Source: Promethearchaeota archaeon (GTDB lineage: Archaea; Asgardarchaeota; Lokiarchaeia; Sigyniarchaeales; SOKP01). Taken from it: a stretch of DNA of 64,000 bases. Within the stretch, counting starts at the first letter, position 1, and every line of letters starts with the position of its first letter. Made by a program: the position numbers and the translations under genes. The notes below the pieces were generated by a model. The model saw only the letters and a program-made list of their open reading frames with translations. It was not told where the DNA came from and searched no databases. Positions 1-64,000 of the stretch are shown piece after piece. The stretch lies in assembly GCA_016839745.1 (NCBI GenBank), contig JAEOTS010000141.1, positions 2,138-66,137 on the forward strand, given 5' to 3'.

Positions 1-843
1 TGTTTCCTTCGAACTTAGTACATCTTTTGGGATGAATTTTGTGCTGTATATAACCATACTAAATGAAATTCCAGTCAAAAATGCACCTAATGGAAAGATA
101 TATAGTTTTGAAAGTCTAAAAAAGGAAATGTTATCGTGAGTCATTGAATTGAAAATGGAAACTTTTAGGTTTGACTTTTTTTGAGATGTGGGTATTTTTT
201 TTATAAATCTAAGGCGGATTATGTCATTGAAATCTCTAAGAATAAAAAAACCACCAAAAAATAAGAAAAAATAAAGAAGGATCATTATTATCGCTAAATA
301 TACTTTAAATTCCTTTAAAAAAATATCAAACTGGATTGCATATGTACGGAATGCAAAAAACAGTATACCTAATCCGACTAAGATTAGACCAAATAATCCC
401 TCGTGCATATGGTATTTACCAATAAAGTTTCCTTCAAATTTTGAAGTAAATTTCTTGATGTAATAAACAATTAAAATCAATAAACCAGGTGAAACGATAG
501 ATGTTGATATAAACAATACAATTTCTAAAAAATCATCACTCGTGTTTGAAAGTAAATTTAAATCAAGGATAGAGTCGAAATGAGAAACATTCCACGCAGT
601 TATCCCAAAAATAATAAGAATAAGATACAATTTTTTAAAGTGGCTGATTTTGATTATTAATACTAAGATAAAAAAGAAAATGTTTAACAATATAAGCGTT
701 GTAGCTCGCATGACAGTTAATTCATACGAATACCACTCAAACAATTGCTTATTAAGCAAATAATCTGTTAAAGAGAAGTAAACTAAGAGAGATAAAGTGA
801 AGATAATTACGATTTTAGTTAGAATCAAATAACTTCTTTTCAT
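1..843 (-). CDS. polytopic membrane protein, C-terminal part cut by window edge
   Basis: Not in the ORF track. Manual reverse-strand translation from ATG (843-841) gives MKRSYLILTKIVIIFTLSLLV... and stays open for all 281 codons to position 1. It contains several long hydrophobic segments. Confidence 0.6.
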   Translation of the reverse strand, partial: MKRSYLILTKIVIIFTLSLLVYFSLTDYLLNKQLFEWYSYELTVMRATTLILLNIFFFILVLIIKISHFKKLYLILIIFGITAWNVSHFDSILDLNLLSNTSDDFLEIVLFISTSIVSPGLLILIVYYIKKFTSKFEGNFIGKYHMHEGLFGLILVGLGILFFAFRTYAIQFDIFLKEFKVYLAIIMILLYFFLFFGGFFILRDFNDIIRLRFIKKIPTSQKKSNLKVSIFNSMTHDNISFFRLSKLYIFPLGAFLTGISFSMVIYSTKFIPKDVLSSKET

Positions 844-905
844 TAAATTCTATAAAATAAAATATTATTTATACTGAATTAGTTTTAAGTTTGAATTCAA
901 ATAAA

Positions 906-1760
906 TTAAATTTTTAAAAGTTTTTTGGCATTTTTATATAAAATGGCTTCCTTAAATCCTTCTGAAATGGGTAAATTTAGCGTAGCAGGTACTATTTTAT
1001 TCCAGTGAACTAAGGGATGATCAGATGCAAATAAAAGTTTGTGTTCGATATTATATTTTACATAAGCCTCCCAAGGATAATATTCGTAAAGGTCTGGATG
1101 AGCTGAAATGTCAGCGTATACATTGGGATGTCTCAATACTACAGAATAGGTATCCCAGAACCAAGGAACTCCCATATGCCCAATTATAATTACCAAATCT
1201 TCATTTCGTGATGCTACTTCGTCAATTAACAGAGGATGTCCATACTTCGCTATAGCTCCACCAGTGCTAACTTGGTGTCCACCATGTGTCCATAGGGGTA
1301 TATTATAATCAACCAATTTTCTCCACAAAGAATCGAATTTTCTATCTGAAATATCAAATTTCTGGGCAGGGGGTACAAGTTTGACACCTTTTAATCCCAA
1401 AGACGAGATCGCGTAATCTAACTGATCAATAGCATCTAAAGCGGGAGGATCAATCCCTGCGAATCCAATAAACCTATTTGGGTGCAATTTTACCAGATTA
1501 GCTACATCCTCGTTCGTGACAAGAGTTATTCCATAAGCGGTTTGAATATTAAAACTCACAATTACTGATTTCTCTATCCCAAATTTATCCATTAAATCAA
1601 TGTAGTTATCAATGGAGATACTTTCCTTTAAATCTCTAAAAGCTCTGTACATGTATTTTTCTTTGTTAGGATCGAGTCCGTACATTGCTTTGCAAATTTT
1701 TTTAGGATCATCCCAACTAACTTCTTTACATAAAGGATGTACGTGTATGTCAATAATCAA
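906..1760 (-). CDS. amidohydrolase-family (TIM-barrel metal-dependent) hydrolase
   Basis: N-terminus (M)IIDIHVHP is the metal-binding HxH signature. Further His/Asp positions (GHMG, ASDHP) fit the family. TTG start 8 nt after GAGGGGA. Confidence 0.7.
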   Translation of the reverse strand: MIIDIHVHPLCKEVSWDDPKKICKAMYGLDPNKEKYMYRAFRDLKESISIDNYIDLMDKFGIEKSVIVSFNIQTAYGITLVTNEDVANLVKLHPNRFIGFAGIDPPALDAIDQLDYAISSLGLKGVKLVPPAQKFDISDRKFDSLWRKLVDYNIPLWTHGGHQVSTGGAIAKYGHPLLIDEVASRNEDLVIIIGHMGVPWFWDTYSVVLRHPNVYADISAHPDLYEYYPWEAYVKYNIEHKLLFASDHPLVHWNKIVPATLNLPISEGFKEAILYKNAKKLLKI

Positions 1761-1786
1761 TCTTCTTATCCCCTCTCAATTAATCG

Positions 1787-3118
1787 TTATAAAAAATTAT
1801 CTATTGTTCTTTGAGTTTTAATGAAATTTATTAATTTGCTGCTCTGCTTCCAATATTTATAGCTCACCATGAATCCTTCCGCCATTTTTTTAGTTGAATC
1901 GTCAAAATTATCAAGTATGAGAGGGTTACCTAGTTCCATTGCATTTTTTACCGTTTCTCTGATAACCCAAACACCTAAAGGAACCACATAACCTCCTTGC
2001 ACTTCCCGAAAGATTAGAACTCTTGCTTGCCTTCCGATTTTAAACAAATACTCGCAGACTTCTTTTCGAGCAGCATAGTAAGCACCTGTGATATTACTCG
2101 CGTAATTTTTTCTACCTTTATAAAATTCAAAATCAGTCATTATTTGAGGTTTTAAACTACGGTTGTCTCCATTGAGTGAAATATTCCAAAGAGTATTAGG
2201 CGCCCAAACTTCGTTCATTTCGTAAGTAAATTTGCCTGGAAAAAGAAGAATTTTAAAATGGTTGTCAAGATAAGTGTTTTCGAATATTTGATAATTATCA
2301 ATTTCTGGAAATCTCTTTATTTCTTTGATGAGCGCTTTAGATATAATATCGTCAACTGCAGTAATACTCCATCGTGTTGGAACAATTCTCCGCCTTGTTT
2401 TTTGACCTAATAACCCTGCTGAAAAAACTCTCTTTATTGTTGATTCTGGAACTTGTCCTTTAAAGTAGAGATATTTTGAAACTGCTTCGGTCGCATTTAA
2501 ATCTGTATCAGAAACGACATAATCTACTTTTGGATGAACTTTTGTATTTTCTGTAATCCGAATTTTCTCAGTCATACCCGTAGGTCCCATTGGTAACGCG
2601 TGATTATCCATCATCATTCTGAGACTCATTTTTTCTAACTTCGTCTCAGTATCTACGGGGCGGGCAGCCATCGATAACTCTTGTGAAGTCTCCAATAGTT
2701 TTTGAAGCTTTAAAGGTGGGGTGTTTTTCCGACTCTTTTTTCCAATATTAACATCAATTTTAAAATTATTTCGCACTAAACTACTTCTATACTTAACAAT
2801 GTCAACTAAGCTCTTTCCGAACCACAACTCAGGAGCATCTAAAATGTGATAATCAGAGACATTAAGGTTTATTTCAAATTCTTGGAAGGGAACCAACGGA
2901 CCAAGGTAAACTTTTGGATAATTAAAATGACCGACGAAAAACCCAGGAGGGCTAGGTCCAAATAGCTCAACATCCCGAAGAGTTTTATCGAATTCAAATG
3001 GAACAAGAGATTTCAAAACAGATTTTTTTAATAAGATTGGACAAGTTTTTTTGCCACATAATAATCTCGCTCCTTTACACCGTAAGCAGATGCCTTTTTC
3101 TGTTTGAGGGCGTACCAA
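1787..3118 (-). CDS. archaeal Nre-family DNA repair protein (DUF650/DUF651-like)
   Basis: N-terminal CLRCKGARLLCGKKTCP cysteine cluster typical of Nre. The extreme C-terminus QRTIDNFL fits a PIP box (QxxIxxF[FL]). Confidence 0.6.
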   Translation of the reverse strand: MVRPQTEKGICLRCKGARLLCGKKTCPILLKKSVLKSLVPFEFDKTLRDVELFGPSPPGFFVGHFNYPKVYLGPLVPFQEFEINLNVSDYHILDAPELWFGKSLVDIVKYRSSLVRNNFKIDVNIGKKSRKNTPPLKLQKLLETSQELSMAARPVDTETKLEKMSLRMMMDNHALPMGPTGMTEKIRITENTKVHPKVDYVVSDTDLNATEAVSKYLYFKGQVPESTIKRVFSAGLLGQKTRRRIVPTRWSITAVDDIISKALIKEIKRFPEIDNYQIFENTYLDNHFKILLFPGKFTYEMNEVWAPNTLWNISLNGDNRSLKPQIMTDFEFYKGRKNYASNITGAYYAARKEVCEYLFKIGRQARVLIFREVQGGYVVPLGVWVIRETVKNAMELGNPLILDNFDDSTKKMAEGFMVSYKYWKQSSKLINFIKTQRTIDNFL

Positions 3119-3190
3119 TCTTATGTCTCTTTAAGAGTTATTCTATTAATTAAAAAAGATTCTATTATTATTAAAAAGGTAGACGAGTAT

Positions 3191-3230
3191 AAATTTTTAA
3201 TATTTATAGAAAAAATAATATAAATTTTTT
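3191..3230 (+). repeat. 40-nt AT-rich conserved intergenic element, copy A (TATA-like inverted repeat)
   Basis: aaatttttaatatttatagaaaaaataatataaatttttt matches 12696-12735 with 3 mismatches by my hand alignment. It contains ATTTATA ... TATAAAT inverted arms. Confidence 0.6.
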
Positions 3231-3367
3231 TTGGTATTGATGTACGTATACTTTTAAATTCTATAACTATTAATAATCAATTGGAAAGTCTTTTCATTTT
3301 TTAATCTTATTTTTTGTTAGGGGTTGGAGTGTCTTTTCCCCTCTTCCTTTATTTTTTTAATAATGAA

Positions 3368-5113
3368 TTAAATCTCATAACCACACAGCTTACAAATGTG
3401 TTTCTTAGCGTATATAGGTACTATAGATATATAATATAGGATTTTTGATTTATCTTCAAATTTCTTAATATTTTTTTTGCCATGTGCTCCGCACATTGGA
3501 CATGTGATGTCATCCCATCTTTCTTTATATTTTCCTTTCTTACCCTTAATTATTTTTGCTTTCAAATTCCTAAATTGATTTCTCTTTTCAAGAAAATCAG
3601 ACAGAGATTCTTTAATAAGGTTGAAATTTCCATTTTCTATATATTCAAAGTTACATTTTATAAAACTACGGACATTCATCTTATCTGATTTGTCCATTTT
3701 TTCTTGGTTAATGTTATAAATAGAAAACAATTTTTTAAAAATAAAGGCAATTTCTCTTAAGAACGAACTTGGATTTGATAATATTCCGATTACAACATAA
3801 GTTAAACCATCTTTTTCTAACGAGAAGCATTTAGGAAGAGAAAGTGGATGTTCCCAACTATTAGGAAAATTACATTTTTCAATATAGGGAGCGTAGAGCT
3901 CTAAGATTTTTTGATCGAGATTTCCCTCTAAAAATCTTTCAACAATATAATCTACTCTGTTTTCGCCTTCTAGATAATTAAGGTCAACGTTTGAATATAT
4001 CTGCTCCTTTCCATTAAGAATTATTCCTAAATAATCAATCCATCGCGCCTTAAATCGTTTACTTAATTCAGTATCCTTTCGATGTCGACGATCTATTGGA
4101 TTATACGTTCGAATTTCAATACAATCTTCATAGTGAATATATCGTAACGGAAAATTACATGTTGGACAATAAGAAAGATCTCTTACCTTCGTTCGATTTT
4201 TTTGTAATATCTCTAAAAAATCAATACCAACCGTATTTCCACATTGTTCGCAAGTCGTATTTTCTTTTCCATTTGATAACTTTAGGATAGCATTTGATAA
4301 AATTGCGTGTATTTTTTCTCGATACACAGGATTGGACGCATCAATACCGTAAAATTTTATTCCGCGATCTGATACAATCTTCTCGCAAAATGCAGGAGTG
4401 AGCTTATTAGGCATATCTTGACAGTTTGCGATTCCAATTACCGTTTTATTTTTAGGTATAGAAAACATTTCAATATAACGAATTCTATTTATATCTGCTA
4501 AAGTTGAATTTGTAACTATTATCAATATATCCGATTTCTCTAACACCCGTTCATATACGGATCGAAAACTTTCTGTTCCTATAACCCATAGATTAATAGA
4601 ACGAGTTATCCCATTATATAGTGGTATATCAACATCGGAACGCAACGTGGGAATATATTCAGATTCAATATCGTTTCCACAAATTAAAAGTAATAAAGCT
4701 GTGCTTCCATATCCAATTAACGAAACATTAATTCCATCCAAAATTATGTCATCAATGACATTTTTAAAATCGTCGAATGGTGCTCGATTTTCTCCCCAAA
4801 TCTCGTCGTAGAGGGATTGCTCGTACTTTTCAATAAATTTTGTCCTTATGCTCAAAATTTGCGATTTAATGTGAGAATCGTCATCATCTAAATCCGAACA
4901 AACAACAATAATGATATTATTAATTACACTGTAGAAATACTTAAACTTCTCTGTTTGCGTAAGTCTGATCTCACTTTGGCTATTTTTTTCCTTGAACTCT
5001 AAAAACGAACTTAAGAAATCAGTTAATAAGTCTCTATCTATGTCAATAGTTCCGTATTCTCTAAACAGTAACGATTTTCCATTTTTTGTAAGAATATTTA
5101 CGTACTGAATCAA
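3368..5113 (-). CDS. longin-like domain + Arf/SR-beta-like pseudoGTPase + two Cys4 zinc ribbons
   Basis: The N-terminal ~115 aa have a beta-beta-alpha-beta-beta-alpha pattern (longin-like). The central domain aligns to Arf, but G1 is IGYGSTAL (no GK[ST]), G3 is WVIGTE (for WDxGGQ) and G4 is NCQD (for NKQD). CEQCG...CPTC and CPMCG...CKLCG are zinc ribbons. Confidence 0.6.
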   Translation of the reverse strand: MIQYVNILTKNGKSLLFREYGTIDIDRDLLTDFLSSFLEFKEKNSQSEIRLTQTEKFKYFYSVINNIIIVVCSDLDDDDSHIKSQILSIRTKFIEKYEQSLYDEIWGENRAPFDDFKNVIDDIILDGINVSLIGYGSTALLLLICGNDIESEYIPTLRSDVDIPLYNGITRSINLWVIGTESFRSVYERVLEKSDILIIVTNSTLADINRIRYIEMFSIPKNKTVIGIANCQDMPNKLTPAFCEKIVSDRGIKFYGIDASNPVYREKIHAILSNAILKLSNGKENTTCEQCGNTVGIDFLEILQKNRTKVRDLSYCPTCNFPLRYIHYEDCIEIRTYNPIDRRHRKDTELSKRFKARWIDYLGIILNGKEQIYSNVDLNYLEGENRVDYIVERFLEGNLDQKILELYAPYIEKCNFPNSWEHPLSLPKCFSLEKDGLTYVVIGILSNPSSFLREIAFIFKKLFSIYNINQEKMDKSDKMNVRSFIKCNFEYIENGNFNLIKESLSDFLEKRNQFRNLKAKIIKGKKGKYKERWDDITCPMCGAHGKKNIKKFEDKSKILYYISIVPIYAKKHICKLCGYEI

Positions 5114-5375
5114 CTTTTACACTTAAGGAAGTTTTTTTACTAAAAGGATCAAATATTAAATAATCACTCACGATTTTAAATACGTTTCTTTTCGTTTCTT
5201 CTTAAAAATACAAACATAGGTAAAATTGTTATTATAATAAACTAGTTACATGCGATTTTTAAGAATAAAATTGCGTAGTTTTTTATGAAATAGCATCATT
5301 ATTCTTCTTTGAGCTAGAATAAAAGGCAACAAATTTGTAGAAATTGATAAGAAAGCGCATAGGATCGATAATTAT

Positions 5376-7607
5376 ATGTTTAATTACGAGAGAAAAAGCG
5401 GAATTGATCTCGAGTATAAAATAAATAAACGCATTACCCTTAAGTTGGAGAATGGGATCACGTATATCTACATAAATGGCATTAAGTTCATTCAATGTAT
5501 GCGATTAACAATAGATATACCGAAAGAAGATATACACTTATATGATGAAGTTGATTCTATAGATGAGGCAGCCAAGTTGTATAGTAAGCATGTATATCAA
5601 AATAGAATCGTAACAGATCCTATGGCGGCTCCTGTGCATGGATTAAGGCATGACATAACTCCCGAACAGGAATTTTGGGGACATTGCTCAAACATTGAGG
5701 CTTGGGTTGAGAACGATTACGATACGAGAATATTAATGAGCAATATATCATTTCCTTTGTTAAGAGAATTGGCTCAAAATGGAGATTTATTGGCCAATAG
5801 AGTCTTCAAAGAAGAAATTGCCCTAAGACTCGAGAGTGGGTATCCTTCAGTTGTTCATTATCTCCTTGAACAAGATTTTTTGAGATTTTTTACTCCTTGT
5901 GAGTTTAAAACGATAATAGAGACCACAAAACTAGTAGAAAACCTCGTGCTTAATCAGAGTTTGTTTATGAAATTTCTAATCTATTCTACTAAGTTATTTC
6001 CAAATCAAATTAAACACATCATATTAAAATTAATATTGCTCCCTAATGGAGAAAACATTCTGATGTCTTTTCTGGCAGAAACCTCAAAAAATTATTATTA
6101 CGGAATAGATGGCAAGTTTTTTAATTCAATTATAGACGATTTGAAAGGAATGTCAAATCAGATTAGTATTGAGCATAGAAAACCTTTTAAGAAAGCTATT
6201 TTAAAAATCGAAGAGTATCTTTCTGAAGAAGACGAGAAGATGAGAAATAAATCAATTAAAGATTTTTATAAGATTATTGTACTTGGGGACCCTGCTGTAG
6301 GGAAAACCGAGCTTCTCGCGAAATTTTCATCACAATTTGAGGAGAAATATTTAAGAACCGTTGGTGTCTCAATTAAAAAATGGTCCATTGAACTGAAAGA
6401 TTATAACGCCACGGTAAATTTGATGTTTTGGAATATCGCAGGACAACCGCAATTTTATATGCTTCATCGCCCATATTTCAAAGACGCAGATGGAATTCTC
6501 CTAGTATTTGATCTTACACGTTCAAATACGTTTAGTAACATTAATAATTGGTATAGCTCAGCTGTTAAATATGGATTAAGTGGAATACCGAGAATATTAG
6601 TAGGAAATAATCTTCATTTAAAAAACGAGAGGAAAATAATACTACCAATGGGAGAACATCTAAGTGATAAATTAAACGCCCCTTATTATGAAACTTCAAC
6701 TCTTACTGGAGAAAATATTAAAGAAGTGTTCGAAAAAATCGCAGAGTTGGTATATTTAGCTCCAGAACGGAATAAAACTTTAAAAAATGAACCTATTTCC
6801 TCCAAAAATAACGAAAAAATATCTAATGATAATAACAGATTGGAAAAACCGTTAGATTGGAAAAGCAAATTAATTTTACTTAAAGAGATACAACCCTCCT
6901 CTGAGGGTAGTGCCACGGAGAAAGAGGGTGAAATCCCAATAGAAATAGATGAGAGAGAAAAACGAGCTTTAGAAACTGTTTTTAGACAATTTAAAGGTTC
7001 AAATCTAGGAAAATCTCAATCTAAGCTTATGAGTTCATTAGAAACGAGAGATCTAGTAGTTTTAACATGTAAATATAAGTTACAAACAGTATTTTTTTGG
7101 TTTTTTGGATTGTTGTTTCTTTTTTTGTGTATTACTCTTCTTTTTGGTCTTGTGTTGTTTATATTTGGTGGATTTGGACCATCGGGTGGAGTAACGATGG
7201 TAATGATTGTTTTGCTATTTCCTTTATCCTTTGGAACTAGTATTTGGTTGATTAGGTACGCACTCACTTTAAAACATTTCTTTATAGTATTACACTATCG
7301 AGGAATTTACTACAAAAAAATCGGTGAACCAAAATTCATAGCGTGGGGTGATATAGCTTGGATGCTAGGTTACACGAAGTATTTTAAAGGACAGCCAACC
7401 AAAGGAAGGGTTGTTAAAATTTATTTGAAATCTAAAAACAAAGTGCGCTTTTACTCAGGTGATTATATCTATAAAGATAAGTTTTTTGAGTTTGATGATG
7501 TTTTTATTTCATATAAATTTAGACGGTGTCCCTTTTATTCAAGGGATCATAACTCATCTGAAGTAAGTCCAATAGGATCCCGCGGGAATCCTTTAGGGTA
7601 CTTTTAA
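5376..7607 (+). CDS. multidomain Rab/Ras-like small GTPase: N-terminal helical-repeat region, GTPase, TM segments, C-terminal membrane-flanked domain
   Basis: G1 is GDPAVGKTELL and G3 is WNIAGQ. The G4 position reads GNNLHL instead of NKxD. The hydrophobic block FFWFFGLLFLFLCITLLFGLVLFIFGG...VMIVLLFPLSF follows the GTPase. Confidence 0.7.
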   Translation: MFNYERKSGIDLEYKINKRITLKLENGITYIYINGIKFIQCMRLTIDIPKEDIHLYDEVDSIDEAAKLYSKHVYQNRIVTDPMAAPVHGLRHDITPEQEFWGHCSNIEAWVENDYDTRILMSNISFPLLRELAQNGDLLANRVFKEEIALRLESGYPSVVHYLLEQDFLRFFTPCEFKTIIETTKLVENLVLNQSLFMKFLIYSTKLFPNQIKHIILKLILLPNGENILMSFLAETSKNYYYGIDGKFFNSIIDDLKGMSNQISIEHRKPFKKAILKIEEYLSEEDEKMRNKSIKDFYKIIVLGDPAVGKTELLAKFSSQFEEKYLRTVGVSIKKWSIELKDYNATVNLMFWNIAGQPQFYMLHRPYFKDADGILLVFDLTRSNTFSNINNWYSSAVKYGLSGIPRILVGNNLHLKNERKIILPMGEHLSDKLNAPYYETSTLTGENIKEVFEKIAELVYLAPERNKTLKNEPISSKNNEKISNDNNRLEKPLDWKSKLILLKEIQPSSEGSATEKEGEIPIEIDEREKRALETVFRQFKGSNLGKSQSKLMSSLETRDLVVLTCKYKLQTVFFWFFGLLFLFLCITLLFGLVLFIFGGFGPSGGVTMVMIVLLFPLSFGTSIWLIRYALTLKHFFIVLHYRGIYYKKIGEPKFIAWGDIAWMLGYTKYFKGQPTKGRVVKIYLKSKNKVRFYSGDYIYKDKFFEFDDVFISYKFRRCPFYSRDHNSSEVSPIGSRGNPLGYF

Positions 7608-7770
7608 ATCTATATCTTAATGTCCTGAATCGATATGTAGAGAGATTTCTATAGATTTATTCCCATTCAGTATTTTTAATTGTTCGCATTCCATGTTTAA
7701 GACCTAAAAGACATATCATCGTTATTATACGTAAGCGTAAAAGCTTAAGTAGAAAAACAGTAATTAGTAT

Positions 7771-7850
7771 TGGCGCTTCGCTTAGAGCGTGGCTTGGCGT
7801 CCTACTGCCCCTTCGGAGCGGACGCACCCGAGTCGCCACGGTGGGATTGT
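7771..7850. ncRNA. candidate structured small RNA (GC-rich island), class unknown
   Basis: About 52 of 77 nt are G+C by my count, in a ~30% GC background. Nested complementary segments are GTGGC(7789-93)/GCCAC(7835-39) and GCGTCC(7797-7802)/GGACGC(7820-25), plus an apical 5-bp helix. The helix has one C-A mismatch on the + strand that becomes a G-U wobble on the - strand. Confidence 0.45.
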
Positions 7851-7992
7851 ATTAACTGAGGTGACTGTCAAAATATCATTTTCAGAATTGTTTTACTCCT
7901 GAGATTGCGAATAATTAATAATTTGATAAGATTTAAATACCTAAATATTGTTTGATATGTAAACATAATAGCGCATATGAATAAGGTGCAAG

Positions 7993-8493
7993 ATGAATCT
8001 ATCTGAGTGGAAAAAGGAGGTACCGCTTATTTTTAAAAAGGTTAAAGATGACGTGCAACAGGTTTTTGATCAACATCGAAAGGGATTAACTTTAGGATTA
8101 GTTGATATGGGTATGTTCCGTGGAGGATTTATAGGTGGGATGCACTTTCAACCTGGAACAGAGATTGTTATGAATATAAGTCCGCTAAGAATCATCCTCA
8201 AAACTCAAACATATGAGATTGTCTGGGCTTATACATATCATATCCTTCTCAACTTATATCTTGAATCATTAGGCTTGATTGATGAGCAAGTTTGTAGAGA
8301 AGCGACCCTAAAAGTAAGTAAGGAAATTTATAAAGAACCAGATCATCCCGCAATACTTATGGCAACAAACGGGATTGAAACTGTTGTTCCAGATCTAAAA
8401 ATAACATACATTCCTCCTGATCGAAAGCCTGATGGGATGCCTATTGAATACATCAGAGAGTTCGATGAAGAATACGAAAATTACTATTCATAA
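7993..8493 (+). CDS. hypothetical protein
   Basis: 166-aa ORF in a 5' intergenic context. No motif recognised. Confidence 0.5.
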   Translation: MNLSEWKKEVPLIFKKVKDDVQQVFDQHRKGLTLGLVDMGMFRGGFIGGMHFQPGTEIVMNISPLRIILKTQTYEIVWAYTYHILLNLYLESLGLIDEQVCREATLKVSKEIYKEPDHPAILMATNGIETVVPDLKITYIPPDRKPDGMPIEYIREFDEEYENYYS

Positions 8494-8522
8494 ATTTTAA
8501 CTTTAGGACTTTTAGTAACTAT

Positions 8523-9248
8523 TTAAACCTTTTTTGGCTTCTTTTTACAGGAATGAGTAAATTGATCATCTTGAGTAAGGAACTTCCCGCAATACTGGCA
8601 ATTAACTTCAACTTCGGTTACTTCTTCTTTTAAGGGAGTACGAATCTGTGATTGAGGTGCCGGTTCGAAATCATCAGGGGGTCTCGGATGAGTGAAAATG
8701 TATGGATATATAAAATGATCGTCGTCATCATCATCCTTGGGTAAGAGCTTCCTTTTTTTACCAACAGTGCGTTTAAGAAATTCTATTGCTAATATTTTAC
8801 CATTCTCAGATAGTATTCTAGGAGAATAATCTTCAGCAAAAAATACACCCTCTGGAATTGCTCCAACTCTAGAAATCTCCTTAGTAACTTCCTTCTTTCC
8901 AAGAAAATTTTGCACTTTCTCGACGACAGAGTATGCGTGATCACCAATAATTATTAGTTCTCGTTCAAAACCATCAGGTATTTTAATTTCTTCTAATTTT
9001 TGCATTATCAAGTCAAAATTAGCATGAGTTTCTTCCTGAACGAGTGTTAAAAACTTTTCTTCCCATTTGGTAATAGCTTGTTTTACTAAGGCTTGTATAG
9101 TTTTCATTATTTGTTGTGGATTAATATTTGGAATTGCTACTATCCTTAATACCCAATCTACGATAAGATTTTGATTAGGAAAAACAGACCCACTCAAATC
9201 TTCATCCTTAAAAATGTAAGAATTTATTAAGGTATTCCCCTTTAGCAA
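8523..9248 (-). CDS. protein with C-terminal Pro-rich + C2HC zinc-knuckle + KKKPKK tail (frame open upstream to 9353)
   Basis: The C-terminus YPYIFTHPRPPDDF...CQYCGKFLTQDDQFTHSCKKKPKKV is paralogous to the tail of 9370-10677. The track start is TTG, and the in-frame upstream sequence reads like an HTH segment. Confidence 0.6.
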   Translation of the reverse strand: MLKGNTLINSYIFKDEDLSGSVFPNQNLIVDWVLRIVAIPNINPQQIMKTIQALVKQAITKWEEKFLTLVQEETHANFDLIMQKLEEIKIPDGFERELIIIGDHAYSVVEKVQNFLGKKEVTKEISRVGAIPEGVFFAEDYSPRILSENGKILAIEFLKRTVGKKRKLLPKDDDDDDHFIYPYIFTHPRPPDDFEPAPQSQIRTPLKEEVTEVEVNCQYCGKFLTQDDQFTHSCKKKPKKV

Positions 9249-9369
9249 ACGAATCGCCCATTTGCCGTTTATAAGCCCCAGTTGAATTCTATATGATGTC
9301 CCGGGGATTCCTAATTGGCTACTAAGGGATTCAAATCCTTTTTCAGAAATTATTTAATCAACACCTAAG

Positions 9370-10677
9370 TTATGTTTTTTTTGGCTTCTTTTTACAAGAA
9401 TGCGTAAGATGATCTTCTTTAGTAAGCTCCATTCCACAATATTGACATGCAATTTTTATTTCTGATTCCTTTTTCTTTGGAGGATGGCGAAGTTGCGCTC
9501 GACCTGCCAACGCTAAGTCGCCAGGTGGTTTTGGAGGTTTGAAAATAAAAGGAAAAGGAAAACGATCGTCTCCGTCAAACTTAGATTTCTTTGCCAAGTG
9601 CTTTGGATCCTTTGTATAAATCACTAAATTATTGTCTTCGCTACTTCCAACAATTGAGAACAATAATTCTTCTCCGTCCCGATCTATTAAGAAGCGGTCA
9701 CGGTCTTCATAGAGTCGAATCGTGATGTTATCCAAACTTTCTAATTCTGCTAAAAGTTTCGCATCTTCTTCAAGGCTTGGATCAAAATTGCACATGATCT
9801 TCAAGTTTACCGAAAAACGCACCTCGTACAGATGCAAATCTTGCAGATCGTTTATATCGGGAACTACAATTGTCACATAGTGAACCGCATTTCCTAATAT
9901 TTCTCGAATCTTTTTCAAAATCTCAGATTTAGGAATCACCATGAACGTTGAATCGATGATTTTTGCTTCAGCCTTCGAAGCAAGGTATTTCCGCAATCTC
10001 TCGTTTTCAATTTCTAACGCTTCCAAAATTTCATCGGCTTTTTCTAATTCCCCTTTTAAGATGGTTAGTTTTTTCTGATATTCTTCGATTTCTTCATCTT
10101 TCTCTGCTAAGAGATCTTTTTTAACCGTAGATGATTTCAACTCTTTTACTTCTTCTTCTTTCAAATTAATAGATGTTTCTAATGCCTTAATCTTCTGGTT
10201 TTTTATTTCTAATGACTTGCTAAGCCTATTAATTTGTTGCTCTTTTAAGTTTATTGCGTCGATCATGGTTTTTATTTGATCATCTTTCAGGTTTACCGAT
10301 TTAATTAAATTATTTATTAGTTTATCATCGTCATTAAATCCTTTGAGAAGTAAATATCCATCAGCACCAAGTTCTTTTCCTTTCTGGATATCTTCAAAAA
10401 AATTCTTAGCAGTATAAAGAATTACTAAAATTTTAGGATATTTTGACTTGATCTCAGCCAAAATATCATAGCCACTCATACTAGGGAGCAATATATCAAG
10501 CAATACGAGTGCTATTTCATTGTGTTTTTCTTTAATAATGTCTAGTGCGTCATATCCATTGCTACAAGTGATAGTTTCGTAATTCTCGAGTTGTAAAAAC
10601 TTCTCAGTCAGATTAGTTATATCTTCATTTTCCATAACGATCAAAACTTTTTTCAATGCTGGCATAAGAAACTCCAA
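9370..10677 (-). CDS. response-regulator receiver + coiled coil + alpha/beta domain + C2HC zinc-knuckle tail
   Basis: CheY-like N-terminus (KKVLIVMENED ... LVLLDILLPSMSGYD ... LYTAKN). INLK(D/E)xx(I/V) heptad-rich coiled coil. Tail FPFIFKPPKPPGD...CQYCGMELTKEDHLTHSCKKKPKKT. The likely real start is ATG at 10665. Confidence 0.75.
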   Translation of the reverse strand: MEFLMPALKKVLIVMENEDITNLTEKFLQLENYETITCSNGYDALDIIKEKHNEIALVLLDILLPSMSGYDILAEIKSKYPKILVILYTAKNFFEDIQKGKELGADGYLLLKGFNDDDKLINNLIKSVNLKDDQIKTMIDAINLKEQQINRLSKSLEIKNQKIKALETSINLKEEEVKELKSSTVKKDLLAEKDEEIEEYQKKLTILKGELEKADEILEALEIENERLRKYLASKAEAKIIDSTFMVIPKSEILKKIREILGNAVHYVTIVVPDINDLQDLHLYEVRFSVNLKIMCNFDPSLEEDAKLLAELESLDNITIRLYEDRDRFLIDRDGEELLFSIVGSSEDNNLVIYTKDPKHLAKKSKFDGDDRFPFPFIFKPPKPPGDLALAGRAQLRHPPKKKESEIKIACQYCGMELTKEDHLTHSCKKKPKKT

Positions 10678-11526
10678 TTATGTGGCATCCTTCTCATTTT
10701 TCTGAGCATACAATAATTCGGCTACTCTTTGGAAAACGAGAGTTACGTTCTCCCCAGTAGCTAAGGAGACTTCAAAATAGGGAGCGTTCAACTTTTTACT
10801 TAAATTTTGCACCATCGGGTTAATAATTTTGCGTTCTGACTCTGATTTTGCGTCATTGTTAATCCCTACTAATATTCTCGGAACTCCGCTAAGACCATAC
10901 TTGACGCAGGATTGCCACCAGTTATTGACATTACTAAAAGTGCTAGAACGCGTTGTATCAAAAACTAAAATAACGCCGTCAGCACCAATAAAGTATGGTC
11001 TGTGGAGCATATAAAATTGTGGTTGTCCGGCGATATCCCAGAACATCAAGTTGATGGTTTTATTAATTTTATCAAGAGTAATTTGTTTTTTTAAAATTGA
11101 AACGCCGACGGTTGGAAGATTTTTATCTTCAGATATATCCGTGGCAAATTTAGCAAGGAGTTCTGTTTTACCGCATTCAGGGTCACCAATCACGATAACT
11201 TTATATATTGACTCAGTATTTCCTTGGAGTTTAACACTATCTTCATTAGAAAAAGTTGGCTTAATTTTTTCGCTTTTTTCAATTGGAGTTAAATCTGAGT
11301 CAGAGGGTGTTCTATTTTTTAAACGGGATTTTTCTAATTCTTCTATTTTAACTTTCGCGTCTTCTAATTCCTGATAAACTCTATTTAATTCATTTTTTGT
11401 ATTTGCAAGTTCCCGTTCCAAATCGTTTACTTTTTTCCGTAGATCTAGTAAAAATCTTCCCTCCACTTTAATCATCCTATCGGGATATCTTTCTGCTCTT
11501 TCCCACATTGTTTTTAGGATTTTCAT
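10678..11526 (-). CDS. coiled-coil + Rab/Ras-like small GTPase (paralog of the GTPase in 5376-7607)
   Basis: G1 is GDPECGKTELL and G3 is WDIAGQPQFYMLHRPYF (the same extended motif as in 5376-7607). G4 is degenerate (VGINNDA). N-terminal ELANTKNELNRVYQELEDAKVKIEELEK is a coiled coil. Confidence 0.75.
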   Translation of the reverse strand: MKILKTMWERAERYPDRMIKVEGRFLLDLRKKVNDLERELANTKNELNRVYQELEDAKVKIEELEKSRLKNRTPSDSDLTPIEKSEKIKPTFSNEDSVKLQGNTESIYKVIVIGDPECGKTELLAKFATDISEDKNLPTVGVSILKKQITLDKINKTINLMFWDIAGQPQFYMLHRPYFIGADGVILVFDTTRSSTFSNVNNWWQSCVKYGLSGVPRILVGINNDAKSESERKIINPMVQNLSKKLNAPYFEVSLATGENVTLVFQRVAELLYAQKNEKDAT

Positions 11527-11674
11527 TATTTGACTCTTAATTAAACTCTAATTCACAAATCTCCTATTGTCAAATTTGTTAAAATTAATATACCAATTTA
11601 AACTTATATTCTCAGTTTGAGCAAAAATTATTCGCAAGATCCCTTGATTAAAGACATCTTAGAAGACCTTTCTC

Positions 11675-12274
11675 TCAAACCTTATTAAATTGTGAATAGA
11701 TGAAAAATAATTGAGCAAATTCAACACCTAACGCACCTCCACCTAAAACAATCATAGACTTAGGTAGCTTTTTTAATTGAAGTGCTTCAATATTCGTGAT
11801 ATAATCGACTTGTTCAATCCCATTTATTGGTGGAATAAAAGATGAGGAGCCAGTAGCAATAATAAAATTCTTTGCTTGGTATGTTGTTTGATTATCTACT
11901 TGAATTTTTGAATTTGATAAGAATTTAGCATTGCCCTCAACTAGGTCAACATTGGGTAATTTCTTTAGGACATTTTGGTATTTGTCGAATTGTAATTGTT
12001 TGATAAGATTATTTTTTCCCTCGATGACTTTTTGAAAATTAACAGAAATTGACGATTTTATCCCTTCAAATCTTTGCTCTCTCGATTCGTAAATTAAATC
12101 TCCTATATTTAGCAAATATTTTGTAGGAACACACCCTACATTAACGCATGTTCCACCTAAACCTATTGTATCATTATTTATCATTAGAGTTTTAATTTTT
12201 AAGTCATTAGCTTTCATTGCAGCAGCAAATCCAGCAGCTCCTCCACCAATAATTATTAAATCATATTTTCCCAT
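11675..12274 (-). pseudogene. truncated pyridine nucleotide-disulfide oxidoreductase (dihydrolipoamide dehydrogenase / mercuric reductase-like), N-terminal 199 aa only
   Basis: FAD motif IIGGGAAG and redox-active GGTCVNVGCVPTK are present. The ORF stops inside the second Rossmann motif (VLGGGALGVEFAQ). The family is normally ~450 aa and only ~150 nt remain before the next gene. Confidence 0.7.
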
Positions 12275-12695
12275 TTTGTTTCACTAAGTTAATTTTTTAT
12301 TTTTTTCTATCGATTATGAAAAAAGAAATATTAGATTTTTGATAAAAATGCGAGATCACTATCCCATCTCCACCAATAACTAGCATTTTCTTATTGATAT
12401 CATTGATTTTTTTTTATTGATTTATTTTCTCTTTTTTGAATTTGTAATCAGGGAACGCTACCATATGCACAAAGTACTCAATTTCATCCATGAGGATTTT
12501 CTTTACCAGTAATGATTTCTTTACAATTTTGACATTCAAGGCTCATAAGTCATTGATTTTCCTTTATATCTACTGTATTTGAATGTCCACAAAATGGACA
12601 TCTTACTAAGCTGTTATATATCATATTGACCAGTTATAATTTTCAACATAATATAATTTTGGATTATTTATCAAAATTTATACTATTTTAGACCC

Positions 12696-12735
12696 AAGTT
12701 TTAAATATTTATAGAAAAAATCATATAAATTTTTT
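12696..12735 (+). repeat. 40-nt AT-rich conserved intergenic element, copy B
   Basis: aagttttaaatatttatagaaaaaatcatataaatttttt is 37/40 identical to 3191-3230. It lies ~80-120 nt upstream of the MFS gene start (12816). Confidence 0.6.
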
Positions 12736-12815
12736 ATTGAATGCATGGGATTCGGATATTTAAAAATAAGTGAGATTCTTTTTTCCTTTATAAGTAGAAG
12801 TCTTAAGATAAGTCT

Positions 12816-14279
12816 ATGAAAGCAATTCAGTTAGATGGAGAGTTAAATTCCAAATATGGTTTATGCTTATTTTGTGGGTATTTTGAAAATGATTTCTGCT
12901 ATAAATACCTACTACCTAGAAGTCCTGTAGACGAAAAATGTAGGAAATTTAAAAAAAGCGCTCTATTTTTGAATAAAAAACTTAAAACTCGCAGCTTTCG
13001 ACTCATTTTCTTGCTTTATTTAATGATATATTTCTGTGTAGGGATTATACCTCCGAATATTGAAAGTATTATTTATTCCCTACCATCGATATCCGAGTTT
13101 TCAATAAGTACGGCGATACTACTTTATCTAATCTGTAATTCGGTAAGTGTTCTATTTTTTGGTTATTTCAGAGAGAGGATTTTGCAAATTCTTAGTAGTA
13201 AAACATTATTTTTGCTAACTAATTTGCTATGGATTATAGGTTTTGGACTAATATCCTTATCTGCTAATTATACTTTTTTCCTTAGTATGCTCATGATTAG
13301 TGCTATAGGGACGGGTGGATTTATCCCTTTAGGTTTCTCTAAGATCGGAGAAATGTTCCCTCCTCAAGAACGGGGATCAAGATTCGGATTAATGCAGTTT
13401 GGTCTTATTTTAGGAAATGGAATAGGTATTATTGTGGGTTCAATTTTACATTGGCGTATTGCTTTTATTTTAGGATTTTATATTAGTGTGTCACTAATCA
13501 TCATATATTTTATAAAAGCGTTGGATTTAAGGCATAACACCATAGATAGAGGAGATCACCTAAACCCTAATAATTACAATTACAAGTTATCTCGTCAAGA
13601 TCTTATTCTTTTATTTAAAATGAGATCGGTTATGAGCATTCTATTTTTTGTGCTTACCGGCGGACTTGTCACCTCCATCCTTGGAAATTGGGGGATCTAT
13701 ATCTTAAGTTCTAACTTAGGGAATCCAGATCTGGCGACAATTATTTATCTGATAATTGGTATTGCCGCCCTTCCAGGAGCGATTATCGGAGGAAAAATAA
13801 ACGATCGTCTATTTCAAAACGGAAAACACCGATTACGCTTTCTGGTTGCTATGATAGGCGTATTAGGAGGATCGCTGTCCTTATTAATTTTTTATGTTTT
13901 TCCATTCCCGATCTTGGTTTTTACTCTTCCATTTGGATTCATAGGATATTTCTTTACCTCTTTTACTACAGGAACCCAATTCGCCGTGTATTCCGAAGTA
14001 TGTCTTCCAGAAACCCGTAGTACTGCTAACGCTTTGAATGGTTTAATGGTGAATTTAGGAGGAATTTGTGGGAACTTTCTTCTTTCCATTATTATCTACC
14101 AAGAAGGGTTGTTTATCCAAAATGCAGTGTTTATAATACTTTTTGTGTGGATAACTGGTTCATTTCTTTGGTTATTCCCCATTTTTTATTATAAAAAGGA
14201 TATTTTGAAACAACGGGATCGACTGATGAGAGGAAAAATTGAAAAACAGATATATCCACTGATTCTGGATAAGAGTTAA
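12816..14279 (+). CDS. MFS transporter with Cys-rich N-terminal extension
   Basis: About 12 hydrophobic segments. MFS loop motif GEMFPPQERGSRFGLMQ. N-terminus CLFCGYFENDFC...C. Confidence 0.75.
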   Translation: MKAIQLDGELNSKYGLCLFCGYFENDFCYKYLLPRSPVDEKCRKFKKSALFLNKKLKTRSFRLIFLLYLMIYFCVGIIPPNIESIIYSLPSISEFSISTAILLYLICNSVSVLFFGYFRERILQILSSKTLFLLTNLLWIIGFGLISLSANYTFFLSMLMISAIGTGGFIPLGFSKIGEMFPPQERGSRFGLMQFGLILGNGIGIIVGSILHWRIAFILGFYISVSLIIIYFIKALDLRHNTIDRGDHLNPNNYNYKLSRQDLILLFKMRSVMSILFFVLTGGLVTSILGNWGIYILSSNLGNPDLATIIYLIIGIAALPGAIIGGKINDRLFQNGKHRLRFLVAMIGVLGGSLSLLIFYVFPFPILVFTLPFGFIGYFFTSFTTGTQFAVYSEVCLPETRSTANALNGLMVNLGGICGNFLLSIIIYQEGLFIQNAVFIILFVWITGSFLWLFPIFYYKKDILKQRDRLMRGKIEKQIYPLILDKS

Positions 14280-14357
14280 CTTCTATTTTTTCTTTATACA
14301 CATAGATTCATGATTCATACTTAACATTTGAGATAATAAAAAAAAGATCCGAGTAAT

Positions 14358-14819
14358 TTACTTCATAAACTCTCTTAATGTTGATATGAATTCTTGAATT
14401 TTAACATCAGCACCTTCGACAGCTGGTCCTTCAGCTTTTTCCATTTTAACTTCAAGGAATTCGGGACAGATTTCTTCAAAACATTCAGCTTTTTCAACTG
14501 TTTTTTTCATTCCTTTTATGAAGAAATTTTTCCATCCCAATGCATGGGTAGAGAAATAGGCGACTTTCGAAATTGGTTTAGTTATGACCCTATCCATATT
14601 TTTGATAAACTCTCGAATCTCGTTATCTGACCTAAAAGCAACGATTCGAGTAGCTATAATCAAACCATAAGGGGCATCTTTAGCAATATCTTCAGGGGAG
14701 ATATTTTTAATACTATCTACACTTACATCGTAGCCATCTTTTAAATCCTCAGCAATAGTTTTTGAAATCTGCTCAGAATTTCCGTGTAAAGAATTATGAA
14801 TTATCCACATTTTTTTCAT
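14358..14819 (-). CDS. flavodoxin-like fold protein
   Basis: MWIIHNSLHGNSEQISKTIAEDL resembles the flavodoxin phosphate-binding N-terminus. Size is 153 aa. Confidence 0.5.
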   Translation of the reverse strand: MKKMWIIHNSLHGNSEQISKTIAEDLKDGYDVSVDSIKNISPEDIAKDAPYGLIIATRIVAFRSDNEIREFIKNMDRVITKPISKVAYFSTHALGWKNFFIKGMKKTVEKAECFEEICPEFLEVKMEKAEGPAVEGADVKIQEFISTLREFMK

Positions 14820-14924
14820 AGTTAAATTAATGAAATTAAAAAAATATATGAAACTTCAATAGTCCAATCTTTCATCAAGATTTCTCTCTTATAATCCTGA
14901 ATTAAATTTGACTTAACTCTTATT

Positions 14925-15509
14925 TTAACTGCTAGAATTCTTTACGGGATTACCATTAAGTTTCAATGTCTGGAGATTTGTTAAATTAGTAAGGTTTTTA
15001 GTATCTATGATATTATTATTTGAGAGATTTAAAAATTCGAGGTTTTTTAAGTTTTCTATACCATCAAGGTCTTCTATTTGATTATCGCTTAAGTCCAGGC
15101 TCTTAAGGTTGACAAGTTTTTTTAATCCGTCAATTTTTCTTAACCTATTCTTTTTTAGGACTAGCGCTTTTAAGTTTTGAAGATGATTTAAATTAGAAAT
15201 TTTAGAAATTTGATTCTCTCCTAACTGTAATTCTTCCAAGTTACTAAGTGAATCTAATCCACTAATATCAGTTATAGAGTTCCCTTCTAAATGAAGCTTA
15301 TTAAGGTTACCAAGATGATCTAACCCTTCAATTTTAGTAAGTTTATTGTTCTCTAAAAAAAGCCCCTTAAGATTGGGATATCTTTTCAGTTTTTTAATAT
15401 CGCGAATTTCATTAATATTATAATTATCTAAAAATAAATTACCGTTATTTATGAAAACTCTTTTCTTATTAATCTTCACATAATCCATAGAATAAAGATG
15501 TAAATTCAC
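14925..15509 (-). CDS. leucine-rich repeat (LRR) protein
   Basis: About seven consecutive 22-residue repeats of LxxLxLxxNxIxxIxxLxxLxN (for example LKSLDLSDNQIEDLDGIENLKN). Confidence 0.85.
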   Translation of the reverse strand: MNLHLYSMDYVKINKKRVFINNGNLFLDNYNINEIRDIKKLKRYPNLKGLFLENNKLTKIEGLDHLGNLNKLHLEGNSITDISGLDSLSNLEELQLGENQISKISNLNHLQNLKALVLKKNRLRKIDGLKKLVNLKSLDLSDNQIEDLDGIENLKNLEFLNLSNNNIIDTKNLTNLTNLQTLKLNGNPVKNSSS

Positions 15510-15603
15510 TCTTATTAGTCATTCTTATAAAAATTATAAATAAATCGATGAGTCAATTTATATTTGAAAAGTAATATCAGCTTATTTCGCTTAAATAATT
15601 CAA

Positions 15604-16194
15604 TCAAATTTTTCTGCATAACAATTCACCTTTTCCAATAGGAACTACTAAAGCATCGACACGTTCATCTAATAAAGCTTTGTCTATCATTGGTTTTAAA
15701 GTAATATAATGATTAATTGCATTATCAGCTACTAAAAATCCTCCTTTTACCATGTTTGGGACGATTAAATCATAACAATCCTCATATACTTCTTTTTCAG
15801 CATCCAAAAAGCAAAAAGATATGTCTCTTTCTTCTTTTAAATAATCTCGTGCATCTCCCTCCACTAATTCAACATATTTCTCCATGTTACTCTGCCGAAA
15901 TGTCTCTTTAGCAAATAATGTCTTTTCTTCTAATAGTTCAAATGTTTTTATCATAGTACCTCGTTCCATACACGCAAGTGCGATCCACATAGTAGAATAA
16001 CCAGCACTAGTTCCAATTTCTAAAAACTTTCCTTTAGGAGCACTAGCGGCAAGAATTGAAAGGAATTTTCCTATTTCAGGAGGAATTTGACGAAGTCTTT
16101 CCATTCTTGGTGTACCATCAACTCTATCTTCAGCGTCTATTTTTTCTAGAAACTTCATTCTATTTTGTACAAGTTCAGGGATATTATGATGCAT
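15604..16194 (-). CDS. class I SAM-dependent O-methyltransferase (family 3, caffeoyl-CoA OMT-like)
   Basis: SAM motif [12 protein letters not shown] and downstream acidic motifs (FELLEE, FLDAEK). Confidence 0.7.
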
Positions 16195-16256
16195 TTTAAT
16201 TCAAATTGGTATTATTTTAACAATGTTAAATATAAGAAAAAATATAATGATTATCA

Positions 16257-16979
16257 ATGCAGCATGAATTACTTCAAACAAATTTATCTTTAGATGAAGC
16301 AGAACACCTTCAAGAGAAATACCATCAAAAACTAAAAATTCAAGAGAGTAAAATCATAAAAATCTTAGATATAAAAAAGATAAGTTGGATAGTTGGAGTA
16401 GATGTTTCCTATTATAATGAAAACCTAAAAGAATGGGGAATAGCTGCAGCAGTTCTATGGAATCTTAATTCTAATAGGATGGAACACCATTCTTTTGCTA
16501 AAGAAATCATAACATTTCCTTACAAACCCGGTTTTTTGGGGTTTAGAGAGTGCTCTTTGATGGTAAAAGCTATAAAAAAAATTCCAGAAACACCAGACAT
16601 AATTATGTGTGATGGTCACGGTATAATCCATCCAAAAAGATTTGGAGAAGCAGTCCAATTGGGTTTAATTTTAAATATTCCTACTTTTGGTGTGGCTAAA
16701 AACCCTTTTATAGGTTTTTCAGAATGGAAAGCATTAGAAAGAACACAAGGGAATAAGACACCGATATGGGCTGATGATCCACAAAATTCGATGGTCGTAA
16801 ATAATGCACTTTTAGGATACGCTGTTTGTCTAAACGATGGAATGAAACCTATGTTCATTAGCGTAGGATATAAGACTACTCTAGATGTAGCAGTAGAAAT
16901 CGCTTTAAGAACAACTAAAGATCACAAACAACCAGAGCCTCTTTTTTTCGCAGACTATCTCTCAAGAAAAGAATTTTAA
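16257..16979 (+). CDS. nfi: endonuclease V
   Basis: VGVDVSY, PGFLGFRE, CDGHGIIHPKRFG, PTFGVAKN and PMFISVGY align with the E. coli Nfi signature blocks. Confidence 0.9.
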   Translation: MQHELLQTNLSLDEAEHLQEKYHQKLKIQESKIIKILDIKKISWIVGVDVSYYNENLKEWGIAAAVLWNLNSNRMEHHSFAKEIITFPYKPGFLGFRECSLMVKAIKKIPETPDIIMCDGHGIIHPKRFGEAVQLGLILNIPTFGVAKNPFIGFSEWKALERTQGNKTPIWADDPQNSMVVNNALLGYAVCLNDGMKPMFISVGYKTTLDVAVEIALRTTKDHKQPEPLFFADYLSRKEF

Positions 16980-17075
16980 TACCATCTATATTAAAAATTT
17001 CTTTTAATCTAATGAAAAATTGTTTAAATAGTAAGAAATACCTCTTTACATATCTAAACACAAAAATAAATTTGG

Positions 17076-18272
17076 ATGAGAAATTTGAGTTTTAAAATAA
17101 AAAATAATGTATATTGGGTCGGGAAAACAGATTGGGAACTTAGAAAATTCCATGGAAATGAATATTCTACGCATCGTGGTTCTACATACAACTCTTACCT
17201 AATTAAAGAAGAGAAAATTGTCGTTATTGACACAGTATGGATGCCTTTTTCAAAGGAATTTGTTGAAAATCTCTCGAAAGAAATTAACTTAGATAAGATT
17301 GATTACGTTATTGCTAATCACGCGGAAATTGATCATAGCGGGGCACTTCCTGAGCTAATGGAACGCATACCAAACACTCCAGTTTACTGTACTGCTAATG
17401 GCGTTAAGTCGTTAAAAGGCCACTACCATAAGGATTGGAATTTTCAAGTGGTGAAAACAGGTGATACCTTAGATCTGGGAAATGATAAGCAATTGGTTTT
17501 TGTTGAAATGAAAATGCTTCATTGGCCCGATAGTATGGCGTGCTACATGACCAAGGATAATATTTTATTTAGTAACGATGCGTTTGGCCAACATTATGCT
17601 AATGAGTATATGTATAATGACCTTGTAGACCAAAACGAACTTTTTGCAGAATGCATTAAGTACTATGCTAATATACTCACCCCTTTCAGTTCACTCGTCG
17701 ATAAGAAAATTAGAGAAGTTTTGAGTCTCAATCTTCCAATCGATATTATTGCTACAAGTCATGGAGTTATTTGGAGGGATAATCCAACCCAAATTGTTGA
17801 AAAATACTTAGCTTGGGCTAATGATTATCAAGAGAATCAGATTACAATATTGTATGATTCAATGTGGGATGGAACCAAGAGAATGGCAGAAGCAATTAGT
17901 AGAGGAATAGTGGAGACAGATAAAGAAGTCAATGTTAAATTGTTTAAAATAGCTAATTCCGATAAAAACGATGTTATAACAGAGATCTTCAAGTCCAAGA
18001 CTATTCTCGTAGGTTCTCCAACTATAGGAGGAGGAATTCTATCTTCTATTGCTGAAATTTTAGAGATGATTAAGGGTTTGCGCTTTAAAAATAAGAAGGC
18101 TGCATCGTTTGGTTGTTATGGTTGGAGCGGAGAATCAATAAAAGTAATAAAAGAACACTTAGAGAAGAGCGGTTTTTCTGTAGTCAATGATGGTATCCGT
18201 GCTTTATGGAATCCTGATCAAGAGAGTATAGAAAAATGTGTAGAGTTTGGAAAAGAAATTGCTGTTAGTTAA
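17076..18272 (+). CDS. fprA: flavodiiron protein (type A flavoprotein; metallo-beta-lactamase + flavodoxin domains)
   Basis: Di-iron ligand motif HAEIDHSG in the N-terminal beta-lactamase-like half. C-terminal flavodoxin-like half (ILYDSMWDGTKRMAEAI). Confidence 0.85.
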   Translation: MRNLSFKIKNNVYWVGKTDWELRKFHGNEYSTHRGSTYNSYLIKEEKIVVIDTVWMPFSKEFVENLSKEINLDKIDYVIANHAEIDHSGALPELMERIPNTPVYCTANGVKSLKGHYHKDWNFQVVKTGDTLDLGNDKQLVFVEMKMLHWPDSMACYMTKDNILFSNDAFGQHYANEYMYNDLVDQNELFAECIKYYANILTPFSSLVDKKIREVLSLNLPIDIIATSHGVIWRDNPTQIVEKYLAWANDYQENQITILYDSMWDGTKRMAEAISRGIVETDKEVNVKLFKIANSDKNDVITEIFKSKTILVGSPTIGGGILSSIAEILEMIKGLRFKNKKAASFGCYGWSGESIKVIKEHLEKSGFSVVNDGIRALWNPDQESIEKCVEFGKEIAVS

Positions 18273-18468
18273 TAATTTTATTTTTTTTTATTTTATTTTA
18301 TCTTATTTTTACTTTTTAATTAGATAAGACTTTTAGTATCCTTTGATCTCTCATTAAGACCTTTCGATGCTGAATTTCTGATATACATAAATACAAAATC
18401 TAATACTATATTTTTATATAAGGTGATGTACTATCTCTAAAATTCTGGTTGTTGACGACGACCATACT

Positions 18469-18795
18469 TTGCTAAAGCTCTATAAGATAATATTAACAGA
18501 AGTGGGGGATTTTTCAATTGAATTCTCTACAAATGGTAAGGATGCCGTTGACAATTATAAAAATCATTCAGAAAAACCTAAAGTAATTATTATGGACCAT
18601 CGGATGCCTGTAATGAATGGTTTTGACGCAATGATCGAGATTTTGAAGTATAACAATAACACAAAAATCATCTTTGCGAGTGCTGATACAACAATGAAAG
18701 AAGTTTCTATTTCAATGGGGGCTATGGCGTTTATTAGTAAACCTTTTAAGATTCAAGAATTAATTAATTTAGTCAATAAAGCAATAAAAGAGTAA
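18469..18795 (+). CDS. single-domain response regulator (receiver); true start probably upstream at 18433-18445
   Basis: Phospho-acceptor context VIIMDHRMPVMNG and ISKPF at the end. The conserved KILVVDDD lies in frame upstream of the TTG used by the ORF track. Confidence 0.8.
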   Translation: MLKLYKIILTEVGDFSIEFSTNGKDAVDNYKNHSEKPKVIIMDHRMPVMNGFDAMIEILKYNNNTKIIFASADTTMKEVSISMGAMAFISKPFKIQELINLVNKAIKE

Positions 18796-18816
18796 TTTTA
18801 TAAGGTGTAATGAGTA

Positions 18817-21099
18817 GTGGAGAAAATTCATGATAAAGAACGAGAATTAAGAGAGTTAGAAAAAAGATACAAATTATTTTATGAATACGCTCCACTTCCT
18901 TATCAATCTTTGGATGAAGATACTAATATTATAGATGTTAATCAAGCTTGGCTTGATTTTTTAGGATATGATAAAGAAGAAGTGTTAGGGAAGTGTTTTG
19001 GGGAGTATCTAGTTCTCAAAAGTAGAGAATTATTAACTTCTAGATTTTCACATTTTAAAGACGTAGGAGTAATACGGGATGTAGAATATGAAATCGTTAA
19101 AAAAGATGGCACTCATGGAATTATTTGGTTAGATGGAAGAATAGAATTCGATAAAAACGGGAATTTTCAACAAGCACATTGTTTTTTCAAGGATATTACC
19201 GAACGGAAACGGACTGAAAAGAAATTAAAAGAATCTGAAGAAAAATTCAGAAACATAGCTGAACAATCTTTTATGAGCATTTATATCATACAGGATGGAA
19301 TTTTTAAGTATAGAAATCAGCGAGCTACGGATGTTAGTGGATATAGTAGAGAGGATATTAAGAACTGGGAACCCTATGAGTACGCAAAAATAATACACCC
19401 TGAGGATCGAGAGCTTGTTTTAGAACAATCTAAAAAAAAACAAGAAGGGGACCTCAATGTCATAAACCGCTATAAATTTCGAATAATAAAAAAATCTGGC
19501 GAGATTGTTTGGATTGATAATTTTTCTAAAACTATTAATTATAAGGGGAGACCCGCAGATTTGGTTATAACTGAAGATATAACAGAAAAAATTGTTGCAG
19601 AACAAAAACTAAAAGAATCTGAAGAAAAATATCGAACTCTCATTGAAAACATGCCTGATGCAATATATTCATCTTTACCTGATGCAAATAGTACAACATT
19701 ATTTCTATCTAATAGATGGGAGGACTGGACAGGTATACCTGTAGAAGACTATTTAAAAGATCCTAATCTTTTTTTTCAAACAATCCATCCCGATGATCGT
19801 GAGGAAACTAATAAAATATATGAAGATGCCATAAAAAATGGGAAGGAGTTTATCCTTAATTATAGAGTAAAACATAAATATACGGGTAAAGAGGTATATA
19901 TAAGAGATCATGGTGTCCCTATTAAAAACAATAAAGGAGAAATAACAAGTTATAATGGTGTAATGAGTAATATTACAGATTTAATAAAAGCAGAGGAAAA
20001 GTTAATAGAATCTGAATTAAAATATAAATATCTTTTTGAAAACGCGCAAGTAGGATTATATTGGTCTCGTATAAGTGATGGAAAATTTTTAGAATGCAAT
20101 GAAACTTTTGCGAAATTATTTGGGTACAACAATCGAGAGGAATGTTTAGCGGATTACATTGCTACTGAACATTATGTTAATCCTCACCAACGGATTGAAA
20201 TTTTAGAAGCAATTCGTACTAATAAAGAAGTTAGAGGATATGAGATACTAGTCACCAAAAGAGATGGTACTCCTATATGGTTGAGCATTTCTGCTCGAAT
20301 GTTTGAAAATGAAAATAGGATTGAGGGTGCTGCGATTGACATCACCAAACGTAAAAAAGCGGAACAAGAATTAATAGAATCTGAAGAACGATACAGAAAA
20401 GCGTATGATAAGGCTGATTTCTACAAGGATCTACTAGCGCACGATGTGGGTAATATTCTTAACAATATTAATGCTTCAGTTCAATTAATGAAAATCTGGA
20501 ACGGTGATTATAATATCTCAGAGAAAGAAAGGGACATGACTGAGATAATAAAACAACAATTAGAGAGGGGAGCATCTCTGGTTTCAAATGTGCGAAAACT
20601 TTCAGAGATAGAAGAAGGAGAAATGAGTGTAAAATCTACGGATGCAAAAAATTTACTCGGGAAGTGCATTGAAAATATTCGTTCAAGATTTCATGAAAGG
20701 GAAGTAGAAATAAATTTTAGCGCTGTTCAAGAAATTAGTAATGTTATGGGTGGGGCACTTCTAATAGATGCCTTTGAAAACCTGATAATAAACGGGGTTA
20801 TTCACAACGACAGCGAAAAAATAAGACTATGGATTGAAATATCTAAAGTTTATCAGGAAGGCAGAAATTTTGTAAAGATCGAATTTAAAGATAATGGATT
20901 AGGTATAATCGAAGATAGAAAAAAGACCATTTTTAAACGGAATTATAAAAAGGACAGGAGCACGGGTGGAATGGGTATAGGGTTGTCGTTAGTGAAAAAC
21001 ATAATCAATAGCTACGGTGGGCAGGCATGGGTCGAAAATAGGGTAATGGGGGATTATTCACAGGGTAGTAATTTTATTATCTTGTTAAAGGAAGGATAA
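18817..21099 (+). CDS. multi-PAS sensor histidine kinase
   Basis: At least four PAS/PAC-like repeats separated by EKLKESEEK(F/Y)R linkers. H-box LAHDVGNIL. HATPase_c G-boxes DNGLGI and GGMGIGLSLVKNII. GTG start 9 nt after AAGGTG. Confidence 0.9.
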   Translation: MEKIHDKERELRELEKRYKLFYEYAPLPYQSLDEDTNIIDVNQAWLDFLGYDKEEVLGKCFGEYLVLKSRELLTSRFSHFKDVGVIRDVEYEIVKKDGTHGIIWLDGRIEFDKNGNFQQAHCFFKDITERKRTEKKLKESEEKFRNIAEQSFMSIYIIQDGIFKYRNQRATDVSGYSREDIKNWEPYEYAKIIHPEDRELVLEQSKKKQEGDLNVINRYKFRIIKKSGEIVWIDNFSKTINYKGRPADLVITEDITEKIVAEQKLKESEEKYRTLIENMPDAIYSSLPDANSTTLFLSNRWEDWTGIPVEDYLKDPNLFFQTIHPDDREETNKIYEDAIKNGKEFILNYRVKHKYTGKEVYIRDHGVPIKNNKGEITSYNGVMSNITDLIKAEEKLIESELKYKYLFENAQVGLYWSRISDGKFLECNETFAKLFGYNNREECLADYIATEHYVNPHQRIEILEAIRTNKEVRGYEILVTKRDGTPIWLSISARMFENENRIEGAAIDITKRKKAEQELIESEERYRKAYDKADFYKDLLAHDVGNILNNINASVQLMKIWNGDYNISEKERDMTEIIKQQLERGASLVSNVRKLSEIEEGEMSVKSTDAKNLLGKCIENIRSRFHEREVEINFSAVQEISNVMGGALLIDAFENLIINGVIHNDSEKIRLWIEISKVYQEGRNFVKIEFKDNGLGIIEDRKKTIFKRNYKKDRSTGGMGIGLSLVKNIINSYGGQAWVENRVMGDYSQGSNFIILLKEG

Positions 21100-21180
21100 T
21101 CTCGAAACTAAGAGCAATTATTAGGAGAAAATTTTGCCTTTACGGGTAAAGTTTTTTTACACTATTTAATTTTTTCTATC

Positions 21181-21822
21181 ATGTCTCAAGATATCGTACA
21201 AATTAAACTTAGTATAGATATACCTCAAGATAAATGGCTAGCAACATTCAACAAGAAATATCCCGAATTGAATTTTCATATTCTTTCAAACTTTCTAATT
21301 GGAGAAAATTTGGGGATTACTTCTTTTCAAATAAGGGGTTCTTCTGTAAAACAATTCATTTCTGATTTTAAAGATAGATTAGCAAAAAATTCTTCACAAA
21401 TTTTATTTGAAGGTAAAGATCTCGTAATATTGAATGTAAAGGAAGTCGATCCATGGATATTGAATACTCTAGTTAAAACAGAGCTTTTAGTATCTTATCC
21501 CGTGCTGGTAAAAGAGGGTAAAATTAGAATGGAAGCTATAACAAACCGGTCTAAAGTAGATAAATTTTTAACCCAGTTAAAAAAAAAAGACATAAAAGCA
21601 AAGATTGAACGTATAGGGTATTTTTATAAATCAACTCTCCTCACTCAAAGACAAAATGAAATAGTAAATCTTGCAGATAAAAAGGGATTCTTTAACATTC
21701 CAAGAAACATTTCGTTAAGTGAATTTGCTAAAGATTTAAATATTTCAAAATCTGCGCTTTCTGAAACCTTGAGACGAATATTCAAAAAGTTAGCTCACAA
21801 TTACCTTAATTCTAACAATTAA
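21181..21822 (+). CDS. HTH_10 (bacterio-opsin activator-type) DNA-binding protein
   Basis: C-terminal LTQRQNEIVNLADKKGFFNIPRNISLSEFAKDLNISKSALSETLRRIFKKL is the Bat-type HTH. Confidence 0.7.
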   Translation: MSQDIVQIKLSIDIPQDKWLATFNKKYPELNFHILSNFLIGENLGITSFQIRGSSVKQFISDFKDRLAKNSSQILFEGKDLVILNVKEVDPWILNTLVKTELLVSYPVLVKEGKIRMEAITNRSKVDKFLTQLKKKDIKAKIERIGYFYKSTLLTQRQNEIVNLADKKGFFNIPRNISLSEFAKDLNISKSALSETLRRIFKKLAHNYLNSNN

Positions 21823-21866
21823 ATCGCTTTAAAAAGAAAAAATCTTTTATAGTTCCCATTTTTTTA

Positions 21867-22757
21867 TTAAACCTGTGATAATAGTTCTATTAGCGCTCGA
21901 GGAATCTCTTTATAATTGTTTACTGCAAAAAATTTACCTTGTCCAGCTCGAGCTATTTCTCGACAAGTATCAATTCCTCTTTCAGCATCGTTTTCAGCCG
22001 GTATTCCGATTACATGTAATTTGGGGTATTTTCTTGCCAATTCAATGGGATTTACTCCTCTATTATAGTTTCCATCAGTGATTAAAATTCCAAATTTATG
22101 TCTTGTTTTTTCTTTAACCTTGTTTAATTCTTTTAATCCATTTTCTAAACCGGTATTAATATTTGTAAAACCAGCTGCTTCCGAATCAAGAATTTCATCT
22201 ATAATGGTTATAACCGGCTTCTTCTCATCTATTTTTTTAAGAACCATAGCCGTGGAATTGAAAAGAACTATACCATAGCTTTCTTTCTCCATATTATAAG
22301 CCAATACGGATGTAGTAAGTGCTGCATTAAGTAGAAGCTTCCCATACATACTCCCACTCGTATCTAAGATCATAATAATTTTTCTTTTTTGCTTTTTTCT
22401 TTGTATTCCGAAGATATCCTTATAAGTAAGACTTTTTTTATAGATATTTAATGGATTATGTTGAATAGTTTCGTCTATGTCGAACTCTGGATGACCTATC
22501 TGATAAGAAGGAGTAACCTTTTTAAAATTTCCTCTAATTCCCTTACTAGTTATTTTTAACGAGGTTTTTATTATACTCTGTCTTGCTAATCGTCTAAAGA
22601 TATGTTTATACTTTTCTGAAATTGGTCGTCGAATAAAGAAGTAAACTTCAGCCATAGAAGCTTCAGAATTTTTTGCTTTTTCTGAAAAGAATTTCACTCC
22701 TTCATCACAATCTAATGCGTCTGTTGCAGCGTACACATTTGATTTTAGCAGCCCCAT
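21867..22757 (-). CDS. von Willebrand factor A (VWA) domain protein; frame open upstream to 22988
   Basis: MIDAS motif ILDTSGSM, with later T and D ligands (GFTNI, ITDGN). It lies downstream of a MoxR-type ATPase. Confidence 0.8.
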   Translation of the reverse strand: MGLLKSNVYAATDALDCDEGVKFFSEKAKNSEASMAEVYFFIRRPISEKYKHIFRRLARQSIIKTSLKITSKGIRGNFKKVTPSYQIGHPEFDIDETIQHNPLNIYKKSLTYKDIFGIQRKKQKRKIIMILDTSGSMYGKLLLNAALTTSVLAYNMEKESYGIVLFNSTAMVLKKIDEKKPVITIIDEILDSEAAGFTNINTGLENGLKELNKVKEKTRHKFGILITDGNYNRGVNPIELARKYPKLHVIGIPAENDAERGIDTCREIARAGQGKFFAVNNYKEIPRALIELLSQV

Positions 22758-22972
22758 TATTGCTTCGAGGTTTTTATGGTGAATAGATAAGTAGGTTAAT
22801 TCTTTAATCTGCTTATAATCTAAGGCATTCGCTAAATGTTGATAATAATCTGGTTTTTTCTTCCTTTTACGGATTATTTCATACCTAAGGATTTTTTCAT
22901 CCGGAATACTTTCTGTTAGTCTTACATGAAGTCTTCTATTCTCAATCTCCTCGGAATCGGAGAAATCATCGA

Positions 22973-23845
22973 TTATTGAAAATCCACTTTATTTAGAACC
23001 GATAACACGATGTTAGTGATTATCTCCTTTTTTGAGCTAGTAACACCATCTTCCAGCTCAATCTTGTTATATAGAGCCATAACTGCGGTATTAACCCAAT
23101 TTTTTGTGCTGTCGCTGTTTTCAGTTTTAGAAATCAATTGAGCTAAGTCAATCGCTCCCCTTATAGAACTTCCTCTCCTTATTGAACTGTTATTTCTTGT
23201 TTGATCTACTATTTGCTGAGAAATTTGAGCAATTTTTTCCCCACCAGAGTTATCTAAATTAGCTTCTTGCTTGATAATAAGAATTTCTTCTGTGGGAGGT
23301 TGAAAATCCAAACTAATCCAGATAAATCTATCCTTTAACGCTTCTCCAATAACAGTCACACCAACATGAGCTGCAGGATTCTGAGTAGCGATGGCGAAGA
23401 ACTTCTTATGAGCTTTAATAGTTTTTAATTTAGGGATTTCTAAAATACCTTCATCCAATGCCGTTAGTAGTGAATTTTGGGTACTTTCGGGCATTCTATT
23501 AATTTCATTTATAAAAAGGCAGCCTCCTTTTAGCATAGAAGAAGCGAGCGGACCGTAGATATATGATTCTTCTAAGTATCCTTTTGATATCACTAAGGGG
23601 GGGTCAAAATAACCGACTAAATTATGAGGTAGTGTTTCCTCAGAACAATCGATACGGGCAAATTCAGTATCATAAAAAGAAGAAATTGCTTTAGCTATCC
23701 TAGTTTTTCCTACTCCAACTTCTCCCTCGATAATTAGGTTTTTATCTACTAACCTTGCTAAAATAATATTTTCTAACTCTTCAGTTCTCCCAATTATTTT
23801 ATATCTTTTTTGTATTTCTTTCACAATCTCAGATGCATTGAGCAT
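22973..23845 (-). CDS. MoxR-like AAA+ ATPase
   Basis: Walker A GEVGVGKT. Walker B / MoxR block LFINEINRMPESTQNSLLTALDEG. Paired with a VWA gene. Confidence 0.85.
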   Translation of the reverse strand: MLNASEIVKEIQKRYKIIGRTEELENIILARLVDKNLIIEGEVGVGKTRIAKAISSFYDTEFARIDCSEETLPHNLVGYFDPPLVISKGYLEESYIYGPLASSMLKGGCLFINEINRMPESTQNSLLTALDEGILEIPKLKTIKAHKKFFAIATQNPAAHVGVTVIGEALKDRFIWISLDFQPPTEEILIIKQEANLDNSGGEKIAQISQQIVDQTRNNSSIRRGSSIRGAIDLAQLISKTENSDSTKNWVNTAVMALYNKIELEDGVTSSKKEIITNIVLSVLNKVDFQ

Positions 23846-23953
23846 GTTGTTAATAATAATACATATCTAAAAAATTATACCTACGAAAGTAATAGGGTTT
23901 ATTAAATATTAGAGGAATTTTTTAATAAGGAATGATTTCATTTCAACTTAATA

Positions 23954-26017
23954 ATGCTTTTAAAATATATGGTTGTTAAGAACAAAAGGAAAAGTGTTGT
24001 TTTTGGGTTCACCGTAATTGCTGTGGTTCTATTAGTTCCAATAATTTTTAACATTTCAACAGAGCTTATTAAAAACGACACTTCTTTATTCTCTTTATCT
24101 GCTAATGGAGATAATTTTAACATTTTAGACTTTTGGGATAATGAAATTGAAAGAGTAAATAGTACACCATTAAATATTGTTTATGGAAATAATCGTACCA
24201 TAGAACATGAAATTTCTTATTCAGATAAACTGTATGAATTGAAAGCTCGAGATATTTATTTTGATTCTCCGAATTGGGTTGGAGCGCAACCTCAGAACCT
24301 CACATTATATGGTGTTTTACTTTATCCGGAAATTATTAAGAATAGTAATCCAGGAGCTTTGTGTATGCATGGATTAAATGGAAAAGTAGAAGATGCTTTC
24401 GATTTAGCTATACCATATTTAGAGAAAGGCTTTATAGTTTTATGCCATTCACATCCAGGTCACGGTAAATCAGAAGGAGCAGAACCAGAACCAGGGAATC
24501 TTTATTATGAAGGGGCATATAACGAATCAGCTCATTTTTATCTAACTCTATGTGGAGCAATTCAAGGATTAAGGGTCCTTGAAAGTCTTCCGTCTGTAAA
24601 TAATTCTCAAATAATGGTTACAGGTAAATCATACGGAGGATTAAATGCTATGTGGTTAGCTGGAATTTCAGGGGAGAGAATCGCGGGTGTTACAGCTTAT
24701 ATTGCAATAGGAGATATCGCTCAAAATTTACTTCATCCCGAGAAATTAATTTTCTGGGTATTAGGCAAAAATGTTAGAGAAATTCCTGATTCATACTTGA
24801 CAAACCAACTCTTAAGATTTGACCCTATTTATTATTTGAAATCTGCCAAACTTCCTCCAATAATGTGGCAAATAGGAACAAACGATGATTTTTTCCATTA
24901 CAGTTCAATTAAGGGTACTTACGATGCTGTTCAGCATACTAACAAATTTCTTCAGATTTTTCCTAACGATCATCACGGTTTTCCTGGATTTGAGGGCTCA
25001 TCTAAATTCTTTATTGATTTTATTCTAAATGATGGCTCGTTACCACCTAAAATCAATCTAACTAACATTTATAAAGCACAAGATCTTCGTGGAGATAATC
25101 TGCGTATTGCTTTAAGAGTAAACTCATCTGAAGAAATCGATTCAGTCCAAATAGTATATAGATATACAGATATTATTGGGACTTGTTGGGAACGAGAAAA
25201 TCTTTTCAAAACCGATGGAATCTATTGGGAAGGAGAAATATCTCCAACAACTTTTAGTTCAAATCTTGATTATTATATTATAGTCAATTTAAAAAACATG
25301 ACTAATATATGGTTTTCCTCCGAGATATTCTCAGCGGGGATAATGAGAACTAATCTAACTATCCCCTTCGTTATTATCATCTCAATTATAGTTGCCATCC
25401 CTCTTTTTTTGTCTATCCGAAGGAAGTTCCAGAAAATAAATGGAAGGACTTCAGAAGAAATCTCTAAAGAAAAACACAATTTTTTCGTCCAAATTACATT
25501 AATATTTGCTTTAGATTTTATTTATTACCTTTCGATTATACTACCATGGATAGTCTATGAAAGTGGGGAAATTGTTCTCAATCACATTTATATTTTTAAT
25601 AACATCTACACATGGAAATTAAATTTTGGTGAGATTGCTCCTTTTTTGACTATAATATTTTTTATAGCTACAATAATTAATTCCCAACTTAACTTCATCA
25701 ATCTAAGGTTTTCAGCAATTATTAAATTAATATATCCAACCCTAATGCTAGTTTTTATAAGCATTACACCATTTATTTCGGGTGCGTTAGATCCATCTAG
25801 CTTAATATCTAATTTTGGAATAACTTTCCCAGGAATAGGTCCTTTCCTAATGATAATATCGGCTATGTCGCTATTTTTTGTAGGTAGATGGGAAAGAAGA
25901 AATAAGGTAGCTTTAGGTTTAGTAGTGAAAAAATCAATAAATTGGCTTAAATTTAGAGAAAGAATAAGTAACAAGTTTGAATTATTTCGGCAGAGAATAC
26001 GATCTAAAAGAAAATAG
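23954..26017 (+). CDS. alpha/beta hydrolase (acetyl-xylan-esterase / dienelactone-hydrolase-like) with N-terminal anchor and C-terminal polytopic membrane domain
   Basis: Nucleophile elbow GKSYGG and late HHGF. N-terminal TM. About six hydrophobic segments lie after residue ~470. Confidence 0.6.
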   Translation: MLLKYMVVKNKRKSVVFGFTVIAVVLLVPIIFNISTELIKNDTSLFSLSANGDNFNILDFWDNEIERVNSTPLNIVYGNNRTIEHEISYSDKLYELKARDIYFDSPNWVGAQPQNLTLYGVLLYPEIIKNSNPGALCMHGLNGKVEDAFDLAIPYLEKGFIVLCHSHPGHGKSEGAEPEPGNLYYEGAYNESAHFYLTLCGAIQGLRVLESLPSVNNSQIMVTGKSYGGLNAMWLAGISGERIAGVTAYIAIGDIAQNLLHPEKLIFWVLGKNVREIPDSYLTNQLLRFDPIYYLKSAKLPPIMWQIGTNDDFFHYSSIKGTYDAVQHTNKFLQIFPNDHHGFPGFEGSSKFFIDFILNDGSLPPKINLTNIYKAQDLRGDNLRIALRVNSSEEIDSVQIVYRYTDIIGTCWERENLFKTDGIYWEGEISPTTFSSNLDYYIIVNLKNMTNIWFSSEIFSAGIMRTNLTIPFVIIISIIVAIPLFLSIRRKFQKINGRTSEEISKEKHNFFVQITLIFALDFIYYLSIILPWIVYESGEIVLNHIYIFNNIYTWKLNFGEIAPFLTIIFFIATIINSQLNFINLRFSAIIKLIYPTLMLVFISITPFISGALDPSSLISNFGITFPGIGPFLMIISAMSLFFVGRWERRNKVALGLVVKKSINWLKFRERISNKFELFRQRIRSKRK

Positions 26018-26024
26018 GTAAAAA

Positions 26025-26879
26025 TTAAAATAGATTTAAGTACAAGCGATATAAAGATGGTGGTTGAGGAAATGGTAAAATTCCAAAGAGATATAGTGTT
26101 CCTAAAATAAATAGGGAAAGACAAATAAAAATAAATATGAAATCTCTAACATGAAACCTAATAACTATCAAGTTTGTTCTTTTCTTGTCTATCCCAAAAC
26201 ATCTGTTTTCCATTGAAAGAGATGTTGTATGTCCTTTTCTTAAAATTGACACAAGTGTCCCAATTAATCTCTCAGATATAAACGCATAAGCTTTTCGAAA
26301 GCTTTTAACCTGATCTAAACTGAATCCTCTTGCTTGTTGAGCAAGAGCTATTGTTTTTGCCTCTTGTTCTATTGTAGGAATATATTTAACTCCCACCATA
26401 AAAGCGAAACAAAATTTATACGGTATTTTAAGCCGTATTAGAGAATAGACAAAATCCTTCGTAGAAGTTGTATTAGTGAATAATATTGCTGAAGTATATA
26501 ACGTAAATAATATGAAAACTGCCCGTAATCCAAAATACAACGCTAATTTTCTTATTGGTAAAAATTTTAAGTTAAATAAATAGAACAAAATAATTTCTTC
26601 TTCATTAGGAATAGCATTGAAAAACAAGTTAAGAACTAAACTAATGATTAAAATGAAAAAGAGAATTTTAAGCTTTCTAATAAGCATTTTAAAGGAAATT
26701 TGGCTTAATAGCATTATTAAGATAATAAATATTGAAAGAATCAGCAACAAAATTAAACTTCGTATTAAAAATGTAAAAATGGTTAAAAGAACAAGAAATA
26801 TCAGCTTAGAAATTGGATTTATTTTATGCATTAGAGAAGTCCCTTTAATATACGCAAAAATTAATTGCTTGTTATCCAA
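26025..26879 (-). CDS. ecfT: ECF transporter transmembrane (T) component, EcfT/CbiQ family
   Basis: Polytopic protein. Conserved coupling helix motif ALAQQARGF. Adjacent to a fused ECF ATPase. Confidence 0.75.
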   Translation of the reverse strand: MDNKQLIFAYIKGTSLMHKINPISKLIFLVLLTIFTFLIRSLILLLILSIFIILIMLLSQISFKMLIRKLKILFFILIISLVLNLFFNAIPNEEEIILFYLFNLKFLPIRKLALYFGLRAVFILFTLYTSAILFTNTTSTKDFVYSLIRLKIPYKFCFAFMVGVKYIPTIEQEAKTIALAQQARGFSLDQVKSFRKAYAFISERLIGTLVSILRKGHTTSLSMENRCFGIDKKRTNLIVIRFHVRDFIFIFICLSLFILGTLYLFGILPFPQPPSLYRLYLNLF

Positions 26880-26892
26880 AAGCTTATTCTTT

Positions 26893-28710
26893 TTACTTAT
26901 GATTAATCACCCCGCTAAGCATTTCATCTATCGAATCTAAGAGAAGAGTAGGTCCTAAATTTCTATGTTTACTAAAATAATTATCTTTATTGTCAAAGTC
27001 TCTTACTGTACCGTCTTTATTAAGCTCTAAAATCCGTTGAGTATATTTCAACAGAAGATGATAATCGTGAGATGAAATTATTATAGTCTTTCCTCTTTTA
27101 TTTTCAAGATAGAGAGTTTCTACTAGTGAATCTATAGTTCTTTGATCTTGCCCAATAAAAGGTTCGTCTAAAAGAATTATTTCAGGATTATAGACAAATA
27201 TAGAACTTAAGTTCAATCTTCTTTTCTGCCCCCAACTAAGCTTAAAAGGATTTTTTGTGGATTTTTCTTTCCCAATAATGCGAATTAATTTTGCCATATA
27301 ATCCTCAGGGATATTCTCAAGCATGCCAAAATTCTTCGGACCATAGAGAATCTCGTCTTTAATAGTTGAGTTAAATATCATATTCTCGGGGTTTTGAAAA
27401 ATAAACCCAATCTGTTTTGCATATTCCAATGATCCAATATCTCTAATATTCTGATCATTATAGTAGATAGTTCCGCTTGTAGGTTCATATAAATTAGCTA
27501 ATAAATAAAGCAGCGTAGTTTTCCCGGATCCATTCGGTCCGACTAGACCAATAAAATCTCCTTTTTGAATATTTATAGAAAGATTATTTATTGCTTTAAT
27601 TCCGCTATTTGGGTAAACAAAATCTACATTTTTGGTTTTAAGAATATATTTATTACCCTCTTTATTAACTGTTTGTTCTTCCCTATTATCGTGTGCGTCT
27701 TTTAAAGATTCTATATATAAATCTTGAAATTCAATTACATCTTCAAAAGATTTAAATTTTTCAAGAGCTTTCGGTAATATTTCTTTTTCAATAAGTAGAG
27801 CTCGCAATTTTAAAAGGTTTTCTTTTGATAATTTTTGTTGTATTTCTAATAACTCATTGAAATTTGTAGGATTTTTGGTATTCTTATATTCCAAGGATAT
27901 CTCTTTAAAATCATTATATAAATCGATAATCCAAGGTAATCTGACATTGCAGGACTTTAATGGAGTATAGTTATTAATGAGAATTTCCGATAATTTACCG
28001 TTAAGGTGAATTTCACCATTACCATCCAGAACAATAATCTTATCAGCTATATCCATTACTCTCGATAAACGGTGCTCAATTATGATCAAAGTGGTTTTAA
28101 ACGATTCAGCCTCTTTTAATTTTTTCAATTGAGTTAACAGTAGACTTTCAGATTGTTGATCTAAAAACGCGATTGGTTCATCTAAAATTAAGATTTTAGG
28201 GTCCATTACGAGAAAGGAACTTAATATTGTGAGTTGTTTTTGACCTCCACTAAGTTGTTCTATATCTCTGTTTAAAATATGCGAAATTCCCATAAAATCC
28301 GATATTTCTTTCACCCTTTTTGCTATTAAATCTTTATCCAAATTTAAATTTTCAAGTCCAAATGCAATCTCATCTTTGACTGTAAAAGTAGTCATTTGCT
28401 CTAAGGGGTTTTGTTTCACTAAGCCAACTAATTTACTTAGTTGAGAAAAATTATAATTCCAAATACTTTTACCATGAATTTTAACATCTCCTTTCATAAA
28501 TCCTTTTAATCTCCAAGGAATGATACCGTTCATGGCATACGAAAGCGTGGATTTTCCGCTACCACTCGGTCCTGCTAAAATTAAGATATCTCCTTGATTA
28601 AGGCTGAAATTAATGTTTTTAACAGCGGGTAAAGTAGCCTTATCTTCGCCATAAATAAATGAAAAATCCTCAAAAGATAAAGCCAAATCCGTATTGGCGA
28701 TTTTGATCAC
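26893..28710 (-). CDS. ecfA: fused tandem ABC ATPase (ECF A1-A2 type)
   Basis: Two full cassettes. The first has GPSGSGKST / LSGGQKQ / ILILDEP. The second has GPNGSGKTT / LSWGQKRR / IILLDEP. Confidence 0.9.
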   Translation of the reverse strand: MIKIANTDLALSFEDFSFIYGEDKATLPAVKNINFSLNQGDILILAGPSGSGKSTLSYAMNGIIPWRLKGFMKGDVKIHGKSIWNYNFSQLSKLVGLVKQNPLEQMTTFTVKDEIAFGLENLNLDKDLIAKRVKEISDFMGISHILNRDIEQLSGGQKQLTILSSFLVMDPKILILDEPIAFLDQQSESLLLTQLKKLKEAESFKTTLIIIEHRLSRVMDIADKIIVLDGNGEIHLNGKLSEILINNYTPLKSCNVRLPWIIDLYNDFKEISLEYKNTKNPTNFNELLEIQQKLSKENLLKLRALLIEKEILPKALEKFKSFEDVIEFQDLYIESLKDAHDNREEQTVNKEGNKYILKTKNVDFVYPNSGIKAINNLSINIQKGDFIGLVGPNGSGKTTLLYLLANLYEPTSGTIYYNDQNIRDIGSLEYAKQIGFIFQNPENMIFNSTIKDEILYGPKNFGMLENIPEDYMAKLIRIIGKEKSTKNPFKLSWGQKRRLNLSSIFVYNPEIILLDEPFIGQDQRTIDSLVETLYLENKRGKTIIISSHDYHLLLKYTQRILELNKDGTVRDFDNKDNYFSKHRNLGPTLLLDSIDEMLSGVINHK

Positions 28711-28714
28711 TCCT

Positions 28715-29356
28715 TTAAAAAGTTGTTGGAACGCCGGCTTTAATCAAACCATCTTTTATAGTCCTACCAAGAAGACCGGTTATTAGAACTCCAGAAATTA
28801 AAGCAAAAATAAAAGCTAAAGCCCATAAAGACCAATGTAAATACCATCGATCTTGTATTATCCAGAAGAACGGAGCTTGAAAGAAGTTTCCGAAGGCACC
28901 AGCAATTCCCCACCCTAATTTAGATTTACCTTCTCCTAATTTTTCCATGATATAAAACCCAAGTAGGAGCAATACGCCTTCCATAACATTGACAAATATT
29001 ATTAATAAACCCCAAGGATCGCCAAATAAGAATTCTAAAATACCTTTTGAAAGCATAGTCAAAACTATATTTTTCTTATTCTTCGTTAAACCATATATAA
29101 TACTTCCCCAAATAACATGATGTCCACTAACCAATTGTGTTCCCCCTACGAAAGGATACCATTTCATCAACAAACTGAATGGAATCAAACTGGATATGAC
29201 TCCACCCAATACCCCGATTATCGCAGAATAAATTAAATCTAAAGTTAATAGTCGTTTTGTACCTTTAGAACTATAACCGGTTTTCTTATAAGTCCCATTA
29301 AGTGTATCAGAATCTTTCAATTCCTTTAAATCGTTATTTTCTCCATTTGTAGACAA
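28715..29356 (-). CDS. putative ECF substrate-specific (S) membrane component
   Basis: About 5-6 TM small membrane protein, 4 nt upstream of the ECF ATPase gene. No specific substrate motif recognised. Confidence 0.5.
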   Translation of the reverse strand: MSTNGENNDLKELKDSDTLNGTYKKTGYSSKGTKRLLTLDLIYSAIIGVLGGVISSLIPFSLLMKWYPFVGGTQLVSGHHVIWGSIIYGLTKNKKNIVLTMLSKGILEFLFGDPWGLLIIFVNVMEGVLLLLGFYIMEKLGEGKSKLGWGIAGAFGNFFQAPFFWIIQDRWYLHWSLWALAFIFALISGVLITGLLGRTIKDGLIKAGVPTTF

Positions 29357-29385
29357 CAGTTGTTCAAATCCTATTTTATTAAATA

Positions 29386-29934
29386 TTAAACAATTTGTAT
29401 CATAATTTTATATAATTTTTCTATAGAATAATGTGAAGTATACTCTCCTTCTGGTATAATAGATTGATCTATTACTGATCTCAAGGGACCTTCTAAAGAA
29501 AGAGGAACGCTATTTTCTTCAAATGCTAGGATCACTAAATCAGGATTTGCTTCTACGATTGATAAATTAAGAAATTTTGGGGAAGAAAATCCATCCCGAC
29601 CATAGAATCGAAATTCCAATCTTGAAGAAGAGTGAAGAAGAAGGTTTTCTACCTCAAGTATACTCCAAAGTAATATTCCGGAATACACTACATCATACTC
29701 AGTATCAACCCTATTTTTTATATGAAAGGTTTTATCTTCCACGAGGTCATATTTTCCCGAAGTCAAGTCACTAAGAGATATTGATATAGGCGCTGAGATT
29801 CCGTTACCCTCTATCGTTATCTTATTAGGATCTTCGAATGGATCAAATTCCAAGGAAGCTATCATTATTAACCAAAAGGTTACTAGTCCAATTATAACAC
29901 TCGCCACTAATATATAAAAATTACGCGTTTCCAT
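29386..29934 (-). CDS. membrane-anchored extracytoplasmic protein, unknown function
   Basis: A single N-terminal TM (FYILVASVIIGLVTFWLIMIA) followed by a soluble domain. In line with the ECF genes. Confidence 0.5.
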   Translation of the reverse strand: METRNFYILVASVIIGLVTFWLIMIASLEFDPFEDPNKITIEGNGISAPISISLSDLTSGKYDLVEDKTFHIKNRVDTEYDVVYSGILLWSILEVENLLLHSSSRLEFRFYGRDGFSSPKFLNLSIVEANPDLVILAFEENSVPLSLEGPLRSVIDQSIIPEGEYTSHYSIEKLYKIMIQIV

Positions 29935-29970
29935 ATGATTTTAAGTTTATTTAATTATTCTAAGGATTAC

Positions 29971-31152
29971 TTAATATTCTATTATTATTTCAGTAACCCA
30001 TTTAGCATAGTTTGCTCGATTTCTACCAGGTATTTGTACATTAAAAGGTCCACTCGAATATGATAAGATTTTTGGTACAGGCCATGGATCATCAGGAATA
30101 CCATCGTATGTTTCTCCAAATTCTTGGATTTTCCACGCTAAATTCATAATCAAAGCCGTAACGGGAATTGGGACACCTGGACTAGTATCTGTTGCGTTAA
30201 CATAATCTACATCAGAACGAGGTATAACATGAGTTCCATTATTGTACATGCCGTTTTCGACTTCTGATTTATTATAAGGTGGTTCAGCTTTCCAAAATGG
30301 TGTTATAAATCCATCCGCAGCTCTAAACGTAACACCGTAATCAGGTGCAACATTAGCACTAGTCATGGCTATAATGTCTGAAACATTCTTGCCCCAATAT
30401 TGACGATTAGCACCCCAATCCGATGTGCTATCATATCGATAAACTGCCGTATCTGGATCTTGCATTAAGTCCCAAGCGTCTAAAGTAAGTTCAGTAGTTC
30501 CATTTACGATAACATCTATTGTCCAATTACTCATTACAGTAACTTGATTAAAGTTGTAGAAATTGTCATTAGGATACATTCCCATTATAGAAAAATTACC
30601 CATTGAGGAATAGTAAGGAGAATCTTGTAACCACTCTTGGTTTATAGCCAATACTAATATAAAATATGTTTTACCTTTCTTGGCATAACTTTTTGTAATG
30701 ATATCAGCTGTGTGAATTTCTTTAGTTTCAGAATCTTCAGTATCAAACTCAAGCTTTCCAGCAAAGAAAATACTTTTGTCCTCTAAAATATCTAGAATGT
30801 TTACTCCAGTTATATACTGTCCTGATATCGGATCTTGAATGGTGGTTAATTCAAGGTAATTTTTCCATTCTGACAACGAGTCAATTTCTAAGTCATCAAG
30901 ATAGACTTGGACTCCTTCTAATATTTCACCAAGAGTAATAACATGTTCTACACCATCTATATCGAATAACGAAAATGATGAGGCATTTGGGGCTGTACTC
31001 CAATCTTCTGGTAATCCTTGATGATAAAGAGTCGTTGGAGGTTCTTCAGCAAATGGATTAGCAACGATTACATAACCTAGCCCTCCTGCTAATCCCACAG
31101 CAACAATCGCTAATATACCGATTAGTACGTCTTTAGTATCTATTTTCCTCAT
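29971..31152 (-). CDS. membrane-anchored extracytoplasmic protein, unknown function
   Basis: N-terminal TM (VLIGILAIVAVGLAGGLGYVIV) plus a 360-aa Asp/Trp/Tyr-rich soluble region. First gene of the apparent ECF operon. Confidence 0.5.
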   Translation of the reverse strand: MRKIDTKDVLIGILAIVAVGLAGGLGYVIVANPFAEEPPTTLYHQGLPEDWSTAPNASSFSLFDIDGVEHVITLGEILEGVQVYLDDLEIDSLSEWKNYLELTTIQDPISGQYITGVNILDILEDKSIFFAGKLEFDTEDSETKEIHTADIITKSYAKKGKTYFILVLAINQEWLQDSPYYSSMGNFSIMGMYPNDNFYNFNQVTVMSNWTIDVIVNGTTELTLDAWDLMQDPDTAVYRYDSTSDWGANRQYWGKNVSDIIAMTSANVAPDYGVTFRAADGFITPFWKAEPPYNKSEVENGMYNNGTHVIPRSDVDYVNATDTSPGVPIPVTALIMNLAWKIQEFGETYDGIPDDPWPVPKILSYSSGPFNVQIPGRNRANYAKWVTEIIIEY

Positions 31153-31526
31153 ATTTTTTCAGTTTAAAATTATATACATTTTTTTAAATTTATTATTTTC
31201 CACTTCTCTCAAGCGAAAATTTACATACTTTGATGAGAAAAAAAATTCATACCATATAAAATTATGCGTTTGGTCTGAGGGGTAATATCGTGATCAATAA
31301 AGGTCTTAAGCCTAATCTAAGCATTTATAGGATTTTTTTATTTATATATTTACTTTTTCCATAGTTTTCGCCGTTTATGATGACTCTTTATCTTGAAATT
31401 CCAAAAAAGCTCCGAATTTTCTCACATAATTTTTCCAATAGCTAAATCTGATCAAATTTTAATAGATGAAACGCTATGTGTATTAAAATTAAGAATATAA
31501 TTGAACTAGTTAAAAATTGAAGAAAT

Positions 31527-32525
31527 ATGAAGAGGCGAAAAACCTTTTCGTTTTTAATGCTAATTTGCATTGTCGCTGCTAGCGCATTAGCAATTATATG
31601 GGTTGTAAACATTGAAAACGAAGGTCCGGGCGATAATGATCATTTTGTTTCGGGTACTTATATTCTCATTAATAATAACCACGCTCACCTGGAGGATTTA
31701 AAAAACATTCCAATTGAATGGATAGAAGAGGCTAAAACGAGCCTTAATATTGCTTATGGTCATACATCTCACGGAAGCCAATTAACTTCAGGCATGGATA
31801 ATTTAGATGCGTTTATGGGAGGCAACGATATTTATTTGTATGGCCCAAATGGTGCAGGTAATGACTCAATTCTTGAATTTTATGATTTTAATGGCGGATT
31901 CGGAGGTGCGTTAACAACAACTAGCGCAAGTGACCTTGGAAATCCTGACGATGATGCCTGGGCAGCTGCAACAGAAGAATATTTAGACCATCCAAATAAT
32001 CCTGGGACTAATGTTATCATGTGGTCTTGGTGTAATATAGGAGGTCACAATATTACGAAATACATTACACATATGGAATACCTAATTTCAGCATACTCTG
32101 CTGGTGGTATAAAAGGAAGAAATTCAACGAATGAGGTAAAATTTGTGTTTATGACTGGTCATGTTGATGGTGCAGGGATAAATGGAACAAATAACTTGCA
32201 AAATAATCTTATTCGAGAACATTGCTTAACCTATAATAGAACTCTATTTGACTTTGCTGATATTGAAAGTTACGATCCAGACGATAACTATTTTCTGGAT
32301 TTGAACGTTAATGATGATTGCAGCTATACAGGAGGTAACTGGGCATTAGAATGGATTGTAGGTAAAATTGAAATGACAAGCACTTCAGATACTGCATATA
32401 ATGAGCCTAATGGCGGAGATTGGTATCAATGTGGTGCTGCTCACACACATCCTCTAAATTCTAATTTAAAAGCTTATGCTTGTTGGTACCTTTTTGCTAG
32501 GTTAGCTGGTTGGGAAGGTAACTAA
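31527..32525 (+). CDS. secreted/anchored protein of unknown function
   Basis: N-terminal signal/anchor FSFLMLICIVAASALAIIWVV. No motif recognised with confidence. Confidence 0.5.
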   Translation: MKRRKTFSFLMLICIVAASALAIIWVVNIENEGPGDNDHFVSGTYILINNNHAHLEDLKNIPIEWIEEAKTSLNIAYGHTSHGSQLTSGMDNLDAFMGGNDIYLYGPNGAGNDSILEFYDFNGGFGGALTTTSASDLGNPDDDAWAAATEEYLDHPNNPGTNVIMWSWCNIGGHNITKYITHMEYLISAYSAGGIKGRNSTNEVKFVFMTGHVDGAGINGTNNLQNNLIREHCLTYNRTLFDFADIESYDPDDNYFLDLNVNDDCSYTGGNWALEWIVGKIEMTSTSDTAYNEPNGGDWYQCGAAHTHPLNSNLKAYACWYLFARLAGWEGN

Positions 32526-32564
32526 TTTTTTTTACATCTAAACAATTATGGAAACAAAATTTTT

Positions 32565-32645
32565 TCAGCTTAAAAACTAATTCTTGCATCTTTCTTCCGT
32601 GTACATTGTTCTTAATTGTTTTTCCCGGTTAATGTCAATTTTATA
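32565..32645 (-). pseudogene. decayed fragment duplicated from the coiled-coil/winged-helix gene at 33759-34496
   Basis: About 80% nucleotide identity by hand alignment to 33993-34078. The reverse strand still encodes EKQLRTMYTEE, identical to the intact gene, followed by a 1-nt deletion and a stop. Confidence 0.6.
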
Positions 32646-32701
32646 TTTAGTATTAGTCGGAGGTAAGAATTTTAAAAATTGAATTTATAAAATAGCAAAA
32701 A

Positions 32702-33628
32702 TTAGGTGACATCAAACAATTTTCTCAATTTATCAACTGTACTTAAATCAAATTTCTTAAATAAAGCATACGCAGCAATTGGCACGACACAGCCACAATT
32801 GTCACATAAAAGTGGTGAATTTCCCATGACGCAAAACTTCTGTTTTCCATCAGGAAAGAAACTTTTTATTTGACCAGTTTTAAATACACAATACGGCACA
32901 AATTCTTTTGATAGGTATACTTCTAGCATTTTTTTGGAATAAAAAATAAAATCTCCATATTCACGCATTACTTTTAAAATGTCTTTAATTGTCTTTTTTA
33001 AGATATTACCTTTTAATAAGAGGGGGTTATCAGGATAACTGGTATACATTAGAAATACTAATCCAAAAGCATCATTATTGTAAGCAATTTTGGCAATATC
33101 TTCAATCTCTTTATAATTTAAAGTCATAACGGTTGATGTAACGATTGGATTGGTCTCTTGAATATTTGAGATGACTTTATCAAAAATACTTGCTCCTCTT
33201 ATTTTATCATGAGTTTCCTTGGTACCATCTATACTTACCCAGTATTTCGGTTGTTTATATCCATTAAATCGAGGTAATTTTATAACGCCGTTTGATACAA
33301 CCTGTACTGAGGGGAAAATTTTAATCGCTTCTTTTATAACTTCCATTCTTAAAGTGGGTTCTCCACCAGTTAAAACAGCTGTTCTTGTTCCTAAATTTCT
33401 ATGGTATTTAAAAACTTTAATGAACTCTTTATCCGATAATTCCGTTCTTTTACATTTTAATTCCATTGCTGATGAGAAGAAATAGCAATGCTTACATTTT
33501 AGATTACATTGCCAAGTTAAGTCATAGTTCACATATAATGGAATGCTTCTTACTATTGACTGTAAAAATGGTGGACCCATAGAAAAAATATTTTTTAAAT
33601 TTTTCACATTGAATCGTCCCATAATCAA
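32702..33628 (-). CDS. radical SAM protein with C-terminal SPASM-like Cys cluster
   Basis: CNLKCKHCYF (CxxxCxxC), GGEPTL, and C-terminal CVMGNSPLLCDNCGCVVP. Confidence 0.85.
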   Translation of the reverse strand: MIMGRFNVKNLKNIFSMGPPFLQSIVRSIPLYVNYDLTWQCNLKCKHCYFFSSAMELKCKRTELSDKEFIKVFKYHRNLGTRTAVLTGGEPTLRMEVIKEAIKIFPSVQVVSNGVIKLPRFNGYKQPKYWVSIDGTKETHDKIRGASIFDKVISNIQETNPIVTSTVMTLNYKEIEDIAKIAYNNDAFGLVFLMYTSYPDNPLLLKGNILKKTIKDILKVMREYGDFIFYSKKMLEVYLSKEFVPYCVFKTGQIKSFFPDGKQKFCVMGNSPLLCDNCGCVVPIAAYALFKKFDLSTVDKLRKLFDVT

Positions 33629-33758
33629 TATAAGATTCGCTGTTTTAAAAATAAGTCTTAAATTAAATTAAAAGAGTATGATTTTTTACCAAATAGAAGA
33701 ATAGAGAAAGTTCGATTAAGTTTAGTGATTTTTTTTATAATTATAAATAAAAAAATAG

Positions 33759-34496
33759 TTAAGGCATGGTTATAACATTACTGTCTTCATCAAGTTTAAT
33801 TATACCCTTGACCGCGAGCTGTTTAATTGTTCTTACCGCCATGATTGGAGGTACAGACAGTAAATCCTTCAATTCATCAAGGTTACAGCTACCTTGCGAC
33901 ATAATAGTAGCTAGTATATCCACTTCAGATATTTCTTCTTTAGAATTTTCTATTAAAAACGAAGTGAAGTAATTATTCCTCTTGAGTTGTTTTAATTTAT
34001 AATCTAAGTTTTGCATTTTTTCTTCCGTATACATAGTTCTTAATTGTTTCTCGTTGTTTTCGTAATCAATTTTTTTCTGATCTAATTGCGAGTTATCGCT
34101 CTCCTTTAAAGCGATTTTTTCGTTCACAGAATTTAATTTAGATAAAAGATTTTCAAGCTCTAGCTTGGGTGCTTTAAGAGCATCCTTGACTTGTTCAAAG
34201 GAACCCTTTGCCTCAGTAAGTTTTAATTGCAAATTGTTCTTAGATGATTTTAGATTTTCTATTTTTTTATCTAAATCTTCAGATTTAGTTTTAAGTTCTG
34301 TTAATTCGCTATTTTGAGTCTCAATCTTTTCTTCTAATATTTGAATGTTAAACTGCTCTTTTTTCATCCTTTTCCATGTCAGACTTAAGTTTTGAATAAT
34401 ATTTTCACTATTTTTTTGAATAGTCTGTTGATATTCGTCAAAATATTTCTCCAGTTGCTCAATAGAGCCTAAAATATCTTGTAATTTTGAACTCAT
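33759..34496 (-). CDS. coiled-coil protein with C-terminal winged-helix-like domain
   Basis: About 180 aa of heptad-rich E/K/L/N sequence, then CNLDELKDLLSVPPIMAVRTIKQLAVKGIIKLDED. The start overlaps the stop of the upstream paralog (TAATG). Confidence 0.6.
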   Translation of the reverse strand: MSSKLQDILGSIEQLEKYFDEYQQTIQKNSENIIQNLSLTWKRMKKEQFNIQILEEKIETQNSELTELKTKSEDLDKKIENLKSSKNNLQLKLTEAKGSFEQVKDALKAPKLELENLLSKLNSVNEKIALKESDNSQLDQKKIDYENNEKQLRTMYTEEKMQNLDYKLKQLKRNNYFTSFLIENSKEEISEVDILATIMSQGSCNLDELKDLLSVPPIMAVRTIKQLAVKGIIKLDEDSNVITMP

Positions 34497-35275
34497 TAGA
34501 AATCAACCTCCTCTTCTAAAGTTATAGTACCTGCAACATTATCGTATTCAATAGGGGCACCTTCTTCAAGCATTTTAGTTATTATCTTTCGTGCTTGTTC
34601 TTCTTTCATGTCGATGGCTAATAAAATATTTTTAATATCCAATTTACTTCCCACTTGTAAAGCCTTTATGAATTGGTACAATTGAGAGCTGATATACCTC
34701 TTGTTAATCAAAATTTTCATAGCAGCTACTCTATTTTCATAAGATTCCACGAATTTTTCTTTCTTAACAAATGTTTGATTAAGTTCTGCTTCTAAATTCT
34801 TCAAGTTTTCTTCAAATTTTTCAACTTCTTTTGTTAAGGTAAAAAACTGATTCTCAAGTTCTTTAAAACGCTGATCTCGATTAGTTAACTCTTCCTTTTT
34901 TAATTGAATTGTTTCTTGGGTCTCTTTCAGATCGTTTTGATTTTCTTGAATCTTATGTTCTATGTCTTGACGATTTTTTGTCAATTCAGCGTTGTCTTCT
35001 TCAAACTTAATAATATCTCGTTGATTTTGGGATATCCTATTTTTAAGTGTACTTATCTCTTCTGTGTTGGATTCAATCGTTTTTAATAATAAGTTCTTTT
35101 CATCTTCATATTTCTCCAACTCTTCAACTACTTTTTCAGGTTGCATTCTTAATTTCGGGATATAGTCGCTATTCAAACTATTGATATCAACAATTATCGA
35201 AACCATTTTTTTAAGTGATGTTTTAGCATCTAATAAAGGTGTTTCACTCATTGTAAATTCTCCTTTATATCTCAA
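34496..35275 (-). CDS. coiled-coil protein with C-terminal winged-helix-like domain (tandem paralog)
   Basis: Same architecture as 33759-34496. C-terminus IKNILLAIDMKEEQARKIITKMLEEGAPIEYDNVAGTITL. Confidence 0.6.
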   Translation of the reverse strand: MRYKGEFTMSETPLLDAKTSLKKMVSIIVDINSLNSDYIPKLRMQPEKVVEELEKYEDEKNLLLKTIESNTEEISTLKNRISQNQRDIIKFEEDNAELTKNRQDIEHKIQENQNDLKETQETIQLKKEELTNRDQRFKELENQFFTLTKEVEKFEENLKNLEAELNQTFVKKEKFVESYENRVAAMKILINKRYISSQLYQFIKALQVGSKLDIKNILLAIDMKEEQARKIITKMLEEGAPIEYDNVAGTITLEEEVDF

Positions 35276-35344
35276 ATATAAATATAATTTACTTATGGAG
35301 CACCCATTATTAAATTTGTATTTTTCAAAACCACTTGAGATATA

Positions 35345-36181
35345 TTACATATCTTTTGATATTTCTTTGATGAAGTTTTCTTTGTTGATCTTAAGTCTTA
35401 AGCCTCTTCTACTCATAACGATATTTAAGTTCTCAATCAACTTTTCTGTGAAATATTTGAAATCAAAATGAATTGAAGGATTATTTCGGTAATAGCTCTT
35501 TAAAAAAAGGTTTATCAATTCAATTTTAGCTTTAGGAACGGATTTTTCAAAGATTCCTGGATTCGTGTCAAGTAAAGAACAACAAACCCATGCTATATCG
35601 TCAATATGATTTCCTTCATAAGAATCTTCGAAGTCTAAGCCGTATATCTCGTTTTTTAAAGGATTATAAATGAAGTCTCTTATCTGTGTATCTCCTTTGT
35701 TTAAAACTATAGTTTCTGAGTGATCTTCATTCTCTATTGTGTTATTTGTATGTAATTGATTAAACCAATCTGCTAATTTCTCAATAGAGGTAGAAATTTC
35801 TTTTTTAGTTTCAGGGTTTAAACTCTCTAATTCTGCAACATCAACTAATTTTTCATTTATAAAGTCGCATAAATTAACCCCTTTAATCTTTTCGAGAATT
35901 AAATAGGGTTTTTTATAATATAACACGCTAGGAATAAATAGATTTTGCTTTTTTAGTCTTGTTAAAGTGCTGTATTCGTTATCCGCATTATTGGTTCTAA
36001 ATATTTTAACGATTACTTCTTTAGGCAAGTGTTCTGTATCTCTATTAAATGATAGTCCGACAACAGAATTTTTCTTACTTTCAATAGGAAATAAAATAAA
36101 ATGATTAAATTTATCGACCAACTCTGGTAGATCATCTTGAAGATCTATAATAAGGTCTTTTCGTGTTTTTAAAAGCTCCAT
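35345..36181 (-). CDS. protein-kinase-like fold phosphotransferase (APH/choline-kinase-like)
   Basis: VIVKIF (beta3 Lys), hinge ILEKIKGVNL, GDTQIRDF catalytic-loop-like segment, and YGLDFEDSYEGNHIDDIAW (IDFE...D motif). Confidence 0.55.
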   Translation of the reverse strand: MELLKTRKDLIIDLQDDLPELVDKFNHFILFPIESKKNSVVGLSFNRDTEHLPKEVIVKIFRTNNADNEYSTLTRLKKQNLFIPSVLYYKKPYLILEKIKGVNLCDFINEKLVDVAELESLNPETKKEISTSIEKLADWFNQLHTNNTIENEDHSETIVLNKGDTQIRDFIYNPLKNEIYGLDFEDSYEGNHIDDIAWVCCSLLDTNPGIFEKSVPKAKIELINLFLKSYYRNNPSIHFDFKYFTEKLIENLNIVMSRRGLRLKINKENFIKEISKDM

Positions 36182-36364
36182 CTCAATAAAATGACAAAAA
36201 TATTCTGGAAGTCACTTAACTAATATCTATATATTAAAGGTAAAAGATAAATTTCTCTATTTCTATACTTAAAGTTCTAAGAGTGGAGATGTTCGGGTCA
36301 AAAATTATATAATTTATGAAATATCACAGTAACAAATAAAAAATTATATTTTATTGATATCATA

Positions 36365-37252
36365 ATGAACCGACAACAAAAACAGTACAAGCTTGGAGTT
36401 TTCTACGGACCCGACCCTGATACCGAAATGTTAGCTCAAAAATTCGTTGGAAACCTAATTAATGACGACGAATTTTGTAAAGCTTGTGAACTTCTTGAAA
36501 AAGATGTTAAATGTGATAAATGTAGGGAACATCTGGGTAATTTTTCGAGTTCAATTTTCTTTTACGATAAAATAGGTGAAAATGTTCCAGATTTCATTGA
36601 AGATCCTGAAGAATATTTACCAAAATCTTTACCTCAAGTAGAATTTATAATTGTTGTTGGAATTCATCAAGATTTGCTCTCAGGCTTGCCAGAATATTTG
36701 AAAGATAAAAATATTAAAGCTGTAATTGTTCCAGTTGAGAATCCTAAATGGGTGCAACCAGGATTACAAGTACAGGTATTAGAAGCTTTTGAAAGTTATG
36801 GAATTCAAGCTGCATTCCCAAAGCCTTTTTGCGCTTTAAGTAAGGAATTAGATGAATATAATCAAGAGGGGTTTAACATTACTAGGAAACGAAATTACAT
36901 AATAGATTTTATTGATCATTACAAAATTGGAGTTCCTATAGTCTCGTTCCTATTATCCAAAGATGGAAAATCAATTGAAGATTCCTGTGTTCTTCAATGT
37001 GCTCCCTGCGGTAGCTCTTATTTTGTGCTCCAACAATTAAAAGCTAAATATCTCGACAATGGAGAACTCAGCCTAAACGAAAGAATTAGTAAAGCACATC
37101 ACTCCTATCCTTGCAATGCTTCAATGGATCAAGATATGATATTGAAAGACTCTATCCTCCATGTAGGGGGGTACCTGATAAGGAATGCAGTTCGAAGAGA
37201 ATTAGGTTTAGAGGAACAGGAAGGTCAAAAATTGGTTTATGTTGTTAAATAG
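36365..37252 (+). CDS. Cys-rich protein, possibly DUF166 family
   Basis: CKACE...CDKC cluster, plus later CAL, CAPCGS and PC motifs. The family assignment is from memory only. Confidence 0.35.
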   Translation: MNRQQKQYKLGVFYGPDPDTEMLAQKFVGNLINDDEFCKACELLEKDVKCDKCREHLGNFSSSIFFYDKIGENVPDFIEDPEEYLPKSLPQVEFIIVVGIHQDLLSGLPEYLKDKNIKAVIVPVENPKWVQPGLQVQVLEAFESYGIQAAFPKPFCALSKELDEYNQEGFNITRKRNYIIDFIDHYKIGVPIVSFLLSKDGKSIEDSCVLQCAPCGSSYFVLQQLKAKYLDNGELSLNERISKAHHSYPCNASMDQDMILKDSILHVGGYLIRNAVRRELGLEEQEGQKLVYVVK

Positions 37253-37469
37253 TCTTTACCGCATTTCTAAATTAATTTAAGGTACCAATTTATAATTAAT
37301 AAAAATAAAAAGAGCTTGAGTTTTATCTTCCATTAATCTTAAACAGATGAAAATTTGTTGATATATAATAAGATATTAGTTGAGATATTCTATTTTTTAT
37401 TTTTGACTGAATATAGCTTCTTTTTATTATATAATATAAAGCTTTTTAGATATAACTAATTTACATTAA

Positions 37470-39632
37470 GTGGTGATTCATATTACTCAATGTACGAATG
37501 AGCTGTGTATAGACGAAGAACTTGAAGAGGAAGAAGAAGAATCGTTTTTCGAGGAAAAATTTTGGTATTTCATAATACCATCCGTAATATTACTTGGAAT
37601 CTCAATCGCATTAGAATTTTTAACCGATGCAGTTTTATTGAGCCAAATTTTAGCAATTGCATCAATCTTACTCTCTTGTTATGGTATACTAAGAGAGGCA
37701 ATTGAAGATATTCTAGCTAAAAGAATCACTGCTAATATTCTTATGTTGGTCGCGGGAGTTGCTTCCTTTTTTATCTTACATGGTCAAGAAGGGGCTACAG
37801 CAATATTATTATACGCCATTGCAGAGTATCTGGAGGAATTAACTACAGATAAGTCCAGAAACGCAATTAAGGAGTTGCTTGAATTAGCACCAGATGAAGC
37901 ACTACTGAAAACTCAAGAAGGTTATGATTTTGTACCCACCCGACAAATAAAAATAGGCGATATCGTTGGTATTAAACCTGGAATGAAAGTACCAATAGAC
38001 GGAAAAATTATTAAAGGAGAATCTTATTTGGATGAGAGCGCAATAACAGGGGAATCTCTTCCTGTATTTAAAAGTATAAACGATGAAATTTTTGCTGCCA
38101 GTATTAATAGCGATAGTTTTATCGATATAGAAGTAATTAGAGAAAGTTCTAATACAGTAGTCGCAAAAATAGCCGAGAGTGTCAAATTAGCACGCCAAAA
38201 TAAAAGCAAAAACGAAAAATTCATTGAGAAGTTTGCCAGATATTACACTCCTATCATATTAATTAGTTCACTTCTCGTAATGTTTATACCTCCGTTATTA
38301 CTTAGCTTAGATTTTAACACATGGTTTTACCGAGGGCTTATTTTATTAGTTGTTTCTTGTCCTTGTGCCCTCACATTATCAACTCCGTTAGCTAACATAG
38401 CGGCTCTTACGAAATTGGCAAAGGAAGGGATACTTGTTAAGGGGAATAAATTTATAGAAAAAGCGAAGACGATAGAACTAATCGCTTTTGACAAGACTGG
38501 AACTTTAACTGAAGGAAACTTAAAAGTATTTGATGTTTTTGAATATTCCCTTGATAAACAAGAGATTATAAAAATAGCTGCAAGTTTAGAGGTTCTTTCA
38601 GAACACCCAATTGGAAAAGCCATAGTTCATCAGGCTAAACACATGGATTTATCATTATACTCTGTTGATTCTTTTAAGATTGTCAAAGGTAAAGGTATCA
38701 AAGGTGAAATTAGCGGAGAATCTTACTATGTTGGGAGCAAAAAATATCTTGAAGAACTTAAATTTAACCTACCTGAGGGTGTCTTTGAAGATATTGAATT
38801 AGCGGGAACAATTCCTATCTTACTTGGAACTAATAACAAAATTTTAGGAATTATCACAATTCGAGATGTTTTAAGGGTTTCAGCACCTCTCCTGATTGAT
38901 GGATTGAAAAAACGAGGACTTAAGTCTGCGATGATCTCAGGGGATAATCAATTAGTGTGCAATACTATTGGTGCGTGTTTAGATATTGATACTTCCTACG
39001 GAGAATTACTACCAGACCAGAAATTAGAGGAAATTAAAGAATTAAAGCAGAATTATAAGGGGGTAGCGATGGTTGGGGATGGAATAAATGACGCTCCTGC
39101 TTTAGCGTTATCAGACCTTGGAATTGCGATTGGAGCTTCTGCTACGGATTTAACTTTAGAAACCGCAGACATTATAATAATGAGCGACGATTTAAAAAAA
39201 ATAGTAACTTTTTTTGATATTTCTAAAAAAACTAATAGAATTATAAGACAAAATATCTGGACATCAATTATTGTCAAGGTTACTTTCGCAATTTTAACCG
39301 TAATTGGCTTAATGACACTCTGGTTGGCAGTTGGAATAGGGGATATGGGCGTTTCATTAATAGTATTAATAAACGGTATGACAATATTCAGGTATAGAAC
39401 AAAATTTAAAGACATTTCAGTAGAACATCTGGAAAGTGATGCAAAAGCTATCATTTGTAAATCATGTGAAACTAAAAATATCATACCTCAACATCATGGA
39501 CGCGATATGGTTGAAAAAGAAGGAAAATTAATATGTTGGAGAAAATTACTTAGTAGCGACGATTTAGAACCTTGTGAAGAAGAACTACCTCTCTTTTGCC
39601 CAAAATGTGAAAATGAATTAGAGGTAGTTTAG
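37470..39632 (+). CDS. P1B-type heavy-metal-translocating ATPase with C-terminal zinc ribbon
   Basis: TGES, transmembrane SCPCAL, phosphorylation site DKTGTLT, and hinge GDGINDAP. No N-terminal GMxCxxC HMA domain is present. C-terminal CKSCE...CPKCE. GTG start. Confidence 0.9.
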   Translation: MVIHITQCTNELCIDEELEEEEEESFFEEKFWYFIIPSVILLGISIALEFLTDAVLLSQILAIASILLSCYGILREAIEDILAKRITANILMLVAGVASFFILHGQEGATAILLYAIAEYLEELTTDKSRNAIKELLELAPDEALLKTQEGYDFVPTRQIKIGDIVGIKPGMKVPIDGKIIKGESYLDESAITGESLPVFKSINDEIFAASINSDSFIDIEVIRESSNTVVAKIAESVKLARQNKSKNEKFIEKFARYYTPIILISSLLVMFIPPLLLSLDFNTWFYRGLILLVVSCPCALTLSTPLANIAALTKLAKEGILVKGNKFIEKAKTIELIAFDKTGTLTEGNLKVFDVFEYSLDKQEIIKIAASLEVLSEHPIGKAIVHQAKHMDLSLYSVDSFKIVKGKGIKGEISGESYYVGSKKYLEELKFNLPEGVFEDIELAGTIPILLGTNNKILGIITIRDVLRVSAPLLIDGLKKRGLKSAMISGDNQLVCNTIGACLDIDTSYGELLPDQKLEEIKELKQNYKGVAMVGDGINDAPALALSDLGIAIGASATDLTLETADIIIMSDDLKKIVTFFDISKKTNRIIRQNIWTSIIVKVTFAILTVIGLMTLWLAVGIGDMGVSLIVLINGMTIFRYRTKFKDISVEHLESDAKAIICKSCETKNIIPQHHGRDMVEKEGKLICWRKLLSSDDLEPCEEELPLFCPKCENELEVV

Positions 39633-39687
39633 TTTATTTATATCTGTTCTAGTTTTCAAGAAATAAGACATCAAGATTTTTTTTAAA

Positions 39688-39772
39688 TGCGGGAAGGGAG
39701 ATTCGAACTCCCGAACCCCTACGGGACTGGATTCTGAGTCCAGCGCCTTTGACCAAACTTGGCAATTCCCGC
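39688..39772 (-). tRNA. tRNA-Leu (anticodon CAG), type II with long variable arm
   Basis: Hand-folded cloverleaf: GCGGGAA/TTCCCGC acceptor, CTGGA-CTCAGAA-TCCAG anticodon arm, variable arm CCC-GTA-GGG, T arm GGGAG-TTCGAAT-CTCCC, discriminator A. No encoded CCA. Confidence 0.93.
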
Positions 39773-39971
39773 GTTTAAAAAGGTATTAAAACCAGTTAAT
39801 TCTCATAAAAATTGAGATTGAAGAATATAATTACTCGAAATTTTTATATCTTTTGAACTTTCCAGTAGTTAAATTTATGATTTTAACATGGTTTAAAATA
39901 AAAAGATCCTTATCTTCAAATAAAAGAGATGTTATTGCTTCTATAAATAAAAGAGAGTAAAGTTAGATTAT

Positions 39972-40766
39972 ATGCCAAATCTAGAAATTAACAACTTTAG
40001 ATTGTATTACGAAATTTACGGTGATGGTCCTTCTCTATTGATGATCTTAGGAATTGGAGCAAACATTAATTGGTGGGGGAAATACTTCATAAATGGATTA
40101 GCAAAACATTTTAAAGTAATAGTTTTTGATAATAGGGGAACAGGACAATCTGAGGATCCAAAACAAGATTATTTCATAAAACTATTAGCGGATGATGCGA
40201 TTGGTTTATTAAATGCCTTGAACATTGATAAAGCTTACGTTTTCGGACATTCAATGGGTGGATATATCGCACAAGAGTTGGCTCTGAATTATACTAGGGT
40301 AAATAAGCTTGTTTTATGTTCAACAAGTTGTGGAGGAAATAAAGCTATATTAGCTTCTCCAGAAGTGTTAGAAATACTAGGAAAAACAAGAAAAGGAAGA
40401 GATCCCGAAGAAGTTGCCAAGGAAAATTTAAAATTATTCTATTCAATTGAATTCATGGAAAATTATCCTAAACTCATTAATTTTGCGATCCAAAATATGG
40501 TCAAAGCGCCATTGGATTCTGATAGTTACTTACGACAAACGAAGGCAATTGAATTATTTGATACATGCAACCGGTTAAAAAATATAAAAATCCCAACGCT
40601 AATCCTTCATGGAATGAAAGACATATTAGTTCCAACTCAAAACGCAAATATTCTCGCCAACTTAATTCCAAACTCACAAGTAAAAATTATTTCTAAAAGC
40701 GCACATGCTCCTTTTGTCGAACAACCAGATTTAGTTCTAAAGGCTATATTTGATTTTCTAAGATAA
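39972..40766 (+). CDS. alpha/beta hydrolase fold protein
   Basis: HG-type N-terminus, nucleophile elbow GHSMGG, and late SAHAPF His motif. Confidence 0.8.
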   Translation: MPNLEINNFRLYYEIYGDGPSLLMILGIGANINWWGKYFINGLAKHFKVIVFDNRGTGQSEDPKQDYFIKLLADDAIGLLNALNIDKAYVFGHSMGGYIAQELALNYTRVNKLVLCSTSCGGNKAILASPEVLEILGKTRKGRDPEEVAKENLKLFYSIEFMENYPKLINFAIQNMVKAPLDSDSYLRQTKAIELFDTCNRLKNIKIPTLILHGMKDILVPTQNANILANLIPNSQVKIISKSAHAPFVEQPDLVLKAIFDFLR

Positions 40767-40855
40767 ATTCTACATCAATTTTTATAGCAAAAAGAATAAT
40801 ATATTATTATTCCTAACTAACTAATAATGAATTATAGCAATGTTGATGATGCAAA

Positions 40856-41605
40856 ATGTCAAATGAAGAACCAAAGAATGGAAAGAGGAAGAAAGAAGAA
40901 GATATTGGTGCAAGACAAAGTCAGACTATTACAGTCTATCAATTTAACGATGAGATTGGTGATTTCGAAGAGTTGATAATCGATCCAGATGTACAGTTGA
41001 AAGATTTATTAGACGACGATTTTGTTCTTCTTTTTGTAGACCCCCAACATTTTAGAGTCTGGTTATGGCACGGATTCAACACTACTACGAGAATGAAATT
41101 TATAGCTGCAAAAATGGCTCCAGCCATAAGAGATAAACACGGGATTGCTTTTAAAATTACTGCTGTTGACCAAGATAACGAAACTAATGCATTTTTAGTA
41201 ATGATGGGTTTAGCAGAAGAAATTGATTACGATCAAGCCCAAACGGGACCTGCTTATGGAGGAACAACAGAGGATCTTGAACTCCTTGAATCGTTATCAA
41301 GAGAAAAAATTCTCCTTCTTTTAGAGAAAGAAGGAATTCCTGATGGATACGAACGGAAAATGGTAATAGTAAAGAATACTATTTTTGGCTATCGTGAGTA
41401 TGAACGAAATTATTTAGGTTCTGTTATAAAAGAAAAGCAACTCTTTCCTTTAAAAGAAGAAATTGCAGACGGGAATTATTTTGCGGATGATCTTGTTCCT
41501 CGTATGCTTTTCTCTTATAACAATGTAGTTCTAACAGAATTATTACAAAAAGTAGAAAAAGACGACATTATAATAAAGAAATCACTTAAAGATTTAGATG
41601 CATAA
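40856..41605 (+). CDS. gelsolin/villin-fold domain protein
   Basis: [69 protein letters not shown] aligns block by block with gelsolin G1. The matching G1 blocks are [23 protein letters not shown], IRD and [16 protein letters not shown]. Confidence 0.6.
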   Translation: [249 protein letters not shown]

Positions 41606-41607
41606 AA

Positions 41608-41760
41608 ATGAGTACACCCAGATCAAGACAAAGTGCAAAAAGAAGGAATTACGTTAAAAAAAGGAAAAAAAAACTCACTAAAAATGGAATTATATTAATT
41701 CTCATACTTTTTGCGAGCACTGTTGTAAGTGTTTTCTTGGTTTTATTCTCTTTACCCTAA
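41608..41760 (+). CDS. small (50 aa) basic tail-anchored membrane peptide, hypothetical
   Basis: Not in the ORF track (under 60 aa). The ATG is 2 nt after the gelsolin-like gene stop. It encodes MSTPRSRQSAKRRNYVKKRKKKLTKNG followed by one TM (IILILILFASTVVSVFLVLF). Confidence 0.35.
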   Translation: MSTPRSRQSAKRRNYVKKRKKKLTKNGIILILILFASTVVSVFLVLFSLP

Positions 41761-41798
41761 GTTTTAGGAATAAGCAAGTATTTAATGATTTGGTGTAA

Positions 41799-42512
41799 AT
41801 GAAACTAAGGCGAATTGATATTGTTTTTACATTTTTACTTATAATCATTACGATCGTTTCAATCGATTTCATAATAAACGAATCTCATCGGGAAATTATT
41901 GAGAATATATCTAAATATCCCCCATTTCAAGATTTAGCTTCAGGTTTATTTATAACATTCCTAATTTGCTTGATTGGGAATGTATTACCAATTCCTACTC
42001 CTTACACATTTGTAGTTTGCTTTAGCTCTTTACCCTTCTTACAAATGAATCCTTTCATTCCTATTATTGTCGCCTTTATCGCTAGTTTAGGATGCATGAT
42101 TGGAGAAATTGGAGGATATATTGTAGGTAGAGGGGCTTCAGCTTTTATATCTGAAGAACGGAGTCAGACTTTAAAGAAATATCAGTTATTCTTAATAGAA
42201 CATCCAACGACCGCACCCCTTTTGATATTTATATTTGGTCTTACACCTTTAAATGATGATTTTATAACAATACCCCTTGGAATTATTAAATATAGTTTTC
42301 TAAAGACAATTTTTTGGTGTTGGTTAGGTAAATTGGGTTTGATGCTAATTTTTTCCTATAACCTATTTAATATTTGTAGCCTTTTAGGAGGAGAAAGCTG
42401 GATTTTAAGTATAACATCTCTTTATTTAATTATTATTGTCATGTATATATTGATTAAAATAGATTTATTATCTTTCTTTAGGAATCTCGTTGAAAAAAGA
42501 AACAAAAATTAA
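41799..42512 (+). CDS. DedA / TVP38 (VTT-domain) family membrane protein
   Basis: Polytopic protein. GEIGGYIVGRG and TPLNDDFITIPLGIIKY re-entrant-loop-like motifs. Confidence 0.5.
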   Translation: MKLRRIDIVFTFLLIIITIVSIDFIINESHREIIENISKYPPFQDLASGLFITFLICLIGNVLPIPTPYTFVVCFSSLPFLQMNPFIPIIVAFIASLGCMIGEIGGYIVGRGASAFISEERSQTLKKYQLFLIEHPTTAPLLIFIFGLTPLNDDFITIPLGIIKYSFLKTIFWCWLGKLGLMLIFSYNLFNICSLLGGESWILSITSLYLIIIVMYILIKIDLLSFFRNLVEKRNKN

Positions 42513-42524
42513 AAAAAGGGTATT

Positions 42525-44051
42525 TTACTCCTTTTCTTTTATTTCGATACCATCAGGTAATGTAATGCTGTCTACCATCAAGCCTTCTGCTTTTCTATAA
42601 TCGTCGAACGTTCTCTCTTCCACTTTTTTCATATACATCAAAAGAGCATCCTCCATATTTTTCTCTAATTCATTAGGTTGATGTTCCTTAAGAATTGTAT
42701 CAACTTTTTCTCTTGCTCTTTCTATTATGTCTTTCGCACCTTTTTTCCACCAAGTAGAACGTCTGGACCTGTCAGCTAATCGGGGCATATACAATTCGGA
42801 CCTCATATGTTTTCTCGTATGTGCTTCTGCGAGAAAATTTACTCCTTTTTTTTCACTTGTAGCTACTTTCTTTATAACATCTAAAGCAATAGTATCTTCG
42901 TTAACGGTTATTCCTTCAAGTGCTCTTTTTACCATACCGACTAAATCGTCATCAATGACCAGAAGCTCTAAGGCTTCAACCAAAGTAGCTTCATAGGTTC
43001 CCGCACAGGTAATGTAATTTACGCCAGCCTGAGCAGCAAGCATCAAAGTCTGTAAACGTTCAAATCCATTCTGTAAATCTAAGAGTTTAGAATCCGTCCC
43101 AGCTCCGGGTCCCCTTGAAGGGATGTTGTAAAAGCGAGCTAGTTGTGCAATGCCAGCTGTAATTAAGCCCATCTCTGCTGAACCCATAGCAGAGTTCCCA
43201 GAACGCATATCAGTAACATGAGAAACCGTACCAAAAAACACGGGCGCTCCAGGATTAAATATTTGTGATACCACAGCACTTCCTACGATTTCAGCATTAG
43301 TTTGGGTTATTAATCCCGCTAAAGTAACTGGAGCAGATGCGCCAGCTAAAGCTTCGGGAGCAATAATAGTAGGTTGCTTATATTTGGTAAATATTTGAAA
43401 CCCGTTTGTCATTATTTGAGGCAAATGCAACGGACTTGTCGGATTCATAAAACCAACAAATCGAGGATTTGAGATTAATTCTTCATCGCCACCTACAATA
43501 ATAGACGCCATATTCATCATATCTTGGGAAGCTAATCTTCCCAAGCATCCAAGACCGTATGGCTTTCTTGTATTCTTTACCCATTGATAAATACATTCAG
43601 AATGAATCGTTATATAGGACACATCATTTGGCCAAACATCGATGTGAGAGCACATTATATTTTCTAAACTGTCAATTACTTTAATTTGCTCTATAGTATC
43701 TGCTAAAACTGATTTCCTAACTCCCTTTTTACTAGAAGGATCGTATATTTTTACCGGTGTTCCGATTGTGGCAAATTGAGTTGTAGTTGTATTTACTTCA
43801 AAATTGAACGAGCCATCAGGACCATTTAATTTAAACGAATTTGGAACACTTTTTAATTTATCTTTCACAAGAGATTCCGGGAATTTTACAAAGTTTGTTT
43901 TCTCATCTGGTTCAGCACCTCCTTCTTTTAAAATATCTCTAGCATCTTTTGCATCAACTTTTATTCCAACTTCAGATAGTAAGGTCATTGACGCAGAATG
44001 AACTGCTTCAAGTTCATCTTTTGTGAAGACTTCAATTTTTTTTAACTTCAA
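42525..44051 (-). CDS. MttB-superfamily methyltransferase, non-pyrrolysine type
   Basis: The N-terminus aligns with Methanosarcina MttB (DELEAVHSASMTLLSEVGIKV...KFPESLV). The ORF is uninterrupted with no in-frame TAG. The Pyl position reads GAGTDSK. The TTG start overlaps the TGA of the corrinoid gene. Confidence 0.85.
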   Translation of the reverse strand: MKLKKIEVFTKDELEAVHSASMTLLSEVGIKVDAKDARDILKEGGAEPDEKTNFVKFPESLVKDKLKSVPNSFKLNGPDGSFNFEVNTTTTQFATIGTPVKIYDPSSKKGVRKSVLADTIEQIKVIDSLENIMCSHIDVWPNDVSYITIHSECIYQWVKNTRKPYGLGCLGRLASQDMMNMASIIVGGDEELISNPRFVGFMNPTSPLHLPQIMTNGFQIFTKYKQPTIIAPEALAGASAPVTLAGLITQTNAEIVGSAVVSQIFNPGAPVFFGTVSHVTDMRSGNSAMGSAEMGLITAGIAQLARFYNIPSRGPGAGTDSKLLDLQNGFERLQTLMLAAQAGVNYITCAGTYEATLVEALELLVIDDDLVGMVKRALEGITVNEDTIALDVIKKVATSEKKGVNFLAEAHTRKHMRSELYMPRLADRSRRSTWWKKGAKDIIERAREKVDTILKEHQPNELEKNMEDALLMYMKKVEERTFDDYRKAEGLMVDSITLPDGIEIKEKE

Positions 44052-44707
44052 GTATTTTTCACCTCTTCATTCATTATGCGTTTGATTAGTTCTACAGCTT
44101 CAATTGCGTCATCGGCCCACCCGTCAGCACCAATTTGCTCCGCCCAATCTTCTGAAGTAGGAGAACCTCCTACAATTACCTTGTATTTCTGTCTTAAACC
44201 TCTATTTTTAAGCTCTTCAATTACTTGCTTTTGAAAGTCCATAGACATTGTTAACAGAGATGAAAGACCTATAACATCCGCTCCTACTTCTTCTGCTTTA
44301 GAAATAAACTGATCAGCAGTAACTTCTACTCCTAAATTGTATACTTCAAATCCATTAGAAAATAGAAAGGATCCCACAAGATCTTTACCAATACTATGAA
44401 CATCACTTTCTACAGTTCCTATCACCACTTTACCCATTGTTTCCTTTTCCTCTCCAGCAGCTCTAATTGCAGGATCTAAAACTTCGTCAATAACAGCCTT
44501 TACAGTCTCAGCAGAACCAATTAACTCAGGCAAAAAGATTTCTTCATCTTCAAATTGATCTCCTACGTACTTCATGACTTCTCCGATCATCTTTAATAAA
44601 TTTGAAGCTGTAGCTGTATTACTTTTGAGATTTGATTGGCAGAAACTCTTCAACCCTTCTGTATCCCATTCGAGGACTAGATCTTTAATTTTCTCATTTA
44701 TCGACAC
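44048..44707 (-). CDS. corrinoid (cobalamin-binding) methyltransfer protein
   Basis: B12-binding DxHxxG motif (ESDVHSIGKD) and SSLLT / GG downstream blocks. N-terminal helical cap domain. Confidence 0.85.
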   Translation of the reverse strand: MSINEKIKDLVLEWDTEGLKSFCQSNLKSNTATASNLLKMIGEVMKYVGDQFEDEEIFLPELIGSAETVKAVIDEVLDPAIRAAGEEKETMGKVVIGTVESDVHSIGKDLVGSFLFSNGFEVYNLGVEVTADQFISKAEEVGADVIGLSSLLTMSMDFQKQVIEELKNRGLRQKYKVIVGGSPTSEDWAEQIGADGWADDAIEAVELIKRIMNEEVKNT

Positions 44708-44837
44708 TTTACGACCAGCTTGTAAATTATGATTTTTTTGTATTAAGATATAATCATTTGAAAAAAAAGTTTTTCATAAACCATTGGTTTATTATCATAG
44801 AATTACTCATCATCTTGAATTTCGAGATTGAAGAAAA

Positions 44838-46346
44838 ATGAAAATGAATAAACTTGAAGTATTAGAAAAAGATGAAATTGAACTTATACATGGAGAATCG
44901 TTAAAACTTTTAGAGAAAGTAGGAATCAAAGTCGAATCTGAAGAAGCACGCAATCTTTTAAAAGAAAATGGGGCAATTGTTGATAATTCTACTTATTTTG
45001 TGAAATTTCCAGAAGAATTAATTGCAGAACAGCTCAAACATGTGCCAAATAAATTTACTTTATGGGGGTCTGATGGATCTTTCAATTTTGAAGTAAATAC
45101 TAAGAGTGTGAACTTCGCAACTGTAGGAACTCCGGTTAAGATTTACGATCCAACAAAGAAGAAAGAGGTTAGAAAAACAGTTTTAGAAGATACGATTAAG
45201 CAAATTCGCATTGTAGATACCTTGAAAAATATAATGTGTTCGCATGTTGATGTGTGGCCGAATGATGTTCCGTATTTAGAGCTGCATTATCACGCAATAA
45301 AAGCGTGGGCAACCCATAGCACTAAACCTTATGGTTTAGGATGTTTAGGACGCGTAGCATCCCAAGATATGATGAATCTCACTTCTATCGTCGTAGGAGG
45401 TGAAGAAGAACTAAAGAAAAAACCTCGTTTGATTGGATTTTTCAATCCTGTTAGCCCACTCACTTTAAACAAATTGCAGTTAAACGGATTATTTGTATTT
45501 GCAAAACATAAACAACCCACAATAATCGCTCCAGCTGCTAGTGCGGGTGCAACTGCTCCTGTAACTCTAGCAGGCTTACTCATTCAATCCAACATGGAAA
45601 CATTATCTTCAATCACACTTGCCCAACTTATTAACCCCAGTTGTCCGGTCTTTTATTCAACAATGAATGCTCCAATGGATCCACCAACTGGTAATGTTGC
45701 GTGGGGATCGATTGAGACGGGTCTAATTACTATTGGAGCGGCACAATTAGCAGCCTATTACAACATACCTTCAAGGGGACCTGGTCTAGTTACTGAATCC
45801 AAATGTTTTGATATTCAAAATGGGTTTGAAAGGTTTATGACGCTTTTTTGTTCCGCTAACGCGGGAATAAATTACATTACTTGTGCGGGTACCTATGAGT
45901 CTTCTCTAGCAGAAGCGTTAGAGTTACTGGTTATTGATGATGAACTAATCGATATTGTTAAACGAGGGTTTAATGGCATACGAGTTGATGAGGAAAGTAT
46001 TGCTATTAATGAAATTACTAAAGTAGCATTAGAGAACAAAAATTATTTAATGTTAAGACACACTGCTAAAAATACTCGAAAAGAATTGTTTGTTCCGAAA
46101 TTAGCTGATAGAGATCGCCGGGGTATATGGCAGAGAAACGGGGCTAAAGATATAATTGAGAGAGCGAGAGAAAAAGTAGATAAAATTCTTGAAACACAAA
46201 AAGGTCCTGGAGTTTCTGAAGAAATTGAGGTAAAATTTCAAAAATATTTCAAGATTATATCATCTCGCAGTTATGATGATTTTCGAAAGGGTGAAGATAT
46301 GGATGATGTTACTGTGCCTAAAATTGTAAATGGTTTGGAGGATTAA
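44838..46346 (+). CDS. MttB-superfamily methyltransferase, non-pyrrolysine type (second paralog)
   Basis: Collinear with 42525-44051 (MKMNKLEVLEKDEIELIHGESLKLLEKVGIKV...). The Pyl position reads LVTESK. Confidence 0.85.
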   Translation: MKMNKLEVLEKDEIELIHGESLKLLEKVGIKVESEEARNLLKENGAIVDNSTYFVKFPEELIAEQLKHVPNKFTLWGSDGSFNFEVNTKSVNFATVGTPVKIYDPTKKKEVRKTVLEDTIKQIRIVDTLKNIMCSHVDVWPNDVPYLELHYHAIKAWATHSTKPYGLGCLGRVASQDMMNLTSIVVGGEEELKKKPRLIGFFNPVSPLTLNKLQLNGLFVFAKHKQPTIIAPAASAGATAPVTLAGLLIQSNMETLSSITLAQLINPSCPVFYSTMNAPMDPPTGNVAWGSIETGLITIGAAQLAAYYNIPSRGPGLVTESKCFDIQNGFERFMTLFCSANAGINYITCAGTYESSLAEALELLVIDDELIDIVKRGFNGIRVDEESIAINEITKVALENKNYLMLRHTAKNTRKELFVPKLADRDRRGIWQRNGAKDIIERAREKVDKILETQKGPGVSEEIEVKFQKYFKIISSRSYDDFRKGEDMDDVTVPKIVNGLED

Positions 46347-46349
46347 ATA

Positions 46350-47633
46350 ATGTCTGACGATAAGAGAAAAAAAACACCAGATCAAAAAAATAAGGAATTG
46401 AGAGAGAAATGGGATAAGTTACACTTTGACTCACAGCAAGGAAGAGCTGGTGAGGATCCTTATCCTACAGCAGAAGGGAGCTTAAGAACACCTCTATATG
46501 CAACGAAATCATACGCTTATTCTTCTTTAACAGAATTCCTAAAAAATCACTATATTTATTCTCGTACAGAAAACCCTACTTTATACGCCCTTGATCAAAA
46601 GCTTGCTACACTTCATGGCGGTAAAAATGCAGTTTCCGTGGCTTCAGGGATGGCTGCAGTCCATTTAGCGTGTTCGAGCATATTACAACGCCGTGTAGAA
46701 AGATTACGTCCAAAAAAAATTAGAGCTTTACTACCTCAAACTAATCCTGAAAACATTCCCAATGTTATTATTCACAATAATCAATATACTGGAGTTTACC
46801 GCCTATTAACCAAAATTTACTCTCAAATTGGTGTTATGACAAAAATTGTCGATATGAGAGACCTTAAGGAATTAAAGAATGCAATTGATGAAAATACTAA
46901 ACTTATATTCGTTGAAACACCTTCTAATCCAAATTTAGATGTTTTAGACATTCAGGGATGTGCAGATTTAATCCATGAAGTAAACGGGAGATGTATTGTC
47001 GATAACACTTTTGCATCTCCAGCGTTACAAAAACCATTAAGCGTAGGGGCAGACCTGGTTGTTGAAAGTCTTACTAAATATGTTAATGGGCATGGAGATA
47101 CCTTAGGAGGTGCGATAATAGGACCAAAAAATGAATTGCTAAACATTAGGTATTTCTGGTTAGAAACACAAGGAGCTGTAATGCATCCATTCAGTGCTTG
47201 GTTAATATTAAGAGGGTGTAGAACTCTTAGCATGAGGATGGAGCGCCATTGTTCAAACGCTATGAAAGCCGCAAAATTTTTAGATTCACATCCAAAAGTA
47301 GCAAAAGTGATATATCCCGGCTTAGAATCACACCCAGATCATACATTAGCTAAAAAGCAAATGACAGATTTCGGAGGTATGATTGGTTTCGAACTAGAGA
47401 CAATCGAAGAATGCTATAAATTTATCGATTTGTTAAAATTAATCAAAGTCGGAGTATCGCTAGGAGATACTACCTCACTAATAGAATACACATCAGTTAT
47501 GACTGGGTTTGACCTTGCTTCTTGGGAAAAACGTAGAATGAATATGTCAGATACACATTTCAGATTTTCAATAGGTTTAGAAGACCCCAATGACATTATA
47601 AAAGATTTAGAACAAGCTCTTAAGCAAATATAA
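46350..47633 (+). CDS. Cys/Met-metabolism PLP-dependent enzyme (cystathionine gamma-synthase / Met gamma-lyase / OAH sulfhydrylase family)
   Basis: YSRTENPT, SGMAA, and the PLP-lysine block ESLTKYVNGHGDTLGG. Starts 3 nt after the MttB stop. Confidence 0.8.
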   Translation: MSDDKRKKTPDQKNKELREKWDKLHFDSQQGRAGEDPYPTAEGSLRTPLYATKSYAYSSLTEFLKNHYIYSRTENPTLYALDQKLATLHGGKNAVSVASGMAAVHLACSSILQRRVERLRPKKIRALLPQTNPENIPNVIIHNNQYTGVYRLLTKIYSQIGVMTKIVDMRDLKELKNAIDENTKLIFVETPSNPNLDVLDIQGCADLIHEVNGRCIVDNTFASPALQKPLSVGADLVVESLTKYVNGHGDTLGGAIIGPKNELLNIRYFWLETQGAVMHPFSAWLILRGCRTLSMRMERHCSNAMKAAKFLDSHPKVAKVIYPGLESHPDHTLAKKQMTDFGGMIGFELETIEECYKFIDLLKLIKVGVSLGDTTSLIEYTSVMTGFDLASWEKRRMNMSDTHFRFSIGLEDPNDIIKDLEQALKQI

Positions 47634-47641
47634 AAAAAAAT

Positions 47642-49015
47642 TTAGGAAGATTTTACTTTTCCCATTTTACTTTCGTGTAATTCCGCAAGTTTTTCCTTCA
47701 TTTCTAAAACTTTGTTCTTCGTAAATGGATAAAAATAGAGAGCAACTAATGAAATTCCTATTGCGATCGCAGGAACGATTACAAATAAAAACCTTAAGCC
47801 AACCTTTACATCTGGTATGTTAGGCACATATTCTTCCCATCCTGTTTCTGTAAAGACTATGCTTATTGTAATAATGGAAAGAACCATCGAAAGTCGCATA
47901 AAGAAATTAGCAATACCAAAATACATTCCTTCTCTTCTGACACCCGTTTTTAACTCGTCGTGGTCAATGCAATCTGCAACAATGTACCAGATAAAATACA
48001 GCATCCCTCCAAAACCAATACCCATTAGAATTACGACGAAAATCGATATCATATATGAAGAAATAAATAACATCGGTATAGTTGCTAGTACGTACGAGAC
48101 CATTGATATCCCATATCCAAGTCTCCCACCAAGTTTAACATCGAGCTTTTTCCATAAAAACATAGATACAATTCCAACAATATACAATAATCCCATGAGG
48201 ATCGATGTTTCGAAAGCTGTAGTTGTTCCGAGGATTTCTGCGGAAAATAGCGGCACAATAGTAGCGAGCAATAATAGGATATACTCATAAAAGAAGAACA
48301 TAATAATGTAGAGCACAAATCCTCTGTTCTTAAATGTGATCTTCAACGCTTTAAAGTAACTAAATCCATGCTTGTAATCAAGTTTAAACTCCTCTCTTTC
48401 AACAGCACCCCATTTAAGAAATATAAACATTGCGACTCCAACGATTATAGCTGTTACAATACCATTCATCAAGTACCCATCTATTGTGTCTTGTTCTCCG
48501 ATAAAAATTCCTGGAACAAGAGCTGCTAAGATCAAACCAATCGCTGCTAAGATCTGTCTTATAGTGTTAACTTGGGTTCTTTCCTCTACCGTCGTATATA
48601 ATTCTGGAAACAGAGAATCTGTAGGAAGCGCAATCAGTGTATAAGCCGTATCGTATAACAATAACATAATAAGAAGATAAAAGAATTGCGCCATATCTCC
48701 ACTTAAAGGAGGTAACCAAATTAAGATCTCCAAGGCTAATACCGGAATTACACCAACCATAATATAAATCCGTCTACGCCCCCATCGGCTATTTGTTCTA
48801 TCCGAAAGGTATCCAATCAAAGGATCGTTTATCGCGTTCCAAATTGTCCAAATAATAAACGCCGTTCTGATTAAACCAACATCCATGCCTACCGCAGCGA
48901 AATAAAATGTAAAGACCCACAGATTAAATGCACTATTAATGAACCATTCTACGCCATTCCCTAAAGAAAAACTCCATTTTTGACCTTTACTAAATCGTGT
49001 ACTCATATAAATCAA
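47642..49015 (-). CDS. GPH / MFS_2 family cation symporter
   Basis: Signature DPLIGYLSDRTNSRWGRRR in loop 2-3. About 12 TM. Confidence 0.8.
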   Translation of the reverse strand: MIYMSTRFSKGQKWSFSLGNGVEWFINSAFNLWVFTFYFAAVGMDVGLIRTAFIIWTIWNAINDPLIGYLSDRTNSRWGRRRIYIMVGVIPVLALEILIWLPPLSGDMAQFFYLLIMLLLYDTAYTLIALPTDSLFPELYTTVEERTQVNTIRQILAAIGLILAALVPGIFIGEQDTIDGYLMNGIVTAIIVGVAMFIFLKWGAVEREEFKLDYKHGFSYFKALKITFKNRGFVLYIIMFFFYEYILLLLATIVPLFSAEILGTTTAFETSILMGLLYIVGIVSMFLWKKLDVKLGGRLGYGISMVSYVLATIPMLFISSYMISIFVVILMGIGFGGMLYFIWYIVADCIDHDELKTGVRREGMYFGIANFFMRLSMVLSIITISIVFTETGWEEYVPNIPDVKVGLRFLFVIVPAIAIGISLVALYFYPFTKNKVLEMKEKLAELHESKMGKVKSS

Positions 49016-49033
49016 CTTAATACTAATTTAGAA

Positions 49034-49069
49034 TTTAATAGAGAATTAAATTTTAATAGAGAATTAAAT
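49034..49069. promoter_or_regulatory. two perfect tandem copies of an 18-nt unit, each containing a 7-5-7 palindrome (operator-like)
   Basis: tttaatagagaattaaat occurs twice (49034-49051 and 49052-49069). ATTTAAT-AGAGA-ATTAAAT is an inverted repeat. It lies 19-54 nt upstream of the GPH transporter start codon. Confidence 0.5.
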
Positions 49070-49155
49070 TTTCAATACTATTTTAAATTGATTAAAATTA
49101 AAATACTCACTAGGAAGAGTTAAGATTATACCTTAAAATACCGATTCCTTATTAA

Positions 49156-49395
49156 CTACACGCGTGAATATTTCTCTATGATGTAATTTTGGAGGGACCA
49201 AGCGTATTTCTCAAGATTTAAAAGCAATACTTTTTGCTGAATTTCTCTTAAGTATGACACTTCTAAGTTTTTAAATAAACTTTCGAGATGATCAATGGTT
49301 TCGAAAATATCTACTATATTCTTCCAATCCCTCTCCCATTCCTCATCATGAATTTCAATTTGTTCCATCTTATGAAATCCTAGGGTGACATTCAT
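49156..49395 (-). CDS. hypothetical small protein
   Basis: 79-aa acidic ORF with no motif recognised. Confidence 0.4.
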   Translation of the reverse strand: MNVTLGFHKMEQIEIHDEEWERDWKNIVDIFETIDHLESLFKNLEVSYLREIQQKVLLLNLEKYAWSLQNYIIEKYSRV

Positions 49396-49446
49396 TAAAA
49401 AATGTTTAGATATCTAAGATTTAGTAATTTTGATTAGGGTAAAAAA

Positions 49447-50610
49447 TTATAGATATAAATGAAAATTTTTTTCGATTAAATCTTTCAAACCACTGAATTC
49501 TGAGACATTTATAATCTTGTTGATGTCTAGAATCTCACTAAGTTCATTCTTATACTTTCGATTAAACTCGTATGAAAACTTATTCATGAAATCTTCTACT
49601 ATACTATTTTTTCTATTGGTAATAACAATTAAAGCGTAGCCGCTCTCTTCTTCATATTTAACAGCTATATCAGCTTCCTTAGTTTGAATAACATTAATTT
49701 TGTCTTTTTTATCTAAAAATTCGCTAAGAATATGATTTAAACCTATAAGGATATTACCCCAGATTGTGGAATCGTTATTAGAATCAGTTTGGTCTTCAAA
49801 ATCATAGGAATATAGCAATATACCCGATTTATGATAAATATTAATAGAATATATTCTATTTGGTAAAACGAAAAATAATTCCGGTCTTCTAATGATCATT
49901 ATACTAACACCGAAGTATGAGATCCAGAGAATTATTATGGATAAATCTCTTATAAAAAAATCTCTAAAGGGAGTTTGATGGAACAAGATATAAAGAATAT
50001 TAAGTAGAATTGGTATTGAAAAAATAATAGCATTTATAAGTATCGGCAAGGTTTCTTCTTTTTTTTTTGATTGGATATTTATTATTATTGCTATATAAAG
50101 AAAATGAGAGATAACTAGTATTTGGAAAAAGATTATTATTACTCCAGTAATGAAATTAAAGAAATAATTAATTAGAGAAGGATCAATGAAAATAATTGAT
50201 GAAGGAAGAGATATACTAAGACTTAACATTATTGAATCAGGAATTAATAAAGCACCAATTAATAAACCAAGAAAGAGGGTGTAGAATAAAAACGGAAAAG
50301 ATTTTATTTTTTTATATTCTCTAAAGGATGAGAAGAGAAGCGAAGTTACTATTAGTGAAACAAACCATGCTAAAATTGAGAATTTCCAGAAGAAAATATT
50401 AATCTGTTCCGAGATGAAAAAAACTACTGAAAGTGTGTAAAATGTAGCATGCATAAAACCTAAGCTAAAGGTTGTAGCTGCAATCAATAAACCCATAAAT
50501 GGTGTTCCATAGTTCTTTCGATTTCTTATAACGTGAAATGACACTATTAAACTTAAGGATAGTATGAAAAAATAACCAATAATTAATGATAAGGGAGTTG
50601 TATAATTCAT
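49447..50610 (-). CDS. 7-TM membrane protein with C-terminal cytoplasmic longin/roadblock-like domain
   Basis: About seven hydrophobic helices. They are followed by IYSINIYHKSGILLYSYDF...IWGNILIGLNHILSEFL...ADIAVKYEEESGYALIVITNR...VEDFMNKFSYEF (beta-beta-alpha-beta-beta-alpha). Confidence 0.6.
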   Translation of the reverse strand: MNYTTPLSLIIGYFFILSLSLIVSFHVIRNRKNYGTPFMGLLIAATTFSLGFMHATFYTLSVVFFISEQINIFFWKFSILAWFVSLIVTSLLFSSFREYKKIKSFPFLFYTLFLGLLIGALLIPDSIMLSLSISLPSSIIFIDPSLINYFFNFITGVIIIFFQILVISHFLYIAIIINIQSKKKEETLPILINAIIFSIPILLNILYILFHQTPFRDFFIRDLSIIILWISYFGVSIMIIRRPELFFVLPNRIYSINIYHKSGILLYSYDFEDQTDSNNDSTIWGNILIGLNHILSEFLDKKDKINVIQTKEADIAVKYEEESGYALIVITNRKNSIVEDFMNKFSYEFNRKYKNELSEILDINKIINVSEFSGLKDLIEKNFHLYL

Positions 50611-50697
50611 ATTTACATAAATCTACTAATAATATGATGCCATTTGAAAGTCAAAAGAATACTTCTTTCTTTTAATAGAAGAAACTTTTGTTTTTAA

Positions 50698-51798
50698 TTA
50701 TTTCTCAGGAAGAAAGTGACGAAAATTCTGATCAATGAGCTCTTTAGCATTTTTAAATTTAGATACATCTATTAAACCACTTAATTTTTTTAAGCTTTCT
50801 TTATTGATTGTGGAGAACTCGTTCATAAAGTTTTCAATTGATTTTTCTAGGATCTTATTTCTATGTTTTGCTATTAATAAGGCAGCATAACCTAATTGGG
50901 TATTGAAATTAAATACAACTGCACGCTCTTCCATTTTTATGTGCGTTACTTGAGCTTCTAAATTAGATAAGTTAGCCAAGATATGACTTATTCCGATCAA
51001 AATACTACCTTTCAAGAGACTCTCGTCAACTTCTTCTCTTGTTTGAAAGTTATAGGAGTAAAGCAAGATTCCTGATTTATGGAAAATAATAAAATCATAT
51101 ATCTTATTTGTAAAAACTGCAAACAAATTAGGTTTATTAACGATAATATGGACAAAATATCCAAAACCAATAGCATAGAAGGATAAATGAAGTATTTTAA
51201 AATAAATATTTGGAGTAATAATATAGAAATTGTAAAGTAAAATGTGTAAGCTAAAAAGAAACATAAAGATATAATAATATTTGCCTAATTTCTTATCAGC
51301 AAACTTATTATATCCTTTTATTTGTATTATCCAAGAAAATAGAACAACACAAAAACTAAATAGGTTAATTGAAGCTAGTAAATTAGTATTGTTAAATAAG
51401 TAGTAGTATTCAATCCCTATTTGGATTACTTTAAAAGAATTAGGAACGAATAATAAGCTTAAAATGACTCCTCCCATAAAAATATAAATCAGTACGGGTA
51501 GAAATCGCACTTTACTGTCTTTATTTAACTCGAGGTTCTGGATTGCTGCAAACATTCCTATAGAAAAATTTCTTGTAATAATTGAAAGATACCATATAAA
51601 CAATGTTGATGGGATTTCGAAGAAAGTTTCTGCTGATAAATTGAATGAAATAAAATATGTTATTTCACTTATTAAGTATACAATAAGAATAATAATAAAT
51701 CCTATTTCAGCTTCGTAATTCTCTCTTTTAAATATTACATAAATTAAACCAGATCCTAAGAATATAATAAAAATACTGATAAATATGCTTGCAATCAT
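50698..51798 (-). CDS. 7-TM membrane protein with C-terminal longin/roadblock-like domain (tandem paralog)
   Basis: Same architecture. The C-terminal block is IYDFIIFHKSGILLYSYNF...LKGSILIGISHILANL...RAVVFNFNTQLGYAALLIAKH...IENFMNEFS. Confidence 0.6.
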   Translation of the reverse strand: MIASIFISIFIIFLGSGLIYVIFKRENYEAEIGFIIILIVYLISEITYFISFNLSAETFFEIPSTLFIWYLSIITRNFSIGMFAAIQNLELNKDSKVRFLPVLIYIFMGGVILSLLFVPNSFKVIQIGIEYYYLFNNTNLLASINLFSFCVVLFSWIIQIKGYNKFADKKLGKYYYIFMFLFSLHILLYNFYIITPNIYFKILHLSFYAIGFGYFVHIIVNKPNLFAVFTNKIYDFIIFHKSGILLYSYNFQTREEVDESLLKGSILIGISHILANLSNLEAQVTHIKMEERAVVFNFNTQLGYAALLIAKHRNKILEKSIENFMNEFSTINKESLKKLSGLIDVSKFKNAKELIDQNFRHFLPEK

Positions 51799-51938
51799 CT
51801 ATCTTATTAGAATTCTTCAGTGATGAATTTCCTTTTCTTTCTTGTCAAAATTGATTGAAGAAAGTATTATATAAATATATATTGGTCTAGCACCTTATAT
51901 GAAGTTTTACATGATATTCTGTAAATAATATTGATCTA

Positions 51939-52445
51939 TTAACTTACTTTTCTCCTTATATTGCCTTTTAACCATCCAATTTTACTTGTTTCTCGATTAT
52001 CAAACTGAGGTATGAAGGGTTTGATATCTATTATGGGTGTTTTATCCAAAATATCTAACTTGTTGACATATATAGTATTATCTTTAATTTCAATAAGTTC
52101 TAATACAGATATTCCAATAGGATTTGGCCTAAAGGGAGTACGTATTGCAAAAACACCCTTAATTTCGTCTTTCAAAAAGGGTTTTGACTGAAGTGGGACG
52201 GGTAACCTTACCATGTCAAAAAAATATATACAAAAAATGTATGAAAACCCATCTAAGTCTTTTAAAGCGTCTTGATAACGCTTAAATATCTCTATCTTTC
52301 CTTTCGCATTTGACATGCTTGGTTGGATAGGTATTCCCGTTAAATCTGTAAATGGAGAATTTATTATCCCGATTGGGCTAAAACAAATTTCTTCTGGAAA
52401 TTTTCTTTCTTTAAAGCTATATAGCTCTCTTTTGCTGATTTCCAT
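51939..52445 (-). CDS. trmO: TsaA/TrmO-family tRNA methyltransferase (UPF0066)
   Basis: PIGIINSPF, GIPIQP, LKDLDGFSYIF, FAIRTPFRPNPIG and DKTPIIDIKPF blocks. Confidence 0.8.
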   Translation of the reverse strand: MEISKRELYSFKERKFPEEICFSPIGIINSPFTDLTGIPIQPSMSNAKGKIEIFKRYQDALKDLDGFSYIFCIYFFDMVRLPVPLQSKPFLKDEIKGVFAIRTPFRPNPIGISVLELIEIKDNTIYVNKLDILDKTPIIDIKPFIPQFDNRETSKIGWLKGNIRRKVS

Positions 52446-52548
52446 AATCTTTAAGAACTCTTAATTAAATATAAAACTTTATTCTGGTTAGATAGAACTA
52501 TAGTAAGATAAAATTTTATTTAACTTATAATATCCTTAACCGAACTAT

Positions 52549-54477
52549 ATGAGCGATTTTACTGATTTTCTAATTGAAAGGGGAATAATATCAAACTTAA
52601 TGAAACGCTATGGAATCAATGTAAGAGATAATGAAGTAAACGATTTCATTCATAAAATTGTTGAAAATTTATCTGAAATCGATTCTAAAGAAATATATCA
52701 TAAAGAAAAAGGGGATGATCACAGTTTTGAATTGGATATCATGGCTAAATTATACGAAAAAGATGTTCCTCATTCCCAAAGAAAAATAATGGGTGAATTT
52801 TTCACGCCCATTCAAATAGTTGATTACATATTAAAGAGTGTTGGGTATATAGATCAGCAAGATATTGAAAATAGAAAGTTAATAGATTTGAGTTGTGGTT
52901 CTGGGAGTTTTTTAATTAGAGCAGTGAAAGTTCTCTTAGGAAAATTAAGAAAGCAAGCTACACCGAAAGGGAATTCAGAGTTAACTCCTGAACAAGCTCA
53001 AATGATTATATCTAAAATTATAGTAAATATTTCTGGTATTGACATTAGTCCAGTTGCCTGCATTTTATGTCAAGTCAACTTGTATTTTTCTCTCTTCGAA
53101 TTTTTTAAGATTATCGTAAAAGAAAATAAAGATTACCTCATACCAGAATTCAATATTATCAATAAAGATACCCTCCAATATAATTTTACTAACAAATACA
53201 ACTATGTAGTAGGAAATCCCCCTTATTTATTCATTCGCGCGATTCCACAAAAACATAGAAAAATAATTGAAAAACTCCCTCTGAAGACAAATAAGGGTCA
53301 ATATGATTATTATCAATTATTTATCGAAATTGGAATAAAAATTCTTGAAGAAGGTGGGGCATTAGGATATATAATTCCTGATTCTCTTTTAGTTCTCTCA
53401 AACCGCAAAATTATTAGAATACACATCTATCACTTAACTAGAATAAAAGAAATATGTTATTTAGGTTTAGGATTTAAGGAGCCCGTTGTTTCGAATATAA
53501 TTCTAGTTTTACAGAAAGAACCAAGAGAAAAAGAAAGGCTAAACAATAAAATATTAATTAAACAATCTTTAAAAAACGATCGATCAGAATCTTATCTAAA
53601 ACAACATGATATTGGAAAATGGGATTATAACTTTCTTATCAATCTAACTCAGAGAGATATAAATATCCTTGAACAATTAAATTCGGGCTTTCCTAAATTA
53701 TTTGATATTATGAAAGATTCACGATTTAGGATTTTAATAAGCAGAGGAGTGGAATTAGGAAAAGAAGGTGAGATAATTTACTGTGAAGTCTGTGGTAAGA
53801 ATTTGCCGCTACCAAAAGGTAATTTGGAATGTCCTGAATGCGGTTCCTTCTTAAATTCAAATTCAGTAGATAAGATCGTAGTAGATGGCATTTCTAAGGA
53901 ATCAGAAAACGCTTATGTACCGTTTGTATATTCACTAAATAGATATGTAATCAGAAATTATAAGTATATTAAACTTGGTGTAGAGGGGATTAATTATAAA
54001 AACCACGAAATTTACAAAAGCAAAATCGTTATTAGGCAGTTAAGTCAAGAGAACATGATATGTGCTGCTTATGATGAAAATGCGTTTACATCTCAATCGA
54101 TTTATAACCTAAAAATTATTCAGACCCCTGTTTTAGAATTTAACCAATATTATCTTTTAGGTCTATTAAATTCTCACTTACTCTCGTACTACCTTATAAA
54201 ATCATTTAGCTCTTATAAAAGATTATTTCCAAGGATTTTAATAGAAAAATTAAGGAGTTTACCTGTTAAAATTCCTGAAAGCAATGAGGAGAAGGGACTT
54301 GCAAATAAAATTATCGATCTTGTTAAAAAAATCTCAATTTCATGTAAAAAAGATGATAATCTATATATCAAGCTACAAAATAGTTTAGATTCTCTTATTT
54401 TTGATCTCTATAATATTTCAGAAGAACAAAGGTTGTACATTTCAAATTTTATAAAAGTAGGGAAGAAAAGTAATTAG
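52549..54477 (+). CDS. N6-adenine DNA methyltransferase, Eco57I/TaqI-like gamma class, with inserted zinc ribbon
   Basis: Motif I LIDLSCGSGSFL and motif IV VVGNPPY. CEVCGKN...CPECG is inserted in the target-recognition region. No nuclease domain is evident. Confidence 0.8.
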   Translation: MSDFTDFLIERGIISNLMKRYGINVRDNEVNDFIHKIVENLSEIDSKEIYHKEKGDDHSFELDIMAKLYEKDVPHSQRKIMGEFFTPIQIVDYILKSVGYIDQQDIENRKLIDLSCGSGSFLIRAVKVLLGKLRKQATPKGNSELTPEQAQMIISKIIVNISGIDISPVACILCQVNLYFSLFEFFKIIVKENKDYLIPEFNIINKDTLQYNFTNKYNYVVGNPPYLFIRAIPQKHRKIIEKLPLKTNKGQYDYYQLFIEIGIKILEEGGALGYIIPDSLLVLSNRKIIRIHIYHLTRIKEICYLGLGFKEPVVSNIILVLQKEPREKERLNNKILIKQSLKNDRSESYLKQHDIGKWDYNFLINLTQRDINILEQLNSGFPKLFDIMKDSRFRILISRGVELGKEGEIIYCEVCGKNLPLPKGNLECPECGSFLNSNSVDKIVVDGISKESENAYVPFVYSLNRYVIRNYKYIKLGVEGINYKNHEIYKSKIVIRQLSQENMICAAYDENAFTSQSIYNLKIIQTPVLEFNQYYLLGLLNSHLLSYYLIKSFSSYKRLFPRILIEKLRSLPVKIPESNEEKGLANKIIDLVKKISISCKKDDNLYIKLQNSLDSLIFDLYNISEEQRLYISNFIKVGKKSN

Positions 54478-54488
54478 ACGTGGATCAT

Positions 54489-54710
54489 TTAAGTCAAATC
54501 TTTTTTCCCTATGTAGGTTTTTAAAATTTTATCCCACTTTTCTGCTAGATCTGTTAATCCCGTTTTCCTAAAAAGATTCACAGCCCTGAATAAAATTTCC
54601 TCTACTTGGTGTTCTCCTACTAAACCTTTTTTCAGAGGTGTATTATCCATCATAGATGAAAGTAAAAATATTTCAAATAAAAAGGAGAATAATATGGTGA
54701 TATATAACAA
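54489..54710 (-). CDS. small hypothetical protein (N-terminal TM + helical C-terminus)
   Basis: 73-aa ORF. Its C-terminal half is paralogous to the 49-aa ORF at 54788-54937. Confidence 0.4.
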   Translation of the reverse strand: MLYITILFSFLFEIFLLSSMMDNTPLKKGLVGEHQVEEILFRAVNLFRKTGLTDLAEKWDKILKTYIGKKDLT

Positions 54711-54787
54711 AGGAAAAGTATTCTTTAAAAAAAATCCAGAGACGCTTCTAATACTTCGGCATTAAAAATAAACGTTTCATTCCGATA

Positions 54788-54937
54788 TTATCGAATTTTT
54801 TTTGCATTTTCATAGGCTTTTAGAACTTGTTCTCCCTTTTTTGCTAGATCAGTTAGTTCTGTTTGTTTACATAAAGAAATTACCCGACCTAGAATTTTAG
54901 CTATGTTTTCCTCGTGTTTTATTACGCGTTCTTCCAT
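54788..54937 (-). CDS. small hypothetical protein (49 aa), paralog of the C-terminal half of 54489-54710
   Basis: Not in the ORF track. Manual translation gives MEERVIKHEENIAKILGRVISLCKQTELTDLAKKGEQVLKAYENAKKIR. It aligns with ...HQVEEILFRAVNLFRKTGLTDLAEKWDKILKTY... Confidence 0.4.
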   Translation of the reverse strand: MEERVIKHEENIAKILGRVISLCKQTELTDLAKKGEQVLKAYENAKKIR

Positions 54938-55078
54938 TCTAAAAAAACTATGGAAGTTCTGAAATAAATAAATCTATGTTATGGAGATAATCAGAGTGTA
55001 ATTAAGACGTATTGTAGCAATTTTATAGCTATATTTATATTTTTTAAAACTATACTATTTTTAATAGAACAAGCAATT

Positions 55079-56068
55079 ATGATGATTCCTATGGAAAATC
55101 TACCCAACCTTGATTTACTTCAATCGTTATTAACAAATTATATGTTTGATATTGACGGTGCTGTAGCGGTGGCAATTTGCGATAGAGATGGTTTTATTAT
55201 CGCATCAGAAAGCAAAGAAAAAGGAGGAAAAGATTCTGATTCCGTAATGGGAGCAATTTCAGCATTTCTAGATATATATATTGACCGAATAAAGAGCGAG
55301 TTCCAGACGCAGAGTAACTTTTTCAATATTACATCGATGCAAGATAAAAAATTTGCGTATTGTTCCATGGGACCTCGGTCTATATTAACTACTATAGCTG
55401 ATCCTACTACTTCAGATGTCGAGTTAAGAATTTATTCGGAATATATTGCTGGAAAGATTGAACTCGTGTTAGAGGGCTACGATAAAGTCTCAACAGATAT
55501 ACCAGAGATTATTCGAGTGTTGTCAAAAAGAAGAGAAGGTAAGCTTCCTAAGGGCCAGTTCACATCGAAACTGATATTAACGGGGGATTTCAAAGTCGGA
55601 AAATCGTCTCTGATTCGAAGATTTATTGAAAATCTGTTTTCAGATAGCTATATCTCAACTATAGGAGTTGAAATTTCTAAAAAAACCGTAATTATGGACG
55701 AAGACACAGAAGTTAACTTTGTTTTGTGGGATATCGGAGGTCAAATCAGCTCAATGGCACCATATAGGCATAGGTTTTACGAGGGGGCGAGCGCAGCTTT
55801 TATTGTAATAGATAGAACCCGTCCAAATAATCTAGAAAGTGTAAAAACGTGGTATAAAGATATTAAAGAATCTGTACCACGCAATATACCAGTTGTTATA
55901 GTTGGTAACAAATCGGATTTACAAGAAGAATTAGTCGTTAGTGAAGAGGAAATAAAGGTAGTTGCTAAAGAACTTGGTTTCCATTACATTTTAACATCAG
56001 CTCTAACGGGGGAAAATGTCAACGAGGCATTCCTTTACATTGCATACAGATTCATCGAAAAAATGTAA
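55079..56068 (+). CDS. Roadblock/LC7 domain fused to canonical Rab/Ras-like small GTPase
   Basis: The N-terminal ~135 aa have alpha-beta-beta-alpha-beta-beta-alpha topology (AVAVAICDRDGFIIASES...). The GTPase has intact G1 GDFKVGKSS, G3 WDIGGQ, G4 GNKSDL and G5 TSAL. Confidence 0.8.
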   Translation: MMIPMENLPNLDLLQSLLTNYMFDIDGAVAVAICDRDGFIIASESKEKGGKDSDSVMGAISAFLDIYIDRIKSEFQTQSNFFNITSMQDKKFAYCSMGPRSILTTIADPTTSDVELRIYSEYIAGKIELVLEGYDKVSTDIPEIIRVLSKRREGKLPKGQFTSKLILTGDFKVGKSSLIRRFIENLFSDSYISTIGVEISKKTVIMDEDTEVNFVLWDIGGQISSMAPYRHRFYEGASAAFIVIDRTRPNNLESVKTWYKDIKESVPRNIPVVIVGNKSDLQEELVVSEEEIKVVAKELGFHYILTSALTGENVNEAFLYIAYRFIEKM

Positions 56069-56238
56069 TTGAAATATTAATAACTTTTTAAATTCCTTGC
56101 TTATTCTTAAATTTGTAAAATAGATATCGAATATAGACGATAAGAATTTTTAAAACATTCAAAGGAGGTTATTGAAAAATAGTATTAAAGGTTTTATTCA
56201 ACGATGTTTTGGCTGCTTGAAATCAATCTGGGTATCTA

Positions 56239-57105
56239 ATGGGCTTTTCGATAAAAGAAGTGACATATAAAGGCAAATACCTTTTATTTCTCACGGAGCA
56301 AGAGTTTTCTGGACCCTGGTTCAGTTTTAAACTGAAAGGTAAGAATTTAGAAACAATTCCAGTATTACTGAAGAATATCGAACCAACTCCCATATATAAA
56401 ATGGTAAACAGTAGAACCGGAACTACGATAAATCGAATTACACTTGATTTTGACATAAACGAATACCTTAATATTCTAATAAAAGAAAAGAAACTCCAAC
56501 CAATCGATTTTAGAAATAAGAGTTCACTGATTCGATTATATATTGATGTTTTTAATCCTCCAAAAGTTCCTTACATCAATACTTACTTCACATTGAAAAA
56601 CATTTCTGACTATGCTTTAAATGATTTCTCAATGTACTTTGTTTTTGACTTTGACATCAACGGATTAGAGGGATTTGATAACGATTTATCCGGTTATGAT
56701 GATGAAAACGATATACTTTACCAATACGATGCAACAAATTTATACGCTGGTTTTTCTCCTATATCTCGAACGACATTTTATGAAACTTGCTTAACTAAGG
56801 ACTTTAAAATTGATCATGAAAATTTAAATTTATCAAATACTTTATACGATAAGGCAGGAGAAATTCTTTCGGCTTTACAAATTGAGTTTAAAACTTTAGA
56901 GCCTGACCAATCGTTTCAAACCGCATTAACTATCTCTGGAGCTTTAAACAAAGAGGAATTAATTGAAAACATTAAAGAAGGTAAAAATAATGCAATAAAA
57001 TTTTTATCTCAAGTCAACAGATCGGTAAAATCAGAACAGAGGAATAAACAAGAGGAAGCGTTTTTGAAACTAAATCTCCAAAAATCAGTTGATTGTAATG
57101 ATTAA
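56239..57105 (+). CDS. hypothetical protein (convergent with a DNA methyltransferase gene)
   Basis: 288-aa ORF with no confident motif. A D...ExK-like string (YDKAGEILSALQIEFK) is noted but weak. Confidence 0.45.
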   Translation: MGFSIKEVTYKGKYLLFLTEQEFSGPWFSFKLKGKNLETIPVLLKNIEPTPIYKMVNSRTGTTINRITLDFDINEYLNILIKEKKLQPIDFRNKSSLIRLYIDVFNPPKVPYINTYFTLKNISDYALNDFSMYFVFDFDINGLEGFDNDLSGYDDENDILYQYDATNLYAGFSPISRTTFYETCLTKDFKIDHENLNLSNTLYDKAGEILSALQIEFKTLEPDQSFQTALTISGALNKEELIENIKEGKNNAIKFLSQVNRSVKSEQRNKQEEAFLKLNLQKSVDCND

Positions 57106-57221
57106 ATCCTAATTAATGATTCAAATAAAAAACCCAAGTAGGAAAGTTATTTGATGAAAACTCTGCGAGAGTTTGGATTTAAATAATAAATCACTAATGA
57201 TGTTTGTATCTAATTCCTGGT

Positions 57222-58283
57222 TTATTCTAACTCGAATTTGTTATAAAGGACAGTAAATTTATTTTTATGTTCTCTATGATTTTTGATTGAATATAATAAT
57301 ATTTCGGTTTCTTGCTTAGTAATAACCGAAAACTCATAATTCTTAGCTTTATACTTAGGATCCTTTCCTTTCTTCTTGTAATTTTTTATGAAATCAATAT
57401 GATCTTTCAGGCGTTTACTGTTAATCGATTGAGCAGTATTTTTTAAATCTTTAAGATCAGTTTTAAAGCTTTCCAAGAATTCAGAATTAATCTCGTATCC
57501 GATAGAATTTCTCCCAGAAATCATCGCAGCGAATGTTGTCGTACCTTTCCCCCAAAAGGGGTCTAATATAATATCTTCATAAATAGAAAACATGTTAATT
57601 AACCTATAGGGCAATTTTAATGGGAATGCCGCAGACCTCTCTCTTAATTTTTCCTTATTCCTAATTTGATTATCCATTTTTTGTGATACCCCTTTAAGGT
57701 CTAGCCAAATATCCGAAAACCATTTATTCCTTTCTTCCCAAAAATAGGCGCTATGATATCTATGCTCAAATGCTGGGGGGAGTTTTCTCTTTTCATCTCC
57801 TTTTCTAAAAATTAAGATATACTCGTGTTCAAGGCTAACATATGCATTAGTTGGGAGCATACCCGATCCTAAAAATTTATTGGGACTATTTGTGGGCTTT
57901 CTCCATAAAATGCTCGGTAATACGACAAATCCATTGTTCTGAAAAAACATTATTACTCTAATATGGTTAGGAAACAGTTGAAAATTATTACTTATTTTTC
58001 TTGTAGCATCTCCAATATTAATACATACAATTCCACCGGGTTTAACTACTCTTACGACTTCACACCAAACATTTTCCAACTCCGCGTGCATAAGGTTAAA
58101 CGCTTTAAATCCGGCTCCTTCTTGAAGTGCTACTTGAGTTTTCTCGTTTAATTTTGAAAATAACGAATCCCACATTTCTATCATGGGGTAAGGTGGTGAA
58201 GTTACGATCAGATCAATTGTATTTGACTCGATTTCATCCATACGAGAAGAATTCTTGATAAATATTCGGTGGACAGTTTCCAT
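57222..58283 (-). CDS. beta-class DNA methyltransferase (N4-cytosine or N6-adenine; N4/N6 methylase family)
   Basis: Motif IV TSPPY lies near the N-terminus and motif I DPFWGKGTT near the C-terminus. This is the circularly permuted beta order. Confidence 0.85.
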   Translation of the reverse strand: METVHRIFIKNSSRMDEIESNTIDLIVTSPPYPMIEMWDSLFSKLNEKTQVALQEGAGFKAFNLMHAELENVWCEVVRVVKPGGIVCINIGDATRKISNNFQLFPNHIRVIMFFQNNGFVVLPSILWRKPTNSPNKFLGSGMLPTNAYVSLEHEYILIFRKGDEKRKLPPAFEHRYHSAYFWEERNKWFSDIWLDLKGVSQKMDNQIRNKEKLRERSAAFPLKLPYRLINMFSIYEDIILDPFWGKGTTTFAAMISGRNSIGYEINSEFLESFKTDLKDLKNTAQSINSKRLKDHIDFIKNYKKKGKDPKYKAKNYEFSVITKQETEILLYSIKNHREHKNKFTVLYNKFELE

Positions 58284-58351
58284 AATTAAATTATTTGCTA
58301 ATCAATTTATATTGATTGCTTATAATTAGCTCTTAAAACGTATATAAGTTT

Positions 58352-59473
58352 TTAGTCCATTGTTTGCGAAAAATATCCTACTATGCGTAGTTTGTTGGTA
58401 AAGCGATTTTGTTCCGTTATGATACCTTTAAGTTCCGTCCCATCATATACGACGGATTTATCAAAATGTATCCTTACAATTCCGCTCTTACCGGGAAGTA
58501 TATCTTGACCATCTATAAATTTAAGCGGAGAAACTTTTAATCCTACTAAACCAAAGTATTGTGTACCGTCACCTGGTTTAATAATACCTCCTTTGGGTTT
58601 AAAAAATTGGTTGATAAAAACTCTGGCTTTTATTTCATTCACATTCTTAAAAACTCCAGGACTTACTAAAATGTTGTCTCGACTAACATCTTGAGGGGAA
58701 ATATTCCCTTTTAACGCAAGACCTACTCTATCACCCTCGTATGCAACTTTGAAGTTTCTATCATGTTTTTGGATGCTTCTAATTATAACCTTTTTTACTG
58801 CAGATTCATAACCGGTAATTTCTAATAACTGACCACTCTCAACCTTTCCTTGTTTTACTATACCTAATATCACTGTACCTATACCTTTCACAGGAAAAAC
58901 ATGGTCGATAAGTATCTTAGTAAAGACTTCATTAGAGGATTCTTTTTCTAAGAGTTTCACACCCAAATGTATAATTTCCTTCTTTAAATTATCGTAATCT
59001 TCTTTAGTTCTAAGTTCGAAAATTGCGGTATTTTTCAAACTGGTTGTTTCTAAAATCGCTTCAATTTTCTTTTTTGTTTCACTCAACTTCCACTCTGTTT
59101 TGGAATTAATATCAGCTATTACAATTAGTGTTTTTGTCCTGTAAAGGCGGTAAAATAGGTCCATCGCAACTAGAATTTCTCCAATAGAGGCGTTTAACCC
59201 TGTATTTAAGTCTATAACAAGAATATGAATGTTAGAAATAACTAATGTTTGTAAAAGTGGCTTGATTTTTTCGGGGTAATCTAGAGGAGTCAAGCCACAA
59301 AAAACCTGATTTAAGCTAAGATCCAACCTATTGTAAAAGAGAATATCTGATTTTGTTCCTGGAGAACCTAGGGATTGTCCTATTAAATTATTTATATCAA
59401 AGTTATCCCCTAAAATTCCCACTACAAAATTTTTCTCTACTACTTCACTCATTTGTCTGACTAAATGTAGCAT
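58352..59473 (-). CDS. EF-Tu/SelB-like translation-factor homolog with degenerate G domain
   Basis: Domain II is clear (VFPVKGIGTVILGIVKQGKVESGQLLEI ... GDRVGLALKG). G1 is GILGDNFDINNLIGQ (no GHxDHGKT), G3 is LDYPEK (for DxPGH), and no NKxD is present. Confidence 0.6.
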   Translation of the reverse strand: MLHLVRQMSEVVEKNFVVGILGDNFDINNLIGQSLGSPGTKSDILFYNRLDLSLNQVFCGLTPLDYPEKIKPLLQTLVISNIHILVIDLNTGLNASIGEILVAMDLFYRLYRTKTLIVIADINSKTEWKLSETKKKIEAILETTSLKNTAIFELRTKEDYDNLKKEIIHLGVKLLEKESSNEVFTKILIDHVFPVKGIGTVILGIVKQGKVESGQLLEITGYESAVKKVIIRSIQKHDRNFKVAYEGDRVGLALKGNISPQDVSRDNILVSPGVFKNVNEIKARVFINQFFKPKGGIIKPGDGTQYFGLVGLKVSPLKFIDGQDILPGKSGIVRIHFDKSVVYDGTELKGIITEQNRFTNKLRIVGYFSQTMD

Positions 59474-59584
59474 TCAACAAAAATTTTCCGAAATTCTTCT
59501 TGAAATTTATGATTTTGAAATTACTAAACAAAGTTCTTATCTTAATACGAATTAAAATACTAAAAAATTATTTATGTATTCATT

Positions 59585-61108
59585 ATGCCTCGAAATAGTT
59601 TAGTAGATCAAGTAATATTAATAGTAATAGATGATGTTAGGTCATCTCATTTATTTGATCTAATAGGTAAAGGAAAGCTACCTAATATAGCTCAGATTGC
59701 TAAGAATGGAATCTTCTCTCATAATTGTATCACCTCCTACCCCAGTATTACTTTTCCTTGCTATAGTAACATAATTATTGGTTCTTATTCGGGATACTTC
59801 CCAAAGGAAGGAAGTGGGGCACCCATGTATCATTGGGTTGGAAGATCAGATCCTCCAGTAGAAGGGAAAAAATTTCCAATTATTAGAAACTATGGAAAAG
59901 GAAGTTCCCTGCTCAAATTAAATAACGATTTAGGTACCAATTGTCAAACCATTTTTGAACAGGCAGGAGATGGTAATTTTTTAAGTTCGTTGAACCTTAT
60001 AAATCGAGGTTCAATATTAATACCACCCAAAGAATATACGAGTTCTTCGATATTACGGGGAGTTGAGAAGGTGTTTAAGGATCCTAAAAGCATTTTTGAG
60101 GAGAAAAATGTGCCTAAAGTAACTGTTGCGTACGTTCCTAAAACAGATGATTTAATGCATCGTAAGGGATTTGATCACCCCGAGTATATCACCGAGTTAA
60201 TTAAATGCGATAAATATATTGGAAATCTTATAGAAACTTTAAAAAATACGGGTTATTTCGAATCTACTGCTATTGGAATAATTTCTGACCATGGAAATTA
60301 TAAATCAGAAAATATGTACGATATTGCACCATATTTTGAAGAGAAAGGGTTAATGCAGTATGTACCAAAAAAAGGAACGGGAGATTTCGATGCACACATT
60401 GGTGGTGTTGGTTTCTTTAATTTCCGGGGTAAAGATTGGTTTCATCATCCTTCATTCAATCAATTAAAAGAATTCGTCACCAGTAGTCCGGACAATAAGA
60501 AATTGAATTTATTTGAAGTTTTATGGAAAATTCCCGGCGTAAAATTGATGTATTATCGAGACGATAATAATACTCCAGATAAGGGAATCATTTATCTGGA
60601 GCATAGAGACGAAAAGACCGGGGAATTATTAAAAGATAAGATCGAGTACGAGGGACATGGAATAAAGCAAAAGACAAAGTATATTCCTGATACCAAAGAT
60701 TTCTATAAATATAATGAACGTGAGGAATCTGCTCGCCTTTTAGATAATAAAGGTCATACAATCGATGAGTGGCTCAAAGTTACAAACCAGATAGATTTCC
60801 CTATGATTGTAGATCAAGTTCCGCGTTATTTTAAAAATCCCCGATCATGTGATATTATAACATCTACACTTGGCGAATACGGATTTGGATACGAACACGG
60901 AAAAACAATGCCAAGTTCTCCATATTCTCATGATCTTGGGCTAAAAAAGTCAATGACGGTGCCATTTATAATTGGTGGAGCTTCTAACATTCCTAGGATG
61001 AATCTTTCATATTGTAAAACTACTGATATGGTTCCAACACTTCTATATTTATTAGGTGAGAAATCCCATTATAGTGTCGTTGGAAAATCCGTTTTTGATT
61101 ATTCCTAG
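59585..61108 (+). CDS. alkaline-phosphatase-superfamily enzyme, type I phosphodiesterase / nucleotide pyrophosphatase-like
   Basis: VILIVIDDVRS metal site, nucleophile context SYPSITFPCYSNIIIGSYSG, and later DDLMHRKG and SDHGN. Confidence 0.65.
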   Translation: MPRNSLVDQVILIVIDDVRSSHLFDLIGKGKLPNIAQIAKNGIFSHNCITSYPSITFPCYSNIIIGSYSGYFPKEGSGAPMYHWVGRSDPPVEGKKFPIIRNYGKGSSLLKLNNDLGTNCQTIFEQAGDGNFLSSLNLINRGSILIPPKEYTSSSILRGVEKVFKDPKSIFEEKNVPKVTVAYVPKTDDLMHRKGFDHPEYITELIKCDKYIGNLIETLKNTGYFESTAIGIISDHGNYKSENMYDIAPYFEEKGLMQYVPKKGTGDFDAHIGGVGFFNFRGKDWFHHPSFNQLKEFVTSSPDNKKLNLFEVLWKIPGVKLMYYRDDNNTPDKGIIYLEHRDEKTGELLKDKIEYEGHGIKQKTKYIPDTKDFYKYNEREESARLLDNKGHTIDEWLKVTNQIDFPMIVDQVPRYFKNPRSCDIITSTLGEYGFGYEHGKTMPSSPYSHDLGLKKSMTVPFIIGGASNIPRMNLSYCKTTDMVPTLLYLLGEKSHYSVVGKSVFDYS

Positions 61109-61189
61109 TTAAAACTGAATTTAAAAAATATTTAAAATCTTCATTCTTTTTTGTTTATAATTAGGTAGACAAATTAATTTGAATTTAAA

Positions 61190-63976
61190 ATGAAAGCTAA
61201 TCATATAATTATTGTCCCGGAAACACACTGGGACCGCGAATGGTACCTTCCATTCCAAGAATATAGAGCTAAACTAGTTCTATTAATGGATAAACTTCTT
61301 GACATCTTAAGGAGCGATCCTAATTATGCAAATTTTACACTTGATGGACAAACAATCCCCTTGGAAGATTACCTTGAAGTACGGCCTGAGTCAGAAAAAG
61401 AAATTAAAAAGTATGTAAAAGAAAGAAGGCTTTCAATTGGGCCTATGTATATATTACCTGACGAATTTTTAGTAAGTGGAGAATCTCTAATAAGGAATTT
61501 ACTTATTGGGCATCAGGATGCAATGAAATTTGGAAGGGTTATGAAAGCGGGGTATATTCCAGATCCATTTGGACACATTGCCCAACTTCCTCAAATTCTT
61601 CAAGGGTTTGAAATTCCTTCTGTTTTATTCATGCGAGGATTTGGTAACGAATTTGAAGAAAAAAATTTGAATATAGAATTTACATGGAATTCCCCTGGAG
61701 AGTCTAGTTCGATACTAGCGATTTTTTTACGGTTTGGGTATGGTTCTGTCGCAAATTTAAAGTTTTCAAAAAAAACTGGCATCTATAAATTAGCGATTAA
61801 TAAAATCAAAAGAGTTATCTCTAGTTTCGAAAAGTTAACTGCAACACCTTTAGTCCTTTTAAACAGTGGGGAAGATCACCACGAAGCTAAACCTGAAATT
61901 CCCAAAATTGTAAGTCAATGGAACGAACTAAATCCAGATGCGCTCTTAGAGCAAAATGATTTTGAGTATTATGTGGATAAAGTTTTGGGGGTAAAACCAC
62001 AATTAAAGACCTTTCAAGGTGAATTAAGAGGAGGAAAATATTATAATCTACTTTCGGGAGTTATATCAGCCCGCATGTGGATTAAACAGAGAAATACATC
62101 TATTGAATACCTGTACGAGAAATACACTGAACCATTATCTACAATCACATGGGCTCTCGATAAATACAAGAAATTTAATTATCCTCAGACATACATAACT
62201 ACTGGGTTAAAATGGTTAATCAAAAACCACCCTCACGACTCGATTTGTGGTTGTAGCATTGATCAGGTTCACGATGAGATGAAAACAAGGTTTGATTGGT
62301 CAGAGCAAATAGGAAATGAAGTCTTCAAAAACTCAATATTATATTTGTACGATTTGCTGGGAGCTAAAGAGGATAAAAAACATGTCTTGTTAATTGTCTT
62401 CAATCCTCTTCCATGGGAAAGAAGAGATATTGCGAATTTCAATGTAATTTCAAATATTAACAAATCTGGTTATAACACTCCAGAAAAATTTAGGCTTATT
62501 GATAATAATGGAAATAATGTTCCATATCAAATTGTCCAACTTAAGGGTGAACCAAGATATCGAGTAGTTAGCTCAATCAACTATTACTGCTCATTTTTAG
62601 CGGAAGTTCCTGCCTGTGGGTATAAATGTTATTATATCGTTCCTGGAGAGCTCTCTGCAGAATCCAAAATTAAAGACAATGAGTTAAAATTGGGTATTAA
62701 TACTATTGAAAACAAATTCTATAAAATAAATATTAGTCTAAAAGGACAAATCAATGTTACAGATAAATCAAATGGGATTATATATGAGAAAATCTGCGAT
62801 TTTGAGGATATGGGAGATTGGGGTGATGAATATGACTTTTCAGGTCCTTTTGATAATCAAACGGATTTAGAATTTACTTCAGAAGATTTGAATGTTCTCG
62901 AGATATCACCATTTATTGATGGATTAACTCAGAAAACAATTAAATTACGAGCTAATCTCAATTTACCCGCGTCTCTTACGGAAGATAGATACATTAGAGA
63001 CGAATTTTTGATTTCAAACTTAATTAATGTTTACATTACTCTTTATAAGGATATAAAAAGAATTGACTTCAAAATAGAAATCGAAAATTCTAGCAGGGAT
63101 CACAGAATTCGAGTGGTCTTTCCAACAAAAATTAAAACTAATTCAGTTAATTGCGATGGACATTTCATGGTTCTTTCTCGAGATGTCGAGCTACCTGAAA
63201 CTGATAAATGGGTTCAAAAACCATTACCTACAAATCACCAAAAAGATTTTATTTCAGTTAGCGATGAAGTAAGAACATTTTCCGTGATTAATAAAGGATT
63301 ACCTGAATACGAGGCTCTTCTGAGCGGAGATGGAACTGTATCTTTGGCAATTACACTTCTTCGTTGTGTAGGATGGTTGTCAAGAAATGATTTTGCTTCA
63401 AGAAGAATGCCCGCTGGTCCCGATTTAGGTGCGCCCAACGCTCAATGCCTTGGGCATCATACTTTCGAACTCTCTCTTTCCATAGAGGATAATAAAAATA
63501 ATTGGTTAGATAGCCAGGCACATGTAAGAGGAAAGGAGTTTAATAACCCACTTAAAGTTATAGCTCCATCCGTTGTCAGAACCTCAATGAGAGCAGCAAA
63601 TAACTTAGTTTTATCTCCATTTGGAGTCCTTACAGTTTTCGATGATACAACGCGATACCAAGTCGATTCTTACTTACCCGAAGAATTAAGCTTTCTCGAA
63701 ATAGAAAACTCAAATATAGTGCTTAGTGCATTAAAGAAGTCTGAAGTGGGGAATGAATTAATATTTAGGTGCTATAATATATCATCAAAAACTCAAGAAA
63801 CTGCAATAAAAATCTGTGATTTTATAGAAATACGAAATGCTCAGATTGTAAATTTCTTAGAAGAGGAACCTCAAAATGAAATTAAAGCTTCTATAAAAAC
63901 GATGGAGAAAAATTCATTTATACTTGAAATTAAACCTCATGTGATCGCAACAATTAGAATAAAAATTAATGAGTAG
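61190..63976 (+). CDS. glycoside hydrolase family 38 alpha-mannosidase
   Basis: IVPETHWDREWY N-terminal signature, GYIPDPFGH, HPHDSICGCS, and a size of 928 aa. Confidence 0.85.
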   Translation: MKANHIIIVPETHWDREWYLPFQEYRAKLVLLMDKLLDILRSDPNYANFTLDGQTIPLEDYLEVRPESEKEIKKYVKERRLSIGPMYILPDEFLVSGESLIRNLLIGHQDAMKFGRVMKAGYIPDPFGHIAQLPQILQGFEIPSVLFMRGFGNEFEEKNLNIEFTWNSPGESSSILAIFLRFGYGSVANLKFSKKTGIYKLAINKIKRVISSFEKLTATPLVLLNSGEDHHEAKPEIPKIVSQWNELNPDALLEQNDFEYYVDKVLGVKPQLKTFQGELRGGKYYNLLSGVISARMWIKQRNTSIEYLYEKYTEPLSTITWALDKYKKFNYPQTYITTGLKWLIKNHPHDSICGCSIDQVHDEMKTRFDWSEQIGNEVFKNSILYLYDLLGAKEDKKHVLLIVFNPLPWERRDIANFNVISNINKSGYNTPEKFRLIDNNGNNVPYQIVQLKGEPRYRVVSSINYYCSFLAEVPACGYKCYYIVPGELSAESKIKDNELKLGINTIENKFYKINISLKGQINVTDKSNGIIYEKICDFEDMGDWGDEYDFSGPFDNQTDLEFTSEDLNVLEISPFIDGLTQKTIKLRANLNLPASLTEDRYIRDEFLISNLINVYITLYKDIKRIDFKIEIENSSRDHRIRVVFPTKIKTNSVNCDGHFMVLSRDVELPETDKWVQKPLPTNHQKDFISVSDEVRTFSVINKGLPEYEALLSGDGTVSLAITLLRCVGWLSRNDFASRRMPAGPDLGAPNAQCLGHHTFELSLSIEDNKNNWLDSQAHVRGKEFNNPLKVIAPSVVRTSMRAANNLVLSPFGVLTVFDDTTRYQVDSYLPEELSFLEIENSNIVLSALKKSEVGNELIFRCYNISSKTQETAIKICDFIEIRNAQIVNFLEEEPQNEIKASIKTMEKNSFILEIKPHVIATIRIKINE

Positions 63977-64000
63977 ATTGGATAAAAAAATGTGGAAATC

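What the first reader, a model, noticed from the sequence alone, without database searches (positions are those of the whole stretch)
3368..11526. Clustered small-GTPase / longin / receiver signalling island
About 8 kb carries five linked elements. (i) A longin-like + Arf-like pseudoGTPase + zinc-ribbon protein (3368-5113). (ii) Divergent from it, a 743-aa helical-repeat + Rab-like GTPase + TM protein (5376-7607). (iii) A GC-rich RNA-like island (7771-7850). (iv) A minus-strand gene string running coiled-coil GTPase (11526-10678), then receiver/coiled-coil/C2HC protein (the TTG at 10677 abuts the GTPase stop, or ATG 10665 lies 12 nt after it), then a second C2HC-tailed protein. (v) The 166-aa unknown convergent with that string. 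A Ras-superfamily GTPase translationally linked to a phospho-receiver protein suggests a hybrid of two-component and small-GTPase signalling. Longin and Roadblock folds are the folds used by eukaryotic GEFs (DENN, Mon1-Ccz1, TRAPP) and by the prokaryotic MglB GAP. The non-GTPase partners could therefore be the regulators. No classical GAP or GEF is recognisable. I cannot tell from sequence alone whether this combination has been described.
Basis: partly seen in the sequence, partly recalled or inferred. Interest (0 to 1): 0.8.

Follow-up and report, generated by a model that had tools for sequence, protein, structure and literature searches.

The report
Asgard small-GTPase, receiver and actin-domain gene cluster
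An Asgard archaeon carries a lineage-specific cluster of Ras-type switch proteins, a phospho-receiver protein and a domain borrowed from an actin-severing protein, two of them ending in the same zinc-binding tail; the parts are mostly known kinds, but the shared tail gives a testable link between archaeal GTPases, two-component signalling and the actin cytoskeleton.

Summary
Two Rab-like GTPases (p743, p282; G domains 61% identical) and a receiver domain (p435) are solid Pfam hits. p581 is a longin-like domain plus an Arf-like GTPase that has lost its P-loop, while 21 relatives keep intact motifs. p435 and p241 share a 64-residue C2HC zinc-knuckle, polybasic tail.

The 8-kb island as a whole is not conserved anywhere. 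The receiver fusion on p435 is a singleton, because about 190 relatives lack it. p166 is an inactivated HExxH protein and probably unrelated.

The parts do recur together elsewhere:
- The tail occurs on 66 metagenomic contigs, on Rab-like (often degenerate) GTPases, gelsolin domains, GTPase-gelsolin fusions and receiver domains.
- GTPase genes are about 15 times enriched next to tail genes.
- One contig (L105) holds an independent island of receiver+tail, GTPase+NTD, a GTPase and longin-GTPase-Roadblock.
- The middle of p241 is 89% identical to "domain X" of the Asgard actin-severing protein 1DGelX.

Best reading: a modular, lineage-specific small-GTPase switch system with phosphorelay input and probable actin or membrane output. 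Longin-GTPase fusions and longin/two-component hybrids in Asgard are already published. It is a new variant of a known kind, of moderate interest.

The parts
3368..5113 (-). p581: longin-like domain + Arf-like pseudoGTPase + ~300-aa extension with two Zn ribbons
   Evidence: ORF. Full-length relatives P0122 (71%) and P0123 (66%). dN/dS ~0.33.
4739..5113 (-). p581 res 1-125: longin-like domain
   Evidence: AF2 topology beta-beta-alpha-beta-beta-beta-alpha-alpha, pLDDT 52-80. Foldseek hits AP2 sigma2 6uri_S (E 2e-6), CopZ1, and Sec22b longin 1ifq (TM 0.69).
4274..4738 (-). p581 res 126-280: Arf-like GTPase fold with destroyed G1/G3 and altered G4
   Evidence: The family profile hits Arl8/Arf1 at E 5e-15. 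The window has GY---GSTALL / LW-VIGTES / NCQD against family GxGGVGKT / WDFAGQ / NKQD.
3371..3508 (-). p581 C-terminal Zn ribbon (CPMCG...CKLCGY)
   Evidence: 49-61% identical to the C-terminus of the coiled-coil/Zn-ribbon proteins encoded just upstream of longin-GTPases in L005 and L060. Also present in P0124.
5376..7607 (+). p743: NTD + Rab-like GTPase + membrane module
   Evidence: ORF. Pfam Ras E 9e-37. 54% identical over res 286-722 to the L016 GTPase+TM protein.
5409..5972 (+). p743 NTD (res 12-199), uncharacterised mobile domain
   Evidence: 43% identical to the N-terminus of an LRR protein next to the p581 ortholog in L059. Also fused to a GTPase (L105) and to a receiver (L106). No Pfam or PDB match.
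6258..6761 (+). p743 G domain: G1 intact, G3 WNIAGQ, G4 NNLH, G5 STL
7041..7541 (+). p743 hydrophobic/TM module
   Evidence: The same module is fused to a longin-Arf GTPase in P0128 and to a GTPase in L016. TM character is read from the sequence.
7771..7853 (+). GC-rich conserved element, probable small structured RNA of unknown class; link to the protein genes unproven
   Evidence: 68% GC. One of only two GC islands in the window. 66 nt are 95% identical in L096, near a tail gene. No Rfam or tRNA hit. Fold z-score ~0.
8523..9248 (-). p241: N-terminal segment + domain X + C2HC tail
   Evidence: ORF. Orthologs P0130-P0132 are 71-83% identical. dN/dS 0.14.
8760..9059 (-). p241 res 64-163: 'domain X' of Asgard 1DGelX
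   Evidence: 89% identical to P0177 res 157-256. The P0177 N-terminus hits solved Asgard gelsolins 7whg and 7c2f. Domain X is of unknown function in PMC7444086. No PDB fold match.
8526..8726 (-). p241 C2HC zinc-knuckle/polybasic tail
   Evidence: AF2 pLDDT 81-88 over the knuckle.
9370..10665 (-). p435: receiver + coiled coil + alpha/beta domain + C2HC tail
   Evidence: ORF. GGAG-ATG start. Core 65-81% identical to the 293-aa family.
10327..10647 (-). p435 receiver domain
   Evidence: Pfam Response_reg E 3e-18. Phospho-acceptor Asp, Thr and Lys are present; the acidic pair is M-E.
9583..10326 (-). p435 coiled coil + conserved alpha/beta domain
   Evidence: Homologous to a conserved ~293-aa Asgard family. 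No PDB or Pfam match beyond coiled coil.
9373..9576 (-). p435 C2HC tail
10678..11526 (-). p282: coiled-coil head + Rab-like GTPase (G1 and G3 intact; G4 INND, G5 SLA)
   Evidence: Pfam Ras E 2e-34. Best PDB hits are Sec4/Rab1/Thor Rab. The head is 42-50% identical to the N-terminus of the CC/Zn-ribbon proteins of L005 and L060.
7993..8493 (+). p166: probably NOT part of the system; inactivated member of an HExxH family
   Evidence: 148 representative clusters. Family motif LLHEYLH against window LLNLYLE. No co-occurrence with the other parts.
18427..21099 (+). Candidate phosphodonor outside the finding: stand-alone receiver + PASx3-HisKA-HATPase_c kinase
   Evidence: The link to p435 is inference only.

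Best explanation
The locus is a lineage-specific, shuffled copy of small-GTPase switch modules from Promethearchaeota (Loki-type Asgard archaea). It is not a conserved eight-kilobase machine.

Shown:
- p581 descends from a conserved, active longin + Arf-like GTPase family and has become a pseudoGTPase.
- p743 and p282 are paralogs of the Rab-like GTPase that is the usual neighbour of that family. They have gained an N-terminal domain plus a membrane module (p743) or a coiled-coil head (p282), and both have lost the NKxD guanine-specificity motif.
- p282, p435 and p241 form an operon-like string.
- p435 is a conserved coiled-coil/alpha-beta protein that here gained a receiver domain and a C2HC tail.
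- p241 carries domain X of the actin-severing 1DGelX and the same tail.
- In related contigs the tail ends Rab-like GTPases, gelsolin domains, GTPase-gelsolin fusions and receiver proteins, and tail genes sit next to GTPase genes far more often than expected.

Inferred mechanism:
- The zinc-knuckle/polybasic tail is a common docking or localisation signal that brings its bearers to one site or partner.
- There, nucleotide-dependent switching by p282 and membrane-anchored p743 is combined with His-Asp phosphorylation of p435.
- The output acts on actin or the membrane through domain X.
- The longin pseudoGTPase p581 acts as a non-hydrolysing platform or partner for the active GTPase.
For: - Domain calls.
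- A longin-Arf GTPase lies within ~1-2 kb of the Rab-like GTPase in about 25 of 34 genome loci. This holds in several different arrangements, including tandem co-duplication in L005.
- Operon junction of 12 nt with GGAG.
- Tail: 66 contigs. Census by HMM: 12 G-Tail, 4 G-Gel-Tail, 5 Gel-Tail, 3 REC-Tail, 2 G-NTD, 1 REC-NTD.
- 35 of 181 non-tail genes on tail contigs are GTPases, against 1 of 75 in background (Fisher p 4e-5). 30 of 90 immediate neighbours of tail genes are GTPases and 22 of 90 are other tail genes.
- L105 is an independent island confirmed by Pfam.
- L078 8107-9306 is an intact GTPase + gelsolin + tail (PDB gelsolin hits E 7e-4).
- Domain X identity is 89%, and its 1DGelX context is confirmed.
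- The p241 ortholog lies ~3 kb from a CC/Zn-ribbon -> longin-GTPase pair in L060-L062.
- Purifying selection, dN/dS 0.14-0.36.
- A kinase is present in the window.
Against: - No other genome or contig has the whole arrangement. Contigs from the closest relatives are short, so operon synteny could not be tested.
- The receiver fusion on p435 is a singleton.
- The p581 orthologs in L058 and L059 lack an adjacent GTPase.
- The canonical longin-GTPase/Rab-like adjacency sits in a block that also keeps housekeeping genes (PGM-like, LigT, PUA). It may therefore partly reflect inherited synteny.
- The function of the tail is wholly inferred; it has no Pfam or PDB match.
- Domain X binding to actin is only a published hypothesis.
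- The receiver has a degenerate acidic pair, and both GTPases lack NKxD, so phosphorylation and GTP binding are unproven.
- The enrichment statistic uses a small background, and the contigs are not independent.
Confidence: 0.5

Rival explanations
1. The island is a chance mosaic. Asgard genomes are rich in GTPase, longin and receiver paralogs, and this region has been rearranged. The 8 kb would then hold two or three unrelated small units (p581 alone; p743 alone; the p282-p435-p241 operon) that do not work together.
For: - The whole arrangement is not conserved.
- The p581 orthologs have other neighbours: flavodoxin and Fic in L058, an LRR protein in L059.
- A truncated oxidoreductase lies just upstream of p282, and the inactivated p166 points to rearrangement.
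- PMC10933270 reports that MK-D1 GTPase genes are generally not in operons with longin or Roadblock genes.
Against: - The same kinds of parts recur as fusions and as neighbours in independent contigs (L105, L106, L060, L005).
- In L059 the neighbour of the p581 ortholog carries the p743 NTD.
- The shared tail ties p435 and p241 to the GTPase world.
Confidence: 0.3
2. The cluster is a set of decaying duplicates. The degenerate motifs would then mark loss of function rather than new function.
For: - The p581 P-loop is destroyed.
- p282 and p743 lack NKxD and SAK, and p743 has G3 D->N.
- p166 has lost HExxH.
- The neighbouring oxidoreductase is truncated.
- dN/dS ~0.33 is fairly relaxed.
Against: - Long intact ORFs.
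- dN/dS is well below 1 in every pair.
- The pseudoGTPase state is shared by P0122 and P0123, which themselves show dN/dS 0.36.
- Orthologs of p241 and of the p435 core are 71-83% identical in other samples.
Confidence: 0.07
3. The cluster is a conflict or defence island. Tandem arrays of rapidly shuffled NTPase-like proteins with variable domains and a common terminal module are typical of immunity systems.
For: - Tandem tail genes, heavy domain shuffling, a narrow lineage distribution and degenerate NTPase motifs.
- An LRR fusion of the NTD.
Against: - No PADLOC hit beyond coiled-coil noise.
- No nuclease, TIR, protease or other effector domain was seen.
- The partner domains are cytoskeletal (gelsolin, X) and signalling (receiver).
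- No mobile-element genes in the island.
Confidence: 0.08

Closest known systems
Asgard longin-GTPase (Rag/Arf-like) multidomain proteins (Liu et al., bioRxiv 10.1101/2020.10.19.343400; Tran et al. 2024, PMC10933270)
   Same: The p581 N-half has an N-terminal longin-like fold followed by an Arf/Rag-like small-GTPase fold. Relatives also occur as longin-GTPase-Roadblock (P0126, P0127, L105), an architecture those papers describe.
   Different: The window copy and its two closest relatives have lost the P-loop Lys and the G3 motif. They also carry a ~300-aa Zn-ribbon extension. The recurrent pairing with one particular Rab-like GTPase family is not described in the passages I read.
Myxococcus MglA / MglB / RomR polarity module
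   Same: A Ras-superfamily GTPase works together with a receiver-domain protein, and Roadblock/longin-type folds serve as GTPase partners.
   Different: There is no MglB-type Roadblock gene in the island. The GTPases here are Rab-like by best PDB hits, not MglA-like. p435 has a different architecture from RomR. No homology beyond the generic domains was shown.
Eukaryotic Rab/Ras C-terminal hypervariable region with Cys and polybasic membrane-targeting signal
   Same: In related contigs the C2HC/polybasic tail sits at the end of a long linker after a Rab-like G domain, the position of the eukaryotic targeting region. It ends in Cys followed by KKKP(K/E).
   Different: The cysteines fit a C-x2-C-x12-H-x-C zinc knuckle, not a CAAX or CC prenylation motif. 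The tail also occurs on non-GTPase proteins. Membrane binding is untested. PMC10933270 found no terminal-Cys GTPases in MK-D1.
Asgard 1DGelX gelsolin (Akil et al. 2020, PMC7444086)
   Same: p241 res 64-163 is 89% identical to domain X of the 282-aa gelsolin+X proteins.
   Different: p241 has no gelsolin domain. It has a different N-terminus and the C2HC tail. The function of domain X is itself unknown; an actin side-binding role is only proposed.
NPRL2-like longin fusions with two-component domains in Asgard (Liu et al., same preprint)
   Same: Eukaryote-like GTPase-regulator folds are combined with prokaryotic His-Asp signalling domains.
   Different: Here the receiver is fused to a coiled-coil/alpha-beta protein, to the tail or to the NTD, not to longin. 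The link to GTPases is by operon, shared tail and shared NTD.

Membership tests
Ras-superfamily small GTPase, Rab-like (p282, p743) | Match to the Ras family profile and to solved Rab structures | tested here: met
   Pfam Ras E 2e-34 and 9e-37, above cut-off. PDB best hits are Sec4, Rab1 and Thor Rab, E 1e-26 to 3e-24.
Ras-superfamily small GTPase, Rab-like (p282, p743) | G1 P-loop GxxxxGK[ST] and G3 DxxG | tested here: met
   p282: GDPECGKT and WDIAGQ. p743: GDPAVGKT, but G3 is WNIAGQ (Asp to Asn).
Ras-superfamily small GTPase, Rab-like (p282, p743) | G4 NKxD and G5 SAK guanine-specificity motifs | tested here: not met
   p282 has INND / SLA and p743 has NNLH / STL. The canonical 190-aa orthologs have NKVD / SAL.
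Ras-superfamily small GTPase, Rab-like (p282, p743) | C-terminal prenylatable Cys motif of eukaryotic Rabs | tested here: not met
   p282 ends ...QKNEKDAT. p743 continues into a hydrophobic module.
Asgard longin-GTPase (p581) | N-terminal longin fold | tested here: met
   AF2 topology and Foldseek hits to AP sigma, COPI zeta and Sec22b. Model confidence is only moderate, and the alignment had 8 sequences.
Asgard longin-GTPase (p581) | Arf/Rag-like GTPase domain able to bind nucleotide | tested here: not met
   The fold and family are Arf-like. G1 is deleted, G3 is lost and G4 is NCQD in the window copy.
Two-component response regulator (p435) | Receiver domain with phospho-acceptor Asp, conserved Thr and Lys | tested here: met
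   Pfam E 3e-18.
Two-component response regulator (p435) | Acidic pair that holds Mg2+ (CheY D12/D13) | tested here: inconclusive
   The aligned residues are Met-Glu. The relatives in L105 and L106 have E-D.
Two-component response regulator (p435) | Cognate histidine kinase encoded alongside | tested here: not met
   The nearest kinase is at 18817-21099, 8 kb away, and has its own stand-alone receiver at 18427-18792.
MglA/MglB/RomR module | MglB-type Roadblock GAP gene next to the GTPase | tested here: not met
   No Robl_LC7 hit in any island protein. Roadblock appears only in relatives elsewhere.
MglA/MglB/RomR module | MglA-type sequence features of the GTPase | not tested
   Best PDB hits are Rab/Sec4, not MglA. 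No dedicated comparison was made.
1DGelX gelsolin (p241) | Gelsolin/cofilin domain | tested here: not met
   A Gel HMM built here hits window 40856-41605 but not p241.
1DGelX gelsolin (p241) | Domain X | tested here: met
   89% identity over 100 residues to P0177. HMM E 2e-61.
Known anti-phage defence systems | Match to a PADLOC model | tested here: not met
   Only weak coiled-coil matches (E >= 6e-4) for p435, and none for the others.

The most novel reading that the evidence does not exclude
The C2HC zinc-knuckle/polybasic tail is a common address label. In one Promethearchaeota lineage it gathers Rab-like GTPases, gelsolin and domain-X actin regulators and phospho-receiver proteins at one cellular site. 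If so, this cluster and the GTPase-gelsolin-tail fusions would show small-GTPase control of actin remodelling with two-component input in an archaeon. That is the logic of eukaryotic Rho/Rab signalling, built from different parts.
Probability: 0.2. Interest if true: 0.85.

Novelty: new variant of a known kind. Interest (0 to 1): 0.58.

Why it matters
What the many small GTPases of Asgard archaea do, and what they act on, is an open question. Tran et al. 2024 (PMC10933270) note that genome layout rarely pairs a GTPase with a partner, and that Asgard Rabs lack a C-terminal targeting extension.

This locus and its relatives offer concrete pairings. One Rab-like family recurs beside one longin-GTPase family. 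GTPases are followed by, or fused through a common tail to, receiver, gelsolin and domain-X modules.

If the tail is a targeting or docking signal, it gives a handle for pull-downs and localisation in cultured Lokiarchaeia. It would also provide a first sequence-based link between archaeal small GTPases, phosphorelay and the actin cytoskeleton. The degenerate G4 motifs also raise the question of which nucleotide these switches use.

Tried and rejected
- Rfam (gathering and E<=10), ARAGORN with introns, and folding of both strands found nothing for the GC-rich element; fold z-score ~0.
- A 15-mer from that element hit 39 viral contigs. The matches are 15-18 nt in GC-rich phages, so they are chance.
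- The sigma-70 promoter and terminator scan was uninformative: counts equal the shuffles, and the model is wrong for archaea.
- Exact-protein look-ups of p435 failed with both starts. p282 was found only on a 2.3-kb contig from the same organism.
- The p581 model was poor beyond residue ~280 (pLDDT <50), so the C-terminal half stays unassigned.
- The p241 model gave no PDB fold match with E<=0.001.
- Profile searches of PDB sequences gave only coiled-coil noise or nothing for the p435 core, the p166 family and the p743 NTD.
- Pfam at E<=10 found nothing for the tail, domain X or the p435 alpha/beta domain.
- I first read L082 as a GTPase + domain X + tail fusion. I rejected this, because the alignment outside the tail is gap-ridden.
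- I considered that the p743 N-terminus equals the 212-aa helical protein (c1) found between the canonical gene pair, and that the p581 C-half equals the PGM-like neighbour. Neither showed similarity in BLAST.
- The regex tail hits in L021, L025 and L038 were not confirmed by the tail HMM.

Full report
**1. What is in the sequence**

The window is low in G+C (about 26-39% in 500-nt windows). Its proteins find their nearest relatives in Promethearchaeota / Lokiarchaeota MAGs.

- Pfam gives strong Ras-family matches for p743 (res 299-459) and p282 (res 109-271), and a Response_reg match for p435 (res 11-117) followed by coiled coil.
- The best solved relatives of p282 are Sec4, Rab1 and a Thorarchaeota Rab.
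- The two G domains are 61% identical.
- p435 and p241 share a 64-residue C-terminal segment at 50% identity: acidic run, FP(F/Y)P(F/Y)IF, PPxPP, then C-x2-C-G-x12-H-x-C-KKKPKK.
- The p282 stop codon abuts TTG. A GGAG lies 6 nt before the ATG at 10665, which also keeps the first strand of the receiver. I take that ATG as the start, giving a 12-nt gap.
- p435 and p241 are 121 nt apart on the same strand.

**2. p581**

A genome scan with p282 returned 53 loci. In about 25 of the 34 loci that hold a close relative of the p282/p743 G domain, a ~297-aa homolog of p581 residues 1-280 lies 1-2 kb away.

All 21 aligned homologs keep GxGGVGKT, WDFAGQ and NKQD. The window protein has a three-residue deletion that removes the P-loop Gly-Lys, a deletion in G3, and NCQD. 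Its only full-length relatives, P0122 (71%) and P0123 (66%), also lack the P-loop Lys.

The family profile matches Arl8/Arf1 at E 5e-15.

An AF2 model was poor overall (mean pLDDT 44, 8 sequences). Residues 1-125 reached pLDDT 52-80 with the longin strand/helix order. Foldseek then returned AP2 sigma2, COPI zeta and Sec22b longin for that part, and Arf/Arl/Rab for the next.

So "longin-like + Arf-like pseudoGTPase + zinc ribbons" stands. The architecture itself is published for Asgard: longin-GTPase, GTPase-Roadblock and longin-GTPase-Roadblock. Relatives here show the same core with no extension, Zn ribbons, Roadblock or a membrane module.

**3. p743 and p282 as derived paralogs**

The canonical partner gene is a stand-alone 190-aa GTPase with intact NKVD. 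It is preceded by a 212-aa helical protein and set in a block with PGM-like, LigT-like and PUA genes. That block could be inherited synteny. However, the GTPase/longin-GTPase pair also recurs as tandem duplicates in L005, in inverted form in L022 and L026, and in L105.

- **Motifs.** Both window proteins keep G1. p282 keeps G3, while p743 has WNIAGQ. Both have lost G4 and G5.
- **p743 N-terminus.** Residues 12-199 are 43% identical to the N-terminus of an LRR protein that lies ~1 kb from the p581 ortholog in L059. The same domain is fused to a GTPase in L105 and to a receiver in L106.
- **p743 hydrophobic C-terminus.** It recurs on a GTPase in L016 and on a longin-GTPase in P0128.
- **p282 head and p581 C-terminal Zn ribbon.** These match the two ends of a ~295-aa coiled-coil/Zn-ribbon protein. 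That protein is encoded just upstream of longin-GTPases in L005 and L060.

**4. p435**

About 190 relatives were found. Nearly all are ~293-aa proteins, 56-81% identical to residues ~120-365, with neither receiver nor tail. Only the window's own protein has the receiver, and only P0002 has the tail.

In L002 and L003 the canonical gene sits beside a tandem-Roadblock gene, three JAB genes, an AAA+/VWA gene and an ATP-grasp gene.

The receiver keeps the Asp, Thr and Lys that align with CheY D57, T87 and K109. The acidic pair is Met-Glu.

A PAS-HisKA-HATPase kinase with its own receiver lies at 18.4-21.1 kb.

**5. p241**

Residues 64-163 are 89% identical to the C-terminal domain of a very conserved 282-aa protein of Loki-, Heimdall- and Odin-labelled MAGs. 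The N-terminus of that protein matches solved Asgard gelsolins: 7whg at E 6e-10 and 7c2f at E 5e-7. This is the 1DGelX architecture of Akil et al. 2020. Its domain X has no known fold or function and was proposed to bind the side of actin filaments.

The AF2 model of p241 is moderate (pLDDT 64; tail knuckle 81-88). It has no PDB fold match.

Orthologs with the tail exist (P0130-P0132). In L060-L062 the ortholog lies ~3 kb from a CC/Zn-ribbon -> longin-GTPase pair.

**6. Following the tail**

A metagenome scan with an alignment of six tails gave 66 loci, mostly from a few sediment projects. HMMs built here classify the ORFs on them as follows.

| Architecture | ORFs |
|---|---|
| Tail only | 44 |
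| GTPase-Tail | 12 |
| GTPase-Gelsolin-Tail | 4 |
| Gelsolin-Tail | 5 |
| Receiver-Tail | 3 |
| X/Gelsolin/Tail | 2 |
| GTPase-NTD | 2 |
| Receiver-NTD | 1 |

- L078 8107-9306 has intact G1, G4 and G5, a gelsolin domain that hits Thor gelsolins in the PDB (E 7e-4), and the tail.
- Most GTPase-Tail proteins have a degenerate P-loop (for example GDESVEKT) and no NKxD.
- Tail genes are often tandem.
- Of 181 non-tail genes on these contigs, 35 encode GTPase domains, against 1 of 75 in a small background (window 12-64 kb, L002, L003). The odds ratio is ~18 and Fisher p is 4e-5.
- L105 carries, side by side, GTPase+NTD, Receiver+Tail, a GTPase and a longin-GTPase-Roadblock, all confirmed by Pfam.

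**7. What does not belong, or is uncertain**

- **p166.** It belongs to a widespread ~165-aa family (148 representative clusters) with a near-invariant HExxH. The window copy reads NLYLE. It never co-occurs with the other parts.
- **Upstream oxidoreductase.** It is truncated.
- **GC-rich element (7771-7853).** It is one of two GC islands in 64 kb. It is 95% identical over 66 nt to L096, near a tail gene, and carries a C(UUCG)G loop on the + strand. It has no Rfam or tRNA assignment and no folding signal above shuffles. I treat it as a probable unknown small RNA whose link to the genes is open.

**8. Selection and rivals**

dN/dS against the nearest relatives is 0.14-0.36, so these are not dead genes, though constraint is moderate. 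PADLOC finds nothing. The main rival is that the 8 kb is a mosaic of smaller units. The recurrence of the same parts as fusions and neighbours argues for a shared functional network, but not for a fixed island.

**9. Comparison and verdict**

Already known:
- longin-GTPase fusions;
- longin fusions with two-component domains in Asgard;
- a bacterial receiver/small-GTPase module (RomR/MglA);
- 1DGelX.

What I did not find described in the papers read:
- the C2HC tail as a shared terminal module;
- GTPase-gelsolin fusions;
- domain X outside gelsolin;
- the mobile NTD;
- the pseudoGTPase sub-lineage.

Tran et al. state that MK-D1 has no GTPase with terminal cysteines and that Asgard Rabs lack a C-terminal extension. 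The tail-bearing GTPases are a counter-example in form, but their function is untested.

I rate the finding a new variant of a known kind, with interest about 0.6.

Noticed in passing
window 7771-7853 (+); L096 2295-2360 and 509-535: GC-rich ~80-nt element with a C(UUCG)G loop. 66 nt are 95% identical in a metagenomic contig near a tail gene, where a second copy of its 3' 27 nt lies 1.8 kb away. No Rfam or tRNA match. Possibly an unknown small RNA or an integration-site repeat.
   Followed up: partly
window 7993-8493 (+): p166 belongs to a widespread ~165-aa family with a near-invariant HExxH motif and no Pfam or NCBIfam model. The window copy has lost all three catalytic residues (NLYLE).
   Followed up: partly
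window 11675-12274 (-): A pyridine-nucleotide disulfide oxidoreductase gene truncated to 199 aa, ending ~150 nt before p282. This suggests a rearrangement or insertion at this point.
   Followed up: no
window 40856-41605 (+): A divergent gelsolin + domain-X (1DGelX-like) paralog of 249 aa. Its gelsolin segment closely resembles that of the GTPase-gelsolin-tail protein in L078.
   Followed up: partly
window 18427-18792 and 18817-21099 (+): A stand-alone receiver followed by a three-PAS HisKA/HATPase_c histidine kinase. This is the only kinase noticed in the window.
   Followed up: no
window 55079-56068 (+): A 329-aa protein with a ~160-aa N-terminal extension and a Ras-family GTPase domain (weak Gtr1/RagA match). 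L105 5649-6647 has the same build.
   Followed up: no
L002 1-11000; L003 1-11000: The conserved 293-aa coiled-coil/alpha-beta family (the p435 core) sits in a conserved neighbourhood. It includes a tandem-Roadblock protein, three JAB/MPN proteins, a Mg-chelatase-like AAA+/VWA protein, an ATP-grasp enzyme and a small Zn-ribbon protein similar to the p241 N-terminus.
   Followed up: no
L078 8107-9306; L108 7071-8183; L074 156-1589; L104 1184-2005: Single proteins that combine a Rab-like GTPase domain, a gelsolin-like domain and the C2HC tail. The L078 copy has intact G1, G4 and G5 motifs.
   Followed up: partly
L106 4683-6086: A receiver + NTD fusion whose receiver has Asn in place of the phospho-acceptor Asp, so it is a likely pseudo-receiver.
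   Followed up: no
L005 4734-10549: Three tandem copies of the Rab-like GTPase, two of them paired with a longin-Arf GTPase, plus a coiled-coil/Zn-ribbon gene. This indicates co-duplication of the pair.
   Followed up: partly

Follow-up and report, generated by a model that had tools for sequence, protein, structure and literature searches.

Asgard archaea possess large repertoires of small GTPases, which are thought to foreshadow the regulation of membrane traffic in eukaryotes. Longin platforms and pseudoGTPases (dead paralogues) are central to that eukaryotic regulation. Fusions of a longin domain to a GTPase have already been published for Loki archaea (PMC10933270; PMC11914678), and Tran et al. 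(2024) place this longin-GTPase family structurally as Rag-like, yet near Arf (PMC10933270). In AAGAB, a class i pseudoGTPase domain binds the longin fold of sigma-adaptin of AP-1 and AP-2 (PMC12490416; PDB 9ddt). The Zn domain of the gelsolins Loki2DGel and MKD1-2DGel was described by Akil et al. (2022) and did not bind F-actin in their study (PMC9433394). A literature search found no paper pairing a pseudoGTPase with Asgard archaea, and the pseudoGTPase variant of the longin-GTPase family presented here, together with its architecture, appears to be undescribed.

Gene and domain organization

The window is the whole stretch of 64,000 nucleotides of Asgard (Loki-type) archaeal DNA that was analysed. 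The gene occupies positions 3368..5113 on the minus strand, as do all of the domains described below, and encodes 581 aa followed by a stop codon. The frame is intact and an in-frame stop immediately precedes the TTG start; this start and the intact frame are common to three orthologues. The domain order is L1, pseudoGTPase (pG), ZnR1, L2 and ZnR2. The first-pass annotation of this DNA had assigned the gene three degenerate GTPase motifs and two zinc ribbons. All three strings are present where it put them, and both CxxC...CxxC pairs were located, at aa 288-291/316-319 and 538-541/574-577. A separate folded domain, L2, had been overlooked; it fills the interval from one ribbon to the other (aa ~350-525).

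A Pfam and NCBIfam scan of the 581-aa protein itself returned neither a GTPase nor a longin match, so that both assignments had to come from relatives and profiles. A full-length AF2 model built from 8 sequences was poor (pLDDT 44). MAFFT misplaces fragments of L2 and ZnR2 if sequences consisting only of longin and GTPase domains are in the alignment; as no single deep full-length alignment could therefore be obtained, the C-terminal half was modelled alone.

Relationship to the longin-Arf-like GTPases

Over its N-terminal 283 aa the protein shares 45-53% identity with canonical longin-GTPase proteins (E 1e-70 to 1e-82). The similarity to this longin-Arf-like GTPase (L-G) family, whose proteins are about 290 aa long, is collinear over residues 1-280. 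As judged from its sequence, the 581-aa protein is a diverged paralogue within a large Lokiarchaeial family in which a sigma-adaptin-like longin domain is fused to an Arf-like small GTPase. Its three degenerate strings fall in the same alignment columns as GGVGKTT, WDFAGQxxFRSLW and IANKQDLP of the canonical relatives and, given the overall identity, are not chance resemblances. Nor are they sequencing artefacts, since the same degeneration is seen in four assemblies of independent origin (window and Logan contigs, JGI, ENA and the NCBI MAG ABR02). In a neighbour-joining tree the sequences with these motifs form a monophyletic, long-branch clade inside the longin-GTPase family, termed here the pseudo clade. 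It sits on a long stem beside a large canonical group, a position that probably reflects long-branch behaviour.

The L1 domain (aa 1-125; 4739..5113) had been annotated as a longin-like module, and the assignment is borne out by profile, AF2 model and Foldseek. The family profile A8 matches AP-2 sigma with an E value of 1.7e-6 over profile positions 1-99, and also matches AP-3 and AP-4 sigma, delta-COP, MON1 and BET5. The AF2 model of L1 (pLDDT 70-80) has the topology bb-a-bbb-aa. A Foldseek search with a model of low confidence gave 275 matches at E<=0.001, divided between small GTPases and longin-fold proteins; among them were AP2 sigma at 2e-6 and Sec22b with a TM score of 0.69. These data support L1 as a true longin domain that is sigma-adaptin-like.

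The pG domain (aa 126-283; 4265..4738) is assigned by identity, profile and Foldseek. All 60 of the best PDB sequence matches of the family profile are Arf or Arl proteins, with Arf1 at E 1.5e-30, which supports a predicted small-GTPase fold closest to Arf. The orthologue P0003 exceeds the Pfam gathering threshold for Arf, and relatives at about 50% identity carry Pfam Arf, Roc and Ras matches at 1e-13 to 1e-15; single Pfam models fail to separate these three for the longin-GTPase family. The first-pass annotation had called the domain Arf/SR-beta-like and proposed a profile comparison with the GTPase families. That comparison places it inside the small-GTPase fold and upholds the Arf half of the description, while nothing specific to SR-beta was found. 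A Rag-specific affinity of the G domain is likewise unsupported by the sequence profiles.

Loss of the nucleotide-binding motifs

In every P-loop NTPase, the groups that hold the beta/gamma-phosphate and Mg2+ belong to the P-loop lysine and the serine or threonine (Leipe et al. 2002). The P-loop remnant of the protein from the window, VSLIGYGSTALL (aa 130-141; 4691..4726), carries a 3-residue deletion that removes G-K-[ST] from GxxxxGK[ST], leaving LIGYGSTALL in place of a G1 motif from which Gly-Lys-Thr is deleted. The motif GxxxxGK[ST] is kept in 73/73 close relatives and in 83/83 cluster representatives checked. It is missing only in this protein, P0002, P0003 and L001, all four of which have the identical deletion. 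In the G3/switch II remnant, NLWVIGTESFRSVY (aa 174-187; 4553..4594), the Asp is gone and the catalytic Gln is replaced by Thr. The sequence at G3 is WDFAGQ in canonical relatives, WN[FL]AG[IT]E in the orthologues and W-VIGTE in the protein from the window, which has a further 1-residue deletion. The G4 remnant IANCQDMP (aa 228-235; 4409..4432) has Cys for Lys but keeps Asn, Gln and Asp; the pseudo members have NCQD, and the pseudogene L083 has NFQD.

The loss of the P-loop Lys, the G3 Asp and Gln and the G4 Lys had been noticed in the first-pass annotation and holds in the alignment with canonical relatives. The comparison of orthologues that it proposed gives a clear division: the motifs are gone from the orthologues, and GxxxxGK[ST] is still present in about 150 paralogues. 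Canonical relatives conserve 120 columns at >=95%, and the four pseudo members all retain 79 of them. The losses within the G domain include every nucleotide-binding position of G1, G2, G3 and G4, whereas the fold-determining residues of the longin and GTPase domains are retained in the sequence comparison. The protein thus has none of the motifs of an active small GTPase (G1 GxxxxGK[ST], G3 DxxGQ and G4 [NT]KxD) and shows the combination that defines a class i pseudoGTPase in sequence, a GTPase fold with the G motifs absent. We infer that the G domain would no longer bind or hydrolyse GTP canonically and is a class i pseudoGTPase.

Some residues of the nucleotide site persist: N230, Q232 and D233 of G4 and the G5 Ala in the pseudo members, and the switch I Thr156 in the protein from the window. 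Given the conserved G4 Asn/Gln/Asp and G5 Ala, some base recognition could survive.

The accessory modules

ZnR1 (aa 286-322; 4148..4258) is a zinc ribbon of the form CEQC...CPTC; it contains a helical insert, and a conserved NP[IL] motif comes after it. It has a weak match to Pfam Zn_ribbon_15 and is modelled with low confidence (pLDDT 45-73). Its Cys pairs are shared by the orthologues and by proteins in which ZnR1-L2 stands alone.

L2 (aa 350-525; 3539..4066) is an orphan domain with a WIDY[LF]G motif. In the model of the C-terminal half (pLDDT 80) it is mostly at pLDDT 85-96, with the order bb-aa-bb-a-a-a. Its best 50 Foldseek matches are nearly all longin or roadblock domains, including those of SRX, Mon1-Ccz1, TRAPP, BLOC-3 and MglB; the scores are weak (E 0.02-0.4) with high rmsd, and only four strands are clear. 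A longin/roadblock-like domain is weakly suggested by this model. Searches of L2 against PDB sequences and Pfam gave no match, and the L2 family is tiny, a further homologue search having gained only one sequence. The idea that L2 is a duplicate of L1 was rejected, as profile-profile comparison gave no match (probability below 1%). ZnR1-L2 occurs as stand-alone proteins (P0026, P0035 and P0056), and ZnR1 is found on a canonical G domain (P0016/L092), which suggests that the extra ZnR1 and L2 modules may be of modular origin.

The chain ends in a basic linker and ZnR2 (aa 532-581; 3371..3520), with the motif CPMC...CKLCGYEI and a pLDDT of 86-93. Its profile, A7, can be aligned over its whole length with residues 286-332 of the Loki gelsolin 2DGel (7WHG_G, E 0.009), and the four Cys, DKS, Y and KK are all matched. 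About 20 other C-terminal occurrences of a ZnR2-type domain were found. On this profile alignment, ZnR2 is the Loki-specific C-terminal Zn domain described earlier on Loki gelsolin.

Next to the gene, at 5376..7607 on the plus strand, lies a divergent neighbour comprising an N-terminal Nd domain, a Rab-like GTPase (G3 = WNIAGQ), a TM segment and a C-terminal domain. It is a possible partner of the pseudoGTPase protein. Elsewhere the Nd domain recurs adjoining or fused with L2 and ZnR2 modules. A conserved operon was considered and rejected, as the orthologues have other neighbours and the adjacency to an Nd-Rab-like gene is absent there.

Constraint on the pseudo clade

The overall dN/dS of the pseudo clade is 0.30-0.34, with values of 0.18-0.22 for L1, 0.31-0.36 for pG and 0.09-0.15 for ZnR2. 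The median for canonical orthologues of comparable dS is 0.065. Constraint is thus about five-fold relaxed, yet purifying in every domain. A fifth copy, L083, is a pseudogene with two in-frame stops and one frameshift. The excess over the active relatives, taken with this one decayed lineage, indicates a function that is dispensable or weakly constrained. It also raises the most serious alternative, namely that the gene is a decaying duplicate bound for loss, its missing motifs the product of plain erosion and its protein without specific function. The clade is tiny, with five sequences in 5.8 billion clusters and 1/185,579 GTDB species representatives; the TTG start codon is weak and synteny is not conserved. 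Against this, four lineages up to dS 0.67 apart hold a 581-592-codon frame intact, and every bootstrap upper limit of dN/dS is at most 0.75 (range 0.35-0.75). All eight zinc-binding Cys of ZnR1 and ZnR2 are kept among the orthologues, as are the family-invariant residues counted above, and the clade gained extra domains and then kept them. Simple decay is therefore considered unlikely.

Proposed role

The preferred reading, to which we give a probability of roughly 0.6, is that the protein is a pseudoGTPase paralogue that does not work as a molecular switch but serves constitutively, independently of nucleotide, as a scaffold or decoy. A fixed scaffold is favoured over a switch because the GTP-binding loop has been deleted while a second longin-like domain and two zinc modules have been gained. 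The dead G domain would persist as an unchanging surface for interactions. L1 and L2 would supply a longin-type platform, comparable to the ones on which small GTPases are borne in eukaryotes (AP sigma/mu, TRAPP, Mon1-Ccz1 and SRX), and ZnR2 may bring the protein to a site or complex that it has in common with the numerous gelsolins and coiled-coil proteins bearing a C-terminal Zn domain. The scaffold could then hold or regulate switching GTPases, either canonical longin-GTPase paralogues or the membrane-anchored Rab-like neighbour, or both. It is this putative combination of dead surface, platform and targeting module that leads to the proposal of a constitutive scaffold or decoy.

Less probable than decay is an intramolecular mimic, in which the dead G domain lies as a built-in pseudo-substrate on its own L1/L2 platform, keeping this GEF- or GAP-like platform autoinhibited until a genuine GTPase pushes the dead domain aside. 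Longin/roadblock dimers are described as the platform that GEFs and GAPs have in common (PMC3747258; PMC10933270), the ZnR1-L2 module that exists alone is here fused to a longin-GTPase protein, and the order longin-G-roadblock is found in the relatives P0006/7 and L077. However, with four clear strands the longin assignment of L2 is weak, and Asgard longin domains are not known to have GEF or GAP activity. Non-canonical binding of a nucleotide or other ligand, by guanine-base recognition lacking the Mg2+/phosphate clamp or by changed specificity, which would give a slow or locked switch, would fit the retained residues listed above and the graded changes in P-loop-bearing relatives (NNQD in P0004/5/7, WNFAGQ in P0006/7 and GKN in L077), but is equally improbable in the face of the deleted phosphate- and Mg2+-binding groups, the altered and further shortened G3 and the missing G4 Lys.

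The scaffold or decoy reading can be extended, speculatively and with little confidence, to a first described archaeal pseudoGTPase. A nucleotide-dead Arf-like domain would here be held between a sigma-adaptin-like and a second longin-like domain in one chain, as a counterpart of AAGAB-sigma or of longin GEF/GAP complexes with a built-in decoy, targeted by its Zn domain and working with the adjacent Rab-like GTPase. If this were true, small-GTPase networks would have come under pseudoenzyme regulation in Asgard archaea earlier than in eukaryotes. The protein is a naturally inactivated member of an otherwise uniformly active archaeal family; being still under purifying selection and fused to additional longin-type and targeting modules, it provides a test case for whether non-switching scaffolds were already present in the archaeal relatives of eukaryotes. 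The gene also joins three Loki modules about which little is understood: the orphan WIDY domain, the gelsolin Zn domain and the sigma-adaptin-like longin domain. The generality of any conclusion is limited by the narrow distribution and relaxed constraint of the pseudo clade.

Comparison with known systems

The closest systems are the longin-GTPase fusions of Asgard archaea (Loki/MK-D1), described as a 'Rag-like/Arf-like' class (PMC10933270) and as AArfs with an N-terminal longin domain (PMC11914678), for which longin-G-roadblock variants are known. The published members and the about 150 relatives examined keep the P-loop, whereas the pseudo clade has lost the G1, G3 and G4 residues and has added ZnR1, a second longin-like domain and the Loki Zn domain. 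Eukaryotic Arf is the best profile match, and the family shares its switch II signature WDxxGQxxxRxLW and NKQD. In the family, however, a longin domain replaces the N-terminal amphipathic helix of Arf, which in Arf proper is myristoylated and coupled to the interswitch toggle; in the present protein 125 aa of longin domain precede the G domain. With its nucleotide-binding motifs destroyed, the protein is predicted to be incapable of switching in the manner of Arf.

SRX-SRbeta, MglB-MglA, Rag-Ragulator, TRAPP, Mon1-Ccz1 and BLOC-3 similarly pair a longin or roadblock platform with a small GTPase. In SRX-SRbeta, MglB-MglA, Rag-Ragulator and the longin-dimer GEFs and GAPs the partners are separate chains and the GTPase is active, and the present gene has no SRP-receptor, TOR or motility context. 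SRbeta is anchored by an N-terminal TM segment and bound in trans by the SRX domain of SRalpha. The present protein has no TM segment, and SRX appears only as one weak structural match of L2. Rag/Gtr proteins have a G domain followed by a C-terminal roadblock, whereas here the order is longin-G and the profiles favour Arf.

ZnR2 matches the Zn domain of Loki gelsolin in its (CxxC)2 arrangement, its strictly C-terminal position, an extended conserved hairpin, a restriction to Loki-type archaea and its occurrence on unrelated multidomain proteins. There it ends a gelsolin, and here a pseudoGTPase protein. AAGAB likewise pairs a class i pseudoGTPase with a sigma-adaptin-type longin fold, and 9ddt_B is among the Foldseek matches. 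AAGAB, however, is a chaperone for the assembly of eukaryotic adaptor complexes and acts on sigma in trans, whereas the two folds here lie in a single chain, in an archaeal host without known AP complexes, and the likeness seen is that of these common folds.

The window gene and its family

The putative pseudoGTPase gene (3368-5113, minus strand) is a single open reading frame of 581 codons in a window of about 31% G+C. Its start codon is a TTG directly after an in-frame stop, and no alternative start is available because the in-frame codons ahead of the TTG are TAA AAG. The TTG occupies the same position in all four intact orthologues (window 5111-5113 and loci L001:1012, L084:3007 and L085:2920). 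The motif strings quoted in the first-pass annotation were located in the protein as a P-loop remnant (VSLIGYGSTALL, aa 130-141), a G3 remnant (NLWVIGTESFRSVY, aa 174-187) and a G4 remnant (IANCQDMP, aa 228-235). The window protein alone gives no GTPase match in Pfam or NCBIfam; its only match, a marginal one, is to Arl2 (E 0.018).

Searching 5.8 billion protein clusters turned up two orthologues of full length, P0002 (71% identity) and P0003 (66%), and further relatives that match residues 1-283 only, at 45-50% identity. Scanning one genome per GTDB species yielded 134 confirmed relatives, nearly all from Promethearchaeota (Loki-type Asgard) MAGs and most of them about 290 aa long; the only additional full-length orthologue was L001, from Promethearchaeia archaeon ABR02. 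A HMMER scan of 1.84 billion representatives returned 257 matches at E<=0.001.

The common core of the family is an N-terminal domain followed by a small-GTPase domain. Canonical members, which carry a P-loop, match the Pfam models Roc, Arf and Ras with similar strength (1e-12 to 1e-15), and the best 60 PDB sequences for the family profile are Arf and Arl proteins only (Arf1 E 1.5e-30). The N-terminal domain profile matches AP-2 sigma (E 1.7e-6), then AP-3 and AP-4 sigma, delta-COP, AP-1 sigma3, MON1 and BET5. In the predicted model this domain (L1) has longin topology (pLDDT 70-80), and Foldseek matches it with sigma-adaptin, the N-termini of mu-adaptins, zeta-COP and Sec22b. The family thus joins a sigma-adaptin-like longin domain to an Arf-like GTPase, which bears out both the longin-like module and the Arf-like central domain read from the sequence at first pass. 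In MK-D1, fusions of GTPases with longin and/or roadblock domains have been classed as Rag-like but close to Arf (Tran et al. 2024, PMC10933270), and N-terminal longin domains of Asgard Arfs were noted in a 2025 paper (PMC11914678).

Loss of the nucleotide-binding motifs

GxxxxGK[ST] is present in 83 of 83 longin-GTPase cluster representatives. It is kept in all 73 aligned close relatives, two of them deviating (GKN for GK[ST], or changes in the first half of the motif), as are the switch I PT and WD/NxxGQ; NKQD is kept in nearly all. Loss of the motifs is limited to the window protein, P0002, P0003 and L001, the pseudo clade. Here a three-residue deletion takes Gly-Lys-Thr out of the P-loop, the G3 Asp has become Asn or, in the window protein, is missing altogether, Thr or Ile stands in for the catalytic Gln, and the G4 Lys is replaced by Cys. 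The P-loop deletion is not an artefact, because the four sequences derive from independent assemblies.

Conservation in canonical relatives reaches at least 95% at 120 columns, and all four pseudo members leave 79 of these unchanged. Changes in the G domain affect 25 of the columns and cover every nucleotide-contacting position, but spare the C-terminal YREK helix and much of the hydrophobic core. To judge from the alignment, this is a pseudoenzyme pattern, with the fold retained and the active site lost. The motif loss claimed at first pass is real and is shared by the orthologues.

Milder changes occur in relatives with C-terminal extensions: NNQD in P0004/5/7, WNFAGQ in P0006/7 and GKN, a natural Ras-S17N-like change, in L077 (6181-7671). 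The extensions of L077 and P0004-P0007 are roadblock domains or zinc ribbons, and these proteins keep the P-loop with motifs partly changed. In P0016/L092 the first zinc ribbon is already attached to a G domain with canonical motifs (WDFAGQ, NKQD).

Selection and decay

Nei-Gojobori comparison of the window gene with three intact orthologues (dS 0.47-0.67) gave dN/dS of 0.30-0.34 for the whole gene, 0.18-0.22 for L1, 0.31-0.36 for the pseudo-G domain (bootstrap 95% limits 0.19-0.57), 0.38-0.48 for the first zinc ribbon plus the following domain, and 0.09-0.15 for the second zinc ribbon. For canonical orthologue pairs in the dS range 0.4-0.8 the median is 0.065. Selection on the pseudo clade is therefore relaxed about five-fold, and purifying selection, if weak, persists in every domain. 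A fifth orthologue (L083:3769-5552, ERZ27256783 k141_2347980) is a pseudogene: it is frameshifted near aa 430 and interrupted by two in-frame stops, one of which falls within the P-loop remnant. In gene calls it appears as three separate ORFs (P0009, P0018 and a fragment of 56 aa), and its G4 reads NFQD. That the window gene is a redundant duplicate in simple decay is improbable, with the relaxation and the pseudogene on one side and purifying selection in every domain on the other.

The C-terminal half

The two zinc ribbons proposed at first pass are present, with CxxC pairs at aa 288-291/316-319 (ZnR1) and 538-541/574-577 (ZnR2), but a separate domain between them (L2, aa ~350-525), marked by an invariant WIDY[LF]G motif, had been missed. 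ZnR1 and L2 form stand-alone proteins (P0026, P0035, P0056, P0158), and L2 also occurs alone (P0040, P0050). The L2 family is tiny, with no match in Pfam or PDB sequences. An AF2 model of residues 285-581 from a hand-curated 27-row alignment has mean pLDDT 79.7 (85-96 over most of L2) and gives L2 a bb-aa-bb-a-a-a topology. Foldseek returned no L2 match at E<=0.001; nearly all of the best 50 matches are longin or roadblock proteins, including AP2 sigma (E 0.02, probability 0.95), SRX (TM 0.54), Mon1-Ccz1, TRAPP Bet5/Trs23, BLOC-3, zeta-COP, sedlin, MglB, dynein LC7 and Fuzzy-Inturned. With moderate confidence, L2 is predicted to be a divergent longin-like domain; profile comparison found no similarity between L1 and L2.

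ZnR2 and residues 286-332 of the Lokiarchaeota gelsolin 2DGel (7WHG_G) can be aligned from end to end (E 0.009). This Loki Zn domain is confined to Loki archaea, always C-terminal on unrelated multidomain proteins, has a conserved extended loop, does not bind F-actin and probably binds some cellular feature or complex (Akil et al. 2022, PMC9433394). In the present searches it also terminates many coiled-coil proteins.

Genomic context

In the divergent neighbour (5376-7607, plus strand; 743 aa), an N-terminal domain (Nd) precedes a Rab-like GTPase, which is followed by a TM segment and a C-terminal domain; the G3 of the GTPase is WNIAGQ (Asp to Asn). The adjacency recurs on two more contigs, both encoding the identical protein, and is absent at orthologue loci. 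The N-terminus of a repeat protein immediately upstream of P0040 (L086, L088) shares 56% identity with Nd, which is missing from the shorter gene predicted upstream on L087. The repeat protein (L086:4417-6525, also L087 and L088; Nd plus 40-aa repeats, 505 aa) lies 67 nt upstream of P0040, near genes for VPS28, EMC3/TMCO1 and SecY. P0010 joins Nd to ZnR2, and P0008/P0012 join a canonical longin-GTPase to the TM and C-terminal part of the neighbour. P0095 combines the C-terminal part of an Nd-repeat-type protein with a zinc ribbon and ZnR2. The recurring pairings are suggestive, no more, of joint function of the two window genes.

Downstream lies a homologue of the DNA-repair protein NreA (1787-3118, minus; NCBIfam E 2e-76, short of the equivalog cut-off), with no apparent connection to the pseudoGTPase. 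Adjacent genes 8523-9248 and 9370-10677 (both minus) share the tail CQYCG...THSCKKKPKK, a Cys/His cluster with a polybasic end; the latter also encodes a response-regulator receiver domain at the N-terminus, together with a long coiled coil. Residues 8-62 of a Rab-like GTPase (10678-11526, minus) are 50% identical to the N-termini of P0093, P0136 and P0144, long coiled-coil proteins ending in the Loki Zn domain. A 199-aa ORF (11675-12274, minus) resembles the N-terminal FAD-binding part of pyridine-nucleotide-disulfide oxidoreductase, ends early and may be truncated or frameshifted.

Possible function and known systems

The window protein is a member of the longin-Arf-like family in which the nucleotide-binding residues have been removed, the folds retained and extra modules gained, and the overall first-pass reading holds. 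The pseudo-G domain would have lost canonical GTP binding and would probably serve as a fixed surface within a longin-based scaffold, which ZnR2 would target to a common site. Residual binding of a non-canonical ligand by the pseudo-G domain, in which the G4 Asn, Gln and Asp are still conserved, is rather unlikely. A GEF/GAP-like platform autoinhibited by a built-in decoy is just as doubtful.

Previous work has described the longin-GTPase fusion and the Zn domain; the L1-pseudo-G-ZnR1-L2-ZnR2 architecture and the WIDY domain appear undescribed, and a literature search found no paper treating pseudoGTPases and Asgard together. Among characterized systems the closest analogue is found in AAGAB, whose class i pseudoGTPase domain binds the longin fold of sigma-adaptin (PMC12490416).

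Follow-up and report, generated by a model that had tools for sequence, protein, structure and literature searches.

A conserved GC-rich non-coding island of Loki-type Asgard archaea: a candidate hairpin RNA unit and recombination joint

Klein, Misulovin and Eddy reportedly described, in PNAS in 2002, small ncRNA genes as GC-rich islands in AT-rich archaeal genomes; to our knowledge, very little is known about the non-coding elements of Asgard archaea. In T4-type phages, the motifs called PeSLs are better kept than the surrounding genes, lie at the borders of exchanged ORFs in hyperplastic regions, and provide homology for modular shuffling. PeSLs are 'mobile regulatory cassettes', i.e. composite promoter-terminator stem-loop motifs (PMC2839356, PMC4122927).

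The island described here lies in a 64-kb stretch of DNA, hereafter the window, from a Promethearchaeota (Loki-type Asgard) MAG of 3.5 Mb, 32% G+C and 89% completeness (G000). It is a genuine non-coding element, and we judge it real because it is conserved in other genomes; its fold gives no such proof. The element is selected, limited to one lineage and recombination-prone. From sequence comparison we tentatively read it, with somewhat less than even confidence, as a non-coding module under selection that is most likely a hairpin RNA unit of the + strand and also a recombination joint; the window contains a solitary copy of it with a mutated 3' tail.

Parts and conservation of the island

The stretch 7771-7850 of the window, TGGCGCTTCGCTTAGAGCGTGGCTTGGCGTCCTACTGCCCCTTCGGAGCGGACGCACCCGAGTCGCCACGGTGGGATTGT, is its richest 80-mer in G+C, the tRNA-Leu being lower too: 0.66, where the whole window averages 0.319 and the remainder of the surrounding 385-nt intergenic gap has 0.27-0.29. 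The gap (7608-7992) is bordered by the ORFs 5376-7607, for a 743-aa Ras-family protein, and 7993-8493. A preceding sequence-only reading had pointed to this place as a candidate novel structured RNA, and the observations on which it drew could be reproduced, namely the gap itself, the 52 G+C among the 77 nt of 7771-7847 (0.675 in our recount), three nested complementary segments and a C-A mismatch in the apical stem (7809/7817). The candidate held in so far as the island is non-coding and as well kept in relatives as a tRNA gene; its status as a structured RNA was not established, with a single compensatory pair in the stem P1 and an unexceptional folding energy. The parts of the window copy are listed in Table 1.

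Table 1. Parts of the window copy, with positions counted in the window
Feature	Position	Strand	Remarks
Upstream AT-rich segment	7655..7719	+	77% identity to L027 9605-9672; common only to the closest copy-bearing relative, G015
'Class C' leader GCTTAAGTAGAAAAACAGTAATTAGTATT	7743..7771	+	Same leader in G015, L058, L059 and L120
5' segment GGCGCTTCGCTTAGAGC with CTTCGC motif	7772..7788	+	Columns 14-30 of alignment A2
P1 5' strand GTGGC	7789..7793	+	Partner 7835-7839
P2 5' strand GCGTCC	7797..7802	+	Partner 7820-7825
Apical hairpin GCCCC-TTC-GGAGC	7807..7819	+	Stem 7807-7811/7815-7819; C·A mismatch invariant
P2 3' strand GGACGC	7820..7825	+	Partner 7797-7802
3' internal loop ACCCGAGTC; in most copies GCCCGAGTC	7826..7834	+	Invariant except for an A/G polymorphism at the first base
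P1 3' strand GCCAC	7835..7839	+	Partner 7789-7793
3' tail GGTGGGATTGTATTAACTGAGGTGACTG	7840..7872	+	Degenerate against the consensus GGTGGGAGTGCATTTTT(n)GAG; oligo-T run gone
60-aa ORF	7657..7839	-	By-product of composition

Upstream of the class C leader, a further 65 nt are common to the window copy and G015, and the segment 7655..7719 has no second occurrence in its own genome. The leader carries an A-rich TATA-like box about 15 nt 5' of the GC-rich part, for which a promoter function is only inferred by us. In an archaeal small-RNA gene a TATA/BRE box would be expected some 25 nt upstream. An A/T-rich box stands at similar spacing in leader classes A and C and is missing from class B, and the distance of the TATA-like box is not constant over all classes. 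The 5' segment tolerates indels, with 7-nt and 2-nt deletions in some copies of alignment A2, and its start, AGTATT..GCTTCGCTTA, is common to the present element (island 1) and to 'island 2' of relatives.

Alignment A2 comprises 15 distinct full copies, in which columns 29-87 form a nearly invariant 59-column core. Identity among island copies is 85-98%; that of the window's tRNA-Leu in the same genomes is 86-99%. Where a gene for a ribbon-helix-helix (RHH)-type protein is linked to the copies, they agree at 85-95% and that gene at 69-82% in nucleotides and 49-70% in amino acids. A neighbouring 166-aa protein has orthologues of about 60-65% identity. Since the identity resembles that of tRNA-Leu and is far above that of the linked gene, it points to purifying selection at the level of a structural-RNA gene. 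As judged from these comparisons, the element is under purifying selection and is no neutral scrap; its conservation goes beyond neutral expectation, as is looked for in a small-RNA gene. The patchy, mosaic distribution, which could not be seen from the sequence alone, brings in horizontal movement and so a part of what the sequence-only reading had named as fatal to its candidate, a fragment of foreign GC-rich DNA; even so, selection on the element is clear.

The parent locus, its modules and the distribution of copies

The setting of the island is best seen in two relatives, G015 and G008, where 85%-identical flanks enclose a variable centre of 8-11 kb. The locus contains short conserved non-coding modules that follow one another in a single order and direction ('piece A', island 1, 'module V', D1, island 2). 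This order is the same in G015 and G008, whereas the genes between the modules are different. Those genes vary by genome, and include a Ras GTPase, an LRR protein, zinc-ribbon proteins, ABC-type ATPases and unknowns. Upstream of the island, on its strand, stands the RHH-type gene in 10 contexts; its product of 105-112 aa was assigned by eye as a tandem ribbon-helix-helix protein, Pfam having given no match. The protein appears to consist of two such repeats (..FVSVRVPKSKVKEYREAL.. occurs twice), its gene is GC-rich (43-54%), and it has 56 homologues, for example at L058 2487-2813 (-), L053 3789-4106 (-) and L027 7697-8014 (+). Loci of these homologues all have piece A, some together with islands 1 and 2 and others with module V alone. 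The cargo comprises defence-like genes, for an AbiLi-like ATPase with a PDC-M38B-like partner, a HEPN protein, nucleases of the NYN and HNH types, Schlafen/AlbA2 proteins and an ABC-type ATPase, further an N6 methyltransferase, and signalling genes for Ras/Roc GTPases and LRR proteins. On this gene content the parent locus is a place where accessory and defence genes accumulate, a hot spot whose start is marked by the RHH-type gene. A scan of about 55 neighbouring ORFs revealed no integrase, recombinase or transposase, and the orientation of the island relative to neighbouring genes is inconsistent.

The sister modules deserve description in their own right. Piece A (L027 8803-8920; L029 10735-10847; L030 10004-10119; also L113, L114, L120 and L123) is 115 nt long and 92-96% conserved, occurs in every locus with the RHH-type gene, and has a TTTAAAA box and a 10-bp hairpin, GCAAGGAAAC..GTTTCCTTCGC; the hairpin reads GCAAGGAAACCCCTTCGGTTTCCTTCGC. 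Module V (L058 about 560-700 (-); L114 2163-2286; L113 3640-3768; L123 2197-2269) is 90-97% identical between loci, and some copies are fused to the 5' half of island 1; it contains a T-arm-like GGGGTTCGATTGCCC, but as a tRNA it is unrecognised by ARAGORN and Rfam. Island 2 (L027 12317-12425; also L029 6919-7025, L030 6309-6403, L031 800-907 and G017) occurs in 5 of the 42 genomes of the genus, 90-93% identical between genomes and with four CTTCGC; its AGTATT..GCTTCGCTTA start and its end, a T-run followed by GAG, are as in island 1. A conserved ORF of about 50 aa, MENKKITTIIKRPTKKGDQYYFSIPIEFIRSKKIDPKKDYEIQIF.., lies at L027 about 12470-12620 (-) and also in L028, L029, L030 and L031; by eye it looks like an AbrB/SpoVT-type DNA-binding protein, and it is divergent from a gene starting MSIKFGRAHGNGYHD. 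In G008, tandem 69-nt repeats of 82-90% identity (L029 7445-8074) are found in a 671-aa LRR gene beside the island copy.

Occurrence of the island itself is narrow. BLAST within the family found it in about 6 of 135 genomes, all of one genus, and a covariance model built on the 15 copies (R1) was positive in 5 of 161 genomes of the class, all in the window's genus, the class-wide search giving no distant homologue beyond it. The island is single-copy in its own genome, and two copies each are present in G035 (4.2 kb apart) and G008 (0.5 kb apart). A metagenome scan added 17 true loci, five of them on contigs that terminate inside the element. Bacterial matches to a 19-base core pattern, as well as two on viral contigs, fell within GC-rich coding sequence and were set aside as chance, and phage and plasmid collections gave no match to the element. 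A wider family sharing a leader GTATT..CTTCGC was also dropped, the pattern counts in eight genomes being equal to those of a reversed-pattern control. When diverged copies were sought via homologues of the linked RHH-type gene, the two known sequence types came up again, with no new stem variants. When an empty site was sought via orthologues of the flanking genes, those of the 166-aa gene lay elsewhere, with no island there, and the 743-aa GTPase had no full-length orthologue.

In the contigs of four to six sediment runs, the element core forms a node of 80-190x depth against 3-35x in its flanks, one core being joined in metagenomes to many flanks with three leader classes (A, B and C) and several trailers. 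There are also hybrid copies with shared breakpoints near 7818-7820, where the 5' half of island 1 passes into module V or some different sequence. Of four runs compared, three (X21, X22 and X35, but not X36) show the part corresponding to 7787-7818 at 1.5-3.5 times the depth of the 3' half, and this part continues into at least two other 3' sequences in metagenome contigs. The DNA runs X1-X4 contain the window itself, and X21, X22 and X35 contain many copies. A practical effect is that metagenome assemblies of these organisms break at the island sequence. Run X34 yielded only a single low-depth contig, of 151 nt. The sequence was found in none of the RNA runs; four metatranscriptomes from the same studies are without a match, which carries little weight either way.

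The window copy is not part of a parent locus but follows a Rab-like GTPase gene, and a search of its own genome for the RHH-type gene, piece A, island 2 and the other modules found none. Its 59-nt core is intact, the sole difference from the majority being at a site polymorphic in five other copies, and its 3' tail has four window-specific changes and no T-run (GGGATTGTATTAAC against the consensus GGGAGTGCATTTTT), with homology to G015 and L059 that extends to about 7872. Contigs of run X23, which is from another sample, match the upstream part of the window context at 90-95% identity, and other X23 contigs diverge into different sequence just past the island. Ras-family genes lie within 3 kb of the element in 5 of about 21 contexts, in genomes holding about 11-27 such genes each, a rough enrichment among contexts that are not independent. 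This copy could be either a relic or an orphan that still functions.

Three repeats in the window were noted besides: a 40-nt AT-rich direct repeat at 3191-3230 and 12696-12735 (92.5% identity in self-comparison), the 3' ends of adjacent genes for 241 and 435 aa (8530-8723 and 9377-9570, 69% DNA identity), and two Rab-like GTPase domains in inverted orientation (6267-6610 and 10859-11205, 68% identical).

Known classes, structure and rival explanations

The sequence-only reading had seen no sign of a tRNA, 5S, SRP, RNase P or C/D RNA, and Rfam, ARAGORN and motif checks agree. In the whole window Rfam 15 recognised at the gathering score only the tRNA-Leu at 39688-39772; at E <= 10 there was no match on the island when 7600-8000 was searched, and seven related loci gave, with gathering and permissive thresholds, chance-level matches elsewhere only. 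The scan proposed in that reading thus leaves the island outside every Rfam family. ARAGORN assigned no tRNA at the island or in 10 copy-bearing loci. A tRNA has a cloverleaf with the T-loop GTTCRANYC and is recognised by ARAGORN or RF00005; the element has no such T-loop motif, and a tRNA-like consensus fold, with a 7-bp end stem and a discriminator A, has stem pairs that break in 5 of 15 copies and shows no covariation. C/D sRNAs carry box C RUGAUGA and box D CUGA beside a terminal stem, and RUGAUGA is absent from both strands of the window copy and the consensus. In H/ACA sRNAs a two-sided pseudouridylation pocket is followed by ACA directly 3' of the lower stem; the internal loop here is asymmetric, with 2 nt facing 9 nt, and P1 is followed by GGTGGG, with no ACA. 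An archaeal SECIS belongs to the UTR of a gene that contains an in-frame UGA, shares the orientation of that gene and has a GAA/A internal loop; our element varies in orientation to its neighbours, the upstream gene stops with TAA, and GAA occurs only in the - strand apical loop. The element has no hammerhead core that would suggest a ribozyme.

Mobile-element classes fared no better. Integron attC sites have core sites R'' (RYYYAAC) and R' (GTTRRRY), one repeat family per cassette and IntI nearby; here core sites are absent, the modules are mutually different, and the neighbours scanned include no integrase. MITEs and IS ends have terminal inverted repeats, are flanked by a target-site duplication and occur many times per genome; the ends of the element share at most 11 of 30 positions, its copies number 1-2 per genome, and no consensus exists just 5' of its left border. 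CRISPR repeats form arrays with spacers of 25-50 nt; here a locus has no more than two copies, separated by 0.5-4.2 kb. Nor does the element code for protein. The 60-aa ORF had been taken for a by-product of G+C content, and indeed its frame is lost in other copies and has no Pfam or NCBIfam match; every open frame is broken among copies by a 7-nt indel, a 2-nt indel or TGA. Island peptides matched no family in Pfam and NCBIfam, the minus-frame peptide had no homologue in a collection of 5.8 billion proteins, and a frame resembling a hydrophobic C-terminal tail (GIGASLSAWLGVLLPLRSGR) meets a stop or indels in other copies and matches no family.

Membership of a known class (a tRNA or tRNA-fragment att site, a C/D or H/ACA sRNA, SECIS, ribozyme, attC, MITE, CRISPR repeat or short gene) therefore appears very improbable, with zero Rfam matches even at E <= 10, ARAGORN blank in the 10 copy-bearing loci, T-loop, C/D boxes, attC core sites and terminal inverted repeats all missing, copies separated by kilobases, reading frames broken, and most genomes of the genus lacking the element. 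What speaks for it is a tRNA-like contrast in G+C, a position at the edges of variable DNA like that of tRNA genes, and the low tRNA count of the own genome, which suggests that unusual tRNAs are being missed. ARAGORN gives only 16 tRNA genes in that genome (3.5 Mb, 89% complete); many of its tRNA genes probably carry non-canonical introns and so escape standard detection.

The folding evidence is slight. Folding energy lies within the range of shuffled sequences for every copy on both strands; against dinucleotide shuffles z of the window copy is +0.64/+0.81 (+ strand) and -0.66/+0.15 (- strand), so that its complementarity does not exceed what its composition predicts, and the + strand consensus has -38.3 kcal/mol (z = -1.43). 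The lowest-energy + strand consensus fold, a long helix with several G·U and a 7-bp end stem, shows zero covariation over the 15 copies and is broken by variants. In the nested fold of the sequence-only reading, 92.5% of cells pair in the same copies. P1 has a compensatory double transversion (GTGTC/GACAC) in one copy, G021, and C has independently become U three times, each time with G·U as the result on the + strand. P2 is nearly invariant, its only deviations being a change to G·U and a mismatch in G021, and P3 hardly varies; the G021 copy breaks both P2 and P3. The copies are closely alike, the compensatory change comes from G021 only, and the observed covariation is equalled by 25 of 500 shuffles. 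Of the conservation and covariation that the earlier reading proposed to look for in relatives, tRNA-gene-level conservation was found and covariation came down to one P1 pair. Conservation and high G+C do not imply structure here, because island 2 is conserved and GC-rich, yet folds worse than its shuffles. CUUCGG loop motifs occur on the + strand of island 1 and piece A.

As to the strand, an RNA function would most likely be read, we infer, from the + strand, to which we lean because of the P1 G·U changes, the T-run and the consensus folding energy. At least four T follow the element on the + strand in 10 of 15 copies and TTTA in three, the remaining two, including the window copy, having no run. 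A structured RNA of the - strand seems to us quite improbable, more so than any rival except a known class. It would turn the invariant apical C·A into G·U, it would pair the P1 variant of L054 (GTGAC), which is a mismatch with G·U only if read from that strand, and its centroid fold retains P2 and P3; but the three P1 variants pair on the + strand only, no T-run follows the element on the - strand in the 15-copy alignment, and the consensus fold is weaker (-27.0 kcal/mol, z = +0.18). The earlier suggestion that the C-A mismatch weakly favours the minus strand is on these grounds probably wrong, P1 offering G·U three times on the + strand against once on the other. The main rival is an element acting as DNA only, either as an operator or binding array for the RHH-type and AbrB-like regulators or as a recombination joint, which we consider rather unlikely though ahead of the other alternatives. 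The CTTCGC motifs of piece A, island 1 and island 2 (four in the last) all point the same way, and the motif is rare elsewhere in the 20-kb loci; this, the RHH-type gene upstream on the same strand in 10 contexts, the conservation of island 2 without folding, the common hybrid breakpoints near 7818-7820 and the missing folding-energy signal all fit such an element. Nevertheless, some 60 contiguous invariant bases are long for a protein-binding site, a DNA site has no need of 66% G+C, P1 changes keep pairing, in one case by double transversion, the roughly 55 neighbouring ORFs include no recombinase, integrase or transposase, and the own genome has the island with neither the RHH-type gene nor other modules.

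A different question is whether the window copy is an inert relic of the parent locus, carried in with the GTPase gene block by recombination or horizontal transfer, still uneroded and without function there. We think this unlikely. In its favour, the island stands alone in its genome, lacking the RHH-type gene, piece A and island 2; the tail has four changes and has lost the T-run, the leader class is common to G015, whose module adjoins a Ras gene, and 5 of about 21 contexts have a Ras-family gene no more than 3 kb away. Against this, the 59-nt core is intact, and the X23 contigs with the same upstream context at 90-95% identity imply that the copy has persisted in a lineage.

The tentatively preferred reading, a selected + strand hairpin unit that is also a joint, would work as follows. 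A module of about 95 nt at its core, or about 130 nt with leader and trailer, is under strong purifying selection in a few species of one Loki-type genus; transcription from its A/T-rich box would yield a compact hairpin RNA (P1 of 5 bp, P2 of 6 bp and the apical stem), and this putative transcript would end at the oligo-T run. An oligo-T run is the normal archaeal terminator, and a hairpin transcript with such an end would make the module a small RNA gene or a hairpin-plus-terminator unit. A constant module between changing neighbours may in addition serve as homology for the exchange of gene blocks, and a role as homology joint would account for the assembly breaks as well as for the variety of flanks and the hybrid copies. 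In the window, where the copy sits apart from any parent locus, the hairpin core is kept and the T-run lost. About 60 contiguous invariant bases with 66% G+C in a 32% genome resemble the structural RNAs here; against a hairpin RNA stand the greater depth of the 5' half in three of four runs, its fusions to 3' sequences unable to form P1 or P2, the changing orientation to neighbouring genes, the uneven placing of the TATA-like box and the missing T-run of the window copy.

Comparison with known systems

The interest of the element lies in about 60 nt that hardly change between species with proteins of only about 60% identity, while it is confined to an accessory locus plus scattered solitary copies. 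If it is an RNA, it would be a new lineage-specific small RNA tied to a hot spot of defence and signalling genes; if it is a recombination joint, it would hint at an exchange mechanism for accessory genes, including the expanded small-GTPase families. A bolder and, in our estimation, improbable proposal is that island 1 and its sister modules are new Asgard-specific non-coding units, small RNAs or portable hairpin-terminator cassettes, which organise the hot spot and serve as joints for shuffling defence genes and Ras/Rab/Roc GTPase and LRR genes among Lokiarchaeial genomes, the window copy being a footprint of transfer by the Rab-like GTPase gene.

Several known systems offer partial parallels. 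With the archaeal small RNAs found as GC-rich islands the element shares a GC-rich intergenic position, tRNA-like conservation, a predicted hairpin, an oligo-T end in 10 of 15 copies and the lack of a family assignment; it differs in that its folding energy is non-significant, covariation is almost absent, and it is known from DNA alone. Unlike housekeeping sRNAs, it has a patchy distribution and contexts that vary by copy. tRNA genes at the borders of genomic islands are likewise short conserved RNA-like sequences edging variable, horizontally exchanged DNA, with partial or hybrid copies nearby and assembly breaks, but the present element fails every tRNA test, has no integrase near, and is missing from most genomes of the genus. 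The attC sites and the repeats of sedentary chromosomal integrons are also imperfect palindromes of about 100 nt between accessory or defence cassettes; here, by contrast, there are neither R''/R' core sites nor an integrase, and unlike modules stand in a fixed order, whereas in integrons one repeat family travels with each cassette.

The PeSLs come near in design. Both are short intergenic stem-loop motifs with transcription signals, which for our element are predicted, and both are conserved in nucleotide sequence far above the neighbouring genes and lie at the borders of swapped ORFs; in G015 and G008, a conserved intergenic motif indeed stands at such borders within the 85% flanks. A PeSL is one motif with many repeats per phage genome, whereas here several distinct modules keep a fixed order, with 1-2 copies per genome, in archaeal chromosomes. 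Compared with the PeSLs, the promoter-like box here precedes the hairpin and the T-run, an arrangement more like a putative tiny transcription unit.
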